This document shows, in pieces, positions 1-64,000 of a stretch of 64,000 bases of DNA. The notes under the pieces were generated by a model. The model did not search any database. It was not told where the DNA came from and saw nothing but the letters and a program-made list of their open reading frames with translations. Source of the DNA: Terriglobia bacterium (GTDB lineage: Bacteria > Acidobacteriota > Terriglobia > JAJPHL01 > JAPKYU01); contig CBDBKE010000004.1 of NCBI GenBank assembly GCA_965206645.1, positions 1,120,001 through 1,184,000 on the forward strand, read 5' to 3'. Position 1 is the stretch's first letter. Each line of letters begins with the position of its first letter. Both the position numbers and the translations under genes were made by a program.

Positions 1-617
<617 letters not shown>

Positions 618-654
618 TCATGAGGCCTTGGAAAGTGCGATGCACACACTGTAC

Positions 655-853
655 CCGGAATTTCCTTTTTGGCCTTCCGGCGATTGAAAATATACACCCA
701 TCTGCGTCCCAGCGAGTACAATGTTTTCTCCGAGAGGACCATCAGCTCCGAGCGTCCCTTTCGGGGTCCCCTAACACCGTCCAATCAGCATCCAAACCCA
801 GCTTTTTCAGGCAACTCTCCATGCCTGGGGGATAGCAGAATCGTTTTCTCGGG
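655..853 (-). mobile_element. Solo right-end remnant of the IS1380-family element, cut by IS6
   Basis: Reverse complement of the 3' non-coding tail at ~17610-17805, including IR CCGGAATTTCCTTTTTG. Confidence 0.9.
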
Positions 854-1657
854 GGTACTGTCAAGTTCAGTGGGAGCGTGGCAGACTTGGCCGATGAAAC
901 GCGACACGCTGAGCTACCATGGATATCGATTCCCACCCGACATTATCAGCCACGCCGTCTGGCTGTATCACCGCTTCGGTGTGAGCTTTCGCAATGTCGA
1001 AGATCTCCTGGCCCAACGCGGCATTACGGTGTCCTACGAAGCGATCCGGCTGTGATGCCTCACGATCGGTTCAGTATACGCTCGCCGGCTCAAGCGTCGA
1101 CAGGGCCGGCTGGGCGACATCTGGCACATGGACGAGGTCTTCGTCACCATCCAGGGACAGCAGCGCTATCTCTGGCGTGCCGTCGATCAAGATGGTGACG
1201 TCATCGATATCCTCGTCCAGTCGCGTCGCGACTGTCGGGCGGCTACACGCTTTTTCCGCAAGCTGTTGAAGGGCCAGGAGCGTACGCCTGGGCGGTTGGT
1301 CACCGACAAGCTGAGCAGCTACAGGGCTGCGCACCGAGCGGTCATGCCGTCCGTCGCCCATCGCACGGACCGATACGAGAACAATCGCGCCGAAGTCTCC
1401 CATCAGCCCACACGGCAACGCGAGCGACAAATGCGCCGGTTCAAATCTCCCGGGCAGGCACAACGATTCTTGTCCGTGCATGGACTCGTCCGCAACCTCT
1501 TCCGCGTTGGCCGTCACCTGGTGCGAGCGGTGCATCATCGGGAGCTACGAGGACGCTCTTTTCTCATTTGGGATGCAGTCACGATCGCCGCCTGACTCGA
1601 ACTGAGATCACGATCCCGAGTACCGGCTCGCTCGACGAACGCTAACTTGACAGTACC
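854..1657 (+). mobile_element. IS6-family element; transposase (894-1595) inactivated by in-frame TGA at 1053-1055
   Basis: 14-bp IRs GGTACTGTCAAGTT/AACTTGACAGTACC; YHGYRFPPDIISHAVWLY, WHMDEVF, NNRAEVSH motifs. Confidence 0.93.
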
Positions 1658-1870
1658 GGTCGGTGGGTTGGTCGGGCACCAGATTCTCAATGACACCGTC
1701 GGCCAAGATCTCCAACCCCCACACCCGCCGCGCCTATGCCCGTCCCGTGGGGCGTTTTTTGGCTTGGTACGAGGAGCAAGAGATCGAGCTGCGCCAGGTC
1801 ACGCCGGGGCTGGGCGGGCGTTTTATCGAGGAGTTGCCCGGATAGGACCCCACCCGGAATCTGGCCCTGG
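1658..1870 (+). pseudogene. N-terminal (SAM-like) fragment of a tyrosine recombinase
   Basis: ISNPHTRRAYARPVGRFLAW...TPGLGGRFIEEL, interrupted by a stop and truncated on both sides. Confidence 0.55.
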
Positions 1871-2449
1871 CCGTGTTCGGGTGGATTGAGATACAGCCCG
1901 ACAACGTCCTCGAGTTCCTCGGCAAAGCGGGGATCGTTGCTGAGCTTGAAGGTGGCGGTGCGGTGCGGCTTCAAGCCGTGTGCGCGCCAGATACGCCGCA
2001 CGCTGGCTGCACTGATTCCCATGGCGGCGGCCATCGAGCGGGTGCTCCAGTGAGTAGCGTTGGGCGGAGTTTGCTGCGTGGTCTTGGCGATGAGTTCCCT
2101 CACGAGTTTCGCGGTGATCCGCGGTTTGCGGCCGGGACGAGGGGCGTCCTTTTCCAGACCGGCGAGTCCGAGTTGGAGGTATCTTTTCCGCCACCGCGCC
2201 GCCTTCTCCGGAGTAAGATTCAACTCGGCAGTGATCTGTTTGTTGCGGCAGCCGGCGGCAGCCAGCAGCACGATTCTCGACCGTTCAATCAGGCGGACCG
2301 GCAGCTTTCGGCTCCGAACGATGGCCTCCAGCCGCGACCGCTGATCCGCGTCCAGTTCAACCTGGGGAGCAATACGCATCGGGGACGTCCTCTCGATTGT
2401 ATAGACGTCCCCAAGATAATAAACGTTACTATTTACGACGAACTACACT
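1871..2449 (-). mobile_element. IS630-family element, 5' part only (ORF starts at 2379, DDE domain missing)
   Basis: RSRIVLLAA...DAPRPGRKP...ATHWSTRSMA...FKLSNDPRF..DVVGLYLNPPEH; TA at the end. Confidence 0.88.
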
Positions 2450-2450
2450 A

Positions 2451-3352
2451 GAGGTGGTCTCAAAAATGGTTCTTTGGCAACGGGAAGAAAAGAAAGAGGC
2501 TTGCGAGGAAAAGAGGTTGAGGGAAACTGAAGAAGATCTGGCGATTTGACGCGAAACCAAACCCATGCATGGACGCTGGGAACTCAGCGACGAGCAGTGG
2601 GCTTTGTTGGAACCGATCCTGCGGTCGGAGCGGCGGCCCGATGGAAAGGGGCGACCGCCGAAGGACGCGCGCGCGGTGCTGAACGGCGTGTTGTGGATTT
2701 TAGGAACGGGGGCACAGTGGCGGGAGATACCGGAAAAATATCCTCCGCACCAGACCTGCCATCGCCGCTTTCAGCAGTGGGTGCGTTCGGGGGCGCTGGC
2801 GAAGGCGTTGCGGAAACTGGCGCGCCGGTTGCAAGCCGAGGGACGCTTGAATCTGGAGGAAGCCTTTATCGACGCGACCTTTGCGGCGGCGAAAAAAGGG
2901 GCTTCGGGATTGGTCCTACCAGGCGAGGTAAGGGGACGAAGATCACGGCTATCACCGTTGGCAACAGTTTAGCTGTCGCCGTCAGTGTCCAGGCTGCTTC
3001 ACCCCACGAAAGCCAACTGGTCGAAGAAACCCTCGGCCACAGCTTCCTCGACCAGCTTCCCGAACGACTGATCGGGGACAAAGCCTACGACAGTGACAAG
3101 TTAGACCGTCAGATGCAGGAACAATACGGGGTGCAGATGATTGCTCCGCACCGCAGCAACCGGGCACGCCCGACGCAAGACGGCCGGCCCTTACGCCGCT
3201 ATCGGCGGCGGTGGACAGTCGAGCGTCTGTTCGCTTGGCTGCAAGTGTTTCGCCGCCTGGTTACCCGCTACGAGTACCACATCGACAATTTCTTGGGTAT
3301 GGTCCGACTCGGATGCATCAAAATCATGCTGAGGTATTTTTGAGACCACCTC
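2451..3352 (+). mobile_element. IS5-family element with split transposase (2565-2972 and ~2900-3343, probable -1 frameshift)
   Basis: IRs GAGGTGGTCTCAAAAAT; TA on both flanks; AAAAAAGGGG slippery run at 2892; IGDKAYDSD and RWTVERLFAWL motifs. Confidence 0.93.
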
Positions 3353-3757
3353 TAGTGTCGAAGAGCCTCCAATTGTGTGAGTCACTCAAGTGAACGAACG
3401 CGTACTCGACTTCACGGCCCTCTCGTTTTCGGTTCGCCGACGATCTCGACCTGCGACGCTTCCATCTCGAGCACCACGCGTCCGTTACAGCGCTGCACGA
3501 GTCGAAAACCCGGCCTGGCGGTCGAGAGAGCGGGCCGTGGGTTCCGAACCGAAGGGGGGGAACTCTCCAGCGAGGAACACAGCGAACTGAACTTGTATCG
3601 CCACTGCTCTCGCCGTGTTTTGCTTGGTCCTCTCGACGGACGACGCCTCAGCCTTTTAGGTTTTGTACTGGGTTTGGCTGCCGCAACACCGCATGGGGGC
3701 AGTTCCCTGCCGACTCAGCGGTCCAATCCACCTAGGAGCTAGAATGGCTCTAGTTCG

Positions 3758-6700
3758 ATGACCACCCACTCAGGCCAGGCCACGGCGGTCCTCGCCGAAA
3801 AGCCCTCCGTTGCACGAGACATTGCCCAAGTCCTGGGCGCCCACCGGCGTGGCGAGGGGTTCCAGCACGGCAACGGATACATCGTGACGTGGGCCATCGG
3901 TCACCTTGTCTCGCTCGCCGAACCCCACGAAATCAATCCTGCCTGGCGTCGTTGGCGGCGGGATCTGCTCCCGCTGTTGCCTCGCGAGTGGCCCCTGGTC
4001 GTCTACGAAGAGACTCGTGATCAGTTCGAGGTCGTCCGAAGAATCCTCCGCAGCAACAAAGTCGCCCGGATCGTGGCGGCGACCGATGCAGGACGGGAGG
4101 GCGAGCTGATCTTCCGCTACATCTACAAGTTGGTCGGATGCACGAAACCGGTGGAGCGCCTCTGGATTTCCTCGCTGACATCCGAGGCAATTCGGCAAGG
4201 CTTCCGCACGCTGAAGCCTGCCCGAGCATACGACTGTCTCGCCGATGCGGCCCGAGCGCGCAGCCGGGCCGACTGGCTCGTCGGCATGAACCTCTCCCGC
4301 CTCTACAGTCTGGACTGCCAGCAACAGCTGTCAGTCGGACGGGTACAGACACCGACCCTGGCCATGGTGGTCGAGCGGGAGTTGGCGATTCGCTCGTTCG
4401 TGCCCGAGGACTATCTGCAGGTCGTCGCGACCTTCCAACCCTTGGAGGGTGCCGGCGACGAGCCAGGAGAGCAATCGGATGGCTCCGCGCAAAAGCTGTC
4501 TTTCAAGGGAACATACTTCCGGCCGGCTGAGAACCCAGCGTCGGTCGGCAAAGCTGAGCTTCTCGACAAGGGCCCATCCCAGCGTGGCACGCGGCTGCCG
4601 GCCGACGGTGAGGAAGCCCGCCAGATCGTCGAGCGGGCCCAAACGGGAGAGGCTCACATCGCGTCCATCGAATGCGAGACGAAGCGGCTGGCGCCTCCCT
4701 TGCTCTATGACCTGACGGAGCTGCAGCGCCACGCCAATCGACTCTACGGCTTCAGCGCGAAGCGGACCTTGGATCTCGCGCAGAACCTCTACGAGAAGCA
4801 CAAGCTCCTCACGTACCCTCGCACCAACAGTCGTCATCTCTCCCAGGACGTGGCAGCAACACTGGACAAAGTCGTACGGGCGATCGCCGGGCCCTATCAA
4901 GCGTCACTTGCTCCGGGAACCGGCAGGCGCCCCCTGGGTCGGCGGTTCGTCGATGACGCCAAGGTCACCGACCACCACGCGATCATCCCCACCGGCGTTG
5001 CGGGATCACCGCCGCGCGGCGATGAAGCCAAGATCTATGACCTGGTGTGCCGTCGTCTGCTCGGTGCTTGGCACCAGGACCACGTCTGGGCTGTCACCAC
5101 CATCATCACCACCGTCACTTCGCCTGCCGAGCCAGAGCAATCGGACCGCGTGGTCGACCGCTACTGCAGCCCGGGCATGTCGGTCGAACAAGAAGGCTGG
5201 AAAGTGCTGGACCTGGCGCCCCCAAGTAAAGCCGCCAAACGAAAACCGACAGCGGAAGAGATCCGAGACGACTCCTCGTCAAAGAACTCCCCCTCCGACG
5301 GAGAAGGCGCACAGAGAATCCCACCGGGACTGGCACAGGGCCAGCCACAACGAGTCTCCCACGTCGAAGCGCTTTCCAAGAAGACACGGCCGCCGAAGCG
5401 ATTCACCGAGGCCACGCTGCTGACGGCGATGGAGTCTGCCGGGAAGACGCTCGAAGAAAAAGAGCTTTCCGACGCTATGAAAGACCGCGGGTTGGGCACG
5501 GCGGCGACCCGCGCGACGATCATCGAGACAGTGTTGCGAAGGGAATACCTGCGGCGTAAGGGCAAGTCCCTCGAGGCGACCGAGAAAGGGATTCACTTGA
5601 TTGACGTCGTGCACGCTGCGGTCAAGAGTCCGGCCATGACCGGCGAGTGGGAAGCGCAACTGCGCGAGATCGAACGCGGCCAGGGCCAATTCCAGAAGTT
5701 CATGCAGGGGATCGAGGAGTACCTTCGCCACGTTGTCGGCAAGAAGCCGGTGCAAGGACAGCCCGAGCCCTACGCGGAGCATCAGTCATCCCTTCGGCCG
5801 ACGGCGGAGTCGCTCGGATCTCGGGCGACCCGTTCCCTTGAGCAAACAGAACGGCGCTCTCTGGCTGCGAGTGCGGGGGCTGGCCCACAAGGGGCGCTCT
5901 CTCACGCCCCGGCAGAGGTGGATCGCGGTTCGCCCACAGCTCGTGTGTCTACGGGCACGGACGGTGCGGAACAGGGTGGGTCCGGGCTCGGCGAGCTGCT
6001 GCGGTCCGGCTTCGGCTTCGAGTCATTCCGTCCCTATCAGGAGGAGGTCTGCGAGGCAGCCGCCGCCGGGCGTGACGTGCTACTGGTGATGCCCACCGGC
6101 GCCGGCAAATCGCTCTGCTACCAACTCCCTGGCCTGGCGCGCGGGGGCGTGACGCTGGTCATCAGCCCCCTGATCGCGCTCATGGAAGATCAGGTTGCCA
6201 AGCTCCAACAAACGGGCCTTCGTGCGGAGCGGATCCACTCTGGGCGCGACCGGGGGCTCAGCCGCGAGGTCTGTTTCCGTTACCTCGAGGGGAAACTCGA
6301 TTTTCTCTTCATCGCCCCGGAACGGTTGAATGTGACAGGCTTCCCGGAGATGCTCGCCAAGCGGACTCCCACGCTCATCGCGATCGACGAGGCACACTGT
6401 ATCTCACACTGGGGTCACGATTTCCGTCCCGAGTATCGCATGTTGGGACAGCGGCTCGCCCCGCTGCGTCCCGCTCCCGTCATCGCACTGACCGCGACCG
6501 CGACCCCGCTGGTGCAAGACGACATCATCGAACAGCTCGGGCTCAACAACCCGTTATGCGGGATCCACGGATTCCGGCGCGACAACATCGCCATCGAGGT
6601 CATCGAGAGGACGCCGAGTCAACGCCCTCCAGCAGTCAAGGAGCTGCTCGCGGAGCCAGTGCAGCGCCCCGCCATCATCTATGCGCCCACGCGCAAGTCC

Positions 6701-8029
6701 GCCGAAGAGCTCGCGCTGGAGTTAGCACCACAGTTCTCGACAGCGGCCTACCACGCGGGAATGATGCCGGAGACCCGCGACAAGGTCCAAACAGCGTTTC
6801 TGTCGGGCGCACACGAAGTCATCGTCGCCACGATCGCCTTCGGGATGGGGATCGACAAGCCCAACATCCGCACGGTCGTGCATACCGGCCTACCGGGCAG
6901 CGTGGAAGCCTACTATCAGGAAATCGGCCGGGCCGGACGCGACGGCAAGCCGTCCCGGGCGGTGCTGATGTATTCCTGGGCCGACCGCAAGACGCACGAG
7001 TTCTTCCAAGGGCGCGACTATCCCGCTGTGGAAGAGCTGGAGCGGATCTTCGAGAAACTGTCCAACGAACCCGAGGCCCGCCAGAAACTCAAGCAGCAGG
7101 TTCGAATGGACATGATCGTCTTCGAGAAAGCGCTCGAAAAACTCTGGATTCACGAGGGAGCGCTGATCGATCCCGAAGAAAACGTGCGGCGCGGTCATGA
7201 CCGCTGGAGGGCACCCTATATCGCGCAACGCGAGTACAAGCTCAAGCAGCTTGACCGCATCGTCCGCTTTGCCTCCTCACATGAGTGTCGCATGCGCGAC
7301 CTCGTCCGACACTTCGGCGACCAAGCGGACTCGCAACAGCCGTGCGGCACCTGTGACATTTGCGCTCCGGATTCTTGTGTCGTGCAGCGGTACCGGCAGC
7401 CCAGCGAAGAAGAAAACGTCAGTCTCGATCAGATCGTTGAAGCCGTCAAGGCGCAAGAGGGACTGGCCCTCGGCCGGTTGCACGAACAAGTCGCCAAAGC
7501 GACCCCGCTGGAACGAAAGACTTTCGAGAAGCTGCTGGGTGGGTTGGCCCGGGCAGGGCTCGTCAAGACAATCGCTGCTGCCTTCGATAAGAACGGGCGG
7601 AGGATCGAATATCGCCGCGTTTTTCTTACCCAGGAGGGCCGGCAGCTCACTGGCTCGGCCGCACCCCTCGTCTCGTTGCCGGTCGAGGCTCCCCCTGCCC
7701 CCAAGAAGAAAAAGAAGAAACGCACGGCGAAGCCCGGAAAGAAAGAGCCACGACCGGAGAAGCACAGGCCCACTGTTCAGCCCATCGAAGCCGACGACGG
7801 ACTCCCGGATCCACAACTGGTCGAGCAGCTGCGAGCCTGGCGTCTTGAGAAAGCCCGTGCGCAGCGCATCCCAGCTTTCCGCGTCTTCCCGGACCGAACC
7901 TTAAACTCCATCGCGCAATTGCGCCCCACCAACCAGGAAGAGCTCTTACAAGTGCCAGGCATCGGGCCCCGTCTCGCTCGTAAATACGGTCGGAAGATTC
8001 TCTCGCTCGTAGCCGGAAACGACAAGTGA
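3758..8029 (+). CDS. topB: DNA topoisomerase III-RecQ helicase-HRDC fusion protein (1423 aa)
   Basis: TOPRIM LAEKPSVA and ATDAGREGE, LSVGRVQTPTL, catalytic TYPRT; RecQ MPTGAGKSLCYQ, IDEAHCISHWGHDFRP, YYQEIGRAGRDG, Zn motif CGTCDIC; C-terminal HRDC; one uninterrupted ORF. Confidence 0.93.
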   Translation: MTTHSGQATAVLAEKPSVARDIAQVLGAHRRGEGFQHGNGYIVTWAIGHLVSLAEPHEINPAWRRWRRDLLPLLPREWPLVVYEETRDQFEVVRRILRSNKVARIVAATDAGREGELIFRYIYKLVGCTKPVERLWISSLTSEAIRQGFRTLKPARAYDCLADAARARSRADWLVGMNLSRLYSLDCQQQLSVGRVQTPTLAMVVERELAIRSFVPEDYLQVVATFQPLEGAGDEPGEQSDGSAQKLSFKGTYFRPAENPASVGKAELLDKGPSQRGTRLPADGEEARQIVERAQTGEAHIASIECETKRLAPPLLYDLTELQRHANRLYGFSAKRTLDLAQNLYEKHKLLTYPRTNSRHLSQDVAATLDKVVRAIAGPYQASLAPGTGRRPLGRRFVDDAKVTDHHAIIPTGVAGSPPRGDEAKIYDLVCRRLLGAWHQDHVWAVTTIITTVTSPAEPEQSDRVVDRYCSPGMSVEQEGWKVLDLAPPSKAAKRKPTAEEIRDDSSSKNSPSDGEGAQRIPPGLAQGQPQRVSHVEALSKKTRPPKRFTEATLLTAMESAGKTLEEKELSDAMKDRGLGTAATRATIIETVLRREYLRRKGKSLEATEKGIHLIDVVHAAVKSPAMTGEWEAQLREIERGQGQFQKFMQGIEEYLRHVVGKKPVQGQPEPYAEHQSSLRPTAESLGSRATRSLEQTERRSLAASAGAGPQGALSHAPAEVDRGSPTARVSTGTDGAEQGGSGLGELLRSGFGFESFRPYQEEVCEAAAAGRDVLLVMPTGAGKSLCYQLPGLARGGVTLVISPLIALMEDQVAKLQQTGLRAERIHSGRDRGLSREVCFRYLEGKLDFLFIAPERLNVTGFPEMLAKRTPTLIAIDEAHCISHWGHDFRPEYRMLGQRLAPLRPAPVIALTATATPLVQDDIIEQLGLNNPLCGIHGFRRDNIAIEVIERTPSQRPPAVKELLAEPVQRPAIIYAPTRKSAEELALELAPQFSTAAYHAGMMPETRDKVQTAFLSGAHEVIVATIAFGMGIDKPNIRTVVHTGLPGSVEAYYQEIGRAGRDGKPSRAVLMYSWADRKTHEFFQGRDYPAVEELERIFEKLSNEPEARQKLKQQVRMDMIVFEKALEKLWIHEGALIDPEENVRRGHDRWRAPYIAQREYKLKQLDRIVRFASSHECRMRDLVRHFGDQADSQQPCGTCDICAPDSCVVQRYRQPSEEENVSLDQIVEAVKAQEGLALGRLHEQVAKATPLERKTFEKLLGGLARAGLVKTIAAAFDKNGRRIEYRRVFLTQEGRQLTGSAAPLVSLPVEAPPAPKKKKKKRTAKPGKKEPRPEKHRPTVQPIEADDGLPDPQLVEQLRAWRLEKARAQRIPAFRVFPDRTLNSIAQLRPTNQEELLQVPGIGPRLARKYGRKILSLVAGNDK

Positions 8030-8062
8030 CCTTGGGCAGAACGCGTGCTGCCGGGGGGCGTT

Positions 8063-8429
8063 AGAGTCTGTGTGAAAACCGCTTTTGCGAGTCACGTATA
8101 ATGCGCCTTAAGGAGGCGCGATGAAATTCTTGACCTACAACCCGTAGCAAGCGTATCTGCTGCCGCCCAGCGTGCGGGAGGTGCTGGGAGAAGATCACAT
8201 CTGTTTTTTTGTGCAGCAAGTCGTGGAGCGGCTGGAACTGAGTGCGCTTGAGCAGGGCTACGTCGAGGAAGGCCGCCCGGCCTATCACCCTGTCCTGCTG
8301 CTGAAAGTGTGGCTGTATGCCTACGTGTTGGGGCTCACCTCGGCGCGGCGGCTGAAGCAGCGGGTGCGGGAAGACTTGGCCTTCCGGCACCTGGCGGGTG
8401 GGGCCACACCGGATTTTTGGACCCTCAAC
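8063..8429 (+). pseudogene. IS1182-family transposase 5' fragment with a premature stop, truncated by IS3
   Basis: MKFLTYNP*QAYLLPPSVRE...GRPAYHPVLLLKVWLYAY...PDFWTL. Confidence 0.85.
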
Positions 8430-9679
8430 TGACCAGACCGATTTTTTGTACCAACCGTAGTGAGAGTTTACATCGCAGCCTGGGGCTGTGAAACTGGTTT
8501 CAGTGGCAGGGGAGGGCTATAGGCCCCCGGCGCCGGGGGCCTATAGCCGAGCGCCGAGTGCGGCCGCACCGTGTTGTATTGCACCCTCCACTGTTCAATC
8601 ACCACCTGTGCCTCCTTCAACGAGTAGAAGATCTCTCCATTCAGGCATTCGTCCCGCAGCTTCCCATTGAAACTCTCGCAGTACCCGTTCTCCCAGGGAC
8701 TGCCCGGTTCGATGTACAGTGTCCCGGTCCCTAGATTTGCCAACCACTGGCGCAGTTGTTTGGCGATGAACTCGGGACCATTGTCGGATCGAATCTGTTC
8801 CGGTATCCCTCGCCACAACATCACGTCCGACAACGCCTCAATGATTTGTTGGCTGCCCATTCTCCGCTCCACCCGGATCGCCAGGCATTCCCGCGTGTAC
8901 TCATCCAGCAAGGTCAGCAGCCGCAGCGTTCTCCCCTCGTGCGTTCTGGCACTCATGAAGTCGTAGCTCCACACGTGGTTCGGTCGCTCCGGCCTCAGTC
9001 GTACACAGGAACCGTCGTTCAGCCACAGCCGTCCTCGCGGCCTTTGTTTTTGCGGCACTTTCAGCCCTTCCCGCCGCCAAATCCGCTGCACCCGGTCCTT
9101 GCCCACTTCCCAGCCCGCACTCCGCAGCAACGCTGTGATCCTCCGGTAGCCATATCGCCCGTAGTTCGCTCCCAGGGCAATGATCGCTCGGGTCAGAGCA
9201 TCCTCGTCCACCCGATGAATCGGCTCGTATCGTTGTGTCCCTCGCCATTGCCCCAGCAGCCGGCAGGCATGCCGTTCCGACAACCCGTGTTGCTCCCACG
9301 CACGCTCCACCGCACAACGCCGCCGCTCAGGGCTCAGAAGTTTCCCTGTGCCACATCCCGCAGTACCTGCTTCTCCAGAGAAAGCTCCGCTACCAACCGC
9401 TTCAGCCGCGTGTTTTCCTTCTCCAACTCCTTTAGCCGTTTTGCCTGCACCACCTTCAGCCCGCCGTATTCCTTCCGCCACCGGTAGTAGGTTTGGGTGT
9501 GGATTCCAGCTTCTTTGCAGGCTTGGGGCGCAGTCTTCCCGTTCCCCATCTGCACTTCTATCTGCCGTAGCACCGCTACAATCTGCTCCGGCTTGTAACT
9601 CCTTGTCGGCATGACCTCACTTCCTCCTCAAGTGGATTCTCTCTCTTTCCACTTGGTACAAAAAGTGCCGGTCAGGTCA
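8430..9679 (-). mobile_element. IS3-family (IS407-like) element, copy 1, 1250 bp
   Basis: TGACC...GGTCA termini; orfA 9334-9612, orfB with WSYDF, RSDNGPEF, NGYCESFNG; GGGAAAC overlap. Confidence 0.96.
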
Positions 9680-9713
9680 TGAGTACAATCAAGAACCGGC
9701 CGAGCGAACGTCG

Positions 9714-10454
9714 ATGAGATTCGCGACTGTAAACGAGATTCGTACGAAACCTTTCCCGGGTCTCGCCGGAACGTGCGACTTGTGTGGTCGCGCCGTGATT
9801 CCGAAATGCGGTCAATACGTGCGATGGCATTGGGCCCACAAGCGCAGGAGTGGCTGCGATCCATGGCACGAAGCCGAAACCGACTGGCACCTCATGTGGA
9901 AGAACTGCTTTCCGCAGCACTGCCAGGAAAGAGTGCATGTCGACGAGCGAACAGGGGAAAAGCACATAGCGGACGTCAAGGCGGACAGCGGACTCGTCGT
10001 GGAAGTCCAACATTCACCGATTGCTGAAGACGAGATGCAGAGTCGCGAGAGCTTCTACGGCGACATGATCTGGATTGTTGATGCGCGCGACCTCCACGGG
10101 TACTTCACTTTGGGCACGTCGTTCGACCTCGCCACCTGCAATCCGATGTCGTATCACTTTCAGTGGCTCAGCCGAAGCACGCTGTTGAAGAGATGGTCGC
10201 TGGCCCGGAAGCCCGTCTTTTTTGACACTCTCATTCAGAATTCCTTCACGCCCACGGTGCACACGCCGTCCGCGGAACATGTCCTGTGGAGATTGCTCGA
10301 ATTCGATCCCGGCGATGCCCCGGGACTCATTGCTCCGGTCCGTTCGGACTGCCTTGTGGAGGCCGTCCTCAACGGCGAATCCGTGCCCCTGATGCGATGC
10401 AAAGAAGAGGACGCGTGGCGCTACCGGAGGAAGATGGTCGAGTTGGTCCCCTGA
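9714..10454 (+). CDS. CoiA-like protein (Zn ribbon plus PD-(D/E)xK nuclease)
   Basis: CDLC...KCG..WHWAH..CDPW.E.ET.WH..WK; HIADV...VVEVQHS motifs. Confidence 0.8.
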   Translation: MRFATVNEIRTKPFPGLAGTCDLCGRAVIPKCGQYVRWHWAHKRRSGCDPWHEAETDWHLMWKNCFPQHCQERVHVDERTGEKHIADVKADSGLVVEVQHSPIAEDEMQSRESFYGDMIWIVDARDLHGYFTLGTSFDLATCNPMSYHFQWLSRSTLLKRWSLARKPVFFDTLIQNSFTPTVHTPSAEHVLWRLLEFDPGDAPGLIAPVRSDCLVEAVLNGESVPLMRCKEEDAWRYRRKMVELVP

Positions 10455-10540
10455 TTCGCGCCGGCGCGTTTTTCGCCGGCAGATCGCACAACGCCGGTAG
10501 CGCCCACACCGCATCGCCTGCGCCCTGTCGCGATATCGCC

Positions 10541-10805
10541 TCAGCGGCTCGGACCATGGTCGCGCTCCCGTCCCCGCTGCCGACCCGGCCGGGGTATCAG
10601 CTCCAACGCTCGATTGATGGTGACCAGATGGGCGATCACCGCGACGACCTCGGCCGCCGAGCCGTGGGTGTTCACCCAGCGAGCGACTTGATTCAGGTTG
10701 TTGCCGATGCGGGCGCCCTGTCGGGTGCGCTCGCGCTCGACGGCGACCGCCAGGGCGGTCCAGGTGCGCGTCCGCGCCATCGCCTGCCGCAACAGCGCCG
10801 ACACG
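10541..10805 (-). pseudogene. MobC-like relaxosome protein, 5' end cut by MITE
   Basis: RIGNNLNQVARWVN motif. Confidence 0.75.
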
Positions 10806-10936
10806 GGTACTGTCAAGTTGAGCAGAATCCGCCCGTTTTGCGGAAAGATTCTGCTGGATCAGAGACTGAGAATCAATGACTTAGCGGTGGCGCCGGGCGG
10901 CGAGAATGCCGCCAAACTGCTTAACTTGACAGTACC
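10806..10936 (+). mobile_element. MITE-A copy 1 (131 bp, IS6-type IRs)
   Basis: GGTACTGTCAAGTT...AACTTGACAGTACC; near-identical to four other copies. Confidence 0.93.
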
Positions 10937-11130
10937 GTTTTGATACACGTGCGAAGCAGGTGCTCTGTTGTCACGGGACCAGTGAGCGCTTTGGCAGAGC
11001 CCATCCCCTATCTCGATCAATGCGGGATTGCCCAAAGCCAGGCTGCATGGGTTGATCGCCCAAGAAGCAAAGCGCAACATCTGTTTATGTGTGCTGAACT
11101 CATCGCTGTTCTACTGGCTACTGACCGTGT

Positions 11131-11198
11131 GGTCGGATTGCCTTCTTCATGATCTCTTCAGGCTACCAGCCGCCGCTGGCCAAAGTTGCAACACAACC
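11131..11198 (-). mobile_element. Left-end remnant related to the IS6 at 26845
   Basis: GGTTGTGTTGCAACTTTG IR followed by the first transposase codons. Confidence 0.75.
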
Positions 11199-11289
11199 CT
11201 TTCGACAATAATCGGCTATTAAATAGTCTGGATACTGTAATCGCTATCTGTCGCAAACAGGCGGCGCTTTGCCTTCCGTTGGACGCCGC

Positions 11290-11460
11290 ATCGAAAACCA
11301 TTGCCTACCTCAGCGTCTCCACTCGTTCGCAGGATCTCGCCAACCAGAAACTGGCCATTCTCGACCACGCCCGTCAAAAGCATTTTGTCGTGGACCGATT
11401 CGTCGAAGTGCAGGCCTGCTCCCGGAAGGGGCGGGACCAGGGGCGCATCGACCTGGCGAC
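11290..11460 (+). pseudogene. Serine recombinase/resolvase N-terminal fragment
   Basis: TIAYLSVSTRSQDLANQK, a degenerate YxRVST motif. Confidence 0.65.
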
Positions 11461-11554
11461 TGCTGCTGCGTGGAAAATTCAAACTAGACCAGCACCCATT
11501 CTCCACAGGATTCATTACCGGTAGCGTTGAAACGATGTGTGTGAATCACACAGC

Positions 11555-13822
11555 TTATTCTTTTTCAAAGCCCTGGCTCGTGAACTTTAGTGTCCGACTG
11601 TTCTCCGTTACCGTGCGCACGACGTGATCCGGGGCGCCCGCCGGCACCTCGGCTTCGATCTCTAGGGTCACAGTAACCTTGGCTCCCACCAGGCCGGAAA
11701 GATGCGCGATCACCTCGTCCGCAATCCGGCTCGCGTCGCGGCCTACCCTCTCTGCATCTAGCGTTGCGGTCCCATGAAACCGCTTCGGTTGCGGCGCTGG
11801 CGGTTGATCCGAAGGACCCCCACCGGGACCGGATCCGCCGCCTGGATCCGGGCCCTCGCCACCCGTCCCGCCGCCGGCACCTTCTCCGCTGCCAGCCGAC
11901 TGTGCTCTCTCGGCATCCAGCTGTCGCCGCGCGATGTCCGACTTGACGAGCAATCCAGGAGCATCCGCATCCGGTAATGAAATGACTTGCCCGCCACGTA
12001 AACCGCGATATCTCTTTGCCTCATCGTCAAAGCTGTCCGCGAATGCATACGCATCCTGTTTCCAGGTAAGGAGGGCGATGCCGTCGCTGATTGCGTTCAG
12101 CAGGACTGTTGAGTCACTGACCCGTGGCAGATAGAGATACCGCGCAAAATCCTCGACGATTTGTTTGATCGACACGTGGTCGCCGCGCCAGAGAGGCACG
12201 CGATCAAGTTCCATCCGTAGTCGAGTGGCGGCAAAGCCTGTCACCAGCAACTCGTCGCTTTTCAGTTTCTTGCTCGCCCTGGCTGCGAGCGAATGCTGGC
12301 CCGACAGCCTCATGGCCTGCCACTCCATCGAAGTATCGGGACGGGCCTGAACCGGAACCAGGAGCCACTGGTACGTCTCCGGGAGCCGGGCCGTAACCGC
12401 GCTGGACGCAGCCTCCTTTTGAATTTCGGCCTGCTTGACCTGATGAGGCGAAAGGTCGAGCTGCTCCCGCTCGCCGAGTATTGATTCCCATGCCAGGTAC
12501 CGCCGGACCGCCTCATCGAGATCCTGCAGCCTCGTCTTGTCTGCGGCCAGAAACACGAGCGTGTTGCGATAAATCCTCGGCGCGCTGCCCCTCGATTCCA
12601 GGATGGTTTGCGCAGCGGTCTCTGCGGGACTTCTCTTCTCTTTGCTGTAGGGCGTGTCGATTCCGAGCACCACGAGTCGTGCATCGAGATCATCCGGAAC
12701 ATCCTGCCCGGATTGCGGGAGAGGATGAACTCGATTGAAGTCGCCCGTGTCGCGGAGATCCGATCGGAGTCGCGCACCGAGCTCCTGCACCACCTTGTCG
12801 AGATTGCGCTTCAACTGCTCGGCACGATCCTCCGCCAGTTTCGTGACGGTTGGCTGTGTGGAGTACCAGTAACGAGGACCATCCTGGTAGAGGTACGTTG
12901 CCGCACCGGCCAGTCGCCGTAGCGCGTCGCCGAAGACCGCCGGAGACTCCCCCGGCATGACACAGCCGAGTTTGACGCGACGGTCCTCAAGACCCCGATG
13001 CGCCGCATCGGCGGTGGGGGCGGATCCGAGATAAATCGCTCGCGCGACGCGTCTGGACGCGTGGAACTTTCCGAGGTTCGGAACCGCGCTGTCAATCCGT
13101 CGCGGCAGCGAGCTGGGCCCGTCCACGTCTTTCTCGATCACCGGCACCCAGTTGTCGGGGAGATACCGGGTCAACTCGAACTGTACGCGTGGATCGTCGA
13201 TCGCGATGTTCGCCGGCAGAATCAGCGGATTCCTGTCGTCTTTCTCCCACAGGCTGTGAATCACAGCCGCCATCAACCGCAACACGCCACGCGTGCGCTG
13301 GAATTTCACCAGCGTCGACCAATCCGTGTACAGGCGATCGAAGATCTCGGGGTGTATCGGATAGGCCGCCTTGATCCGCTTCTCGTAGTCCGCGTCCCGA
13401 CACTCAGGCGGGAACTCTTGATGCTGTGTCCGATAGAACTCGGCAAATGCGCGGGCGACCACATCCCTATCCCTGAATTGGACAGGATCTGTGAACGGCT
13501 CGAAAAGCCGTCGCCGCACTATCTCGAAGCTTTCCTCGGCACTGGCCGGACGCCAGGACGATTCGATACGCCCGACGACGTTTCGCAACCGATCGAGTGC
13601 CTCCCGCCCGCGTTGCCCACCGACCTCGACGTCATCCGCCCTGGTGTGGGGGGACCCGGTCGTGTCCGAGGCTGGCAAGCTGATCACGAGCAGGCAGTTG
13701 TTGGCGAGTTTGGCCGATTCCGTGAGCACCTGGGCAAAACTGAATTGGGTCTCGAAGCCGCCGGCGGGGAGGTCGCTCTGGTCGTGCAGTTGGCGAGCGT
13801 AGGCCACCCACTCGTCGATGAG
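11555..13822 (-). pseudogene. DUF499-family AAA+ ATPase, N-terminus removed by IS3 at Walker B
   Basis: LIDEWVAYARQL, FEIVRRRLF, AYPIHPE, FQRTRGVLRLMA motifs; Walker A absent. Confidence 0.88.
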
Positions 13823-15072
13823 TGACCAGACCGATTTTTTGTACCAACCGTAGTGAGAGTTTACATCGCAGCCTGGGGCTGTGAAACTGGTTTCAGTGGC
13901 AGGGGAGGGCTATAGGCCCCCGGCGCCGGGGGCCTATAGCCGAGCGCCGAGTGCGGCCGCACCGTGTTGTATTGCACCCTCCACTGTTCAATCACCACCT
14001 GTGCCTCCTTCAACGAGTAGAAGATCTCTCCATTCAGGCATTCGTCCCGCAGCTTCCCATTGAAACTCTCGCAGTACCCGTTCTCCCAGGGACTGCCCGG
14101 TTCGATGTACAGTGTCCCGGTCCCTAGATTTGCCAACCACTGGCGCAGTTGTTTGGCGATGAACTCGGGACCATTGTCGGATCGAATCTGTTCCGGTATC
14201 CCTCGCCACAACATCACGTCCGACAACGCCTCAATGATTTGTTGGCTGCCCATCCTCCGCTCCACCCGGATCGCCAGGCATTCCCGCGTGTACTCATCCA
14301 GCAAGGTCAGCAGCCGCAGCGTTTTCCCCTCGTGCGTTCTGGCACTCATGAAGTCGTAGCTCCACACGTGGTTCGGTCGCTCCGGCCTCAGTCGTACACA
14401 GGAACCGTCGTTCAGCCACAGCCGTCCTCGCGGCCTTTGTTTTTGCGGCACTTTCAGCCCTTCCCGCCGCCAAATCCGCTGCACCCGGTCCTTGCCCACT
14501 TCCCAGCCCGCACTCCGCAGCAACGCTGTGATCCTCCGGTAGCCATATCGCCCGTACTTCGCTCCCAGGGCAATGATCGCTCGGGTCAGAGCATCCTCGT
14601 CCACCCGATGAATCGGCTCGTATCGTTGTGTCCCTCGCCATTGCCCCAGCAGCCGGCAGGCATGCCGTTCCGACAACCCGTGTTGCTCCCACGCACGCTC
14701 CACCGCACAACGCCGCCGCTCAGGGCTCAGAAGTTTCCCTGTGCCACATCCCGCAGTACCTGCTTCTCCAGAGAAAGCTCCGCTACCAACCGCTTCAGCC
14801 GCGTGTTTTCCTTCTCCAACTCCTTCAGCCGTTTTGCCTGCACCACCTTCAGCCCGCCGTATTCCTTCCGCCACCGGTAGTAGGTTTGGGTGTGGATTCC
14901 AGCTTCTTTGCAGGCTTGGGGCGCAGTCTTCCCGTTCCCCATCTGCACTTCTATCTGCCGTAGCACCGCTACAATCTGCTCCGGCTTGTAACTCCTTGTC
15001 GGCATGACCTCACTTCCTCCTCAAGTGGATTCTCTCTCTTTCCACTTGGTACAAAAAGTGCCGGTCAGGTCA
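13823..15072 (-). mobile_element. IS3-family element, copy 2
   Basis: Nearly identical to 8430-9679. Confidence 0.96.
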
Positions 15073-16157
15073 GTACGGGTTGCGCGGGTCGGTGCTGGTT
15101 TTCGGGGTTGACGACAACGCTGGCGGCGCGATGATCGAACGCCTGCACCATCTTGCCTTCGTAGAGCGGCACCCAGTCTCCGGACGGACTGGCGAAGCGG
15201 TTACCGCCGATGGGATACGCGCCCTCTTTTTCCTCAAGCTCCACCCGTGTGCGGAACAGGCCGGAATCGTTGGTCATGTGGAACATCGTCGAGTATTTCA
15301 CCGGCCATGCCTTCACTTCCCCACCCGATGACCGATTGACCAGTACCGGCAGGCGACCGTAGATCGCGGTCGTCAGCTCGGCATCCCGGCGGGTGTGGAA
15401 GATCGGCGCTGTTCCGGTATTCGGATTGACGCGGTCGAAGTCGGCCGCCGTCAGCGGAAAACAGCGCTCGGGATCGTCGAGTTCGGCGGCACTGTGAAGA
15501 TAGAATGCGCATCTTGCCGGATCTTTAACTGGCGATGGGCTTGCGACAAAGGCGCAGAACTTGAAGCGGCTGTCTACGTCGGGAAAGAAAACCTTCTTAT
15601 TCTCGAAGTCGTAGAGCGCCCGCAGCCTTCCTTGGGTCGAAACACCCTTGAAGAACCGCGCCGCTGTCTTGTCGGAGGCGATTCCGGAGGGGGTGAGAAG
15701 CCCGACCATACCGTCGGGTTTTACGATGGTCATAGCACGCTCGACAAAGAGCGAATAGAGGTTTATGTCGCCGCTGGACAGCAGGGGATAATCTCCGCTA
15801 GTTCGTGCCATGCGGGTTGCGGCCACCGCACGTTCACTGGCCGTGGCGAAGTCATGTGCAAGCGGATCGCCAGCCTTCTCAAGATCGGCAATCATGCGCT
15901 TGCGGTCGGCCGCGCGTTGGGCCAGGGCGATCTCGCGCCGCCTCGCGGCGAACCATTCAACCTGCTGTAATTTCATCCGGTCCCAAGGCGGATTGCCGAT
16001 TACGGCGTCGAAGCCGCCGTTCAGTCCGGTGCTTTCCCACTCCGACCACACGCCAGGAAACGCCACCTGCCAATTAAAGAAGCGTTCGTCGTCGAGGATC
16101 TGCCGTGCTTTGTCGAGCAGCCCAGCAAACCGCTCACCGTCTTGTGTTTCCGTTAAG
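15073..16157 (-). pseudogene. Type IIG (Eco57I-like) R-M enzyme, middle fragment with catalytic motif IV
   Basis: GGFDAVIGNPPW, DINLYSLFVER; joins in frame to 19207-21466 once the IS1380 unit is removed. Confidence 0.9.
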
Positions 16158-17805
16158 CCCGGATTTCCTTTTTGAAAACGCAGCGGCAACGTTCTGCTAA
16201 CCTCCAACGTCAATATTCATGCGGGTTCGAGCATCAACATTGCCTTCCGGAGGTGTACACCCAATGGGTGAGAGCGGAAAACAGGGATTTCAGCTGTCGT
16301 TCAACCGATTTCTGCGAGTCGGGTTCCAGGGATCACGAGTGACTTCCAATGGTGGACTGATTCTGGTCCGGGAGTTGGATGAGCGTCTGGGATTCAGCGA
16401 ACTCATTGACGAGCACCTGACCGATTCGCGGGCAAACAATGCGCGGTTGTCTTTCGCGGACCTGCTGCGGCAGTCGGTGTACAGCCGCCTGGCTGGGTAC
16501 GAGGATGTGAATGATGCCAAGCAGCTCTCACGAGATCCGACATTCCGGCTGATCGGCTCCGAGAAGATCTGGGATCGAGGGGCAGCACTGCCATCCCGGT
16601 TGCAAACCTTCGAGACGGACCTGCTGGCCGAGGATGGGAACTTCCCAGGGCTGGCACGGGTGAACCGGGAACTGATTGGCAAAGCAGAAGCGTTGAATTC
16701 GCCGTACCGAACAGTGCTGGACATGGACTCGACTGAGATCCCTGTCTACGGCGAACAGGAGCAGAGCGCCTACAACGGGCACTTCGAGTCAACTTGCTTT
16801 CACCCGCTGTTGCTGTTCAACCGCGAGGGGGATTGTCTGGCGGCCCAGCTCCGTCCGGGCAACGTGCACAGTGCCGAGGGTTGGGAGAAACTCCTGTTGC
16901 CCGAGATTGAGCGCCAGCAAAGAATGGGAAAAGAGATTGCGTTTCGGGCGGACGCGGCCTTTGCCAAGCCGGAGGTGTACGAGGCATTGGAGGAACGGGG
17001 TGTGAAGTACGCAATTCGCATCCCGGCCAACGATATTCTGCAGCGAGACATCGAAGAGCTACTGAAACGCCCCGTGGGAAGGCCCACCAAGAAACCGCTG
17101 GTCGAGTACAAGGGGTTCTTGTACCAGGCAGCCGGTTGGAAGACGGCTCGAAGGGTGGTGGCGAAAGTAGAGCATCATTCCGGGGAGTTGTTCCCGCGAG
17201 TGGGGTTCATTGTAACGAATCTGACGCTGCCGAATCGGGCGGTGGTGCGATTCTATAACAAGCGCGGCACCGCAGAACAGTGGATCAAGGAAGGCAAGCA
17301 GGCGGTGAAGATGACGCGGCTCAGTTGCCACAAGTTCCGATCTAACGAGGTACGGCTTTGGCTGACGATCATCGCCTACAACCTGGGCAACCTGTGGCGA
17401 CGGCTAGTGCTGCCACAGAGAATCGAGAAATGGTCCTTGACGAGCCTCCAGCAGCGGCTGGTGAAAACCGGAGGACGGCTCCTAAAACACTCACGGTACT
17501 ACTGGCTCCTGCTGGCCGAGGGCCATTTGACCCGACGGCTGTTTGCCAGCATGCTGGGGCGGATCGATGGATTGGCACTCCCGTCGGGATAGCCTGGGCT
17601 ACGGCACACAAGAAAACGATGCCGCTATCCCCCAGGTATGGAGAGTTGTCTGAAAAAGCTGGGTTTGGATGCTGATTGGACGGTTTTAGGGGACCCCGAA
17701 AGGGACGCTCGGAGCTGATGGTCCTCTCGGAGAAAACATTGTACTCGCTGGGACGCAGATGCGTGTATATTTTTAATCGCCGGAAGGCCAAAAAGGAAAT
17801 TCCGG
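16158..17805 (+). mobile_element. IS1380-family element, copy 1 (transposase 16263-17592)
   Basis: IRs CCCGGATTTCCTTTTTG / CAAAAAGGAAATTCCGG; LDMDST, FRADAAF, YNKRGTAEQWIKEGK motifs. Confidence 0.95.
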
Positions 17806-18055
17806 CTAAAGTCCCAACTCCTATAGCGGGACACCAAAAAAGAAATCCTGCCCACAAGCAGACCAGACCCTACCAGTTTCTCCAAACACAGCTCCCTCGA
17901 AGACCCATCGCAGACATTGTGCCGCAAGTAGTACTTGGAAGACACGCGTCCGGGCTTGCGCACCGTGCTCAGGACCTCCCTGTGTTATAGTTTCATCGAA
18001 ATGGCCGGCCTGATGGCGACAAGTGACCGCTTGTTGCCAACGAGGAGTCCAATGC

Positions 18056-18586
18056 ATGTGGAAAACGCGCAAAGAAGAAGTCACAACCAACGTGGCAAAG
18101 GAGGTGAGTCCTGTGGCTACACCCAGTGAACGGAGACCTTTCGAGCCAGAGCGAGAAGGATCGCCCCACAGTGGAATGGCCTACATCGGCAAAACCGTCG
18201 TCGTAAAAGGGGAGCTGTCGGGAAAGGAGGACCTGTACCTTGATGGAGAAGTCGAAGGCACGGTGGAACTGCCAGACCACAACCTGACCGTCGGACCCAA
18301 CGGCCGGGTCAAGGCCAACCTGCACGCCAAGGACATTACCATCATCGGCAAGGTGCAGGGGAACGTGCGCGCCATCGACAAGGTCGAGATCCGAAAGTCC
18401 GGATCGTTGATCGGCGATATCATCACAGCCCGGCCCATCATCGAGGAGGGCGCCTACGTCAAGGGAAGCATTGAAACCCAGCGGGCCGAAGTGGCCCGGG
18501 CGGAGGCCAGGAAAGCGGAGACGGCCGCCGCCGCTACCGCGCCATCGTCCCATGCCGGTTTCAGCACGGGAAAGAAGCTTCCTTGA
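18056..18586 (+). CDS. Bactofilin (polymer-forming cytoskeletal protein)
   Basis: IGKTVVVKGELSGKEDLYLDGEVEG...IEEGAYVKGSIE beta-helix; GAGGAG RBS. Confidence 0.92.
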   Translation: MWKTRKEEVTTNVAKEVSPVATPSERRPFEPEREGSPHSGMAYIGKTVVVKGELSGKEDLYLDGEVEGTVELPDHNLTVGPNGRVKANLHAKDITIIGKVQGNVRAIDKVEIRKSGSLIGDIITARPIIEEGAYVKGSIETQRAEVARAEARKAETAAAATAPSSHAGFSTGKKLP

Positions 18587-18774
18587 TCCTTCCGATCGGC
18601 CAGAACCGGACGCCACCTGCCCGGACGGCCCCGCAAGACCTAACATGTGCCCTATGGGGAAGCGGTGACCCAGCTTACCGAAAACCTGAAGAAGCTGTTC
18701 AAGCCAGCCGACGTGGAGCAACCGTGGCTTCCTCCTACCCCACCGACTCAGCTGCGCCACAGCAGCGGAGTGCG

Positions 18775-19148
18775 CTGTCCGGCCAGCCCGACCGTCCCGG
18801 GATTGCTGCCATGACGGCGCCCTCCGACCGACGCGTCCTTGCGGGCGTATCGCTCGCCCGCCAGCGCCGTCACCTCCTCATCGAGCAACTCCTCCACGTG
18901 CATCAACCCCAGGGGGACCAAGGACCGGATTAGCTCCACCTTGGCGTCGAGCTCCAGGTCGGAGTAGTCCTCGCGGCGGATGATCTTGACCGGACCCAGC
19001 GTGCGACCCTTCTTGCGCTTCCTGACAGGACGTAGGACACTGCTCATCTCGGCTCCTTTCTCTCGTGGGGTGATGTCCGTCTCTTAACGTCATCAAACCA
19101 CACGGGTGTGGGAGCCGTTTCAATTTCCAACTAAGTTTCGCTCACTCT
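18775..19148 (-). mobile_element. IS256-family 5' remnant
   Basis: LLDEEVTALAGERY...RHGSNPGTV N-terminus; terminal GAGTGAGCGAAACTTAGTTGG. Confidence 0.7.
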
Positions 19149-19206
19149 CATAGTGTGCTATCACGATGTAGACTACAGCGCTCATCTCGCAAAAGGGTGG
19201 TGCCGG

Positions 19207-21466
19207 TTAAGACCTCAATCTTGCCCGAGGCAATGTCGATGGGATCGCCGAAGATGCTGGTGAAGTAGGCGAAAAGCGCTCTCTTATTGTCGTGATCACG
19301 AATGTTCAGCCAGTCGAAGGCATGGACCAGGGAGAGGAAAGCATTCAATGGTGCCGTCATCTCCTCCACTTCGGCGAACACTTCCTCGGAACGATGGGCT
19401 TCAGCAATCTCGGCGTCGGTCAGTCCCTCGATGATCTGCATGGGAGCCGCGGCCCGCGTGGCCCGTTTTAACGGCCCTTTCAAAAAGAGCGGGCCTCCTT
19501 GCTGCGTCGCCCTGTCGATCCCGTTGCGGACCCATGAACCGAACAGGCTATCCCCGCAGAGGAGGTGATGATCCAGGAAGCTCAACGGTGCGCCCACCGT
19601 AAACGTATGCAACCAGAGCGCAACCTTGGCTAGTTCGACGGCCATAGGGTTCTTATCGACGCCATAGACGCAGCGCTTGAGAACCATGCGCCGCACGATA
19701 TGCCGATCGTCAAGTTGTTCCGCATTGATGGTCCAGCCGCGTTTCTCGGAGTTGTCTATGATTGTGTTGCGGATAGTGTCGATCCGCTCGGTCAGAGGCG
19801 AAATGTAGTTGTCCACCGAGGCTTCGGCATCGGCCATGGCCGTGATTACCCGGTCGGCGAGATAGTCCACGAGGTTGACCAGAAAGTGCCCTGAACCCAT
19901 GGCGGGGTCGCAGACTTTCAGTTCAAGCAATTTCTCGGCAGGATCGGCCCGCTTCAATTGGCCGATTCTGCGGTCCTCGGGCAGTGGGCTCGTGGCGAGT
20001 TCGAAATTCTTTGTAGTGAAATCGTCTATGCGCGACTGGACCAGCGGCTCGATCGTTTCCTTGATGATCAGGGCGACCAGATCGTCGGGCGTGTAGTAGC
20101 TGCCCGATCCCTTCCGCGCAAAGACGTTTGGGCGGAAGGCAATCTCGCCGTCCTCACGGACGATCTCGTGTTCGAGCAAACGCTCGTAGATCGAACCGAG
20201 TTGCTGAACGCCGAGGTCGCGATAGTTGATGTAGCGGCGGCCCTCGGTGGTTTGTTCAAACGAAAGCGCATCGATGACATCGGCCATGATCTCGTCGCCG
20301 AGCCGAATGTTGGTGAGCAGGGGTACGCGTTGCCGGTCGAAAAGACCGCCGTTATAGGGCGGCAGACCGATGGAGGTGTCGCCTTGATCGATAGCTCTGC
20401 AAAGATCATCGATGGCCGACCAGTATCGGGCAGCGCTCGCAGAGAAGACATCATCACTGTCTTTGCGCCGCCCGACATCGCCGCGCACCTTCTCGCGCAA
20501 CGCGTAGTCGTCGTAGCGCGTGTTGCGGACGGGCAGAAGGTCGCGGTCCTCGGCATAGAAGATGAAAAGGAGGCGGTAGAGGAGAATCAGGGCGGCCTCA
20601 CGCACTTCCGGTAACGGTGCCTCGGTCACTGCAGCGGCGATGGCGCGGGCAAGCGCGGGAAAGACCTGTTCGAAGACCAGAGCGGAAAGATTGGCGGCGA
20701 CGCGTTCCTCGTAAAACCGGCCTTCCTCGATGGCGCGCTGGTGGAACGTGCGCGGGTCGGTCGGCCCGGCAAGGAAAGCCTCGCGCCGGAAGACGAGCAC
20801 GAACACCTTCAGCCAGTGATGGCGATCCGCTTCCGTGAGGGCGAACAAACCGTCGTTATGACCGGGGAGATCGAGAAGCACCGCGAGATCGACTTCGAAG
20901 AACTGCTCCGAAACGGACCGGACGCCTTGATAATAGAGCCGCCACCTGGCGCCGTTGGTGAGGATGCCCCATCGCAGCTTGCCGGTAGTCAGATCATCCA
21001 CACGCCGAAGATAGCGAAGCATCTGGGTCGAGGGCGCGGTCTCCTCGCCCCGGCGCCCGGAGCGGCGATCCAGTGGGCGCCTCCATCGCTTGGACTCGAC
21101 GACCGCGAGGCCGAACTCGTAGCGCTTCCATTCCTCGGCAAAGCCGTTGGCGCGATCCTTCGCCGCGTCATCGGCAAACAGCAGGCCATCGGGCACGTCC
21201 TCCCGGCCGTGAGCGAAGAGATTTTGCTGGCGAAGGCTCACCGTCCACCCGAGTTGCCCAAGGACAGGCCAGATCAGATCGTCTTCGGTCTGGCTTTCAT
21301 TAGGCGAGCTAGCGATGGGGAAGCCTTCGAAAACATCCCGCACGGAGGCTTCGAAGGTGGCGAGCGCACCGTCACCAATGTCCCGCCGGTCGTCGAGACG
21401 AGTGACCGCATCACGAAGGAAATCATTGGAGAAGAGACTTCCCTGGATCGGGGTGGCACTGCTCAT
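19207..21466 (-). pseudogene. Type IIG R-M enzyme, N-terminal fragment (nuclease plus MTase motif I)
   Basis: VPDGLLF...VVESK, WGILTNG, RKGSGSYYTP, VCDPAMGSGHFL, YGVDKNPMAVELAK. Confidence 0.92.
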
Positions 21467-21607
21467 GCGTTGTCGGTCCTCGAATCAGGCCGTTGTTTCC
21501 GCATTACACCATGAGCCTTCAGGCCTCTATTAGGTGCCAATAAGCGGCCAAGTGGTCTGCACATTGTGGCTTGTCACTGTCTGCTTTCGCCGGGAAAACC
21601 GCAAATG

Positions 21608-21997
21608 TCAACTCGTCGAACCTGTAAGCGATGGGGCCTCATCGACAACCTTGATTAATGACTCCGCAGGTATGCCAAGCCCCTTGTGCAAACGCCAAAT
21701 CATCTTAAGGCTCAGTGGACGCTTGCGGTTCAATACCTCGTACACCCGGTTGCGACTGCCGATATACGTGACTAGATCCTTCGGTGCGAGCCCGTTCTGC
21801 TCCATGTGGTAGTGGATGGCGTCGATCGGGTCGGGTAGATCGAGAGGGTGATTCCGCGCCTCCCAGGCCTCGACCAGTGTCACCAGAACATCCAGGCGGT
21901 CGCCTTCGGGCGTGTTGCGCTTGGCCGTCATCAGGCCCTCAATTTCCTTGAGCGTGCGACGGTAGTCTCGTTCGGTCTTGATCGGTACGATTTCCAT
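21608..21997 (-). CDS. higA: HigA antitoxin (HTH)
   Basis: PIKTERDY...GDRLDVLVTLVEAWE...PDPIDAI...RVYEVLNRKRPLSL. Confidence 0.9.
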   Translation of the reverse strand: MEIVPIKTERDYRRTLKEIEGLMTAKRNTPEGDRLDVLVTLVEAWEARNHPLDLPDPIDAIHYHMEQNGLAPKDLVTYIGSRNRVYEVLNRKRPLSLKMIWRLHKGLGIPAESLIKVVDEAPSLTGSTS

Positions 21998-22007
21998 AGC
22001 TCGGTCC

Positions 22008-22310
22008 TCAAATCGATTGCGCGTCAATGGCGTCGTACATTCGGTGCGTTCCGATGAATCGAATGTAGGCGACTCGGTAGGGGTAGTTGATCCACACCAC
22101 GATGCGATACTTGTTGCCGGCGATGTTGAACACTGCCCTCCCGTCCTTAAGGATGCTGACGCTGCGAACATCCCGTTTGACATCGGCCGGGGTCGCCCAA
22201 TCCGCAGCTTTCACTTGTCTATACCAAGCCATCACCGGCTCACGGGCAGCGGTGTGAACGGGCTTGGCTTCAAGGAAGGCTTTCAGCGTAGCTAGGGCAA
22301 TAACTCGCAT
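22008..22310 (-). CDS. higB: HigB toxin (mRNA interferase)
   Basis: MRVIA...W..PADVK...VFNIAGNKYRI...IRFIGTH..YD. Confidence 0.92.
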   Translation of the reverse strand: MRVIALATLKAFLEAKPVHTAAREPVMAWYRQVKAADWATPADVKRDVRSVSILKDGRAVFNIAGNKYRIVVWINYPYRVAYIRFIGTHRMYDAIDAQSI

Positions 22311-22480
22311 ACCGAGCAGGAGTATAGTCCCATATTGGGACTGCGCTATGCAAGCCTTAACGTTGGACAGTGATTCCCGGCCCCCGCTTCGCCTCGGTGG
22401 GAATACGGCAGATGCCATGGCAGAAATCGCCTTTAACTTCGAACATCCGTACCACCTCCCGCCGATGGGGATCTTTGGCC

Positions 22481-22611
22481 GGTACTGTCAAGTTGAGCAG
22501 AATCTGCCCGTTTTGCGGAAGGATTCTGCTGGATCAGAGACTGAGAATCAATGACTTGGCGGTGGCGGCGGGCGGCGAGAATGCCGCCAAACTGCTTAAC
22601 TTGACAGTACC
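22481..22611 (+). mobile_element. MITE-A copy 2
   Basis: Same 131-bp sequence and IRs. Confidence 0.93.
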
Positions 22612-22797
22612 GTGCTCGGCTTTCCCGGCCCAGACGAGTTGCGGATCGAGGTGTGGGTCGTGAGCGTAGGTCTTCTTGCCGGCGTCCCGGTCGGTCTCCG
22701 GCGTGACCAAACCGACCGGCGGATTGTTCGCGCGCTCCTTGTCAGCGTGCGTGTAGTTCTCCACCTCACGCTCTTTGCTATCCTTCTGTCGCGCCAT
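22612..22797 (-). pseudogene. Type III R-M Mod methyltransferase N-terminal fragment, cut by MITE
   Basis: YTHADKERANNPPVGLV...YAHDPHLDPQLVWAGKAE, a typical Mod N-terminus. Confidence 0.75.
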
Positions 22798-23018
22798 GGC
22801 GTTCCTCTTGACTGGGCTTCTGTCTTCAATTCAGCAAAGTGATTTCAACCCCGTGCCCCGCACCGAGATTGTCCTGCCCCGATTGATGAATGCGTGTCGC
22901 TTGCTCGGCTGAGAATTTGGCTCCACCGACACCATCGGCACATTATGCTAAACATTAGTTTTAGCCGCGGATCACCGATCATGCCGACCCGCAATGTTGG
23001 TGTGACACCTGGGTGCCG

Positions 23019-23753
23019 CTACCGTCTGGTGATGGCAATCTCAAGGTATTCCCGTTGAATGTCTATGAGGAGTTGCTTCAATTGGCGTTCTGTGGGGTGC
23101 TTTTTAATTCCCGCCTCAACGATGCTGCGAAGTTTTTGAAGGTATTGGCCCTTTTTCTGCGAGTTCGTTATGCCTCGCCGCGACCACGATAGACCTTGGC
23201 TTCCGAGCACGTGGTAGGGGTGTGAGTCCAGATGGGCGTGGTTGTCAATCAAGTCCTCGAGAATGGTTGTCGCTTCGTCCACGGACGCTTGCGCATCGGC
23301 TGCACCTGGGTTTTCGATAGCTTCCCGAAACAGCAAATACGCCCATTCGTTCTCGACAAAAGGGTCGTCAGGTGAGATGCTCCGGGCTTGGTTCAGGAAC
23401 TGGCGGGCTAGGTTTAAATCGCTTTTCTCAACTTCCAGGCTCCCGCGCTGCAACCAGTAGTGGAAGTCCCAGCCGAGCATCGACTCGAGCTGCCCGTAAA
23501 GGTTACGTGTTTGTTCCAGTCGAACGCTACGCAGGAAATAGTCGTGGTTGATGAAATGTCGTAACATCTTCCACGAACGGGCCGATCTGCGCATATCAGA
23601 ATGAATCTTGCTGGCGGCCATAAACGCAAGGCCAGATAGAACGGACGCTATCCGTCCCTGCTTCTGGAGTTCATCATGCAAGACCTCAGCAATGACGCGG
23701 TGTCTAGCCTGAATATATCCTTCACGACGGCTCGTGACGATGTGTCTGTTAAG
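23019..23753 (-). pseudogene. C-terminal helical/TPR part of a large protein, probably SIR2/STAND-NTPase-like; truncated by IS1380
   Basis: ARHRVIAE...HYWLQRGSLE...TPR-like helices; frame is open up to the IS junction. Confidence 0.5.
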
Positions 23754-25403
23754 CCCGGATTTCCTTTTTGAAAACGCAGCGGCAACCTTCAGCTAACCTC
23801 CAACGTCAATGTTGATACTGGTTGCAGCATCAATCGGAGCGTTCGGAGGCGTAAACCCAATGGGTGAGAGCGAAAAACAGGGATTTCAGCTGTCGTTCAA
23901 CCGATTTCTGCGAGTCGGGTTTCAGAGATCACGGGTGACTTCCAATGGTGGACTGATTCTGGTCCGGGAGTTGGATGAGCGTCTGGGATTCAGCGAACTC
24001 ATTGACGAGCACCTGACCGATTCGCGGGCAAACAATGCTCGGTTTTCTTTCGCGGACTTGCTGCGGCAGTCGGTCTACAGTCGCCTAGCTGGATACGAGG
24101 ATGTAAATGATGCCGAGCGGCTGTCGCAAGACCCGACCTTTCAGCTGATTGGTTCAGAGAAGACTTGGGAACGAGGCGCGGCGCTGACCTCCAGGTTGCA
24201 AACTTTCGAGACGGAGATGCTGGCGAAGGTGGAGAACTTCGTCGGGTTAGCCCGGATCAACCGGGAACTGATCGGAAAGGTCGAAGCCTTCCAGTGGCAC
24301 TACCGAGCGGTGCTGGATATGGACTTAACCGAGATTCCGGTCTACGGGGAGCAGGAACAGAGCGCCTACAACGGACACTTCGAGTCCACTTGCTATCACC
24401 CGCTGCTTTTGTTCAATCGAGACGGCGACTGTCTGGCAGCCCAGCTCCGTCCGGGCAACGTGCACAGCGCCAAGGACTGGAACGAGTTGCTGCTGCCCGA
24501 GATTGAGCGCCAGCAAAGAATGGGAAAAGAGATTGCGTTTCGGGCGGACGCGGCCTTTGCCAAGCCGGAGGTGTACGAGGCATTGGAGGAACGGGGTGTG
24601 AAGTACGCAATTCGCATCCCGGCCAACGATATTCTGCAGCGAGACATCGAAGAGCTACTGAAACGCCCCGTGGGAAGGCCCACCAAGAAACCGCTGGTCG
24701 AGTACAAGGGGTTCTTGTACCAGGCAGCCGGTTGGAAGACGGCTCGAAGGGTGGTGGCGAAAGTAGAGCATCATTCCGGGGAGTTGTTCCCGCGAGTGGG
24801 GTTCATTGTAACGAATCTGACGCTGCCGAATCGGGCGGTGGTGCGGTTCTATAACAAGCGCGGCACCGCAGAACAGTGGATCAAGGAAGGCAAGCAGGCG
24901 GTGAAGATGACGCGGCTCAGTTGCCACAAGTTCCGATCTAACGAGGTACGGCTTTGGCTGACGATCATCGCCTACAACCTGGGCAACCTATGGCGACGGC
25001 TAGTGCTGCCACAGAGAATCGAGAAGTGGTCCTTGACGAGCCTCCAGCAGCGGCTGGTGAAAACCGGAGGACGGCTCCTAAAACACGCACGGTACTACTG
25101 GCTCCTGCTGGCCGAGGGCCATTTGACCCGACGGCTGTTTGCCAGCATGCTGGGGCGGATCGATGGATTGGCACTCCCGTCGGGATAGCCTGGGCTACGG
25201 CACACAAGAAAACGATGCCGCTACCCCCCAGGTATGGAAGCGTGTCTGAAAAAGCTGGTTCTGGAAGCCGCGACGACGGGCTTTCAGGACCCGGCGAGGA
25301 CCGCTCGGAGCCCCCAGAGTGAAGAACTGTGCTGGAAAGGCTCAGTTGAAGGCCAATGGTTGTATACTCACGAGTGCCGGAGGACCAAAACACTAATTCC
25401 CGG
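23754..25403 (+). mobile_element. IS1380-family element, copy 2 (mosaic; transposase ~23860-25188)
   Basis: Same left IR preceded by TTAAG; 3' half near-identical to copy 1, 5' part and right tail diverged. Confidence 0.92.
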
Positions 25404-25435
25404 TCAGTACTCACACTTATTGCTAGGAGGGAGAC

Positions 25436-25909
25436 ATGAACAACTGTCGATTAGCGTGGCGAGGAATCATGTTGATGGGATTAGCGCTGCTGCTCTTCCC
25501 GGCAAGGGCCGTTCCTGACCAGCCGCGTGAGTTACTCCAGCGAATCGGAGAACAAGAGGAGTGCTACCTCATTCAGATTGCTCTGGGTCAGCTCGGCTAT
25601 TTGGGTGCCAAAGCGGAGAAGGTCAGTACTGAAGCAGGGAAGTTCTTCAAAGTCGAGTTCGGCCCGTTGTACCGTGTGCAAACGATCTCTGTGACCGGAA
25701 TCGAGCGCCTGCCTGTGGACGAGTTGCTGAAGGAAGCACCGAAGCCTGGAGACGTGTATTCGCCAATGCTCATGAACTCCTGGCTAGCTTTCGTCGAGAA
25801 GAGATACGCTGAGCGAGGACTATCCATCAGGACCGTGAGCACGCTAAGGAGCTACGACCACGTTAAGCACCTTGTCAACGAAATAGTGGAGTTTAGAGAA
25901 GGCATCTGA
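25436..25909 (+). CDS. Hypothetical exported protein (possibly POTRA-like)
   Basis: GGAGG RBS, signal peptide, GPLYRVQTISVTG. Confidence 0.6.
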   Translation: MNNCRLAWRGIMLMGLALLLFPARAVPDQPRELLQRIGEQEECYLIQIALGQLGYLGAKAEKVSTEAGKFFKVEFGPLYRVQTISVTGIERLPVDELLKEAPKPGDVYSPMLMNSWLAFVEKRYAERGLSIRTVSTLRSYDHVKHLVNEIVEFREGI

Positions 25910-26164
25910 GGCGGGGACGCACGATGCCGACCGACGTGGCTTCGTATAACTCCGAGCCTGTTTGCAAGACGAAGCAAGGGCAATTTAGCTTCTTGGTATT
26001 GAGCGCAGGGAGTGTACTCTCCGCCGAAGGGCCCGAGGAGTGGAATGCGAGCACATTTGTGGACAAAAGGGTTCTGCGGGCTAATACCTAGTGCTTTCTT
26101 GCCAGGAGGGTGTGCCCGGACCGATTTTTTGTACCAGTCGTTGTGATGTAAACTCTCTCACAAC

Positions 26165-26283
26165 GGCATTGTCAAGTTGACGAAAAGCTCGTCGATCGAC
26201 CCCCAAAATATTGGGCTCCAGCCCGTCTCGAACCCACCATGCTGAGCATCAAAAACAGCCGTCAGCCTCAACTTGACAATACC
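26165..26283 (+). mobile_element. MITE-B copy 1 (119 bp, IS6-type IRs), adjoining an IS3 right-end remnant (26113-26164)
   Basis: GGCATTGTCAAGTTG...CAACTTGACAATACC; inverted homologue at 62956. Confidence 0.85.
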
Positions 26284-26529
26284 ATTCCAAGAGACGGCGC
26301 TGCGCCGGCAGGATCGAGGGCGGCGAGGGGTGCAAGATTAGCACCCCCTTGGCCGTGGCGTAGTTCAATGCGGGCCAACTGATCTTGATCTTTTTCAACG
26401 ACTGGGCCGTAGTTCGATCCGGCCGTGCCTGGCTTCCGGCGGTGAATTGATTGTGTTCAGGAGAAGAGAGGGCTACCCTGTTACGGGCAGAAGCCCAAAC
26501 TGGGAATTCAGGATGAATGACTGCAACTT

Positions 26530-26766
26530 ATGATTCTGATCAATATCATCGATCTCTACTCGTTGATCGTTTTAGGCGCGGTCATACTCTCGTGGGTCCA
26601 CCTCCCATCTGGCAACCCGGTTGTCCAGTTTGTTAACAGGCTTACCGAACCGCTGTTACAGCCGATTCGGCGCGCGCTCCCGGCCATGGGTGGACTGGAT
26701 TTCTCGCCGGTGGTTCTTCTGGTTGGACTACAAATAGTGAAAAGGTTTCTTAGCTCTGCCCTGTAG
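26530..26766 (+). CDS. YggT-family membrane protein
   Basis: ILSWV...NPVVQFVNRLTEPLLQPIRRALP..GGLDFSP. Confidence 0.9.
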   Translation: MILINIIDLYSLIVLGAVILSWVHLPSGNPVVQFVNRLTEPLLQPIRRALPAMGGLDFSPVVLLVGLQIVKRFLSSAL

Positions 26767-26844
26767 TGTTTCACGTCCGTATGGGGACTTCCCTTTCCTT
26801 CACCCCGGCCACGACCCACTGATTCCCGGTTGAACGATCGGGGC

Positions 26845-27675
26845 GGTTGTGTTGCAACTTTGGCCGACGGCGACTGGTAACCTGAAGAGATCATGAAAAA
26901 GACAATCCGACCGGTGATCTTCAAGTGGCGACAAACCGAGCCCGAGCTGATTCTTTGCGCTGTGCGCTGGTACCTACGGTACTCACTCTCGTTCCGCGAT
27001 GTCGAAGAGCTGCTCGGCGAGCGCGGCCTGAAGACAGACTACACGACAATCTGGCGCTGGGTCCAGCGCTACGGTCCCGAACTGGAGGAGCGGCTACGCC
27101 GTCATCTCAAGCCAACCAATAAGTCCTGGCGTGTCGATGAGACCTACATTCGTGTCAAGGGTCGCTGGTGTTACCTCTACCGAGCCATCGATTCCACCGG
27201 TGCCACGATCGACTTCGTGCTCTCGGGGTTGCGCGATGCCGCTACGGCCAAACGCCTGTTTCGCAAGGCGCTGACGGATCCGTCGCATCCGCAGCCCCGC
27301 GTCATCAACACCGACCAGGCACGCCTTTATGGCGCTACGATTTCAGGACTGAAGCAGGAAGGAATCTTGCGACGCCGTTGCCGCCACCGGCCTGTCCAAT
27401 ACTTGAACAACATCCTGGAGCAGGATCATCGAGCGATCGAACGACGCGTAAAGGCGAAGCAGGGTTTTCGTGAATTCCACGCGGCGCGGCGAACGATTCA
27501 GGGATACGAGGCCATACACATGATCCGGAAGGGACAGGCGAGACGGGTGAACGGTTCAGATGTTCGGCAACAGATTCAGTTCATCAACAAGCTGTTCGAA
27601 GTGGCTGCATAAGATGGGGCCCGGTCGACCCAACCAGTCGCTCTCTTGCTGATTTTTGAAAGTTGCAACACATCC
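26845..27675 (+). mobile_element. IS6-family element with intact transposase (26893-27612)
   Basis: IRs GGTTGTGTTGCAACTTT / AAAGTTGCAACACATCC; WRVDETYI and LNNILEQDHR motifs. Confidence 0.95.
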
Positions 27676-28026
27676 CTCTTTCTTCATGGCCGACAAGAGA
27701 CGTCCAGCATAAGATATATCAAGGCTCAAGGGTGGCACGCTCGGCAGTGCTAATTGTCAGCCGCTCTATCGATGGACGTAGTTGCTCAAAGGAGCGGTTA
27801 CGCGACGATCCGGCCCAGACGGGTTTTCAAGGACTTCGTCGTTGCGAAACGGTGTCGCAGTATTGATTCGTTTGGCGATACCTTTGTGCAGCGCTAATCG
27901 GTTCCGCACACGTCTCCGCAAATGACCAGGACACCGCGGCTCAGGCGGCGCTGAAAGCGACTCGGTGAGAACGCCGCTTTCGCGAGAAAGCTTTCCGGCC
28001 CCGATGACGCCTGCGTCAGAGCGACT

Positions 28027-28344
28027 TCAGTCTCTCGCTACCGCGAACAGACTCTTAACCGCTACGACCAAGACCGCGCCCCCCAGGAAGAGCACGAGAT
28101 TTGCGATGATCCGGGTCGTCCCCTCCCCGACGTAGGGGATCGCTCCGACGGCGTTGGCCGCTACGATCAGCGCTATCGCCGCTAAGAGGAAGGTCTGACT
28201 CTCCTTGTTGCTGATATTCAAGAATCCGACGATCAGGCCGAGCACTGCTAGCGCCCAGCCAAACCAGGTCTGTTCAAAGCCCAAGCCTCCGGCCACAGCA
28301 ATCACTAGTCCAACCACAAAAGAGACCTTGCCCACTAGCGCCAT
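28027..28344 (-). CDS. Small four-TM hypothetical membrane protein
   Basis: AGGAGG RBS before ATG at 28344; four hydrophobic segments. Confidence 0.7.
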   Translation of the reverse strand: MALVGKVSFVVGLVIAVAGGLGFEQTWFGWALAVLGLIVGFLNISNKESQTFLLAAIALIVAANAVGAIPYVGEGTTRIIANLVLFLGGAVLVVAVKSLFAVARD

Positions 28345-28507
28345 TGTTCCTCCTTGTCTAAGTAACGGGATTGCAGACATATGGGATATTATCACAGCTG
28401 GTCGAAACCGGAAAACAAAGCCCCAGACGGCGTGGCCGATGACGTCCGCGACGGCACCTACCAGGGCTACTGATGCCGGTCTCACGCCGGCGTTAGCGCC
28501 TTCCCGC

Positions 28508-29570
28508 GGCGTTGTTGCAGAAATCTGACTCCATCCCCAACGCTCTCCCTCCTGATAGGCTAGGGGATGGGCAAAAGCGACTACACCTTCCGATATAAGG
28601 TTCGCAACTGGCCGGAGTACAACCGGGCTCTGGTGAAACGTGGGCAGCTGACACTGTGGTTCGACACGGAGGCAGTCGCTGCCTGGCGTCATCCAGGACC
28701 CTTCGAAGGGCGAGGCCGGCCCAAGGTCTACGCAGATGCGGCGATCCAATGTGCGCTGGTCCTGAATTCGGTGTTTCACCTCAACCTACGGACCACTCAA
28801 GGGTTCCTTCAATCCATCGTGGCGCTCATGGCTCTCGACCTCCCAGTGCCCAACTACAGCACGGTGAGCCGAAGGCAAAGCGCCGTCGACGTTCGACTGA
28901 GTGTAGGGCCCACGGATCGACCACGACATGTCGTCATCGATTCGACGGGCCTGAAGATCTACGGAGCCGGTGAGTGGCACATCAGAAAACACCGAACCCT
29001 CCGCCGTAGGACATGGCGAAAGCTCCACCTAGGCGTCGATGAGACGACGAAAGAGATCGTTGCGATGGACCTGACTGCGAGCAACGTCCACGACGCCCGA
29101 AGGCTCTCTTCGTTGCTGTCTAAGACTCCTGGTTCGATCGGGCAAGTCTCCGCAGACCGGGCCTACGACACGGGTTCCTGCTACGAGGCCGTGCTCCAGC
29201 ACGACGCTATCGTGACGATCTTGCCGCGACGCAATGCACGATGCAGCCGAGACTCTCATCCGCCTCCGTGGCGTGCGATGCGTGATACCCATCTCCGGCG
29301 TATTAGGACGCAGGGCCGTTATGAGTGGCGGAAGTCGAGTGGCTGCACTCGCCAGAGCGTGGCGGAGAATGCGGTCTCACGGTACAAGGCGATACTCGGG
29401 GGTAAGCCTCTCGGCCCGCACGGTCAAGAACCAAAAAGTCGAAGCCGCGATCAAGTGCGCTGTGCTGAACCGGATGGCGGAGCTTGGAATGCCACGATCG
29501 GAGCGCGTGTACTGAGGCGGATGAGCTTCTCCGCCCGGTTCACCGCGAGCGCGAATTACGCAACAACGCC
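28508..29570 (+). mobile_element. IS5-family (IS903-like) copy 1, frameshifted near 29400
   Basis: IRs GGCGTTGTTGC; NWPEYNRALVKRG, IDSTGLK, SADRAYD; extra G relative to copy 2. Confidence 0.93.
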
Positions 29571-29930
29571 CAACGCTGCCGAGGGTGCACAGGTCTATAC
29601 AGACCAGCATCGCTCATATGACGGATTGCCAAACCATCAGGAGGTGTGCCATAGTGTCGGCGAATTTGTGAGGGGGCAAGCTCACACAAACGGCGTAGAG
29701 AGTTTCTGGGCAGTGTTGAAACGGGGATACTACGGGACGTTTCACAAGATGAGCCCGAAGCATCTTAATCGGTACGTTCGGGAATTCGCCGGACGGCACA
29801 ACATCCGCGGCCTTGACACTATCGACCAAATGGCCCACATCGCTCGCGGGTTGGATCAGAAGCGTTTGCGGTACGCAGACTTGGCAAGGTAGACTCCATG
29901 CGGCTCGCAAATGCAGGAGACTTATTTCCC

Positions 29931-30170
29931 ATGCAAACGCTAGACACGCAACTCGCTTATTTCAAAAAACATCAGATGGAACTTGCGGAGGAGCACTATG
30001 GCAAATTCGTGTTGATACACGATGAGTCGATAGTGAGCTTCTATGAATTAGAATTGGATGCCTATGCCGCTGCCAAGCGTAACTACGACGGAGGCACATT
30101 TCTAATCCGGCGGTGTCTCAAGCCTGAAGAAGAAACGGCCCAAGTATTCCATTCTCGGGTAGCAATATAG
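29931..30170 (+). CDS. Small DUF5678-like protein
   Basis: YFKKH..EL.EEHYGKFVLIHD..IV..Y....DAY; directly upstream of the protease. Confidence 0.6.
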   Translation: MQTLDTQLAYFKKHQMELAEEHYGKFVLIHDESIVSFYELELDAYAAAKRNYDGGTFLIRRCLKPEEETAQVFHSRVAI

Positions 30171-30182
30171 CGGAGCCCATCT

Positions 30183-30725
30183 TTGCCGCAAAACATCCGT
30201 CGGTCGGCGTTCACAACAAAATTTAACACCAAGTCTAACATTCTCATCTCGGATGTCGGAATTAGTGAGGCCGAGCACCCTACCTCAGAAAATCCCCAAC
30301 CATCAGTCATCAAGTTCAATGCCATTTGGGATACGGGAGCTTCTGGATCAGTAATAAATCAGCAAGTAATTTCGGCACTGGGGCTTCAGCCAATAGACAA
30401 GAAGGAAGTCAACACGGCGAACGGCAAGCGAAATGCCAGCGTGTATTTGGTGGACATCTACCTCCCAAACAAAGTGGTATTTCCAGCAGTACGCGTCACT
30501 GATGGCGACATATTAGGCTCTTCCGTTCTGATCGGAATGGATATAATCGGGAGCGGCGATTTTGCTGTTACGCATTCAGACGGCAAGACCTGCATGAGTT
30601 TTCAAATTCCTCCCAATGCAGAGATCGACTTCGTCGAAGAGATCAATAAGACGATAGAATATCCAAAGAACAAGTCGAGGGGAAATCGCCAAAGGATGCC
30701 GTGGGACAGTAAGCGGCGCCACTAA
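30183..30725 (+). CDS. Retropepsin-like aspartyl protease
   Basis: AIWDTGASGSVI and VLIGMDII motifs. Confidence 0.88.
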   Translation: MPQNIRRSAFTTKFNTKSNILISDVGISEAEHPTSENPQPSVIKFNAIWDTGASGSVINQQVISALGLQPIDKKEVNTANGKRNASVYLVDIYLPNKVVFPAVRVTDGDILGSSVLIGMDIIGSGDFAVTHSDGKTCMSFQIPPNAEIDFVEEINKTIEYPKNKSRGNRQRMPWDSKRRH

Positions 30726-30771
30726 GGTCTCTGTGGGGGGCCGGCCCCAATGCCGAGACTTGGAACAGACC

Positions 30772-30918
30772 ATGAGCAAACCTAACCCCAAGCGAGGCCG
30801 CCCAATCACGCGCCGGGTCGAGATTCACGCGACCGCAGAGCAGATTGCGAAGGCGCTTTTCAGGAATGCCAAACCTCCTGATCCCGGCAAGCGAATCATC
30901 AAGAAGCCCAGGGACTAA
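30772..30918 (+). CDS. Small basic hypothetical protein
   Basis: MSKPNPKRGRP...AEQIAKALF, ending just before the element end. Confidence 0.45.
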   Translation: MSKPNPKRGRPITRRVEIHATAEQIAKALFRNAKPPDPGKRIIKKPRD

Positions 30919-30951
30919 TCGCGTCCTTGGCTAGTAAAATGGATAATTCCC

Positions 30952-31257
30952 GTAAATTTCCTTGTCTACCGAAAAGGATAGGCCAAGCGGAACCTGTGGG
31001 GCCATGGCCTCGCACACACGAGAGACAAACTTTTCCTTTTCGCCCCGCCTCCAGCCCTTAAAGTCGCGGTCCGTATTGTGAAGGTCTCTCGCGTGCAGGA
31101 CCTCAACACCAAATTCCTTGAATACCGGCTCGACGTTCCTTTCAAAGAGTGACCATGCTGCATCCCTAGCCACGTATCCGGCCAAGGTCGTAATGGGGTT
31201 CTTAGGATCTTTCCCACTGTCGTCGAGGTAACAAACAAACACGTCTAATTTCTCCAA
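30952..31257 (-). pseudogene. DUF3800-like protein fragment
   Basis: YLDDSG...TLAGY...LHARD; truncated at 30951. Confidence 0.65.
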
Positions 31258-31509
31258 GCTCGCATACTAACTCAATCAGCTGCGCTGGAGTGGGATTGTC
31301 GGATACTACCCCGAACGCCCGTCGCGTCATCAAGCTGCTGATGCAGCTCCTCCGGTTCGCTTTAGCCCTTCGAGTGTGACTCGTCGAGCGCCAGCGGTGA
31401 GGTTGATTTCCTATGGCTGGAAGCTCGCTTTTCCGGCCCCCTCTTATCCCTACCGGGAAGACCCTAAGAAAAAGGGCCGCCAGGCCGGGCCGCCTCGGTC
31501 CGGGTTTCC

Positions 31510-32397
31510 TCAGATGGTGGGTAGCGTTTCGATGTTCACGATCCAGCGAGAGGGAATAGCTTCACAGAATCCCATACCACAGTCGAGTTGGAGGGTTCCA
31601 CAGTCGAACTCCGGGTGTGCCAGGGTGTAGCTCCAAGCCTTGAGGAAGTCTTCGACAAGGTTGGGCAGTTGGCCTCTTTCAAGCCGGGCAGCGATGGAAA
31701 GGTACCGATTGGCTCTATTCAACGCGACGGGTCCGGGTACGGCGACCTGGATGATCCTTGCTTTGCCATCCTCTCTAAGGAGTTCCGTTCCTTCGTCACC
31801 GAGAAGCGCGTATGCCACGTGTTGGTCGAATTCGGACCCATGAGCCAGGTAGTGATTGAAGCCGTGGAGCAGTCCGCAACGGGAGAGCGTCAGAGAAACT
31901 TGCCCCTCTCGGTGCCCGGCTCTGTTGCCCTCTCCATACTTGAGCAAGGCCGCATTGAGCGCCTCTTCGTTCCATCGCGGATGGCATGAAAGCGCTCTGA
32001 CAAGGCGCTCTCGCCGAGCTGGTGCTTCTAAAGGCAGCAGGCCGAGGGATCGAATCGAATCAACCTCCAAATCGATCAAGCGAGATCCGTGATAACCCGC
32101 GACCGTCGTCGTTCGAACCCACTCAAGCGTTGCTTTGATGATCTTCTCCCGGTTCGTGCAGGAAAAAAGCAGATCAAGCGCGTCTTCGACAAACTCGGGC
32201 TTTTCCGCGAGAAGTTTCTCCCGGGCCGCATTCGGCAAGAGAGACCCAACTGCTTTCGTGAGGAGCGGACCCCAGATGCAGTTGTTGTCGAAATCCACCA
32301 TGAAGATCTCTCTCCGCGCTGTGGCTTGTCCTTTCTCATCCCTGGCGGATGACATTAATAGCTTATATGTCCAAACGCGACGGCCATGTTCGATCAT
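31510..32397 (-). CDS. Hypothetical protein, possible ADP-ribosyltransferase-like fold (start may be ~32301)
   Basis: Long ORF; GYHGSR...IRSLGLLP...IPSRWI pattern. Confidence 0.6.
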   Translation of the reverse strand: MIEHGRRVWTYKLLMSSARDEKGQATARREIFMVDFDNNCIWGPLLTKAVGSLLPNAAREKLLAEKPEFVEDALDLLFSCTNREKIIKATLEWVRTTTVAGYHGSRLIDLEVDSIRSLGLLPLEAPARRERLVRALSCHPRWNEEALNAALLKYGEGNRAGHREGQVSLTLSRCGLLHGFNHYLAHGSEFDQHVAYALLGDEGTELLREDGKARIIQVAVPGPVALNRANRYLSIAARLERGQLPNLVEDFLKAWSYTLAHPEFDCGTLQLDCGMGFCEAIPSRWIVNIETLPTI

Positions 32398-32470
32398 TGG
32401 ATCGTTTCGCAGTACTATGGAACCTGCCAGATGTGGGAATAAACCATGTCAAGCTAAACGTATAATTCCC

Positions 32471-32868
32471 AAAACAAAGGCCAAGAAGACGGTTGTGGTT
32501 CAACGGCGGTTCCTGCGTGCGGCTGCGGCCGGAGCGGCCCAACCACGTGTGGAGTTACGACTTTGTCAGCGGCAGAACCGAGGGGGGGAGAAAGCTGCGC
32601 ATCCTGACGCTGATTGATGAATATACGCGGGAATGTCTGGCGCTGCCGGTAGAGCGGCGAATGGGGAGCCGGCAGGTGATTCAGACCTTGTCGGAGGTGA
32701 TGCTGTGGCGAGGGATACCGGAACACATTCGTTCCGATCATAGCCCGGAGTTCCTCGCCCAGGAACTGCGCCAGTGGCTGGGGAATCTGGGGACGGAAAC
32801 CCTGTACATCGAGCCAGGCAGTCCCTGGGAGAACGGATACTGCGAAAGTTTCAATGGGAAGCTGCGGG
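32471..32868 (+). pseudogene. IS3-family orfB internal fragment (diverged from the 1250-bp element)
   Basis: RPERPNHVWSYDF...NGYCESFNGKLR. Confidence 0.85.
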
Positions 32869-33320
32869 CAGGATGACCCTCGCCGATGCGCGTGTTGCCC
32901 TGGCGAGGCTTCCTGCTGAAATGAAGCTTGTGGCCCCATACCGTTCACTTTGGCAAGAATACATCCTGCAATTTCCTTCGCACTGCGGTCCATTCGCCGG
33001 GGGATAACGGTCCGGTTTCAGGTGCCCCGTCCCGGCTGCTATTCCCCAAGCAGGCTTGCCGCCTACGACCGGAGAACGGGTGTGAGGTTGCGCCATTTGC
33101 CGCTGGCCTTTGCTGGTTCCGCTTTGTTCCGACGCAAGGCTCGCGCCAGAACGGTCCCCTCGCCTGGCAGGCGTCTGTTACTCCCTCTTGCCCTTGTCGG
33201 CCCTGCCCGTCACTGGCTTCGTCGGCGCTGTTCCTCCCGTGTCAGGGTTTGGCCGTTTCCGCCATTCGGGGGTGAGCGGAAACGCTCGCAAACCCTTAAA
33301 CTTTCAGGAGGAAACACATC

Positions 33321-33569
33321 ATGGCTAACCCCAAACCCATCTCTGAAGTCCGCATCGGTCGCGTCAAGGCTGCGATTTGGCCGAACGGAACCGACGGCCG
33401 CACGCGGCACAATGTCACCTTCTCCCGTCTCTACAAGGACGGCGATGAATGGAAGAGCACGCAGAGCTTCAGTCGCAACGACCTGTTGCTGCTTGCCAAA
33501 GTGGCCGATCAGGCCCACTCGCGCATCTTCGAGCTTCAGCAGGAAGAAGAGCCTCAGGCAGAATCCTAG
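33321..33569 (+). CDS. Conserved 82-aa hypothetical protein (possibly nucleic-acid binding)
   Basis: AGGAGG RBS; near-identical copy at 49498-49746. Confidence 0.85.
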   Translation: MANPKPISEVRIGRVKAAIWPNGTDGRTRHNVTFSRLYKDGDEWKSTQSFSRNDLLLLAKVADQAHSRIFELQQEEEPQAES

Positions 33570-33586
33570 TGCGACGCGCATCAGAG

Positions 33587-33609
33587 AGCGGCGGGGCAAT
33601 CCCCGCCGC
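33587..33609 (+). terminator. GC hairpin after the 82-aa gene
   Basis: GCGGCGGGG-CAAT-CCCCGCCGC, also present in copy B; no clear U-tract. Confidence 0.5.
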
Positions 33610-33626
33610 GATCCGATCCTTTCGAC

Positions 33627-33757
33627 GGTACTGTCAAGTTGAGCAGAATCCGCCCGTTTTGCGGAAGGATTCTGCTGGATAATAGACTTAGAATAAATGA
33701 CTTAGCGGTGGCGGCGGGCGGCGAGAATGCCGCCAAACTGCTTAACTTGACAGTACC
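33627..33757 (+). mobile_element. MITE-A copy 3
   Basis: Same 131-bp element. Confidence 0.93.
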
Positions 33758-33923
33758 TGCGGTCGGGCTGGCCGAAGGCAAGAGCGTTCGGGAGATGGCC
33801 GAGGCCACGGGGCGCACCCCAGGCGCCATCACCTGGCACCTGAAGCAGATCTACCGGAGACAGTCGATCTCCGGGCAGGTGGATCTGTTGCGGCTGGTGC
33901 TGTCACTCACCGAGTTCGAGTAA
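33758..33923 (+). pseudogene. LuxR-type HTH C-terminal fragment
   Basis: LAEGKSVREMA...TWHLKQIY...QVDLLRLV. Confidence 0.75.
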
Positions 33924-34358
33924 ACCGCCACGCGGTGGCGTCCTCTGGGCGGCCCGGTTCTCGGCCGCTTTCCGCCTTTTTCCTTCCGAATTCTCCCGAT
34001 CGGGTAGCGACTGGGCGGCGCGAAAGTGCATGTAGTACACGGCTGGTCTCTCACGACTGCCCGGGACGGTCTGGCGCAGCTGGCGGTCGCGCGCTTCGCG
34101 CAACGGGCGTGGCGTCACGATGGCTCTTGAGGCGTGTGAGGCGTGGCGGAGGAGCGAATCGTGACACCTCGTGCACCCATCCACGCCCGCCGTCTGGTTT
34201 TTTCCTGATGTGTGCGGCGGCGAGGGCGGTGACCCGGTCGGAACGGCGCGGAGGGCGAAAAAATTATGGACTGCTCGAATATTCGTTCGAGCAGTGGCGG
34301 ACAGCATCACGGGGCGGCTGCAAAGCGCCTCGTCGGCCAGCGCCTTGGAGTAGACGTA

Positions 34359-35216
34359 ATGAGTCGCCACCTTGTGTGCAGCACCCTCGTGGTTGCCACC
34401 CTCATCCTCGCGGTGTGCAGTTCGGCCTGTGTTCAGACACACGATGAACACAGGCCAGCCGCACAAGCCCTCGCAGACCTCCGCGCCAGCGCCGAGGCGG
34501 GCGACGCCGAGGCGCAGTTCATCCTCGGCGGCATTCATGTCACCGGCGTCGGCGTGCCACCGGATGTCGCCGAAGCGGTCGCGTGGTACCGCCGCGCCGC
34601 CGAGCAGGGTGACGCCTCGGCGCAGAACAACCTCGGGGGGATGTACGCCGAGGGCGTCGGCGTGCCACAGGATGCCGCCGAAGCGGTCGCGTGGTACCGC
34701 CGCGCCGCCGAGCAAGGCGACGCCACGGCGCAGAGCAACCTCGGGGGGATGTACGACCAAGGCCTCGGCGTGCCACAGGATGCCGCCGAAGCGGTCGCGT
34801 GGTACCGCCGCGACGCCGAGCAGGGCGTCGCGCGCGCGCAGTACAACCTCGGGGGCATGTACCGAGAGGGCCGAGCCGTGCCACAGGATGCCGCCGGGGC
34901 CGTCGCGTGGTACCGCCGCGCCGCCGAGCAGGACCACGTGCGCGCGCAGTACAACCTCGGGGGCATGTATGCCGAGGGCCGAGCCGTGCCACAGGATGCC
35001 GTCGAGGCCCACATGTGGTTGACCATCGCCGCCTCTCGGTTAACCGGCGCGGAGCGTGAGCAAATCGTGACGGCGCGCGCCGCCGTCGCCGTGCGGATGA
35101 CACCGACAGACTTGCGCGAGGCAGAAGGCCGCGCGCAGGCGTGGCACGCGGCGCACCAGGGCATGAGGAATCGTGCCGTGCCGCGCCGCCCAGCGACACG
35201 GCACGCGAAGGCTTGA
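34359..35216 (+). CDS. Exported Sel1-repeat protein (5 repeats)
   Basis: Repeated AEQG..AQ.NLG.MY..G.GVPQD..EAV.WYRRA; 108-bp DNA repeats; signal peptide. Confidence 0.93.
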   Translation: MSRHLVCSTLVVATLILAVCSSACVQTHDEHRPAAQALADLRASAEAGDAEAQFILGGIHVTGVGVPPDVAEAVAWYRRAAEQGDASAQNNLGGMYAEGVGVPQDAAEAVAWYRRAAEQGDATAQSNLGGMYDQGLGVPQDAAEAVAWYRRDAEQGVARAQYNLGGMYREGRAVPQDAAGAVAWYRRAAEQDHVRAQYNLGGMYAEGRAVPQDAVEAHMWLTIAASRLTGAEREQIVTARAAVAVRMTPTDLREAEGRAQAWHAAHQGMRNRAVPRRPATRHAKA

Positions 35217-35594
35217 TTATCGCTCTCGAGCTCTTGTTCGCCCTGTGACGGGCGAACGCGGGCCGGGCTCCCCCTTTTGCCTACGTCGGCCCGAGGCGGC
35301 GACGGATGATGAATCAACAGATGAATCCGCCGCACCGCAACCGGCTCCGCAGACAGGGCCAGGAATGGACAGACACCCACCTTGAAGCCATCGATCATGC
35401 AAGCCCGCTCTATGAAAGCACGCCATTCGAGTACATCAAGACCGGTGGTGTGTCACGTGTGCATATCACTCGCGTCGCCGGGGCCGCCGAAACGTGGATC
35501 GCTGGTCTCCAGAAATCGCACGAAGAGAAAGTAAAGGTGGACGTTACGTGAAGGGGAACTCCACTCAAGCTGAATTTTTCCTTGAAGGAGGATT

Positions 35595-35903
35595 ATGGCT
35601 ACGAGAGCGATGACTCAAACTCAACTGATTCGGCATCTAGCCGAGAGTTGCCAGCTAAGCAACAAAGTTGCCCGCCAGTTTATGGAGACCCTGGCGGCGC
35701 CCGCCCTGAAAGAGACCAAGAAGAATGGCCTCTTCGTCTTTCCCGGCATCGGGCGGCTGGTCAAGTCGAAACGCAAGGCTCGCATGGGAAGGAACCCAGC
35801 CACCGGTGCGGCCATCAAGATTGCAGCCAAGACGGTGGTGAAGTTCCGGGTTGCCAAGGCCGCCAAGGACTCCATCGCTCCGAGCAAGGCGAAAAAGAAA
35901 TAA
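35595..35903 (+). CDS. HU-family DNA-binding protein
   Basis: RKARMGRNPATGAAIKIAAK..VKFR; GGAGG RBS. Confidence 0.93.
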   Translation: MATRAMTQTQLIRHLAESCQLSNKVARQFMETLAAPALKETKKNGLFVFPGIGRLVKSKRKARMGRNPATGAAIKIAAKTVVKFRVAKAAKDSIAPSKAKKK

Positions 35904-36071
35904 TATCGTGGTTTTGACCGGAAGCTCTGACGATGACGGGAGTTGTCCGCCTCCTAAACGAGGATCTGTCTATTCCGGAATGTAGGACCGGTTTTCCCTA
36001 ACCGGCCCTGATCTTTCCGTCTCCAAGCCAAAGGCTCGTTCTATAAGGGTGTTCGATCCGCGTTAGGATCA

Positions 36072-36127
36072 TTCTTCATGATCTCTTCAGCCTACCAGCC
36101 GCCATCGCTCAAAGTTGCAACACAACC
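36072..36127 (-). mobile_element. Second left-end remnant related to the IS6 at 26845
   Basis: GGTTGTGTTGCAACTTTG IR to the ATG. Confidence 0.7.
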
Positions 36128-36460
36128 CGGCACCGGCCCCGCACCCGGATCGTCTTCCGGGGAGATTCCCGCTACGGCCGCCCGCAGGCCATCTGCGAAC
36201 CCGCCTCTTCGTTCGCCATGCGACAGTCTGCGATGAACCGTTCGCGGTCGAGTAACACCACCCCACCCGGCCAGGAGCCGCCGGGCGCGTCCGGTTATTT
36301 CAGCAAGATGCGCCAGCAATCGAACGCGGCAAGGGTCGCGCATTTGCCCAAGTTATAATGTCCCATAGCCCAAATAATTACATTCCTTAACTCGTGTGCG
36401 ACACGCTTATCCTAGTAGGCGATCCAATAGGCAACAATTCCTGTTCGGAGATCTGCGACC

Positions 36461-37351
36461 ATGCCGCCCCTTCTGCCGCTTGAATGCCTGCGCTTCTTCG
36501 AAGTCGCGGCCCGCCGCGAGAGCTTCGCCAAGGCGGCTGAGGAGCTCCACGTCTCATCGTCGGCCGTTGCGCACCGCATCAAGGTACTGGAAAAGCATCT
36601 CGACGGCGCGCTGTTCGATCGCAGTCATCGTAGTGTGCGCCTGAACGGGCGCGGCAAGACGTATCTGAAGGATGTGCAGCGCATTCTGGCCGAGATCCAG
36701 ATCGTCACGGAACGCCGCCGAGGCGATTCCGGGACACAGCGACTGAAAATGGTTTCGGTCGAGGCCGTCGCCCAGAAGTGGCTCATGCCGAAGCTCGCGG
36801 ATTTCCAAGTGTCCCACCCCGGCGTCATCATCGAGTTGGAGACCAACCATCGCGGCGTCGACCCGGCGCGACGCGATTTCGATATCTGGATCGCATACGT
36901 CGGCGAGACCGCTGCGCCGCGCCCGGAGGGTCTGTTCGAGGAGACGCTGTACGAGGAGGATCTGCTTCCGGTCTGCAGTCCGAGCCTTATCGAGGCGCGC
37001 GGAAGGCCCCGCGATCCGGTCGAGCTGCATGACTGGCCCCTGCTGTACGATCTCGGATGGGACACCGACTGGCCGTACTGGTTCGCGCGCCAGGGCAAAC
37101 CGTCGCCGGACCTCTCGCGGGCGTCGGGCTTCCGCCTCTACAGCATGGTGGTCGACGCCGCCGTGGAGGGCATGGGGGCGGCTATGGGACACTCGCGGGT
37201 GATCGCGCGGGAGATGGAACGGGGCGCGCTGGTCCCTCTGTTCGACCGGCAGGTCGAAACACCCGCGCGGTGCTGCCTCATCACGACGGCCGACTCCAGG
37301 CGCAATCCAGGAGTCCGGGCATTCCGGAAATGGATACGGAAAGAGGCTTGA
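36461..37351 (+). CDS. LysR-family regulator (GcvA-like)
   Basis: LPLECLRFFEVAARRESFAKAAEELHVSSSAV.HRIK.LE. Confidence 0.93.
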   Translation: MPPLLPLECLRFFEVAARRESFAKAAEELHVSSSAVAHRIKVLEKHLDGALFDRSHRSVRLNGRGKTYLKDVQRILAEIQIVTERRRGDSGTQRLKMVSVEAVAQKWLMPKLADFQVSHPGVIIELETNHRGVDPARRDFDIWIAYVGETAAPRPEGLFEETLYEEDLLPVCSPSLIEARGRPRDPVELHDWPLLYDLGWDTDWPYWFARQGKPSPDLSRASGFRLYSMVVDAAVEGMGAAMGHSRVIAREMERGALVPLFDRQVETPARCCLITTADSRRNPGVRAFRKWIRKEA

Positions 37352-37365
37352 ACCGGCCGCTGGGG

Positions 37366-37496
37366 GGTACTGTCAAGTTGAGCAGAATCTGCCCGTTTTG
37401 CGGAAGGATTCTGCTGGATCAGAGACTGATAATCAATGACTTAGCGGTGGCGGCGGGCGGCGAGAATGCCGCCAAACTGCTTAACTTGACAGTATC
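37366..37496 (+). mobile_element. MITE-A copy 4 (one mismatch in the right IR)
   Basis: Same element, ending AACTTGACAGTATC. Confidence 0.92.
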
Positions 37497-37688
37497 GTTC
37501 TCCTTGTTGCTATGTCGTTGCCCGCATGGATGCCTCGACGACGAAGGCGCATCCGCAGACGCCCCCTATGGCCGTGAACACCACGCGACGGACGTCCCTG
37601 GTTCGATCACTCGTTTTCTTTTTTGCCATCGTACCGCGTAATTATACGCGGTACGATGCGCCGAACAGCCTCGGTCCGACCCTCGGAC

Positions 37689-38968
37689 TGACCTGCCGGC
37701 TTTCTTCGGACCACCGATTACTGGAGAACAGCGCCAGTCGGCATGGTTAAGTCGCTCTCGTGTTCTTCTTGGTCAGCGTGAGCCGGCATCGCCGGCGAGC
37801 GCCCACCGTCATCCGAGCCAGCACGGAGCTGCGCTTTGAACTCGGCTGGCGTCAGATAGCCAAGGCTCGAGTGCGGTCGCACGTCGTTGTAGTGCCGTCG
37901 CCATTGCTCGATCCCCACCTTCGCGTCCACGCGGTTCCGAAACCACTGCAGGCTCAGATACTCGTCGCGGAACTTCCCGTTGAACGATTCGTCGGTCGCA
38001 TTCTGCCACGGCTTGCCCGGCTCGATGAGCGCGGTTTCGATCTGCGCCTGGAGCAGCCACCGGAGAATCGCACCCGCGACAAACTCGGGGCCGTTGTCGG
38101 ACCGGAGGTAACGTGGGGCTCCGTGGACGCTCACGAGCTGCGTGAGCACCTCGATAACGCGCCCGGACCGAATGCCGCCGGCCACGTCGATCGCGAGTGA
38201 CTCGCGGGTCCATTCGTCGACGACGGTGAGGCACTTGAGCGTCTGCCCATTCGCGCAGGTGTCGAACACGAAGTCGTACGCCCAGACGTGATTGACCGCA
38301 GTGGCGGGCACCGGGCGGGGCCGGCTCAGGGCGACCCGGCGCCGCGGCCGCCGCCGAGGCACCTGCAACCCCGCCTGGCGCCAGAGGCGATGGGTCCGGT
38401 CCGTGCTCATCGTGTGCCCTTCGCGTTTTAGGAAAATCCGAATCCGGCGATAGCCGTACCGCGGATACTGCGCCGCCAGACGACGCATCGCGGCCAGCGC
38501 CGGGGCATCCCGGTCGACCAGCCGCGACTGGTAGCCCAGCGTGGACCGTGCGACGGAGAGCAAGGCGCACGCGCGGCGACCCGACAGACCGCGTGCACGT
38601 GCATACGCGACCTGCGGCCGGCGCACGCGTGCGCCTACCATTTTTTTCGGGTGATCTCCTTGAGCACGTCGATCTCCAGATCTCGATCGGCCACCATCTT
38701 TTTCAGCCGGCCGTTCTCCTGCTCGAGCTGCCGCAGCCGCTTCACATCGGCGGGCTCCAACGTGCCGAAGTGTTTCCGCCAGGCGTAGAGCGTCTGGGCG
38801 CTGACGCCGTTCTTTTTGGCCACCTCCGGAACGGGCCGCTGATCGGCCTCGCGGAGGATCGTCACCATCTGCTCTTCGGTAAACCGGGTCTTCTTCATGG
38901 CTCCCTCGTTTCTCCGAGGGCGCCATTCTCTCAGGCTTCAGCTGGTCCGGAAATCGCCAGGCAGGTCA
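37689..38968 (-). mobile_element. Second IS3-family (IS407-like) element with 4-bp TSD GGAC
   Basis: TGACCTGCC IRs; orfA 38635-38898, A7 frameshift run, orfB DDE; GGAC on both flanks. Confidence 0.96.
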
Positions 38969-39245
38969 GGACGGCCTCTAATTTCGCTCTCCGGACCCTA
39001 TGCGAAGTCGGCAACTCACCTTGTCTCTCTTACACCTATGAATCGGCACGGTAAGGCCCTTTTAACCTCCGAAATGGGACCTCAATAAATACTGTCGTTA
39101 ACGAGTACAGGGTTCGAAATAGCCCTCCATGAACTCCGGTCCAAAGGGATTTCCTGCTCCGACACAACATGTTCACCTTCAGAAATCAGTTTTTGTTCTT
39201 TCTATAGATCGAGCAAGCGGCAGGCAGGACGCCCCTGGGGCCGCT

Positions 39246-40910
39246 TCACCCAGAGGCGTTCGAGGGAGCCTTGGGCTTGGTGAGCGGCTGCGGAGCTGGC
39301 AGGGGCTTTCTGGGAATGCGTTCCTCCCTGTTGGCCGCCTGGTAAATGAAGGTCGCGACAATCATCGACGCCTGGATCAAATCCGCCACCTGAATGCGGT
39401 CCAGATTATCCATATTCGAGTGATGCGTCCGGGTTTCGTACTCGACTCGATCCTGGATGAACTGGAAACCAGGCAGTCCGACGGCGTCGAACGACAAATG
39501 GTCCGTTCCACTCGTGTTGCGGATGCTCAACGTTCTCGCTCCCATATCACTGAACGGAGCCAGCCATTGCCGGAAAATCGGCCGTACCCGATCGTTGCCT
39601 TGCAGGTAGACGCCCCTAATCTTGCCCGTTCCGTTGTCCACATTGAAGTAGGCCGAGAACTTGTCGTGGGCTTCTTTGATCTGCATCGTTTCCGGATCCC
39701 CGAAATGCTGCTTGACGTACGCCTTCGATCCAAGCAGTCCCTGTTCTTCTCCGCCCCAAAGCACAATCCGGACCGTGCGGGCGAGCGGCAGTTTGAGCTT
39801 CGTCAGGATGCGAACCGCTTCCATCATGACGGCACAGCCCGCACCATTGTCCGTCGCGCCGAGTGCCGCCGCCGTGGAGTCCAAGTGTCCACCCAACATG
39901 ACGAGTTCTTCGGCCTTGTCTCCGCCGGAGATTTCTGCGACGACGTTGACCGAATCCAGGTCCTCGCGGTAGATTGTCGTGCGCACCTCGACTTCGATCG
40001 TGGCTCCGATTCCCCTGTTGATCAGTCGGAAGATACGGTTGTAGTGTTCCGGCGTGAGGGCGACGGAGGGAGGCGGAAGGGGGTCTTCCACATGCCGGTT
40101 GCCCGCGCGAGGAGGAAACACCGTTCCGCCGCTGCCCTGAAATGCGGGATGCAGCACCAGCCGGACTCCTTCCGAGACCAGGAAGTCATTCAGCTTCGCT
40201 TGGATCCGGCGTCTCTCTTTACGCCGGGACTCTCGGTACCAGGCTGGCGCTTTGGCGAAGAAAGACCGCGCATCCTCCGGGTCGCTGGGGATCTCCAATT
40301 CGGGGTCGAGAAAATCGATCGGTGCCGAAGGTTGCGGCGCCACGGATAGCTGTTCCAACTCGGCATTCGAATAACGATGCAACGCAGCTCGGGACTGGGG
40401 CCGCACTTTAATAGGCTCGGCGATCATGAGCAGCGCTCCGCCAAGCTTGCCCTTCCATTTGGCGATGTACGCGTTGACCGCCTGCTCGTCGCGCGGTAGA
40501 CGGCTTTCCCGCTTGAGCGGCGCCAGAAGGGGGGGGCCCTTCAGCCTCCCCTTGGTCGACGGACTCCAGCCGAGCGGGACCCCGATCAGTTGCTCATACT
40601 GAGGCTCCAGCAGATGTGCCGAAAAGTATTCTCGCGACCAGCCCTGTCCGAACGGTCCCCATTTCTCCAGAGCTGCCTTCGCAAGACCCCATTCCTGGAA
40701 CCGCTGGACCGCCCACTCGGCCGATCCGAGGAACCCGGGCGAGTTGGTCACCCGCGGTCCATACACGTCGACAAGGTGCAACAGATGCTCCATCACTTGG
40801 CTGTTCTCGTAGGCTTCGTGCCGGATGCGGTTGACGACTTCCAGATCGGGCGTGTCATCCGCGGCGGTCAGTGTGAGGCAGCACAGAGCTGCAAGCAAGT
40901 ATCGCAACAT
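39246..40910 (-). CDS. M28-family metallopeptidase (carboxypeptidase Q-like), exported
   Basis: GGHLDS, GATDNGAG, GEEQGLLGS, GTDHLSF, HHSNMD; signal peptide. Confidence 0.93.
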   Translation of the reverse strand: MLRYLLAALCCLTLTAADDTPDLEVVNRIRHEAYENSQVMEHLLHLVDVYGPRVTNSPGFLGSAEWAVQRFQEWGLAKAALEKWGPFGQGWSREYFSAHLLEPQYEQLIGVPLGWSPSTKGRLKGPPLLAPLKRESRLPRDEQAVNAYIAKWKGKLGGALLMIAEPIKVRPQSRAALHRYSNAELEQLSVAPQPSAPIDFLDPELEIPSDPEDARSFFAKAPAWYRESRRKERRRIQAKLNDFLVSEGVRLVLHPAFQGSGGTVFPPRAGNRHVEDPLPPPSVALTPEHYNRIFRLINRGIGATIEVEVRTTIYREDLDSVNVVAEISGGDKAEELVMLGGHLDSTAAALGATDNGAGCAVMMEAVRILTKLKLPLARTVRIVLWGGEEQGLLGSKAYVKQHFGDPETMQIKEAHDKFSAYFNVDNGTGKIRGVYLQGNDRVRPIFRQWLAPFSDMGARTLSIRNTSGTDHLSFDAVGLPGFQFIQDRVEYETRTHHSNMDNLDRIQVADLIQASMIVATFIYQAANREERIPRKPLPAPQPLTKPKAPSNASG

Positions 40911-40943
40911 GACCCCAACTCTAGCACAGCAGCAGTTGGCGGG

Positions 40944-40986
40944 TGGTGAGTCCTTGCAGGACTCGAACCTGCAACCAACCGATTAT
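40944..40986 (-). tRNA. 3' half of a tRNA (probably Ile2/CAT type); att-like remnant, not a full gene
   Basis: ATAATCGGTTGGTT GCAGG TTCGAGT CCTGC ...ACCA on the minus strand; no 5' half. Confidence 0.7.
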
Positions 40987-41091
40987 TCGACGCTTTCATC
41001 GTCGATCAAAAGGCAGCTCAACCTGTCCGGCTACGTCCAGGTGACCGTCTACCTGTGCAAAGAGCTGGAGAAGGAAACCGTGCGGCTGAAG

Positions 41092-42153
41092 GGCGTTGTT
41101 GCAGAAATCTGACTCCATCCCCAACGCTCTCCCTCCTGATAGGCTAGGGGATGGGCAAAAGCGACTACACCTTCCGATATAAGGTTCGCAACTGGCCGGA
41201 GTACAACCGGGCTCTGGTGAAACGTGGGCAGCTGACACTGTGGTTCGACACGGAGGCAGTGGCTGCCTGGCGTCATCCAGGACCCTTCGAAGGGCGAGGC
41301 CGGCCCAAGGTCTACGCAGATGCGGCGATCCAATGTGCGCTGGTCCTGAATTCGGTGTTTCGCCTCAACCTACGGACCACTCAAGGGTTCCTTCAATCCA
41401 TCGTGGCGCTCATGGCTCTCGACCTCCCAGTGCCCAACTACAGCACGGTGAGCCGAAGGCAAAGCGCCGTCGACGTCCGACTGAGTGTAGGGCCCACGGA
41501 TCGACCACGACATGTCGTCATCGATTCGACGGGCCTGAAGATCTACGGAGCCGGTGAGTGGCACATCAGAAAACACCGAACCCTCCGCCGTAGGACATGG
41601 CGAAAGCTCCACCTAGGCGTCGATGAGACGACGAAAGAGATCGTTGCGATGGACCTGACTGCGAGCAACGTCCACGACGCCCGAAGGCTCTCTTCGTTGC
41701 TGTCTAAGACTCCTGGTTCGATCGGGCAAGTCTCCGCAGACCGGGCCTACGACACGGGTTCCTGCTACGAGGCCGTGCTCCAGCACGACGCTATCGTGAC
41801 GATCTTGCCGCGACGCAATGCACGATGCAGCCGAGACTCTCATCCGCCTCCGTGGCGTGCGATGCGTGATACCCATCTCCGGCGTATTAGGACGCAGGGC
41901 CGTTATGAGTGGCGGAAGTCGAGTGGCTGCACTCGCCAGAGCGTGGCGGAGAATGCGGTCTCACGGTACAAGGCGATACTCGGGGTAAGCCTCTCGGCCC
42001 GCACGGTCAAGAACCAAAAAGTCGAAGCCGCGATCAAGTGCGCTGTGCTGAACCGGATGGCGGAGCTTGGAATGCCACGATCGGAGCGCGTGTACTGAGG
42101 CGGATGAGCTTCTCGGCCCGGTTCGCCGCGAGCGCGAATTACGCAACAACGCC
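41092..42153 (+). mobile_element. IS5-family (IS903-like) copy 2 with intact transposase (41151-42098)
   Basis: IRs and full 315-aa ORF. Confidence 0.95.
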
Positions 42154-42577
42154 CTGCTGATCCCCAAAGGCAAGGAACCGGAGGACTACTCGGCATGGGC
42201 CAGCAAGGTCGGCGAGAGCTCTGGCTTAGGCGGGGAGATGATGCTGTCGATCTGCTACTCGGCCGACGGGGAGACGGATTGGGTGATCAGAGGGATAGTC
42301 GGCGTCCCAGGGTTTCCCGAGGACGATATGGAGCGCCACATCGCGGCAACGAAACTTGCCGAGAACGGCCCTGCCTAAACCCCGGACGCCTGACCCTCAA
42401 TGTGGACAGCCTCATAGAGGGCATGTTAGACGTCGAACTCAAGATATTATGGTGCTGTTAACTTAAGTCTCCAGGATTCCCGGGGCGGTTCAAGGTGAAG
42501 GATTCTGGCAAGATGAGCGGCAACCGGAATACACCTTAAACAGGCCGCCAAGCTGTCCACAAACCGGGGCCACCTCA

Positions 42578-43205
42578 GCTCAACCAGGACACGTTCTATT
42601 GGGGAACGCTCAAAGGGGTCGGGAAGATCTACGTCCAGGTCGTCGTCGACGCCTTCTGCTCATTGGCCTTCGCCAAGGTCTACACCTCGAAGATGCCGAT
42701 CACGGCCGCCGACCTGTTCTACGACCGCGTCCTGCCCTTCTACGAGGCCCTGGGTGTGCCGGCGCAGGCCGTCCTCACCGACAACGGCCGCGAGTTCTGT
42801 GGCCGCGCGGACCATCATCTCTACGAGTTGATGCTGGCGCTGCACGACATCGAGCACCGCCGCACATAGGTCCGCCATCCGCGGACCAACGGCTTCGTCG
42901 AGCGAATGAACCGCACCCTGCTGGATGAGTGCTTCCGGGTCAAGGGCCGCACGACCTGGCACACACGTCAGCCGAGGAAATCCAGCGCGATCTGGACCAG
43001 TACCTGACGTTCTACAATCTTAAGCGCAGCCACCAAGGCTACCGCCTCAAGGGCCGAACGCCGGCTCAGGCACTGCGTGAGGCGCTCGGCCCCAAGAAGC
43101 TGCCGCCGGTCGTTCCGATCACGGAAAAGGAGGTGCCGAAGCAAGTCGCGTGACCAGAGACAGACGCCGAAGATCCCGGTGTCGGGGAAATACTAAACTT
43201 GTACA
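42578..43205 (+). mobile_element. IS481-family 3' remnant (pseudogene)
   Basis: QDTFYWG.LKGVGKIY, LTDNGREFCG, PRTNGFVER; internal stop and frameshift; ends ...TGTACA. Confidence 0.85.
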
Positions 43206-43317
43206 GTTGGAGTGAACGCCTTGTGACGAATACGCAATAGGCCGAGCCGACCGTACAAGCATGCGTCAGTTGTCAATAGTTTAGGGAATTACATACCACA
43301 TTACACAGACGACGTAC

Positions 43318-43830
43318 CTATCGAAAGAACTCCGGATGGTCTGGATTCACAACTCCTGGATTATTCTCAATACTCACCGAGAAAAGACATCTCTCCAACT
43401 TGCCCATTAACGCGATAAGACTATCGAGCAAATCTCGGTCCTCATCAGGAACCTTATCAAGCCTTAACAACTCGTGAAAAGTATGATTCCTTTTCTTCGC
43501 ACACTTCTCCAATTCTTTCACCAAGGGCTGCACAATTCCTTCCCCTTTTAGGCTCTTACAGTACTTGAGGGCCGACGTAAAATAACTCTTGCGTTTCGGA
43601 GGCTTCCATCCCTTACAGGCCGCCGCATAACACACCATCGCTTCAATGACGCAAGCCGTTGTACACAATGATGTAAATAAGAATCCAGACTTTCTGGCTT
43701 CTTGCTCCTCTCTCATCACAGAGGCGAACAGTCTATTGGGAAGAATCCCTTGAATCTTCCCACCCCCAACTGTTCTAGGGAAATTTAGAAATACCGACGC
43801 CGTTTTTGAGTTATCCATAAGCACCTTCAT
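43318..43830 (-). CDS. Hypothetical protein, low GC (possible HEPN-like RxxxxH)
   Basis: 170-aa ORF in an AT-rich patch; KRNHTFH. Confidence 0.55.
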   Translation of the reverse strand: MKVLMDNSKTASVFLNFPRTVGGGKIQGILPNRLFASVMREEQEARKSGFLFTSLCTTACVIEAMVCYAAACKGWKPPKRKSYFTSALKYCKSLKGEGIVQPLVKELEKCAKKRNHTFHELLRLDKVPDEDRDLLDSLIALMGKLERCLFSVSIENNPGVVNPDHPEFFR

Positions 43831-43886
43831 AGGCTACCAGCGTCTCGACGCGGACGGCCCAATACTTATCGTCGTCAGCGACGCAG

Positions 43887-44948
43887 GGCGTTGTTGCAGA
43901 AATCTGACTCCATCCCCAACGCTCTCCCCCCTGATAGGCTAGGGGATGGGCAAAAGCGACTACACCTTCCGATATAAGGTTCGCAACTGGCCGGAGTACA
44001 ACCGGGCTCTGGTGAAACGTGGGCAGCTGACACTGTGGTTCGACACGGAGGCAGTCGCTGCCTAGCGTCATCCAGGACCCTTCGAAGGGCGAGGCCGGCC
44101 CAAGGTCTACGCAGATGCGGCGATCCAATGTGCGCTGGTCCTGAATTCGGTGTTTCACCTCAACCTACGGACCACTCAAGGGTTCCTTCAATCCATCGTG
44201 GCGCTCATGGCTCTCGACCTCCCAGTGCCCAACTACAGCACGGTGAGCCGAAGGCAAAGCGCCGTCGACGTCCGACTGAGTGTAGGGCCCACGGATCGAC
44301 CACGACATGTCGTCATCGATTCGACGGGCCTGAAGATCTACGGAGCCGGTGAGTGGCACATCAGAAAACACCGAACCCTCCGCCGTAGGACATGGCGAAA
44401 GCTCCACCTAGGCGTCGATGAGACGACGAAAGAGATCGTTGCGATGGACCTGACTGCGAGCAACGTCCACGACGCCCGAGGGCTCTCTTCGTTGCTGTCT
44501 AAGGCTCCTGGTTCGATCGGGCAAGTCTCCGCAGACCGGGCCTACGACACGGGTTCCTGCTACGAGGCCGTGCTCCAGCACGACGCTATCGTGACGATCT
44601 TGCCGCAACGCAATGCACAATGCAGCCGAGACTCTCATCCGCCTCCGTGGCGTGCGATGCGTGATACCAATCTCCGGCGTATTAGGACGCAGGGCCGTTA
44701 TGAGTGGCGGAAGTCGAGTGGCTGCACTCGCCAGAGCGTGGCGGAGAATGCGGTCTCACGGTACAAGGCGATACTCGGGGTAAGCCTCTCGGCCTGCACG
44801 GTCAAGAACCAAAAAGTCGAAGCCGCGATCAAGTGCGCTGTGCTGAACCGGATGGCGGAGCTTGGAATGCCACGATCGGAGCGCGTGCACTGAGGCGGAT
44901 GAGCTTCTCGGCCCGGTTCGCCGCGAGCGCGAATTACGCAACAACGCC
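43887..44948 (+). mobile_element. IS5-family copy 3 with nonsense mutation (TGG to TAG at ~44063)
   Basis: IRs; comparison with copy 2. Confidence 0.93.
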
Positions 44949-45112
44949 CATCAAAGAGACTAGCATACCCAACTTGGCAGGCCCTGCAACGCCGCACGAG
45001 GGGGCGCAGCCATCTCCTTTTGTGGTCGGCTTAGTTCTCTGGGGTTCCTGTTTATTCTGGTGCTGAAGGCCGCTGGAAGGTCGGAACGACTGAATCAAAT
45101 TGGAAATGCGGG

Positions 45113-45943
45113 CTAAAGTGTTAAATGGCGATCCGCTCTCTTGTCCTTCAGTTGCTCCCAGCTCATAGGTCGCCATTCCCGCGCCAACCGCTTGGCTTCG
45201 GCAACTTGTAAAGCAGTCATCTTCTCTGCCAGTGAGTCTCTCGCTAACCGGAAGTCCTCCGCGTTCTCTTTAGTTCGTGAAGCTGCCAAGTTAATCCACT
45301 TGTGGGCTTGGACGTAGTCCTGGGGCACGCCCTGGCCGTTGGCGTAGCTGACCCCGAGGTTGTATTGAGCACTGGCGTTCCCCTGCTCGGCAGCTTTGCG
45401 ATACCAACTCATGGCCTCTTGGTAGTCCTGGGGCACTCCCTCGCCGTTGTCGTACATGACCCCGAGGTTGTATTGAGCATTGGCGTACCCCTGTTCGGCG
45501 GCCTTGCGATACCAACCCACTGCCTCTTGGTCGTCCTGGGGCACGCCCCGGCCTTCGGCGTACATGACCCCGAGGTTGTATTGGGCCTCAGCGTTCCCCT
45601 GATCGGCGGCCTTGCGATACCACTTCAGAGCTTCTTGGTAGTCCTGGGACACACCCTCGCCGGTGGCGCACATGACCCCGAGGTTGTATTGGGCAATGGA
45701 GTACCCCTGCTCGGCGGCCAGCCGTAACCACTTCACAGCCTCTTTGTCGTCCTGGGACACGCCCTCGCCGGTGGCGTACATGACACCGAGGTTGTATTGG
45801 GCAATGACGTCGCCCTGCTCGGCGTCCTTGCGTAGCTGCTCGATGTCCTGGGTCTTGGCGGGTCCAGGTTGAAACCCTACTAGAACGACAAGAGCGATGA
45901 GTAAAAACGCTAGCTTTCCACTGCGAGTGTTCCGGTTGGTCAT
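45113..45943 (-). CDS. Exported Sel1-repeat protein (5 repeats)
   Basis: Five AEQG..AQYNLGV.Y..GEGV.QD repeats; signal peptide. Confidence 0.93.
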   Translation of the reverse strand: MTNRNTRSGKLAFLLIALVVLVGFQPGPAKTQDIEQLRKDAEQGDVIAQYNLGVMYATGEGVSQDDKEAVKWLRLAAEQGYSIAQYNLGVMCATGEGVSQDYQEALKWYRKAADQGNAEAQYNLGVMYAEGRGVPQDDQEAVGWYRKAAEQGYANAQYNLGVMYDNGEGVPQDYQEAMSWYRKAAEQGNASAQYNLGVSYANGQGVPQDYVQAHKWINLAASRTKENAEDFRLARDSLAEKMTALQVAEAKRLAREWRPMSWEQLKDKRADRHLTL

Positions 45944-46218
45944 AGGCTTGAATCTTAACAAGATACGCCCGATTTCCGGCACAGAATCACGCCTGCCGGT
46001 CTGGATCGCCGTCGGCGGGCTCCAGCACCCACAAATCGCTCCTGGGCGATTCTGGAGGTTTCAATTCCCCCTCACCGGAGTGGGGGGGATATCCCTGTTT
46101 GCCGGACTGTCTTTCGTTACAATCCGGTCCCCTCACCGAAGCGAGGGGAGATATTGCCAGTAGTGTAACACTCATGGCGGCGTCTCCGGAGCGGACCTTA
46201 GAAGCGTGTGATAATGTC

Positions 46219-47447
46219 TGCCAGCTCAACCGGTCGATGCAACACAAGCGTTAAATCGTTCTGCCGGAGTTTCAAACTCCAGCGTCTGACGGGGCCGTTC
46301 GTTCAGCTGACGTGCCACCTTGTTCAGATGCGCCTGAGAGTGCACCGACAAGTCCGTTCCCTTGGGGAAGTACTGTCGGAGTAGACCGTTGGTGTTCTCA
46401 TTCGAACCGCGCTGCCATGGACTCTGAGGATCACAGAAGTATACGTCAATGTCGGTCGCCAACGTGAACCGTCGATGCTCGGCGAGCTCCAGGCCTCGAT
46501 CCCAAGTCAGAGATTTGTACAGTTCCGTCGGCAGCTTCTTCGCGTGCTTGATGAGCGCCGACACGACCGTCTCCGTTTTCTTGCTGGATACTTTCGTAAG
46601 CATCACGTAGCGCGTATGACGTTCGACCAGAGTCGCAATGTGGCTGTTCTTCGATCCGGACAGCAGATCGCCTTCCCAATGACCGGGCACGGCACGATCT
46701 TCGACCGAGGCCGGGCGCTCACGGATCGATACGATGTCGGTGATCTGTCCTCGTCCATGGCCTCTCAGACTTGCATGTCGGGATCGACGAATCGTCCGCT
46801 TTGACCGCAGATGCTGCATCAGCTCTGCCTTCAGCGCACCGCGGGCTTGAACAAACAGGCTGCGGTAGATGGTCTCGTGAGACACGTGATAGGACGGATC
46901 CTTCGGATAGGCTCGTTTCAGCCAGCTGGCGATCTGCTCAGGCGACCAGTTTATGCTGAGCTTTCTGGCCACTACCCGTCGTAGTTGTGGATGCTTGACC
47001 AGCTGACACCGCTTCGGCCGGCGGGCCCTCTCCCCGGCTTGCTCATCGGCCTCCGCTGCTCGATAGTCATTATCGCCGCCATTCCGCCGAATCTCCCGGC
47101 TCACCGTCGATGGTGAGCGACCCAGCAACCCGGCGATGGATCGTATCGATTGATGTGCCGCAATGCCTCGAGAGATCTCTTCGCGCTCCGACAACGTCAG
47201 TGCCCAACATGAACGGCGTGGTGGCCGAGGACGGATGCCTCCGTACGGAGCAAGCTGATGGTAAACAGACGATGGCTGCTTACAAAACACTCGTCCAATC
47301 GACTTGAGCGACTCCCCTCGTTTCCACCGATCCCACACCTCCTCCAGTTCCGCCAGCGTGTAACCGCGACGAGCTCTTTGCTTCATCCGCATACACTCCA
47401 CCTCCTCCTTTCAAGGCAAAGTGTTGCGTCGATGGGTTGAGACCACC
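46219..47447 (-). mobile_element. IS30-family element (transposase 46226-47401)
   Basis: GHWEGDL, LTWDRG.E, PWQRGSNENTNGLLRQY; IRs ..CTCAAC...TCGA.GCAACAC. Confidence 0.94.
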
Positions 47448-47841
47448 TCCTTTATAACACACCAATCAAGGCCTTACGAGACTTGGAATATCCTGAAAAG
47501 GAACGCGATCCCAGGTATGACGGTGACGAGGAGCATTCCGAGTTCGCAGATCCGTTTCTTGATGCCCACACATACCGGGCACGTCTCTTTAGTGGCCCGG
47601 CCCCACGAGTATCCGCGCGCCTTCTAGGCCGCACAAGGTACCGGGACGGATCCACACGAAGTTGTCGTTGAGTAGGTGAACGGCGCTCGGTTCCTCGGCG
47701 CGGCGGATTAGCTCTTGGCAGTCCGCACAAGTAACGGCGTCGGTGTATCGCGTGTAATCCCGTAATGGACTGGCAAACATCTTGGGGAGCTTGCACCAAT
47801 ACGGGCTCCCCATGTGGACGAACTCCCGCTGTCTCATGGCT

Positions 47842-48219
47842 TCATTTGTCGTCGGCCGGCTGCCGGTTCTTCAGGTAGTCCAGTTCCTGGCGTATTGCGT
47901 CGTCGTATTTACTCTCGAGCGAGTCTGGATCCTGGTCCAGATGGCTCTCAAGTTCATCGAGCCTCGCGTCCTGTTTCTGCTCAAGCTCGTGGTGATTGTC
48001 GTTCAATCGCTGAGACCACTTAAGGAATGCCCACTCCATTTCGCAGGCATTGGGTGCGCGTGTGCAGTCGAGAGCATTCCAGACCCACGGACTCTCTGGT
48101 TGGCTCCAACTCGATGGGTTATCCCGTATTCGGCGTGCCAGCTCGTCGAACGCGAGATACTGCTTTGGTCCAGGTCTTGTAGCGAGCTTCTTAACCTCAA
48201 TATCGGGGAGAGATTTCAT
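47842..48219 (-). CDS. Hypothetical protein
   Basis: 125-aa ORF closely followed by the 82-aa ORF 47589-47837. Confidence 0.45.
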   Translation of the reverse strand: MKSLPDIEVKKLATRPGPKQYLAFDELARRIRDNPSSWSQPESPWVWNALDCTRAPNACEMEWAFLKWSQRLNDNHHELEQKQDARLDELESHLDQDPDSLESKYDDAIRQELDYLKNRQPADDK

Positions 48220-49042
48220 GTCAGCACACTCCGTTCACTGGGTATTTATCCTGCAAAACTGCCAAGTCTTTCTGCTACTGCCTCTCCCTGCTACAACCGG
48301 AATTTCCAATATGGATCTCTGTTACCGACAACCGTACTCCCTCCTTCGCACCGCAGGCAAGGATTTCTCCACGGGATACATGCTTTGATCGGATCGAGGG
48401 GGTCCAACGACTCGTTCTTTCCCTTCGGAAAGGGTTATCTGCCCCCCACGTCGCAGAGAAGGCCGAAAACGGCGAGGGCGAGCAGCGGCCAGATTAAACG
48501 CCCTCCCGCGGCGCCAAGAGGGTGAAGGAGGACCACCAGCAGCCGTTGCCAGACGTCTCCGCCGTCCGCGAATGCTCCAACCAGGGCCGTGAATCCTGCG
48601 AAGATCGCGTGAATCACAGCCAGAATCAGCACCGGAATCCTGAAGCTGGTCATGCGGACATGATCCTTACTAATAATGCGGGCTTTCGTCCACCGGACTC
48701 GATGAATGCGTCCCCGGCGGGCAGCCCCTGTGGTCACGCGAATGGACGATCCGAGTAGGCGACAGTGACCGATGCCGTTGGACCCGCTGAAAGCGGGAGA
48801 TCGCTCCCGCCCGTCCTATTATGCTATTAATTAATTTATTATATTGTACTTAATGAAGAATCTCTGGGCGTGATCACGCGTTCGATCACCATTTGCAAGT
48901 TTTTGGCTTGGAATCCTCCCACGCCCCCAATACAAGATCCACACAGAAACAAACCGACCACAAGGGAGGCTGAACGCCCTGAGCTACGCGACTTGATCGA
49001 AGTCCCTACATTGGAGTTTGCAAGTGCGATCAGAAGCGGCGG

Positions 49043-49803
49043 GGGAGGATGAGCACCGCTGATGCGCGTGTTACCCTGGCGAGGCTTCCTGCCGCAATGG
49101 CGCTTGTGGGCCAACACCGTTCAGTTTGGCAAGAATCTATCCTGCATTTCCCTTCGCGTTGCGTTCCATTCGCCGGAGCATGGCGCGTCCGGTTCCAGGT
49201 GCCCCGTCCCGGCGGCGATTCCCCAATCGGGCTTGCCGCCTCCGACCGGAAGACGGGTGTGAGGTTGCGCCATTTGCCGCTGGCCTTCGCTGGTTCCGCT
49301 TTGTTCCGACGCAAGGCTCGCGCCAGAACGGTCCCCTCGCCTGGCAGGCGTCTGGCACTCGCTCTTGCCCTTGTCGGCCCTGCCCGTCACTGGCTTCGGC
49401 GGCGCTGTTCCTCCCGTGTCAGGGTTTGGCCGTTTCCGCCATTCGGGGGTGAGCGGAAACGCTCACAAACCCTTAAACTTTCAGGAGGAAACACATCATG
49501 GCTAACCCCAAACCCATCTCTGAAGTCCGCATCGGTCGCGTCAAGGCTGCGATTTGGCCGAACGAAACCGAAGGCCGCACGCGGCACAATGTCACCTTCT
49601 CCCGTCTCTACAAGGACGGCGATGAATGGAAGAGCACGCAGAGCTTCAGTCGCAACGACCTGTTGCTGCTTGCCAAAGTGGCCGATCAGGCCCACTCGCG
49701 TATCTTCGAGCTCCAGCACGAAGAAGAGCCTCAGGCAGAATCCTAGTGCGACGCGCATCAGAGAGCGGCGGGGCAATCCCCGCCGCGATCCGATCCTTTC
49801 GAC
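49043..49803 (+). repeat. Duplicated module, copy B
   Basis: Homologous to 32868-33626. Confidence 0.88.
49498..49746 (+). CDS. Conserved 82-aa hypothetical protein, copy B
   Basis: Three substitutions relative to copy A. Confidence 0.85.
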   Translation: MANPKPISEVRIGRVKAAIWPNETEGRTRHNVTFSRLYKDGDEWKSTQSFSRNDLLLLAKVADQAHSRIFELQHEEEPQAES

Positions 49804-49909
49804 AAGGAGAATGAACATGAACTGCATCGTGAGCGAAGTCTCCCAAGCTTTCCTGGCGGCGGCCGATAAAGGACTTGCGCGGTGAACGGTATTACCGTAC
49901 ATTATTATC

Positions 49910-50008
49910 GTGATCGTTCGCTCTGTCCGCCACCGGGGATTGCGCCGGCTGATCGAGAACGACAACCCCCGGTTCCTGCGGCGGAACCTGGTCGACCGGG
50001 TGCGTAAG
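49910..50008 (+). pseudogene. HigB/RelE plasmid-killer-type toxin N-terminal fragment, cut by MITE
   Basis: IVRSVRHRGLRRLIENDN. Confidence 0.65.
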
Positions 50009-50139
50009 GGTACTGTCAAGTTGAGCAGAATCCGCCCGTTTTGCGGAAAGATTCTGCTGGATCAGAGACTGAGAATCAATGACTTAGCGGTGGCGCCGGG
50101 CGGCGAGAATGCCGCCAAACTGCTTAACTTGACAGTACC
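50009..50139 (+). mobile_element. MITE-A copy 5
   Basis: Same 131-bp element. Confidence 0.93.
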
Positions 50140-50629
50140 CTGTTGCCTTCCACAGCGGTCCATGGCCAGCCTCGTGTCCCGCGATCGCGTGTGCGATCTC
50201 GTGTAGCACGGTGTCCCGGATCTGCTCCTCGCTTCCCTCCAGGGCATGGGTGCGGCTGATCCAGATCACGTGGTGTCGGAAATGACAGGCGCCAAGGCGT
50301 TTCCTGGCCTCGCCGAACGCGAGCGTCCAGCCCGTGAGCCCCTGCTCGTCCATCAACCGCCTCGCCATTCCCGCGACGCCGTTCAGCCTCTCCGCACCGT
50401 TCCTCGCGCTTTCCTTTCCCGCCCTGTGGAGTAAGCCATAGGAGACGTTCCAGCCTGTCTCTTCGCAGCGTACCTTGGCGCTCTTCGGGTTGAACTTCAC
50501 GATCTCGCCACGCCTTGGTCCGTCGGGACTTGTGAACGTCACCTTGTCCCCCACGCGGTAGTCAGCGCGTGCGTTGTCGTGCCGCGTGATGATCGTGGCT
50601 CGTCGCGCTCCTCCCGAGGGCTTTAACAT
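50140..50629 (-). pseudogene. SprT-like metalloprotease fragment, cut by MITE
   Basis: DTVLHEIAHA...GHGPLWK. Confidence 0.8.
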
Positions 50630-50955
50630 TGACTCGGGGACGTTCCAGGTCCGTTCTGCGGTGTCGACGACCTTCGCGAAGCGGCGTCGGCCCTGCCTTT
50701 GGAAGAGATGTCCGTGGATTGTTTTCCCCTTGTGAGTGAACTGTACGGCAGACCCGATAGATAGCGGGCTTCCTCCGGCTGATTGATCATTCGGCCTTCT
50801 CCTCTGGCTTGGAGTTGATCAGTCCCGGCACCCGGTACTCCCGCGTGTGCTCCATCCATTCCACCGCAACGCTCCACTCTCTGGACTCCAGATCGATGTC
50901 GGCTCGGCTCCGCGGCGGTCAGTTGACATTCTTATGACTGAAGGAAGACATCGCC

Positions 50956-51230
50956 ATGAGTGGCCACGACGCATTCAAGCGCATCCTGACATCGTTGCAC
51001 GAAGCCATGCTCGACGATGTTCACTGGCCGACCACCACGGCCCTGATTGACGAGGCCTGCGGCCTGACGAGCAATGCACTCCTGGTCGGCGAAGGCCCGA
51101 AGGACGACCTCCGGGTGCTCTTCGCCGGGCTCTACTACCGGGGACAGCGCCGCGAAACCTGGAACGAGAGTACCTCGAGGTCTACCATCCCATCGACGAA
51201 CGTGTGCCGCGCCTGCAGCAACTGCCCGAC
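50956..51230 (+). pseudogene. N-terminal fragment of a LuxR-type sensor regulator
   Basis: DAFKRILTSLHEAMLDD.HWP...LIDEACG; frameshifted and truncated. Confidence 0.55.
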
Positions 51231-51466
51231 CCGTGGGCCCCGGCCGAGCGGTGCCCGGCCCCCGCGAAAGGCCGCCGCCACGTCCCGAACAATATGGGGC
51301 AGTGCCCCATATCGATTCAGGTATTCTTCCCAGATGCCCCTCGATCGTGCGACGGCATGGCATCCCCCGTTGTCCAGGCCAAGGCACGAGTGCGTATGCC
51401 GTTAGCGAGGAGTCCCCGTCCCCGATCGGGTCCGGCCCGGCGGCCTTGGTCATCGGAACTGCGGCC

Positions 51467-52426
51467 GTGACGACCGTGCTGCCCGCGATCCCGCCCGAGA
51501 CGCTGGCCGAGTGGCAGCACGTGGTCGACCTGACGGCACGGCTCGCCCGGGTGCCGGCGAGCCTGATCATGCGCACCGAGCGTCCGAAGCACACGGTCCT
51601 GGTGAGTAGCCGCACCGAGGGCAACCCCTACGATGTCGGGCGCGAGTACGATCTGAACGCATTGCTCTATTGCCAGGGCGTGTTTGAAAACGACGGCGAG
51701 CTGGTGGTCGAGGACGCGACCCACGACCCGGTCTGGGCGGGTAACGAGGATCTGGCCGACGGGATGCGCTTCTACATCGGCTATCCCCTGAAATGGCCCA
51801 GCGGCGAGGTGTTCGGCACGATCTGCGTGCTCGACCGCGAGCGCAACGACCACGCGCTGCTGTTCCGCGAGGGGCTGCAGGCGTTCGCCGGCGTGGTCGA
51901 GGCGAACCTGCGGTCGCTGGTCGAGCTCGCCGAACGCCGCCGGCTCGAAACCGCCCTGCAGCACTCGCTCGACCAGACCGCACGGCAGGTGGTCGAACGC
52001 ACCAGCGAACTGCAGGACGCCAACACGGCGCTGCGCGTGCTGCTCGGCAATGTCGAGAAGTCCCACGAGGCGCGCAACGAGCAGCTGCTGCAACAGATCC
52101 ATACGCTGGTGATGCCGCATGTGGCGAAGCTCGCGCGGCTCGTGGAGCGCGACCGCGCGGCCGTGGAGTACGTGAGCCTGATCGAGACCAACCTTACGAC
52201 CCTCACCTCGTCGCTGGCATCGAGGATGGCGCGCGTGTTCCAGGCCTTGACCGCGACCGAAGCCGACGTCGCGCATCTGGTGATGCGCGGCCTGACCACG
52301 AAGGACATCGCCGCCACGCTGTCGCGGGCGCCGAGCACGATCGACTTTCACCGCCACAACATCCGCGCCAAGCTCGGCGTGGAGCGGCGCGTGACCCTGC
52401 GCGCGCACCTGCTGTCGATCCGCTGA
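51467..52426 (+). CDS. GAF + coiled-coil + LuxR HTH regulator
   Basis: FYIGYPLKWPSGEVFGTICVLD (GAF); LTATEADVAHLVMRGLTTKDIA...TIDFHRHNIRAKLG (HTH). Confidence 0.9.
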   Translation: MTTVLPAIPPETLAEWQHVVDLTARLARVPASLIMRTERPKHTVLVSSRTEGNPYDVGREYDLNALLYCQGVFENDGELVVEDATHDPVWAGNEDLADGMRFYIGYPLKWPSGEVFGTICVLDRERNDHALLFREGLQAFAGVVEANLRSLVELAERRRLETALQHSLDQTARQVVERTSELQDANTALRVLLGNVEKSHEARNEQLLQQIHTLVMPHVAKLARLVERDRAAVEYVSLIETNLTTLTSSLASRMARVFQALTATEADVAHLVMRGLTTKDIAATLSRAPSTIDFHRHNIRAKLGVERRVTLRAHLLSIR

Positions 52427-52938
52427 GCGGGGGCGCCGGCGCCGCGGCGGGCTCCCGAGACCGGGCACAGGACCGGCGAACGGAACGGCCAACACCATGG
52501 GGTGTTCCCCCTCATAACCACCCGCGATGTTCTCGTATACCCATCCTCCCGGCGCGTCGGTAGCATGGCCTCCACGTGATGAACGGCAGGGATGGCATCT
52601 GCCGCCCACCCGCGGAGGGCGCTGCGGCGGCGCGGGCAGACCGCGCGCGCGCACTGCCCGGGCGTGCCCGACCGTCCGCGCCGGACGTGCGGCGGCGTGC
52701 CTGCTGGGTCGGCGCAGAGGCCGGTCGCGCGATGCGCGCCACGGGCGCGACGTCACGAGGGATTTCGATGGTCGACGGGTGGGGCGAGTCACCGGCGGCG
52801 ACGGGCGCCTCACCGATGGCGGCGAGGCCACCATCGTGATCAACGACGGGAGGCCGCCACGACGGGGAAATAGGGAGCACCGGTTGGCGCTGACATGCTG
52901 TGACCTGAAGCGGCGGGAAACGCGATCACATCGAGGCG

Positions 52939-52974
52939 TTTTACTCGCGATAACTGGAATTATCGCGAGTAAAA
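52939..52974 (+). other. lox-like recombination site 1 (15-6-15)
   Basis: TTTTACTCGCGATAA-CTGGAA-TTATCGCGAGTAAAA, perfect arms, just upstream of the recombinase. Confidence 0.8.
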
Positions 52975-53011
52975 ATGAGCGGTCTTTTTCGACGGAACGG
53001 GAGGCCGCCCG

Positions 53012-53995
53012 ATGCTGATTGCCGAGACGCCATGCGATGTCGAGCGTGTGACCGGCGTGGCACACGCCGCGGAGGTTGGGGACTCCCTGGCCGCTTACTT
53101 CGACGCGGCCCGGGGGGCGTTCAGCCACAACACCGAACGCGCGCTGAGAGCCGACGTGGAGATATTCGCAGCCTGGTGCCGACAACATCTCCGGGCGGCG
53201 TTGCCCGCCAGCGTCCCTACCGTGGTCGCGTTCATCGACGACATGGCGCGCGTCAAGACTCCGGCGACGGTGCGCCGCTACGTGTCCAGCATCGCCACCG
53301 TGCACAAGGCGCTACGGCAGACGAACCCGCTGGACAGCGCCGCCGTCCGGTTCGCCCTGCAACGGATGCACCGGCGCCGGGGGCGTCGGCAGGCGCAAGT
53401 CCAGGGGCTGACCTGGCCGATGCGAAACCGACTGCTGGAGGCGGCCGGAGACCGGTTGATCGACGCCCGGAACCGCGCGCTCCTGGCGATGGGCTACGAC
53501 ACGCTGCTGCGGCGCTCCGAGCTGGTCTCGCTGGACGTGTCTGATGTACTGGAGGAAATCGACGGAACGGCGACGCTGCTCGTGCGCTCAGGCAAGACCG
53601 ACGCGGAGGGGCGAGGCGCGACGCTCTACCTGGCGCGCGACACCGTGCAGCTCGTCAAGACGTGGCTCGAACGGGGCGGCGTCGACGGAGGGCGGGTGTT
53701 CCGCTCCGTGCGCAAGGATCGCACGGTCGGCGAGCAGCTCGACGCGAGCCAGGTGCCGCGCATCTACAAGCGGATGGCGCGACACGCCGGGCTTCCCGAC
53801 GACATCGTCGACGCGCTGGCCGGGCACAGCACGCGCGTCGGGCCGGTGCAGGACATGATCGCCTGTGGCATCGAGTTGCCGGCCATCCTGCAGTCGGGTC
53901 GGTGGAAGACGACGCGCATGGTCCACCGCTACGGGGAGCGGTTGCTGGCGCGGCGCAGCGGCGCCCCCCAGCTGGCCGAGCGGCAGCAGCGCTGA
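53012..53995 (+). CDS. Cre-like tyrosine recombinase
   Basis: RNRALLAMGYDTLLRRSEL (R), RSGKTD (K), GHSTRVG (HxxR), GRWKT (W), HRY (Y). Confidence 0.92.
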   Translation: MLIAETPCDVERVTGVAHAAEVGDSLAAYFDAARGAFSHNTERALRADVEIFAAWCRQHLRAALPASVPTVVAFIDDMARVKTPATVRRYVSSIATVHKALRQTNPLDSAAVRFALQRMHRRRGRRQAQVQGLTWPMRNRLLEAAGDRLIDARNRALLAMGYDTLLRRSELVSLDVSDVLEEIDGTATLLVRSGKTDAEGRGATLYLARDTVQLVKTWLERGGVDGGRVFRSVRKDRTVGEQLDASQVPRIYKRMARHAGLPDDIVDALAGHSTRVGPVQDMIACGIELPAILQSGRWKTTRMVHRYGERLLARRSGAPQLAERQQR

Positions 53996-54296
53996 ACAGG
54001 CCCCACCCTGGAGGCGGCGGGTCGTGACGCTGGCGCGCACGTCAGGGGTAGAGGTTCGCCCGCGCCGTCCCCAGCGGCGCCCTCACATCTCTGGGACGTT
54101 ATCGCGAGCAAAAAGTCGACATTGTTGCTACATGTCCCGCGATGGGCGCGGCGCACTCCGCCGGTTGTTTCGTCGGCAGACGCAACCCTGTTCCGACAGA
54201 ACCGCCGTGATTTCAGCGGTTTATTACTGAAAGTGATGGCGAATGCGGGTCACGGTGTGATACGCTCGCGCCGTACCGACTTGGCGCGGAACTGAT

Positions 54297-54332
54297 TTTT
54301 GTGCGCGATAATTCCAGTTATCGCGAGTAAAA
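54297..54332 (-). other. lox-like recombination site 2, inverted relative to site 1
   Basis: TTTTGTGCGCGATAA-TTCCAG-TTATCGCGAGTAAAA; spacer is the reverse complement of site 1's. Confidence 0.78.
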
Positions 54333-54779
54333 CGCCTCGATGTGATCGCGTTTCCCGACGCTTCAGGTCACAGCATGTCAGCGCCAACCGGTGCTCCCTA
54401 TTTCCCCGTCGTGGCGGCCTCCCGTCGTTGATCACGATGGTGGCCTCGCCGCCATCGGTGAGGCGCCCGTCGCCGCCGGTGACTCGCCCCACCCGTCGAC
54501 CATCGAGATCCCTCGTGACGTCGCGCCCGTGGCGCGCATCGCGCGACCGGCCTCTGCGCTGACCCAGCAGGCACGCCGTCGCAGCGCCCTCCGCGGGTGG
54601 GCGGCAGATGCCATCCCTGCCGTTCATCACGTGGAGGCCATGCTACCGACGCGCCGGGAGGATGGGTATACGAGAACATCGCGGGTGGTTATGAGGGGGA
54701 ACACCCCATGGTGTTGGCCGTTCCGTTCGCCGGTCCTGTGCCCGGTCTCGGGAGCCCGCCGCGGCGCCGGCGCCCCCGC

Positions 54780-55490
54780 TCAGCGGATCGACAGCAGGTG
54801 CGCACGCAGGGTCACGCGCCGCTCCACGCGCCGCGCGAGCTTCGCCACATGCGGCATCACCAGCGTATTGATCTGTTGCAGCATCTGCTCGTTGCGCGCC
54901 TCGTGGGACTTCTCGACATTGCCGAGCAGCACGCGCAGCGCCGTGTTGGCGTCCTGCAGTTCGCTGGTGCGTTCGACCACCTGCCGTGCGGTCTGGTCGA
55001 GCGAGTGCTGCAGGGCGGTTTCGAGCCGGCGGCGTTCGGCGATCTCGACCAGCGACCGCAGGTTCGCCTCGACCACGCCGGCGAACGCCTGCAGCCCCTC
55101 GCGGAACAGCAGCGCGTGGTCGTTGCGCTCGCGGTCGAGCACGCAGATCGTGCCGAACACCTCGCCGCTGGGCCATTTCAGGGGATAGCCGATGTAGAAG
55201 CGCATCCCGTCGGCCAGATCCTCGTTGGCCGCCCAGACCGGGTCGCGGGTCGCGTCCTCGACCACCAGCTCGCCGTCGTTGTCGAACACGCCCTGGCAAT
55301 AGAGCGATGCGTTCAGATCGTACTCGCGCCCGACATCGTAGGGGTTGCCCTCGGTGCGGCTACTCACCAGGACCGTGTGTTTCGGACGCTCGGTTCGCAT
55401 GATCAGGCTCGCCGGCACCCGGGCGAGCCGTGCCGCCAGGTCGACCACGCGCTGCCACTTGGCCAGCGTCTCGGGCAGCACGGTCTTCAC
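54780..55490 (-). pseudogene. GAF-LuxR paralogue with in-frame deletion of the HTH
   Basis: Reads ...VAKLARRVERRVTLRAHLLSIR; deletion between CGTGGAGCG repeats. Confidence 0.85.
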
Positions 55491-55879
55491 GGCCGCAGTT
55501 CCGATAACCACCGCCGCCGGGCGGTGTGCGAAGGGACCGGGGTCCGCCGCGCCCGCTCGGGCGGCCTCCCCCGGGGGCGGGGCCGCGGGGCCCGGGCCGG
55601 GCCCGCGCCAACAGCAGCGCAGAAGCGCTGCAGCCGCTGCCCGCGGGTGGCCCGGCGCCTGCAGCGCGCCGGGACCGATCGGGGACCGGGACGCCTCGTT
55701 AACGGCATACGAACTCCTGCCTCGGCCTGTACACAGGGGGAGTCCATACCTTCGCACGATCGAGGGGCATCTGGGAAGAATACCTGAATCGATATGGGGC
55801 ACTGCCCCATATTGTTCGGGACGTGGCGGCGGCCTTTCGCGGGGGCCGGGCACCGCGCGGCCGGGGCCAACGGGTCGGG

Positions 55880-56195
55880 CAGTGCGGAGAGGCTGAACGG
55901 CGTCGCGGGAATAGCGAGGCTGTTGATGGACGAGCATGGGCTCACGGGCTGGACGCTCACGTTCGGCGAGGCCAGGAAACGCCTTGGCGCCTGTCGTTTC
56001 CGACACCACGTGATCTGGATCAGCCGCACCCATGCCCTGGAGGGAAGCGAGGAGCAACTCCTGGACACCGTGCTACACGAGATCGCACACGCGATCGCGG
56101 ACACGAGGCTGGCCATGGACTGCTGTGGAAGGCAACAGCACGGCGCATCGGGGCAACACCAAGGGGCGAAGACCTATGAGAGCCAAACTAGCTAA
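55880..56195 (+). pseudogene. SprT-like fragment, second copy, frameshifted
   Basis: LHEIAHA followed by a frameshift. Confidence 0.75.
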
Positions 56196-56242
56196 GGCGA
56201 GATGACGTCTCTCCCGGCGACGACGAACTGACCTGCCCCTTG

Positions 56243-56923
56243 TTAGGAGGCTGTGGTATCGGGATAGTCGAACGGGTCTTCCACCTCCACCACCTCCGCC
56301 GCCCGGATGGACTCGCGATTCCGACGGAAATAGACGAATGCCGAGACCACACCTAGTCCGAAACCGATGGCGTGGGTTCGGTAGCTGACGTTCTCCTGAA
56401 GCGTCGACGGCCACAGGACCACCAGTATGATGCCTACCGCCCGCACGACCCGCTTCCCGAGACCCACTCTGCGATCCACGAGCAGGTTCATGCTCAGCCA
56501 GAAACCCACCATCCAATAGACCAATCCTGACGCCCCCACCAAGCTGACCTCGGGAGGATAGGTCAGCAGGGAAAGGTAGTTAGTCAACCCGGCCAGAGCC
56601 AGACCCAGAACCGGGAAGACCCAGAAGCCGAAGTATCCAAAGAGCAGATAGCTGAAGAAGGCGAGAAAGATTGCGTTCGAGAAAAAGTGCGCAATGTCCG
56701 TGTGCACCGCTACGGCCGTCAGCAGTCTCCAGTATTCATGTTCCTCTAGAGCCCCTTCCGAAGTGGCGGCAAGAATCGGCAGGAGAGCCGCTCCGTTCTG
56801 CCAGGCTAGCAGGGAAATCCCCAGAATCGTCAAGACCGAGAGTGCCCCGACTTCCAGGCTGTACTCTCGCGGTTTTCGCGAAAGGAGAGTCTCTAGGACA
56901 CGGCGGGACGGAAAACCTTCCAT
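56243..56923 (-). CDS. Rhomboid-family intramembrane serine protease
   Basis: EYWRLLT, H....H...N, VGASG, THAIGF. Confidence 0.9.
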   Translation of the reverse strand: MEGFPSRRVLETLLSRKPREYSLEVGALSVLTILGISLLAWQNGAALLPILAATSEGALEEHEYWRLLTAVAVHTDIAHFFSNAIFLAFFSYLLFGYFGFWVFPVLGLALAGLTNYLSLLTYPPEVSLVGASGLVYWMVGFWLSMNLLVDRRVGLGKRVVRAVGIILVVLWPSTLQENVSYRTHAIGFGLGVVSAFVYFRRNRESIRAAEVVEVEDPFDYPDTTAS

Positions 56924-57215
56924 GAGGTAATCTTGCCGCAGCGAAGGCGGAGGCTGCGGTCACGGTTCAGCTCCCCTAAAAGTTCTCGGTTTCCAGTCCG
57001 GGTTTCCCTGTTGCCCGATTCTTGTCCAAGCCCAGCAATTCGTCCTGAAACCGGCATGGGCAGGAGCATTTTCGCCGCATCCGAATCCGTTTCCGGTATG
57101 CCGACTTCCGGCCAAGTGGCGCCGAATCGCTAAACACATCTGCGTATCGTGTGGGCGACGTCCTTGTCCTGCGATAATGCGCGATACGAGGGCACTTGTC
57201 CGGTTAGCGCGTTAT

Positions 57216-57314
57216 CCGGAATTTCCTTTTTGGCCTTCCGGCGATTGAAAATATACACGCATCTGCGTCCCAGCCAGTACAATGTTTTCTCCGAGAGGAC
57301 CATCAGCTCCGAGC
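57216..57314 (-). mobile_element. Second solo IS1380 right-end remnant, cut by IS5
   Basis: Matches 655-752. Confidence 0.88.
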
Positions 57315-57317
57315 CTT

Positions 57318-58373
57318 GGCGTTGTTGCGTAATTCGCGCTCGCGGCGGACCGGGCCGAGAAGCTCATCCGCCTCAGTACACGCGCTCCGATCGTGGCATT
57401 CCAAGCTCCGCCATCCGGTTCAGCACAGCGCACTTGATCGCGGCTTCGACTTTTTGGTTCTTGACCGTGCGGGCCGAGAGGCTTGCCCCGAGTATCGCCT
57501 TGTACCGTGAGACCGCATTCTCCACCACGCTCTGGCGAGTGCAGCCACTCGACTTCCGCCACTCATAACGGCCCTGCGTCCTAATACGCCGGAGATGGGT
57601 ATCACGCATCGCACGCCACGGAGGCGGATGAGAGTCTCGGCTGCATCGTGCATTGCGTTGCGGCAAGATCGTCACGATAGCGTCGTGCTGGAGCACGGCC
57701 TCGTAGCAGGAACCCGTGTCGTAGGCCCGGTCTGCGGAGACTTGCCCGATCGAACCAGGAGTCTTAGACAGCAACGAAGAGAGCCTTCGGGCGTCGTGGA
57801 CGTTGCTCGCAGTCAGGTCCATCGCAACGATCTCTTTCGTCGTCTCATCGACGCCTAGGTGGAGCTTTCGCCATGTCCTACGGCGGAGGGTTCGGTGTTT
57901 TCTGATGTGCCACTCACCGGCTCCGTAGATCTTCAGGCCCGTCGAATCGATGACGACATGTCGTGGTCGATCCGTGGGCCCTACACTCAGTCGGACGTCG
58001 ACGGCGCTTTGCCTTCGGCTCACCGTGCTGTAGTTGGGCACTGGGAGGTCGAGAGCCATGAGCGCCACGATGGATTGAAGGAACCCTTAAGTGGTCCGTA
58101 GGTGAAACACCGAATTCAGGACCAGCGCACATTGGATCGCCGCATCTGCGTAGACCTTGGGCCGGCCTCGCCCTTCGAAGGGTCCTGGATGACGCCAGGC
58201 AGCCACTGCCTCCGTGTCGAACCACAGTGTCAGCTGCCCACGTTTCACCAGAGCCCGGTTGTACTCCGGCCAGTTGCGAACCTTATATCGGAAGGTGTAG
58301 TCGCTTTTGCCCATCCCCTAGCCTATCAGGAGGGAGAGCGTTGGGGATGGAGTCAGATTTCTGCAACAACGCC
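57318..58373 (-). mobile_element. IS5-family copy 4, with small deletions and a stop near 58090-58100
   Basis: IRs; split ORFs 58087-58314 and 57373-58068. Confidence 0.93.
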
Positions 58374-58434
58374 CTCTCGTCCTCTGAACCGCGCCGTCGA
58401 CGCCCACCGGCACGCATCGTTGACGCTGCACACG

Positions 58435-58677
58435 CTAGAACGCGACCGCGCCGACCCGCAGCAGATTGGTCAGGTAGGCGACCGCGTTCGACGTGCGTCT
58501 CTTGAAGTAGAAGACCCGTCCCTGCTCATGCTCACTGACGTGATAGCACTCCCACCGCTCCCGTCCCATCGCATTGAGCCGTTCGTCCACGTCTCCCAGA
58601 TCAGCGTGGGCCACCTCGAGTGACGTGTATTCGATGGCCCAGAGAGCCTGGAGCTCTGCTGCCGACAACTCGCGCAC
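58435..58677 (-). pseudogene. C-terminal part of a hypothetical protein (DUF4177-like), truncated by IS3
   Basis: EY.......LNAMGRERWEC......FYFKR. Confidence 0.45.
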
Positions 58678-58712
58678 GTCGTTGGCCCTCGTTCGCGCGT
58701 CGTCCAGGATTC

Positions 58713-59962
58713 TGACCTGACCGGCACTTTTTGTACCAAGTGGAAAGAGAGAGAATCCACTTGAGGAGGGAGTGAGGTCATGCCGACAAGGAGTTACAAG
58801 CCGGAGCAGATTGTAGCGGTGCTACGGCAGATAGAAGTGCAGATGGGGAACGGGAAGACTGCGCCCCAAGCCTGCAAAGAAGCTGGAATCCACACCCAAA
58901 CCTACTACCGGTGGCGGAAGGAATACGGCGGGCTGAAGGTGGTGCAGGCAAAACGGCTAAAGGAGTTGGAGAAGGAAAACACGCGGCTGAAGCGGTTGGT
59001 AGCGGAGCTTTCTCTGGAGAAGCAGGTGCTGCGGGATGTGGCACAGGGAAACTTCTGAGCCCTGAGCGGCGGCGTTGTGCGGTGGAGCGTGCGTGGGAGC
59101 AACACGGGTTGTCGGAACGGCATGCCTGCCGGCTGCTGGGGCAATGGCGAGGGACACAACGATACGAGCCGATTCATCGGGTGGACGAGGATGCTCTGAC
59201 CCGAGCGATCATTGCCCTGGGAGCGAACTACGGGCGATATGGCTACCGGAGGATCACAGCGTTGCTGCGGAGTGCGGGCTGGGAAGTGGGCAAGGACCGG
59301 GTGCAGCGGATTTGGCGGCGGGAAGGGCTGAAAGTGCCGCAAAAACAAAGGCCGCGAGGACGGCTGTGGCTGAACGACGGTTCCTGTGTACGACTGAGGC
59401 CGGAGCGACCGAACCACGTGTGGAGCTACGACTTCATGAGTGCCAGAACGCACGAGGGGAGAACGCTGCGGCTGCTGACCTTGCTGGATGAGTACACGCG
59501 GGAATGCCTGGCGATCCGGGTGGAGCGGAGGATGGGCAGCCAACAAATCATTGAGGCGTTGTCGGACGTGATGTTGTGGCGAGGGATACCGGAACAGATT
59601 CGATCCGACAATGGTCCCGAGTTCATCGCCAAACAACTGCGCCAGTGGTTGGCAAATCTAGGGACCGGGACACTGTACATCGAACCGGGCAGTCCCTGGG
59701 AGAACGGGTACTGCGAGAGTTTCAATGGGAAGCTGCGGGACGAATGCCTGAATGGAGAGATCTTCTACTCGTTGAAGGAGGCACAGGTGGTGATTGAACA
59801 GTGGAGGGTGCAATACAACACGGTGCGGCCGCACTCGGCGCTCGGCTATAGGCCCCCGGCGCCGGGGGCCTATAGCCCTCCCCTGCCACTGAAACCAGTT
59901 TCACAGCCCCAGGCTGCGATGTAAACTCTCACTACGGTTGGTACAAAAAATCGGTCTGGTCA
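58713..59962 (+). mobile_element. IS3-family element, copy 3
   Basis: Near-identical to copies 1 and 2, opposite orientation. Confidence 0.96.
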
Positions 59963-60099
59963 CCTCTGCCAGGGTGTCCCTGGCGAATTGCTAAAACGGG
60001 CCAATTTCTGCCATTTTTAAGATTTGATAGAATGCCAAGATGCGTGATCTTGTCATCCTTTTCGTTCATTTAATCGTTACTCTTGCCCGACTTGCAGGT

Positions 60100-60934
60100 C
60101 CGGGTGGCATCCGTTCTACGGCGCCCGTCAGATGGTTCGTCATCTGCGCCTTGAGGGGGTGCGCATCGACCGTCGCCGGGCCAGTCGTCTGATGCGCCTG
60201 ATGGGGCTTCAGGCGATCTACCGGGCGCCACGCACCAGCGATCCGCATCCCGAGCAGCGGGTCTACTCCTATCTGCTCAAGGGCATGTCGATCAACCGAT
60301 CCAATCAGGTCTGGTGCGCCGACATCACCTACATCCCGGTGCGCCGCGGCTTCCTTTACCTGGTGGCGATCATGGATTGGGCGAGTCGGCATGTGCTGGC
60401 CTGGCGGTTGTCGAACACCCTGGACGCGGGCTTTTGCGTCGAGGCGCTCGATGAGGCGCTGACCCGCCATGGCCAGCCGGAGGTTTTCAACACCGATCAA
60501 GGCAGCCAGTTCACCGGCTTCGCCTTCAGCGGGCGCTTGCAGGCGGCCGGTGTCCGTGTTTCGATGGACGGCAGGGGCCGTTGCCTGGACAACATCTTCA
60601 TCGAGCGGCTGTGGCGCTCGCTCAAATACGAGGCTGTCTATCTGCACGAGCGTACCGACGGCTTCGAGGCCCGGCGCCTCATCGACGAGTGGATCGGCTT
60701 CTACAACACCGAAAGGCCACACTCGGCGCTCGATGGGAAAACCCCGGCCGAGGCCTACCGCGGCGACCCGCTTGTGGGTATGATGGACAAGCCGCTACGC
60801 GCCTTGCCTACATACCCACAGGCGCAGCAACGGCGACAGGAAGATCTATCCAAGGAGATTTTGGCGGTATGAGTGACAATCGGAATATACCTTAAACAAA
60901 CCGCCAAGCTGCCCGACTGACCGGGGCCACCTCA
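60100..60934 (+). mobile_element. IS3-family (IS150-like) orfB and right end; 5' part missing
   Basis: NQVWCADITYIP, FNTDQGSQFT, DNIFIERLWRSLKYE; ends ...GGGGCCACCTCA. Confidence 0.9.
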
Positions 60935-60958
60935 CTGATGAACTGATTGGAAGGTCTT

Positions 60959-61660
60959 ATGGTACCGAAGAGCGAACGTTCCATCAGCAAAGTCTTTGCT
61001 GTTTGCCTGGCACTGATTGGTTCGATTTCCTTTCTGCGAGCCCAGCAGGCGTTCCCGTTCCCTCCGTTCAGTGCCGACTACCGCATCACTGACAATGTAC
61101 ATTTGCTGGACCCTGACAAGCATCCCGAGCCCAGAGTGATCGAAGGCCGAGTTTATCGGGACCGTCATGGGTGCGAGCGGCATGAGGACCGGATGCTGGT
61201 CGGTCCAAGGGGACGAGTTGCCCGGAAAAGGGTTTTCATCACCGACCAGGTAGCGGGATTTGAACTCGAGTTGCGCAAGGATTCCAAGCTAGCCATCCGT
61301 AGAGCAGTAGTATTCCCAGTAGGAAAATGGCAGCGTCCTCCTCCTCCCAGCGAAATTCCTGACCCACCCCCAGGGTTCAAACCTGTCGAGGATCTAGGAA
61401 CGCGGGAGATTGAAGGGCTGGAATGTAAGGGTTCTCGGAGCTACCGTCATAATGCCGAGGGCTACACTGAGACGTGGTGGGCTCCGTCCGTAGGCTACGT
61501 TACCAGGATGACGACGGTTTGGCCGGAGGGAGAGCTCACCCACGAGCGCTGGTTCAATTTCCAGGTTGGTACCGACCCGGACCCCTCTCTCTTCAAGGTT
61601 CCCAGCGATTACAAGGTCGTTGGCTGGTCCCCGAAGTATTCACCCCGCGTGGCGCAATAG
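60959..61660 (+). CDS. Hypothetical exported protein
   Basis: Signal peptide; EDLGTREIEGLECKG and PDPSLFKVPSDY, typical of acidobacterial exported proteins. Confidence 0.75.
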   Translation: MVPKSERSISKVFAVCLALIGSISFLRAQQAFPFPPFSADYRITDNVHLLDPDKHPEPRVIEGRVYRDRHGCERHEDRMLVGPRGRVARKRVFITDQVAGFELELRKDSKLAIRRAVVFPVGKWQRPPPPSEIPDPPPGFKPVEDLGTREIEGLECKGSRSYRHNAEGYTETWWAPSVGYVTRMTTVWPEGELTHERWFNFQVGTDPDPSLFKVPSDYKVVGWSPKYSPRVAQ

Positions 61661-61705
61661 GTGCTGCCCCGCACGGGCCATTCCCCGCAGCGCAGACCGG
61701 TTTCA

Positions 61706-62065
61706 GGCTACCCGTCACCAGCACAAACTGTTCGATATCCTCCCTCTCGTACATAGTCTGTTGGGCGTCGAGCATAAGTGCGGCGTCAGCCGTATCTTTA
61801 CCATACGGACGGATACGCTCTGTTTGACGGTCGTTCCGGACAAAGCGAACGCAGGTTCGATTCCTGCTTTCTTCCGGGCAGCTTGAGCACCATGGAACTC
61901 ATCCCTATCCCAATCGGCGTAAGCTTTTCTTATCAGAACGTGGCCTTTTTTCTAACTTCTTCTAGAATAAAGTGAAACCAAATGGCCGACCTGAGGCTTG
62001 AAATTGTACTGGTTGATAAGTCCGTAGCACACGTTTTCAAAGTCCATGAGAATGGCAACGTTCAT
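61706..62065 (-). pseudogene. NYN-domain (PIN-like) protein pseudogene
   Basis: Manual translation: MNVAILMDFENV ... GKDTADAALMLDA...IEQFVLVTG, with stops and frameshifts. Confidence 0.7.
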
Positions 62066-62094
62066 TAGTGGGTGACGAGACTTTCTAGCTTGTT

Positions 62095-62692
62095 CCGGCC
62101 AGTTGAGGTCCATAACTTCTTTCTTTGGCAGAGTCCTTGTCCCATTGCCAGCGCCTGCAACTGATTCATGACCGAGGTTCGGAAACGAACCAGACGCACT
62201 CGGTGCGGTAAGAGTTGCGGCAGATCCCGCTCGGCGGTCGCGATGGGACTCAGATCCGTGGAAAGCGGTTCTCCCGGAGCAGCTTCAGGATATGACCGGC
62301 GTCGCGGCGATCGGTCTTTTGTTTCCGGACCACCCCCGCACGGATCTGCGCCGCGTCTCCTACCCAGAGTTCGTGGCCCTGCTCGGCGAGCATACGCTCA
62401 AACCAGTTGGTTCCCCCGGTGGCTTCCATCCCGACGCGCGCCGGAGCCTGAAGTGCTACCTAAAACTGGTGGGCTTCGCCAGTCCCATGGTCCAGTCGAG
62501 GATTCAATATTTCGCCCGTTACAGAATCAACCATCGCTATCCGCTGAAACCGTGTGTGAAAATCGCAATCCGATTAGGTGCATCGCTCAGCTCCTCTCTT
62601 CCGAGCCTTGGTCGTTCCATCACGACCCAGTCTACTCGGTCTCAAGAAGCCAACTGTGCTTTTTCCGCCAGGCCCGACTCCGGAGCCTCGCA
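62095..62692 (-). mobile_element. IS110-family remnant: left non-coding end plus degraded RuvC-like N-terminus (ATG at 62583)
   Basis: Manual translation: DFHTRFQ, VGMEATG, RKQKTDRRDA, RT.V.NQLQA; several stops and frameshifts. Confidence 0.8.
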
Positions 62693-62955
62693 ATGAGAAA
62701 GAGGCTGTCGAGGGGCTAGAACTCAAAGACCATCTCGCTGTGTTGTTGGAAAACATCGGACGGAATCCTCTTCGCACTATTGATCCCTGTGTAAGCTAAT
62801 GTCCTACTCAAGAGGCAAAGAGAACGGCCTGTGGGCCAGAAAAGATCGCCGCAGCTCCTAGTTGCGCTGGAGGCGTCTGCTGTGAGTTCGCGTGGGCCGG
62901 GGGATAGGATCCAGTCCGGTCAGGGCCAGGTTGGCCAGCGGATTACACTTCAGAT

Positions 62956-63074
62956 GACATTGTCAAGTTGAGGCTAGCGGCCGTTTTTGATGCCCAGCAT
63001 GGCAGGTTCGCGACGGGCTAGAGCCCAGTATCTTGGGGTCAATCGGACGAGCTTTCCGTCAACTTGACAATGCC
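62956..63074 (-). mobile_element. MITE-B copy 2
   Basis: 119 bp; GACATTGTCAAGTTG...CAACTTGACAATGCC. Confidence 0.85.
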
Positions 63075-63388
63075 GGTCCGACTCACCGTAATGACCAGTG
63101 CTCTCGTAGAGCTTGCCCTCATGCCACAGCAGTCCCTGTGTATAGGCGCCGGGGTCGTGCGGGATTTTCCTCAGCACGTCGACGCGAAGGTTCGTCACAT
63201 CCGTGGCGGATTCCGATGCGCCGCTCGAAGACGAAGACCGCAAGACCCACCCCTCCCCACATCATCACCGCCGCCGCGCCAGCCACCAGCCACGACTTCG
63301 ACGCTCGCGACGCGGGTCGAGCGGCTGGCTGCCGCGACGGGCTACGCGCGGGGTCTCGCCTCGTCTTGTTCTTACGTCTCGCGGTCAA
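63075..63388 (-). pseudogene. Glutaminyl-peptide cyclotransferase N-terminal fragment, frameshifted and cut by MITE-B
   Basis: PHDPGAYTQGLLW..G.LYESTG.YGES. Confidence 0.82.
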
Positions 63389-64000
63389 ATCGCAGCACCT
63401 TGGTCAACCAACGACCTATGTCGTGGAGCTCCTCCGGACAGACTTGATGTTGCATCGGGTACTCGTGCCATTCTACGGCGTAGCCTGCATCCGCCAGCCC
63501 ATCTCGGGTCAGCGTCCCCAGCTCGATCGGCACCGTCGGGTCAGACGACCCATGGGCCTGGAAGATGGGCGTCCGCCAGTTGGCCTCGCTGGCCTCTGCG
63601 GCCAGCGTCTCGGCAAGCACGAGGTAGGCTGAGAGCACCATAATACCCGCCAGCGTCTGCGGGTGACGCAGCCCGGTGAACAACGCCATGGCTCCCCCTT
63701 GAGAGAACCCCGCCACCACGATCTTCCCGGGCGCAACCCCGCCTTCCACTTCCCGGGCGATGAGCTGCCGAATGCCCCCAGCGTTCCGCCGAATACCGGG
63801 CTCGTCTTGTCCTCTCGCGTCGAAGCTCTTGATGTCGTACCAGGCTGGCATGATGCAGCCCTGATTGATCGTCACCGGAATGCTCGGGGCGTGGGGAAAG
63901 ACGTACCTCACGGCGAGCTCGCTCGGCAGCCCAAGCTGCGGCGGCACGGATGCGAAATCGTATCCGTTGGCGCCCAGACCGTGCATCCAGATCACGGACG
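63372..64000 (-). CDS. Carboxylesterase/phospholipase (alpha/beta hydrolase); start lies beyond the window
   Basis: WMHGLGA, MPAWYDI, AGFSQGG, HEYPMQH. Confidence 0.93.
   Translation of the reverse strand, partial: SVIWMHGLGANGYDFASVPPQLGLPSELAVRYVFPHAPSIPVTINQGCIMPAWYDIKSFDARGQDEPGIRRNAGGIRQLIAREVEGGVAPGKIVVAGFSQGGAMALFTGLRHPQTLAGIMVLSAYLVLAETLAAEASEANWRTPIFQAHGSSDPTVPIELGTLTRDGLADAGYAVEWHEYPMQHQVCPEELHDIGRWLTKVLRFDRET

Follow-up and report, generated by a model that had tools for sequence, protein, structure and literature searches.

A Cre-family recombinase gene bracketed by inverted lox-like sites: a candidate inversion module beside giant secreted-protein genes in three phyla

We describe a gene for a Cre-family tyrosine recombinase that is bracketed by two inverted lox-like sites, S1 and S2. 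It lies in the window, by which we mean the whole 64-kb stretch of DNA that was analysed, and the same arrangement recurs at loci from three phyla, mostly next to an open frame for a giant, putatively secreted repeat protein. We place slightly better than even confidence in the reading that S1, the recombinase gene, a lone half-site (H) where it is present, and S2 together form a self-contained Cre-type inversion module, which in the canonical loci would act as an ON/OFF switch for the adjoining giant gene.

A first, sequence-only reading of this DNA had proposed a Cre/lox-like recombinase and target, and the two sites, the half-site and the 327-aa recombinase that it named are all present (Table 1). 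It was also accurate in detail: S1 has perfect 15-bp arms around the spacer CTGGAA and ends 37 nt before the recombinase ATG, while the S2 spacer, TTCCAG, is the exact reverse complement of the S1 spacer and the three S2 mismatches all fall in the inner arm. S1 can be read equally well as a 13-8-13 site in which GATA adjoins the spacer, and active Cre-type sites share a GATA motif next to the spacer, according to the accessible part of PMC10250229. When the 64-kb window was searched for full sites with up to three mismatches, S1 and S2 were the only matches, and 100 shuffles of the window gave none at all (mean 0.00, largest 0). Single arms with up to two mismatches occur four times in the window, against 0.07 expected, and the fourth of these is H. 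Across the window's own genome (G000), the arm motif at up to three mismatches forms sites solely at the window locus and at a second copy of the cassette.

Several smaller features accompany the sites. A purine-rich block comparable to the putative ribosome-binding site of Table 1 precedes the recombinase gene in other loci as well. Because S1 lies only 37 nt from the ATG, autoregulation by predicted binding of the enzyme at S1 is plausible. The conserved block between H and S2 resembles, in our own reading, an IHF-type bend site. A sigma-70 consensus scan of positions 52600-54700 returned 0 sites, leaving the cassette of the window with no promoter match. Rfam models, run on positions 52500-54800, gave a single, sub-threshold match, to a miRNA model and on the S1 palindrome, which we took as chance. 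When plasmids were searched for near-identical DNA, no match was found.

Table 1. Features of the cassette and of the long inverted repeats around it (window positions)
Feature	Position	Strand	Description	Basis
Left long inverted-repeat arm	50140..52979	.	99.3% identity with the right-hand arm of the second cassette	
SprT-like ORF	50084..50629	-	At the outer end of the left arm	Pfam
GAF-like / LuxR (GerE) regulator, 450 aa	51074..52426	+	Intact; in the left arm; reads towards the cassette	Pfam
S1	52939..52974	.	Lox-like, TTTTACTCGCGATAA-CTGGAA-TTATCGCGAGTAAAA; perfect 15-bp arms; chimeric (outer half S2/arm type, inner half S1 type)	
Putative ribosome-binding site GGGAGG	52999..53004	+	7 nt before the ATG	Read from sequence
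Cre-family tyrosine recombinase, 327 aa	53012..53995	+		ORF, Pfam, alignment to Cre
Lone half-site H	54099..54113	+	TTATCGCGAGCAAAA; 1 mismatch to the arm	
Conserved block	54207..54226	+	GTGATTTCAGCGGTTTATTA; between H and S2	Conservation among loci
Terminator-like hairpin	54266..54289	+	Followed by a T-run that reaches into the S2 inner arm	Sequence
S2	54297..54332	.	Same site inverted, TTTTGTGCGCGATAA-TTCCAG-TTATCGCGAGTAAAA; inner-arm variant TTTTGTGCGCGATAA kept in the clade	
Right long inverted-repeat arm	54292..56138	.	91-99% identical to the left arm, with deletions	
Diverged copy of the GAF-LuxR regulator, 425 aa	54780..56057	-	In the right arm; no GerE match; reads towards the cassette	

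The recombinase matches Pfam Phage_integrase at 8e-16 and, weakly, a SAM-like N-domain, and a search of NCBIfam gave nothing but far sub-threshold Xer-type matches. Its best solved relative is Cre (E 1.8e-24). Residues 21-313 align with Cre residues 22-330, so that this two-domain protein can be aligned to Cre over nearly its full length, and the next solved relative is a XerC-like protein at 0.0024. Residues R167, K195, H272, R275, W298 and Y307 align with Cre R173, K201, H289, R292, W315 and Y324 (numbering from the accessible part of PMC10250229). This bears out the earlier description of an R-K-HxxR-W-Y set that includes the Cre-type Trp, which replaces the usual second His. The alignment shows that the predicted enzyme is a Cre-family tyrosine recombinase in which all six catalytic residues are present. 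The sites are also of the Cre type, with inverted arms of 13-15 bp around an asymmetric spacer of 6-8 bp, close to the gene. No match to a characterised recombinase/site pair was found, and identity to P1 Cre is 28%. Searches of phage and plasmid proteins gave distant relatives only (28% for Cre; 46-50% for proteins on Methylobacterium and other plasmids), and the three plasmid relatives that we inspected from among those at 46-50% identity (L042-L044) are without such a site pair.

A Cre-like enzyme with this Trp, in a window rich in mobile elements, might instead be a TnpS-like cointegrate resolvase of a Tn4651-type transposon, a kinship at which the sequence-only reading had hinted. TnpS and TnpT of such transposons are encoded by a divergent gene pair with one res region in a Tn3-family transposon, and these features are absent here: the cassette holds neither a second, partner gene nor a transposase gene, no Tn3-family transposase stands beside the annotated loci, and there are two full inverted sites, not one res region. 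Judged by this gene context, the kinship is not supported, and we give a TnpS-like resolvase hardly any credence.

If the sites are the targets of this enzyme, they should be found with its homologues, a check that the sequence-only reading had proposed. We assembled 43 loci: 27 from a genome collection, 6 from a scan of metagenome contigs (two of them duplicating genome loci), 2 from the same genus, 6 from a sample of the phylum and 2 from the window's own genome. The phylum sample comprised 401 genomes, of which 4, the window's own among them, had a match at E 1e-90 or better. Three of the 43 loci gave no scorable pair, namely L023, where the contig ends after S1, L037, which is a fragment, and L050, a 54%-identical relative in which the scan found no site pair. 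The other 40 come from Acidobacteriota, Gemmatimonadota and Gammaproteobacteria records, and at all of them both sites are present and flank the recombinase gene, with S1 28-37 nt (or slightly more) before the start. These 40 loci are related, and the same sequence was in some cases filed more than once (L019 = L032 = L033; L034 = L036), so counts given here are not counts of independent events.

The spacers carry the most informative signal. S1 and S2 spacers are exact reverse complements of each other in 39 of the 40 loci, L016 being off by 1 nt, and they fall into ten types (CTGGAA, CTGGAT, CGGGAT, CTGCCT, CTGGCT, CTGTAA, CTGTAG, CTAGAG, TTGTAG and TTGCAG). When placed on a tree of the recombinases, from which L028, L037 and L050 were left out, spacers differ between very close relatives, and both sites have changed together. 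For example, L048 and L049, from one genome, have cassettes that are 97.7% identical and carry TTGTAG and TTGCAG, respectively; likewise, the cassettes of L035 (CTGGAT) and L034 (CGGGAT) are 94.5% identical. Across the loci, the spacer has changed 9 or more times. Homogenisation is not seen in the arms: the S2 inner-arm variant of Table 1 persists through the whole CTGGAA/CTGGAT clade. Matched spacers with unhomogenised arms indicate that the constraint acts specifically on the crossover region, and tyrosine recombinases require homology in the crossover region. Co-evolution of the spacers is strong but indirect support for S1 and S2 recombining with each other, and it strongly supports the pairing of recombinase and target that had been proposed from the window.

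Exact full sites were counted against recombinase genes in individual genomes. G003 has 4 sites and 2 genes, G405 has 6 and 3, and G340 has 4 and 2, the sites in each case forming pairs around the genes only, and G000 likewise has no site other than as pairs around recombinase genes. Since sites occur only in this form, the enzyme has no visible target beyond its own brackets. Of the 40 loci, 30 have the half-site H about 100 nt after the stop codon, always on the plus strand. Its sequence covaries with that of the arms and reads TTATCGGGAG in gammaproteobacterial loci. H is missing from the remaining 10; loci with a short 3' non-coding part (54-171 nt) do not have it. Conservation of this extra arm hints that H may be an accessory element in most loci. 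A separate insertion was seen in L029, where an IS256-type (Mutator family) transposase gene (6167-7504) sits in the cassette between H and S2 and stretches it to 2.8 kb; the spacers of this locus still match.

The window locus itself carries an apparent trace of recombination. Outward of the 36-bp sites, an inverted repeat extends for 1.8-2.8 kb in blocks that are 91-99% identical, with indels. We rejected an assembly artefact because the arms differ from each other by 1-9% and by indels. A second cassette lies 136 kb away (G000:C4:1036874-1038269) and is 98.8% identical to that of the window. On its right side is the same arm that forms the window's left arm, and on its left side is an unrelated flank with a gene, on the opposite strand, for an fn3/cadherin-like protein of more than 1300 aa. 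Homology of the window locus to this second copy and to the same-genus genome G003 starts at 52937, two bases before S1. When the four junctions were aligned, the window S1 was of S2/arm type through the outer flank, the outer arm, the spacer and inner-arm nt 1-8, and of S1 type from inner-arm position 9; its outer arm is TTTTACTCG, in place of which the second copy has TTTTGCTCG. The switch point therefore falls within a 24-bp interval that holds the spacer.

On this alignment, the window S1 is a crossover product between S1 of one cassette and the same-spacer S2 of another, and the kb-long inverted repeats are explained as a by-product of that inter-cassette crossover at S1. In this exchange, the giant-gene flank would have been replaced by a second, inverted GAF-LuxR arm, and the window copy is a derived orphan with no adjoining giant gene. 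The reciprocal product was not found in the genome, which has no further sites. G003 has two canonical loci and no locus of the form arm-cassette-arm, and none of the 27 loci that were compared with themselves (L005-L031) has kb-long inverted repeats. A replication-coupled origin of the repeat, of the 2-micron type, was set aside in favour of the simpler exchange between two cassettes. The long repeats, the second copy and the chimeric S1 had all been overlooked in the sequence-only reading, as had the conservation of H and the giant secreted-protein neighbour. As a separate observation, the GAF-like/LuxR gene (that of the left arm and those of L005, L007, L018 and L027) is 92-96% identical in nucleotide sequence between genomes, and the adjacent recombinases are 64-88% identical in protein sequence. 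For the GAF-LuxR arm, nucleotide identity between genomes with such recombinases is 95-96%. Arm and cassette have therefore had different histories.

The chimeric S1 and the arm-cassette-arm structure, as records of past exchange between cassettes, would also suit a selfish or mobile recombination unit that has no regulatory role and spreads, or shuffles its flanks, by site-specific exchange between cassettes. Several observations point in the same direction, including the patchy distribution of the module (4 of 401 sampled phylum genomes, the window's own included), the 2-4 copies found per genome, a recombinase tree that is discordant with taxonomy, and the IS elements and ArdC-like gene nearby. 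However, no site away from a recombinase gene was seen in five genomes, which leaves such a unit no visible target to enter, and two inverted sites are unable to excise the cassette. Copies within a genome are mostly old paralogues (80-90% nucleotide identity), and in G340 and G405 their spacers have diverged, so that exchange between those copies would be blocked. The left neighbour, moreover, is of one kind across three phyla. We consider a selfish unit unlikely, and return to the inversion module.

In most loci, the left neighbour is a long open frame on the opposite strand, starting at most a few hundred nt from S1. This does not hold for L006, L016 and L029, where none was found, for L025 and L026, where the frame has low GC3, or for the window copy. 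Each of the 12 left frames that were scanned contains fn3, cadherin, Calx-beta, LRR or Ig-like repeats, and a signal-peptide-like stretch is present in most of the 11 giant-gene N-termini that we inspected. The right flank is variable and may hold a convergent GAF-LuxR arm, an OmpR-type regulator, a hybrid kinase-regulator, hsdM or a subtilase. At least five paralogues of the giant fn3/cadherin-like gene that adjoins the second cassette are present in its genome (G000:C4 at about 57-60, 485-488, 512-520 and 1650-1654 kb; C3 at 21-28 kb), none of them with a lox-like site.

Loci of the Gemmatimonadota type have the tightest spacing between cassette and giant gene. Only 27 nt separate S1 from the giant-gene ATG in L019, and the signal-like stretch starts 53-81 nt from S1 in L019, L021 and L032-L036. 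With the start of the giant gene so near S1, a promoter outside the cassette would not fit. In L019, L020, L021, L035 and L036, an outward motif, TTGAC(A/G)-17/18 nt-T..(A/G)AT, stands near S2 in otherwise variable sequence, ending a few nt before S2 (L019, L035 and L036) or about 25-30 nt before it (L020 and L021). We read this motif as a candidate promoter, and it was seen solely in these five sequences of the Gemmatimonadota-type subgroup.

These features can be combined into a mechanism. Four recombinase monomers would synapse S1 with S2 and exchange strands within the spacer, and because the spacers are inverted, the exchange would flip the 1.35-kb cassette, as the geometry of the sites predicts. 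In canonical loci a giant gene for a putatively secreted repeat protein diverges from S1, and the flip would change the sequence upstream of it: the cassette's 3' non-coding end, which in one subgroup bears the outward promoter-like motif near S2, would come to face that gene. The assembled orientation would be a resting OFF state, as the context in part of the family suggests, and H, together with an S1 that lies 37 nt from the ATG, could give the enzyme a means of biasing the reaction and of autoregulation.

As in invertons, inverted sites flank a segment that lies beside a putative regulated gene. The second mark of an inverton, the presence of both orientations, was not found among the 40 loci: no assembly is flipped (0 of 40), and the recombinase gene diverges from the left neighbour in every one. 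The flipping of an approximately 1.35-kb cassette that the sequence-only reading had put forward therefore follows from the site geometry but is not seen in any of these assemblies. No flip was found between loci that share both flanks (the second copy of the window's genome/L040/L041, L008/L012/L031, L009/L010, L011/L017, L014/L015 and L025/L026). Logan contigs from 4 of 24 runs, which are assembled metagenome unitigs with many relatives, yielded short unitigs that break off within S1 and S2; among the 15 of 23 joints listed for these 4 runs, there was no clean S1-S2 opposite-strand joint. Beyond the uniform orientation, other points stand against a switch, including the lack of a sigma-70-like promoter in the window cassette and the terminator-like hairpin just before its S2, the absence of H from 10 of 40 loci, the restriction of the promoter-like motif to one subgroup, and the lack of a giant gene beside the window copy.

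A fixed orientation at 40 of 40 loci is what would be expected if the palindromes were mainly operators, with the protein controlling its own gene and adjacent ones by binding to S1, S2 and H, and with recombination rare or vestigial. The location of S1 in a compact divergent control region, 37 nt from the ATG, and H as a lone predicted binding arm both agree with this. Binding, however, needs no matching spacers, yet the spacers match in 39 of 40 loci despite at least 9 changes. All catalytic residues have been kept, and the window S1 reads as a crossover product. These data argue for recombination between the sites, and we regard a mainly operator role as quite improbable.

Cre-type enzymes with a nearby palindromic site, and invertible switches driven by tyrosine recombinases, are already known. 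In the Hin/hix system of Salmonella, the recombinase gene lies inside an invertible segment with an outward promoter for a surface-protein gene, and Hin itself, a serine recombinase, depends on Fis and an enhancer. The module resembles Hin/hix in having the recombinase gene within a putatively invertible segment, along with, in one subgroup, a candidate outward promoter for a putative surface-protein gene; it differs in that the enzyme is a Cre-type tyrosine recombinase. In Flp/FRT of the yeast 2-micron plasmid, a unique segment is flanked by long inverted repeats, and these contain the recombination sites. The sites of the window also lie within long inverted repeats around a unique segment, but the window is part of a bacterial chromosome, and its long repeats are peculiar to this locus, look like a by-product and imply no role in amplification.

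The Fim recombinase genes lie outside a 314-bp switch that has short repeats. FimB/FimE-fimS and other tyrosine-recombinase invertons, as presented in the accessible parts of PMC6083910, PMC5903667 and PMC9881135, combine a tyrosine recombinase with inverted repeats upstream of a surface-structure gene and strongly favour one orientation. In the present module, by contrast, the gene lies in the predicted invertible segment, the sites are full lox-like palindromes, and one orientation is seen. Cre/loxP of P1, Dre/rox, Vika/vox, Nigri/nox and the YR enzymes described in the accessible part of PMC10250229 belong to the same enzyme family and have a palindromic site near the gene, with GATA by an asymmetric 6-8 bp spacer. 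These Cre-type pairs have one site beside the gene, whereas here two inverted sites bracket it and a conserved fifth arm, H, is added. The setting also differs, being chromosomal and adjoining giant secreted-protein genes, and the enzyme shares only 28% identity with P1 Cre.

Full-text literature searches turned up no account of a Cre-type gene with inverted lox-like sites on either side of it and giant secreted-protein genes nearby, and the approximately 500 predicted pairs in Supplementary Table S2 of PMC10250229 may include members of this family. Nor did we find a programmed inversion reported for the uncultured Acidobacteriota, Gemmatimonadota and Gammaproteobacteria groups that carry the module. 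A wider picture, which we hold tentatively and with somewhat less than even confidence, is that of a horizontally spread family of Cre-type flip switches in at least three phyla, each gating a giant surface or secreted repeat protein. In such a family, the ten orthogonal spacers would allow several switches to share a genome free of cross-talk, the accessory arm would set the resting orientation, and copies with the same spacer would rearrange the chromosome, of which the window would be an example.

Should the module prove to flip, it would represent a phase-variation device that is based on a Cre-type enzyme and controls very large adhesin-like proteins. These Cre/lox-like pairs, with ten natural spacer variants and two arm variants, are also candidate orthogonal tools for genome engineering. 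The window, where a chimeric site sits exactly where the kb-long inverted repeats have their inner edge, would be a natural record of site recombination in vivo.

Mobile and repeated DNA is common around the window locus. A MITE-like repeat of about 131 bp (50009-50139, with inverted ends at 50007-50028 and 50120-50141) abuts the outer end of the left arm and is present in dozens of copies on all four contigs at 93-100% identity. An element at 49000-49885, about 0.8-1 kb long, contains a 278-aa ORF (49049-49885) that has no match in Pfam. This element has at least 15 copies in the genome (88-94% identity), frequently with the 131-bp repeat behind them, and may be an unclassified insertion sequence. 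A repeat of about 100 bp at 57212-57314 is found at over 20 genomic positions (92-98% identity). An IS5-type element (DDE_Tnp_1) is present three times in the window (41151-42098, 44150-44893 and 57373-58068), 99% identical, two copies direct and one inverted, with many further copies elsewhere in the genome. An IS30-like gene (HTH_38 and rve) lies at 46226-47401, and genes for a Sel1-repeat protein (45113-45982) and a rhomboid-family protein (56243-56923) are found among the mobile elements. At the second cassette, an ArdC-like/zincin gene (L051 981-2096) lies 5 kb to the left.
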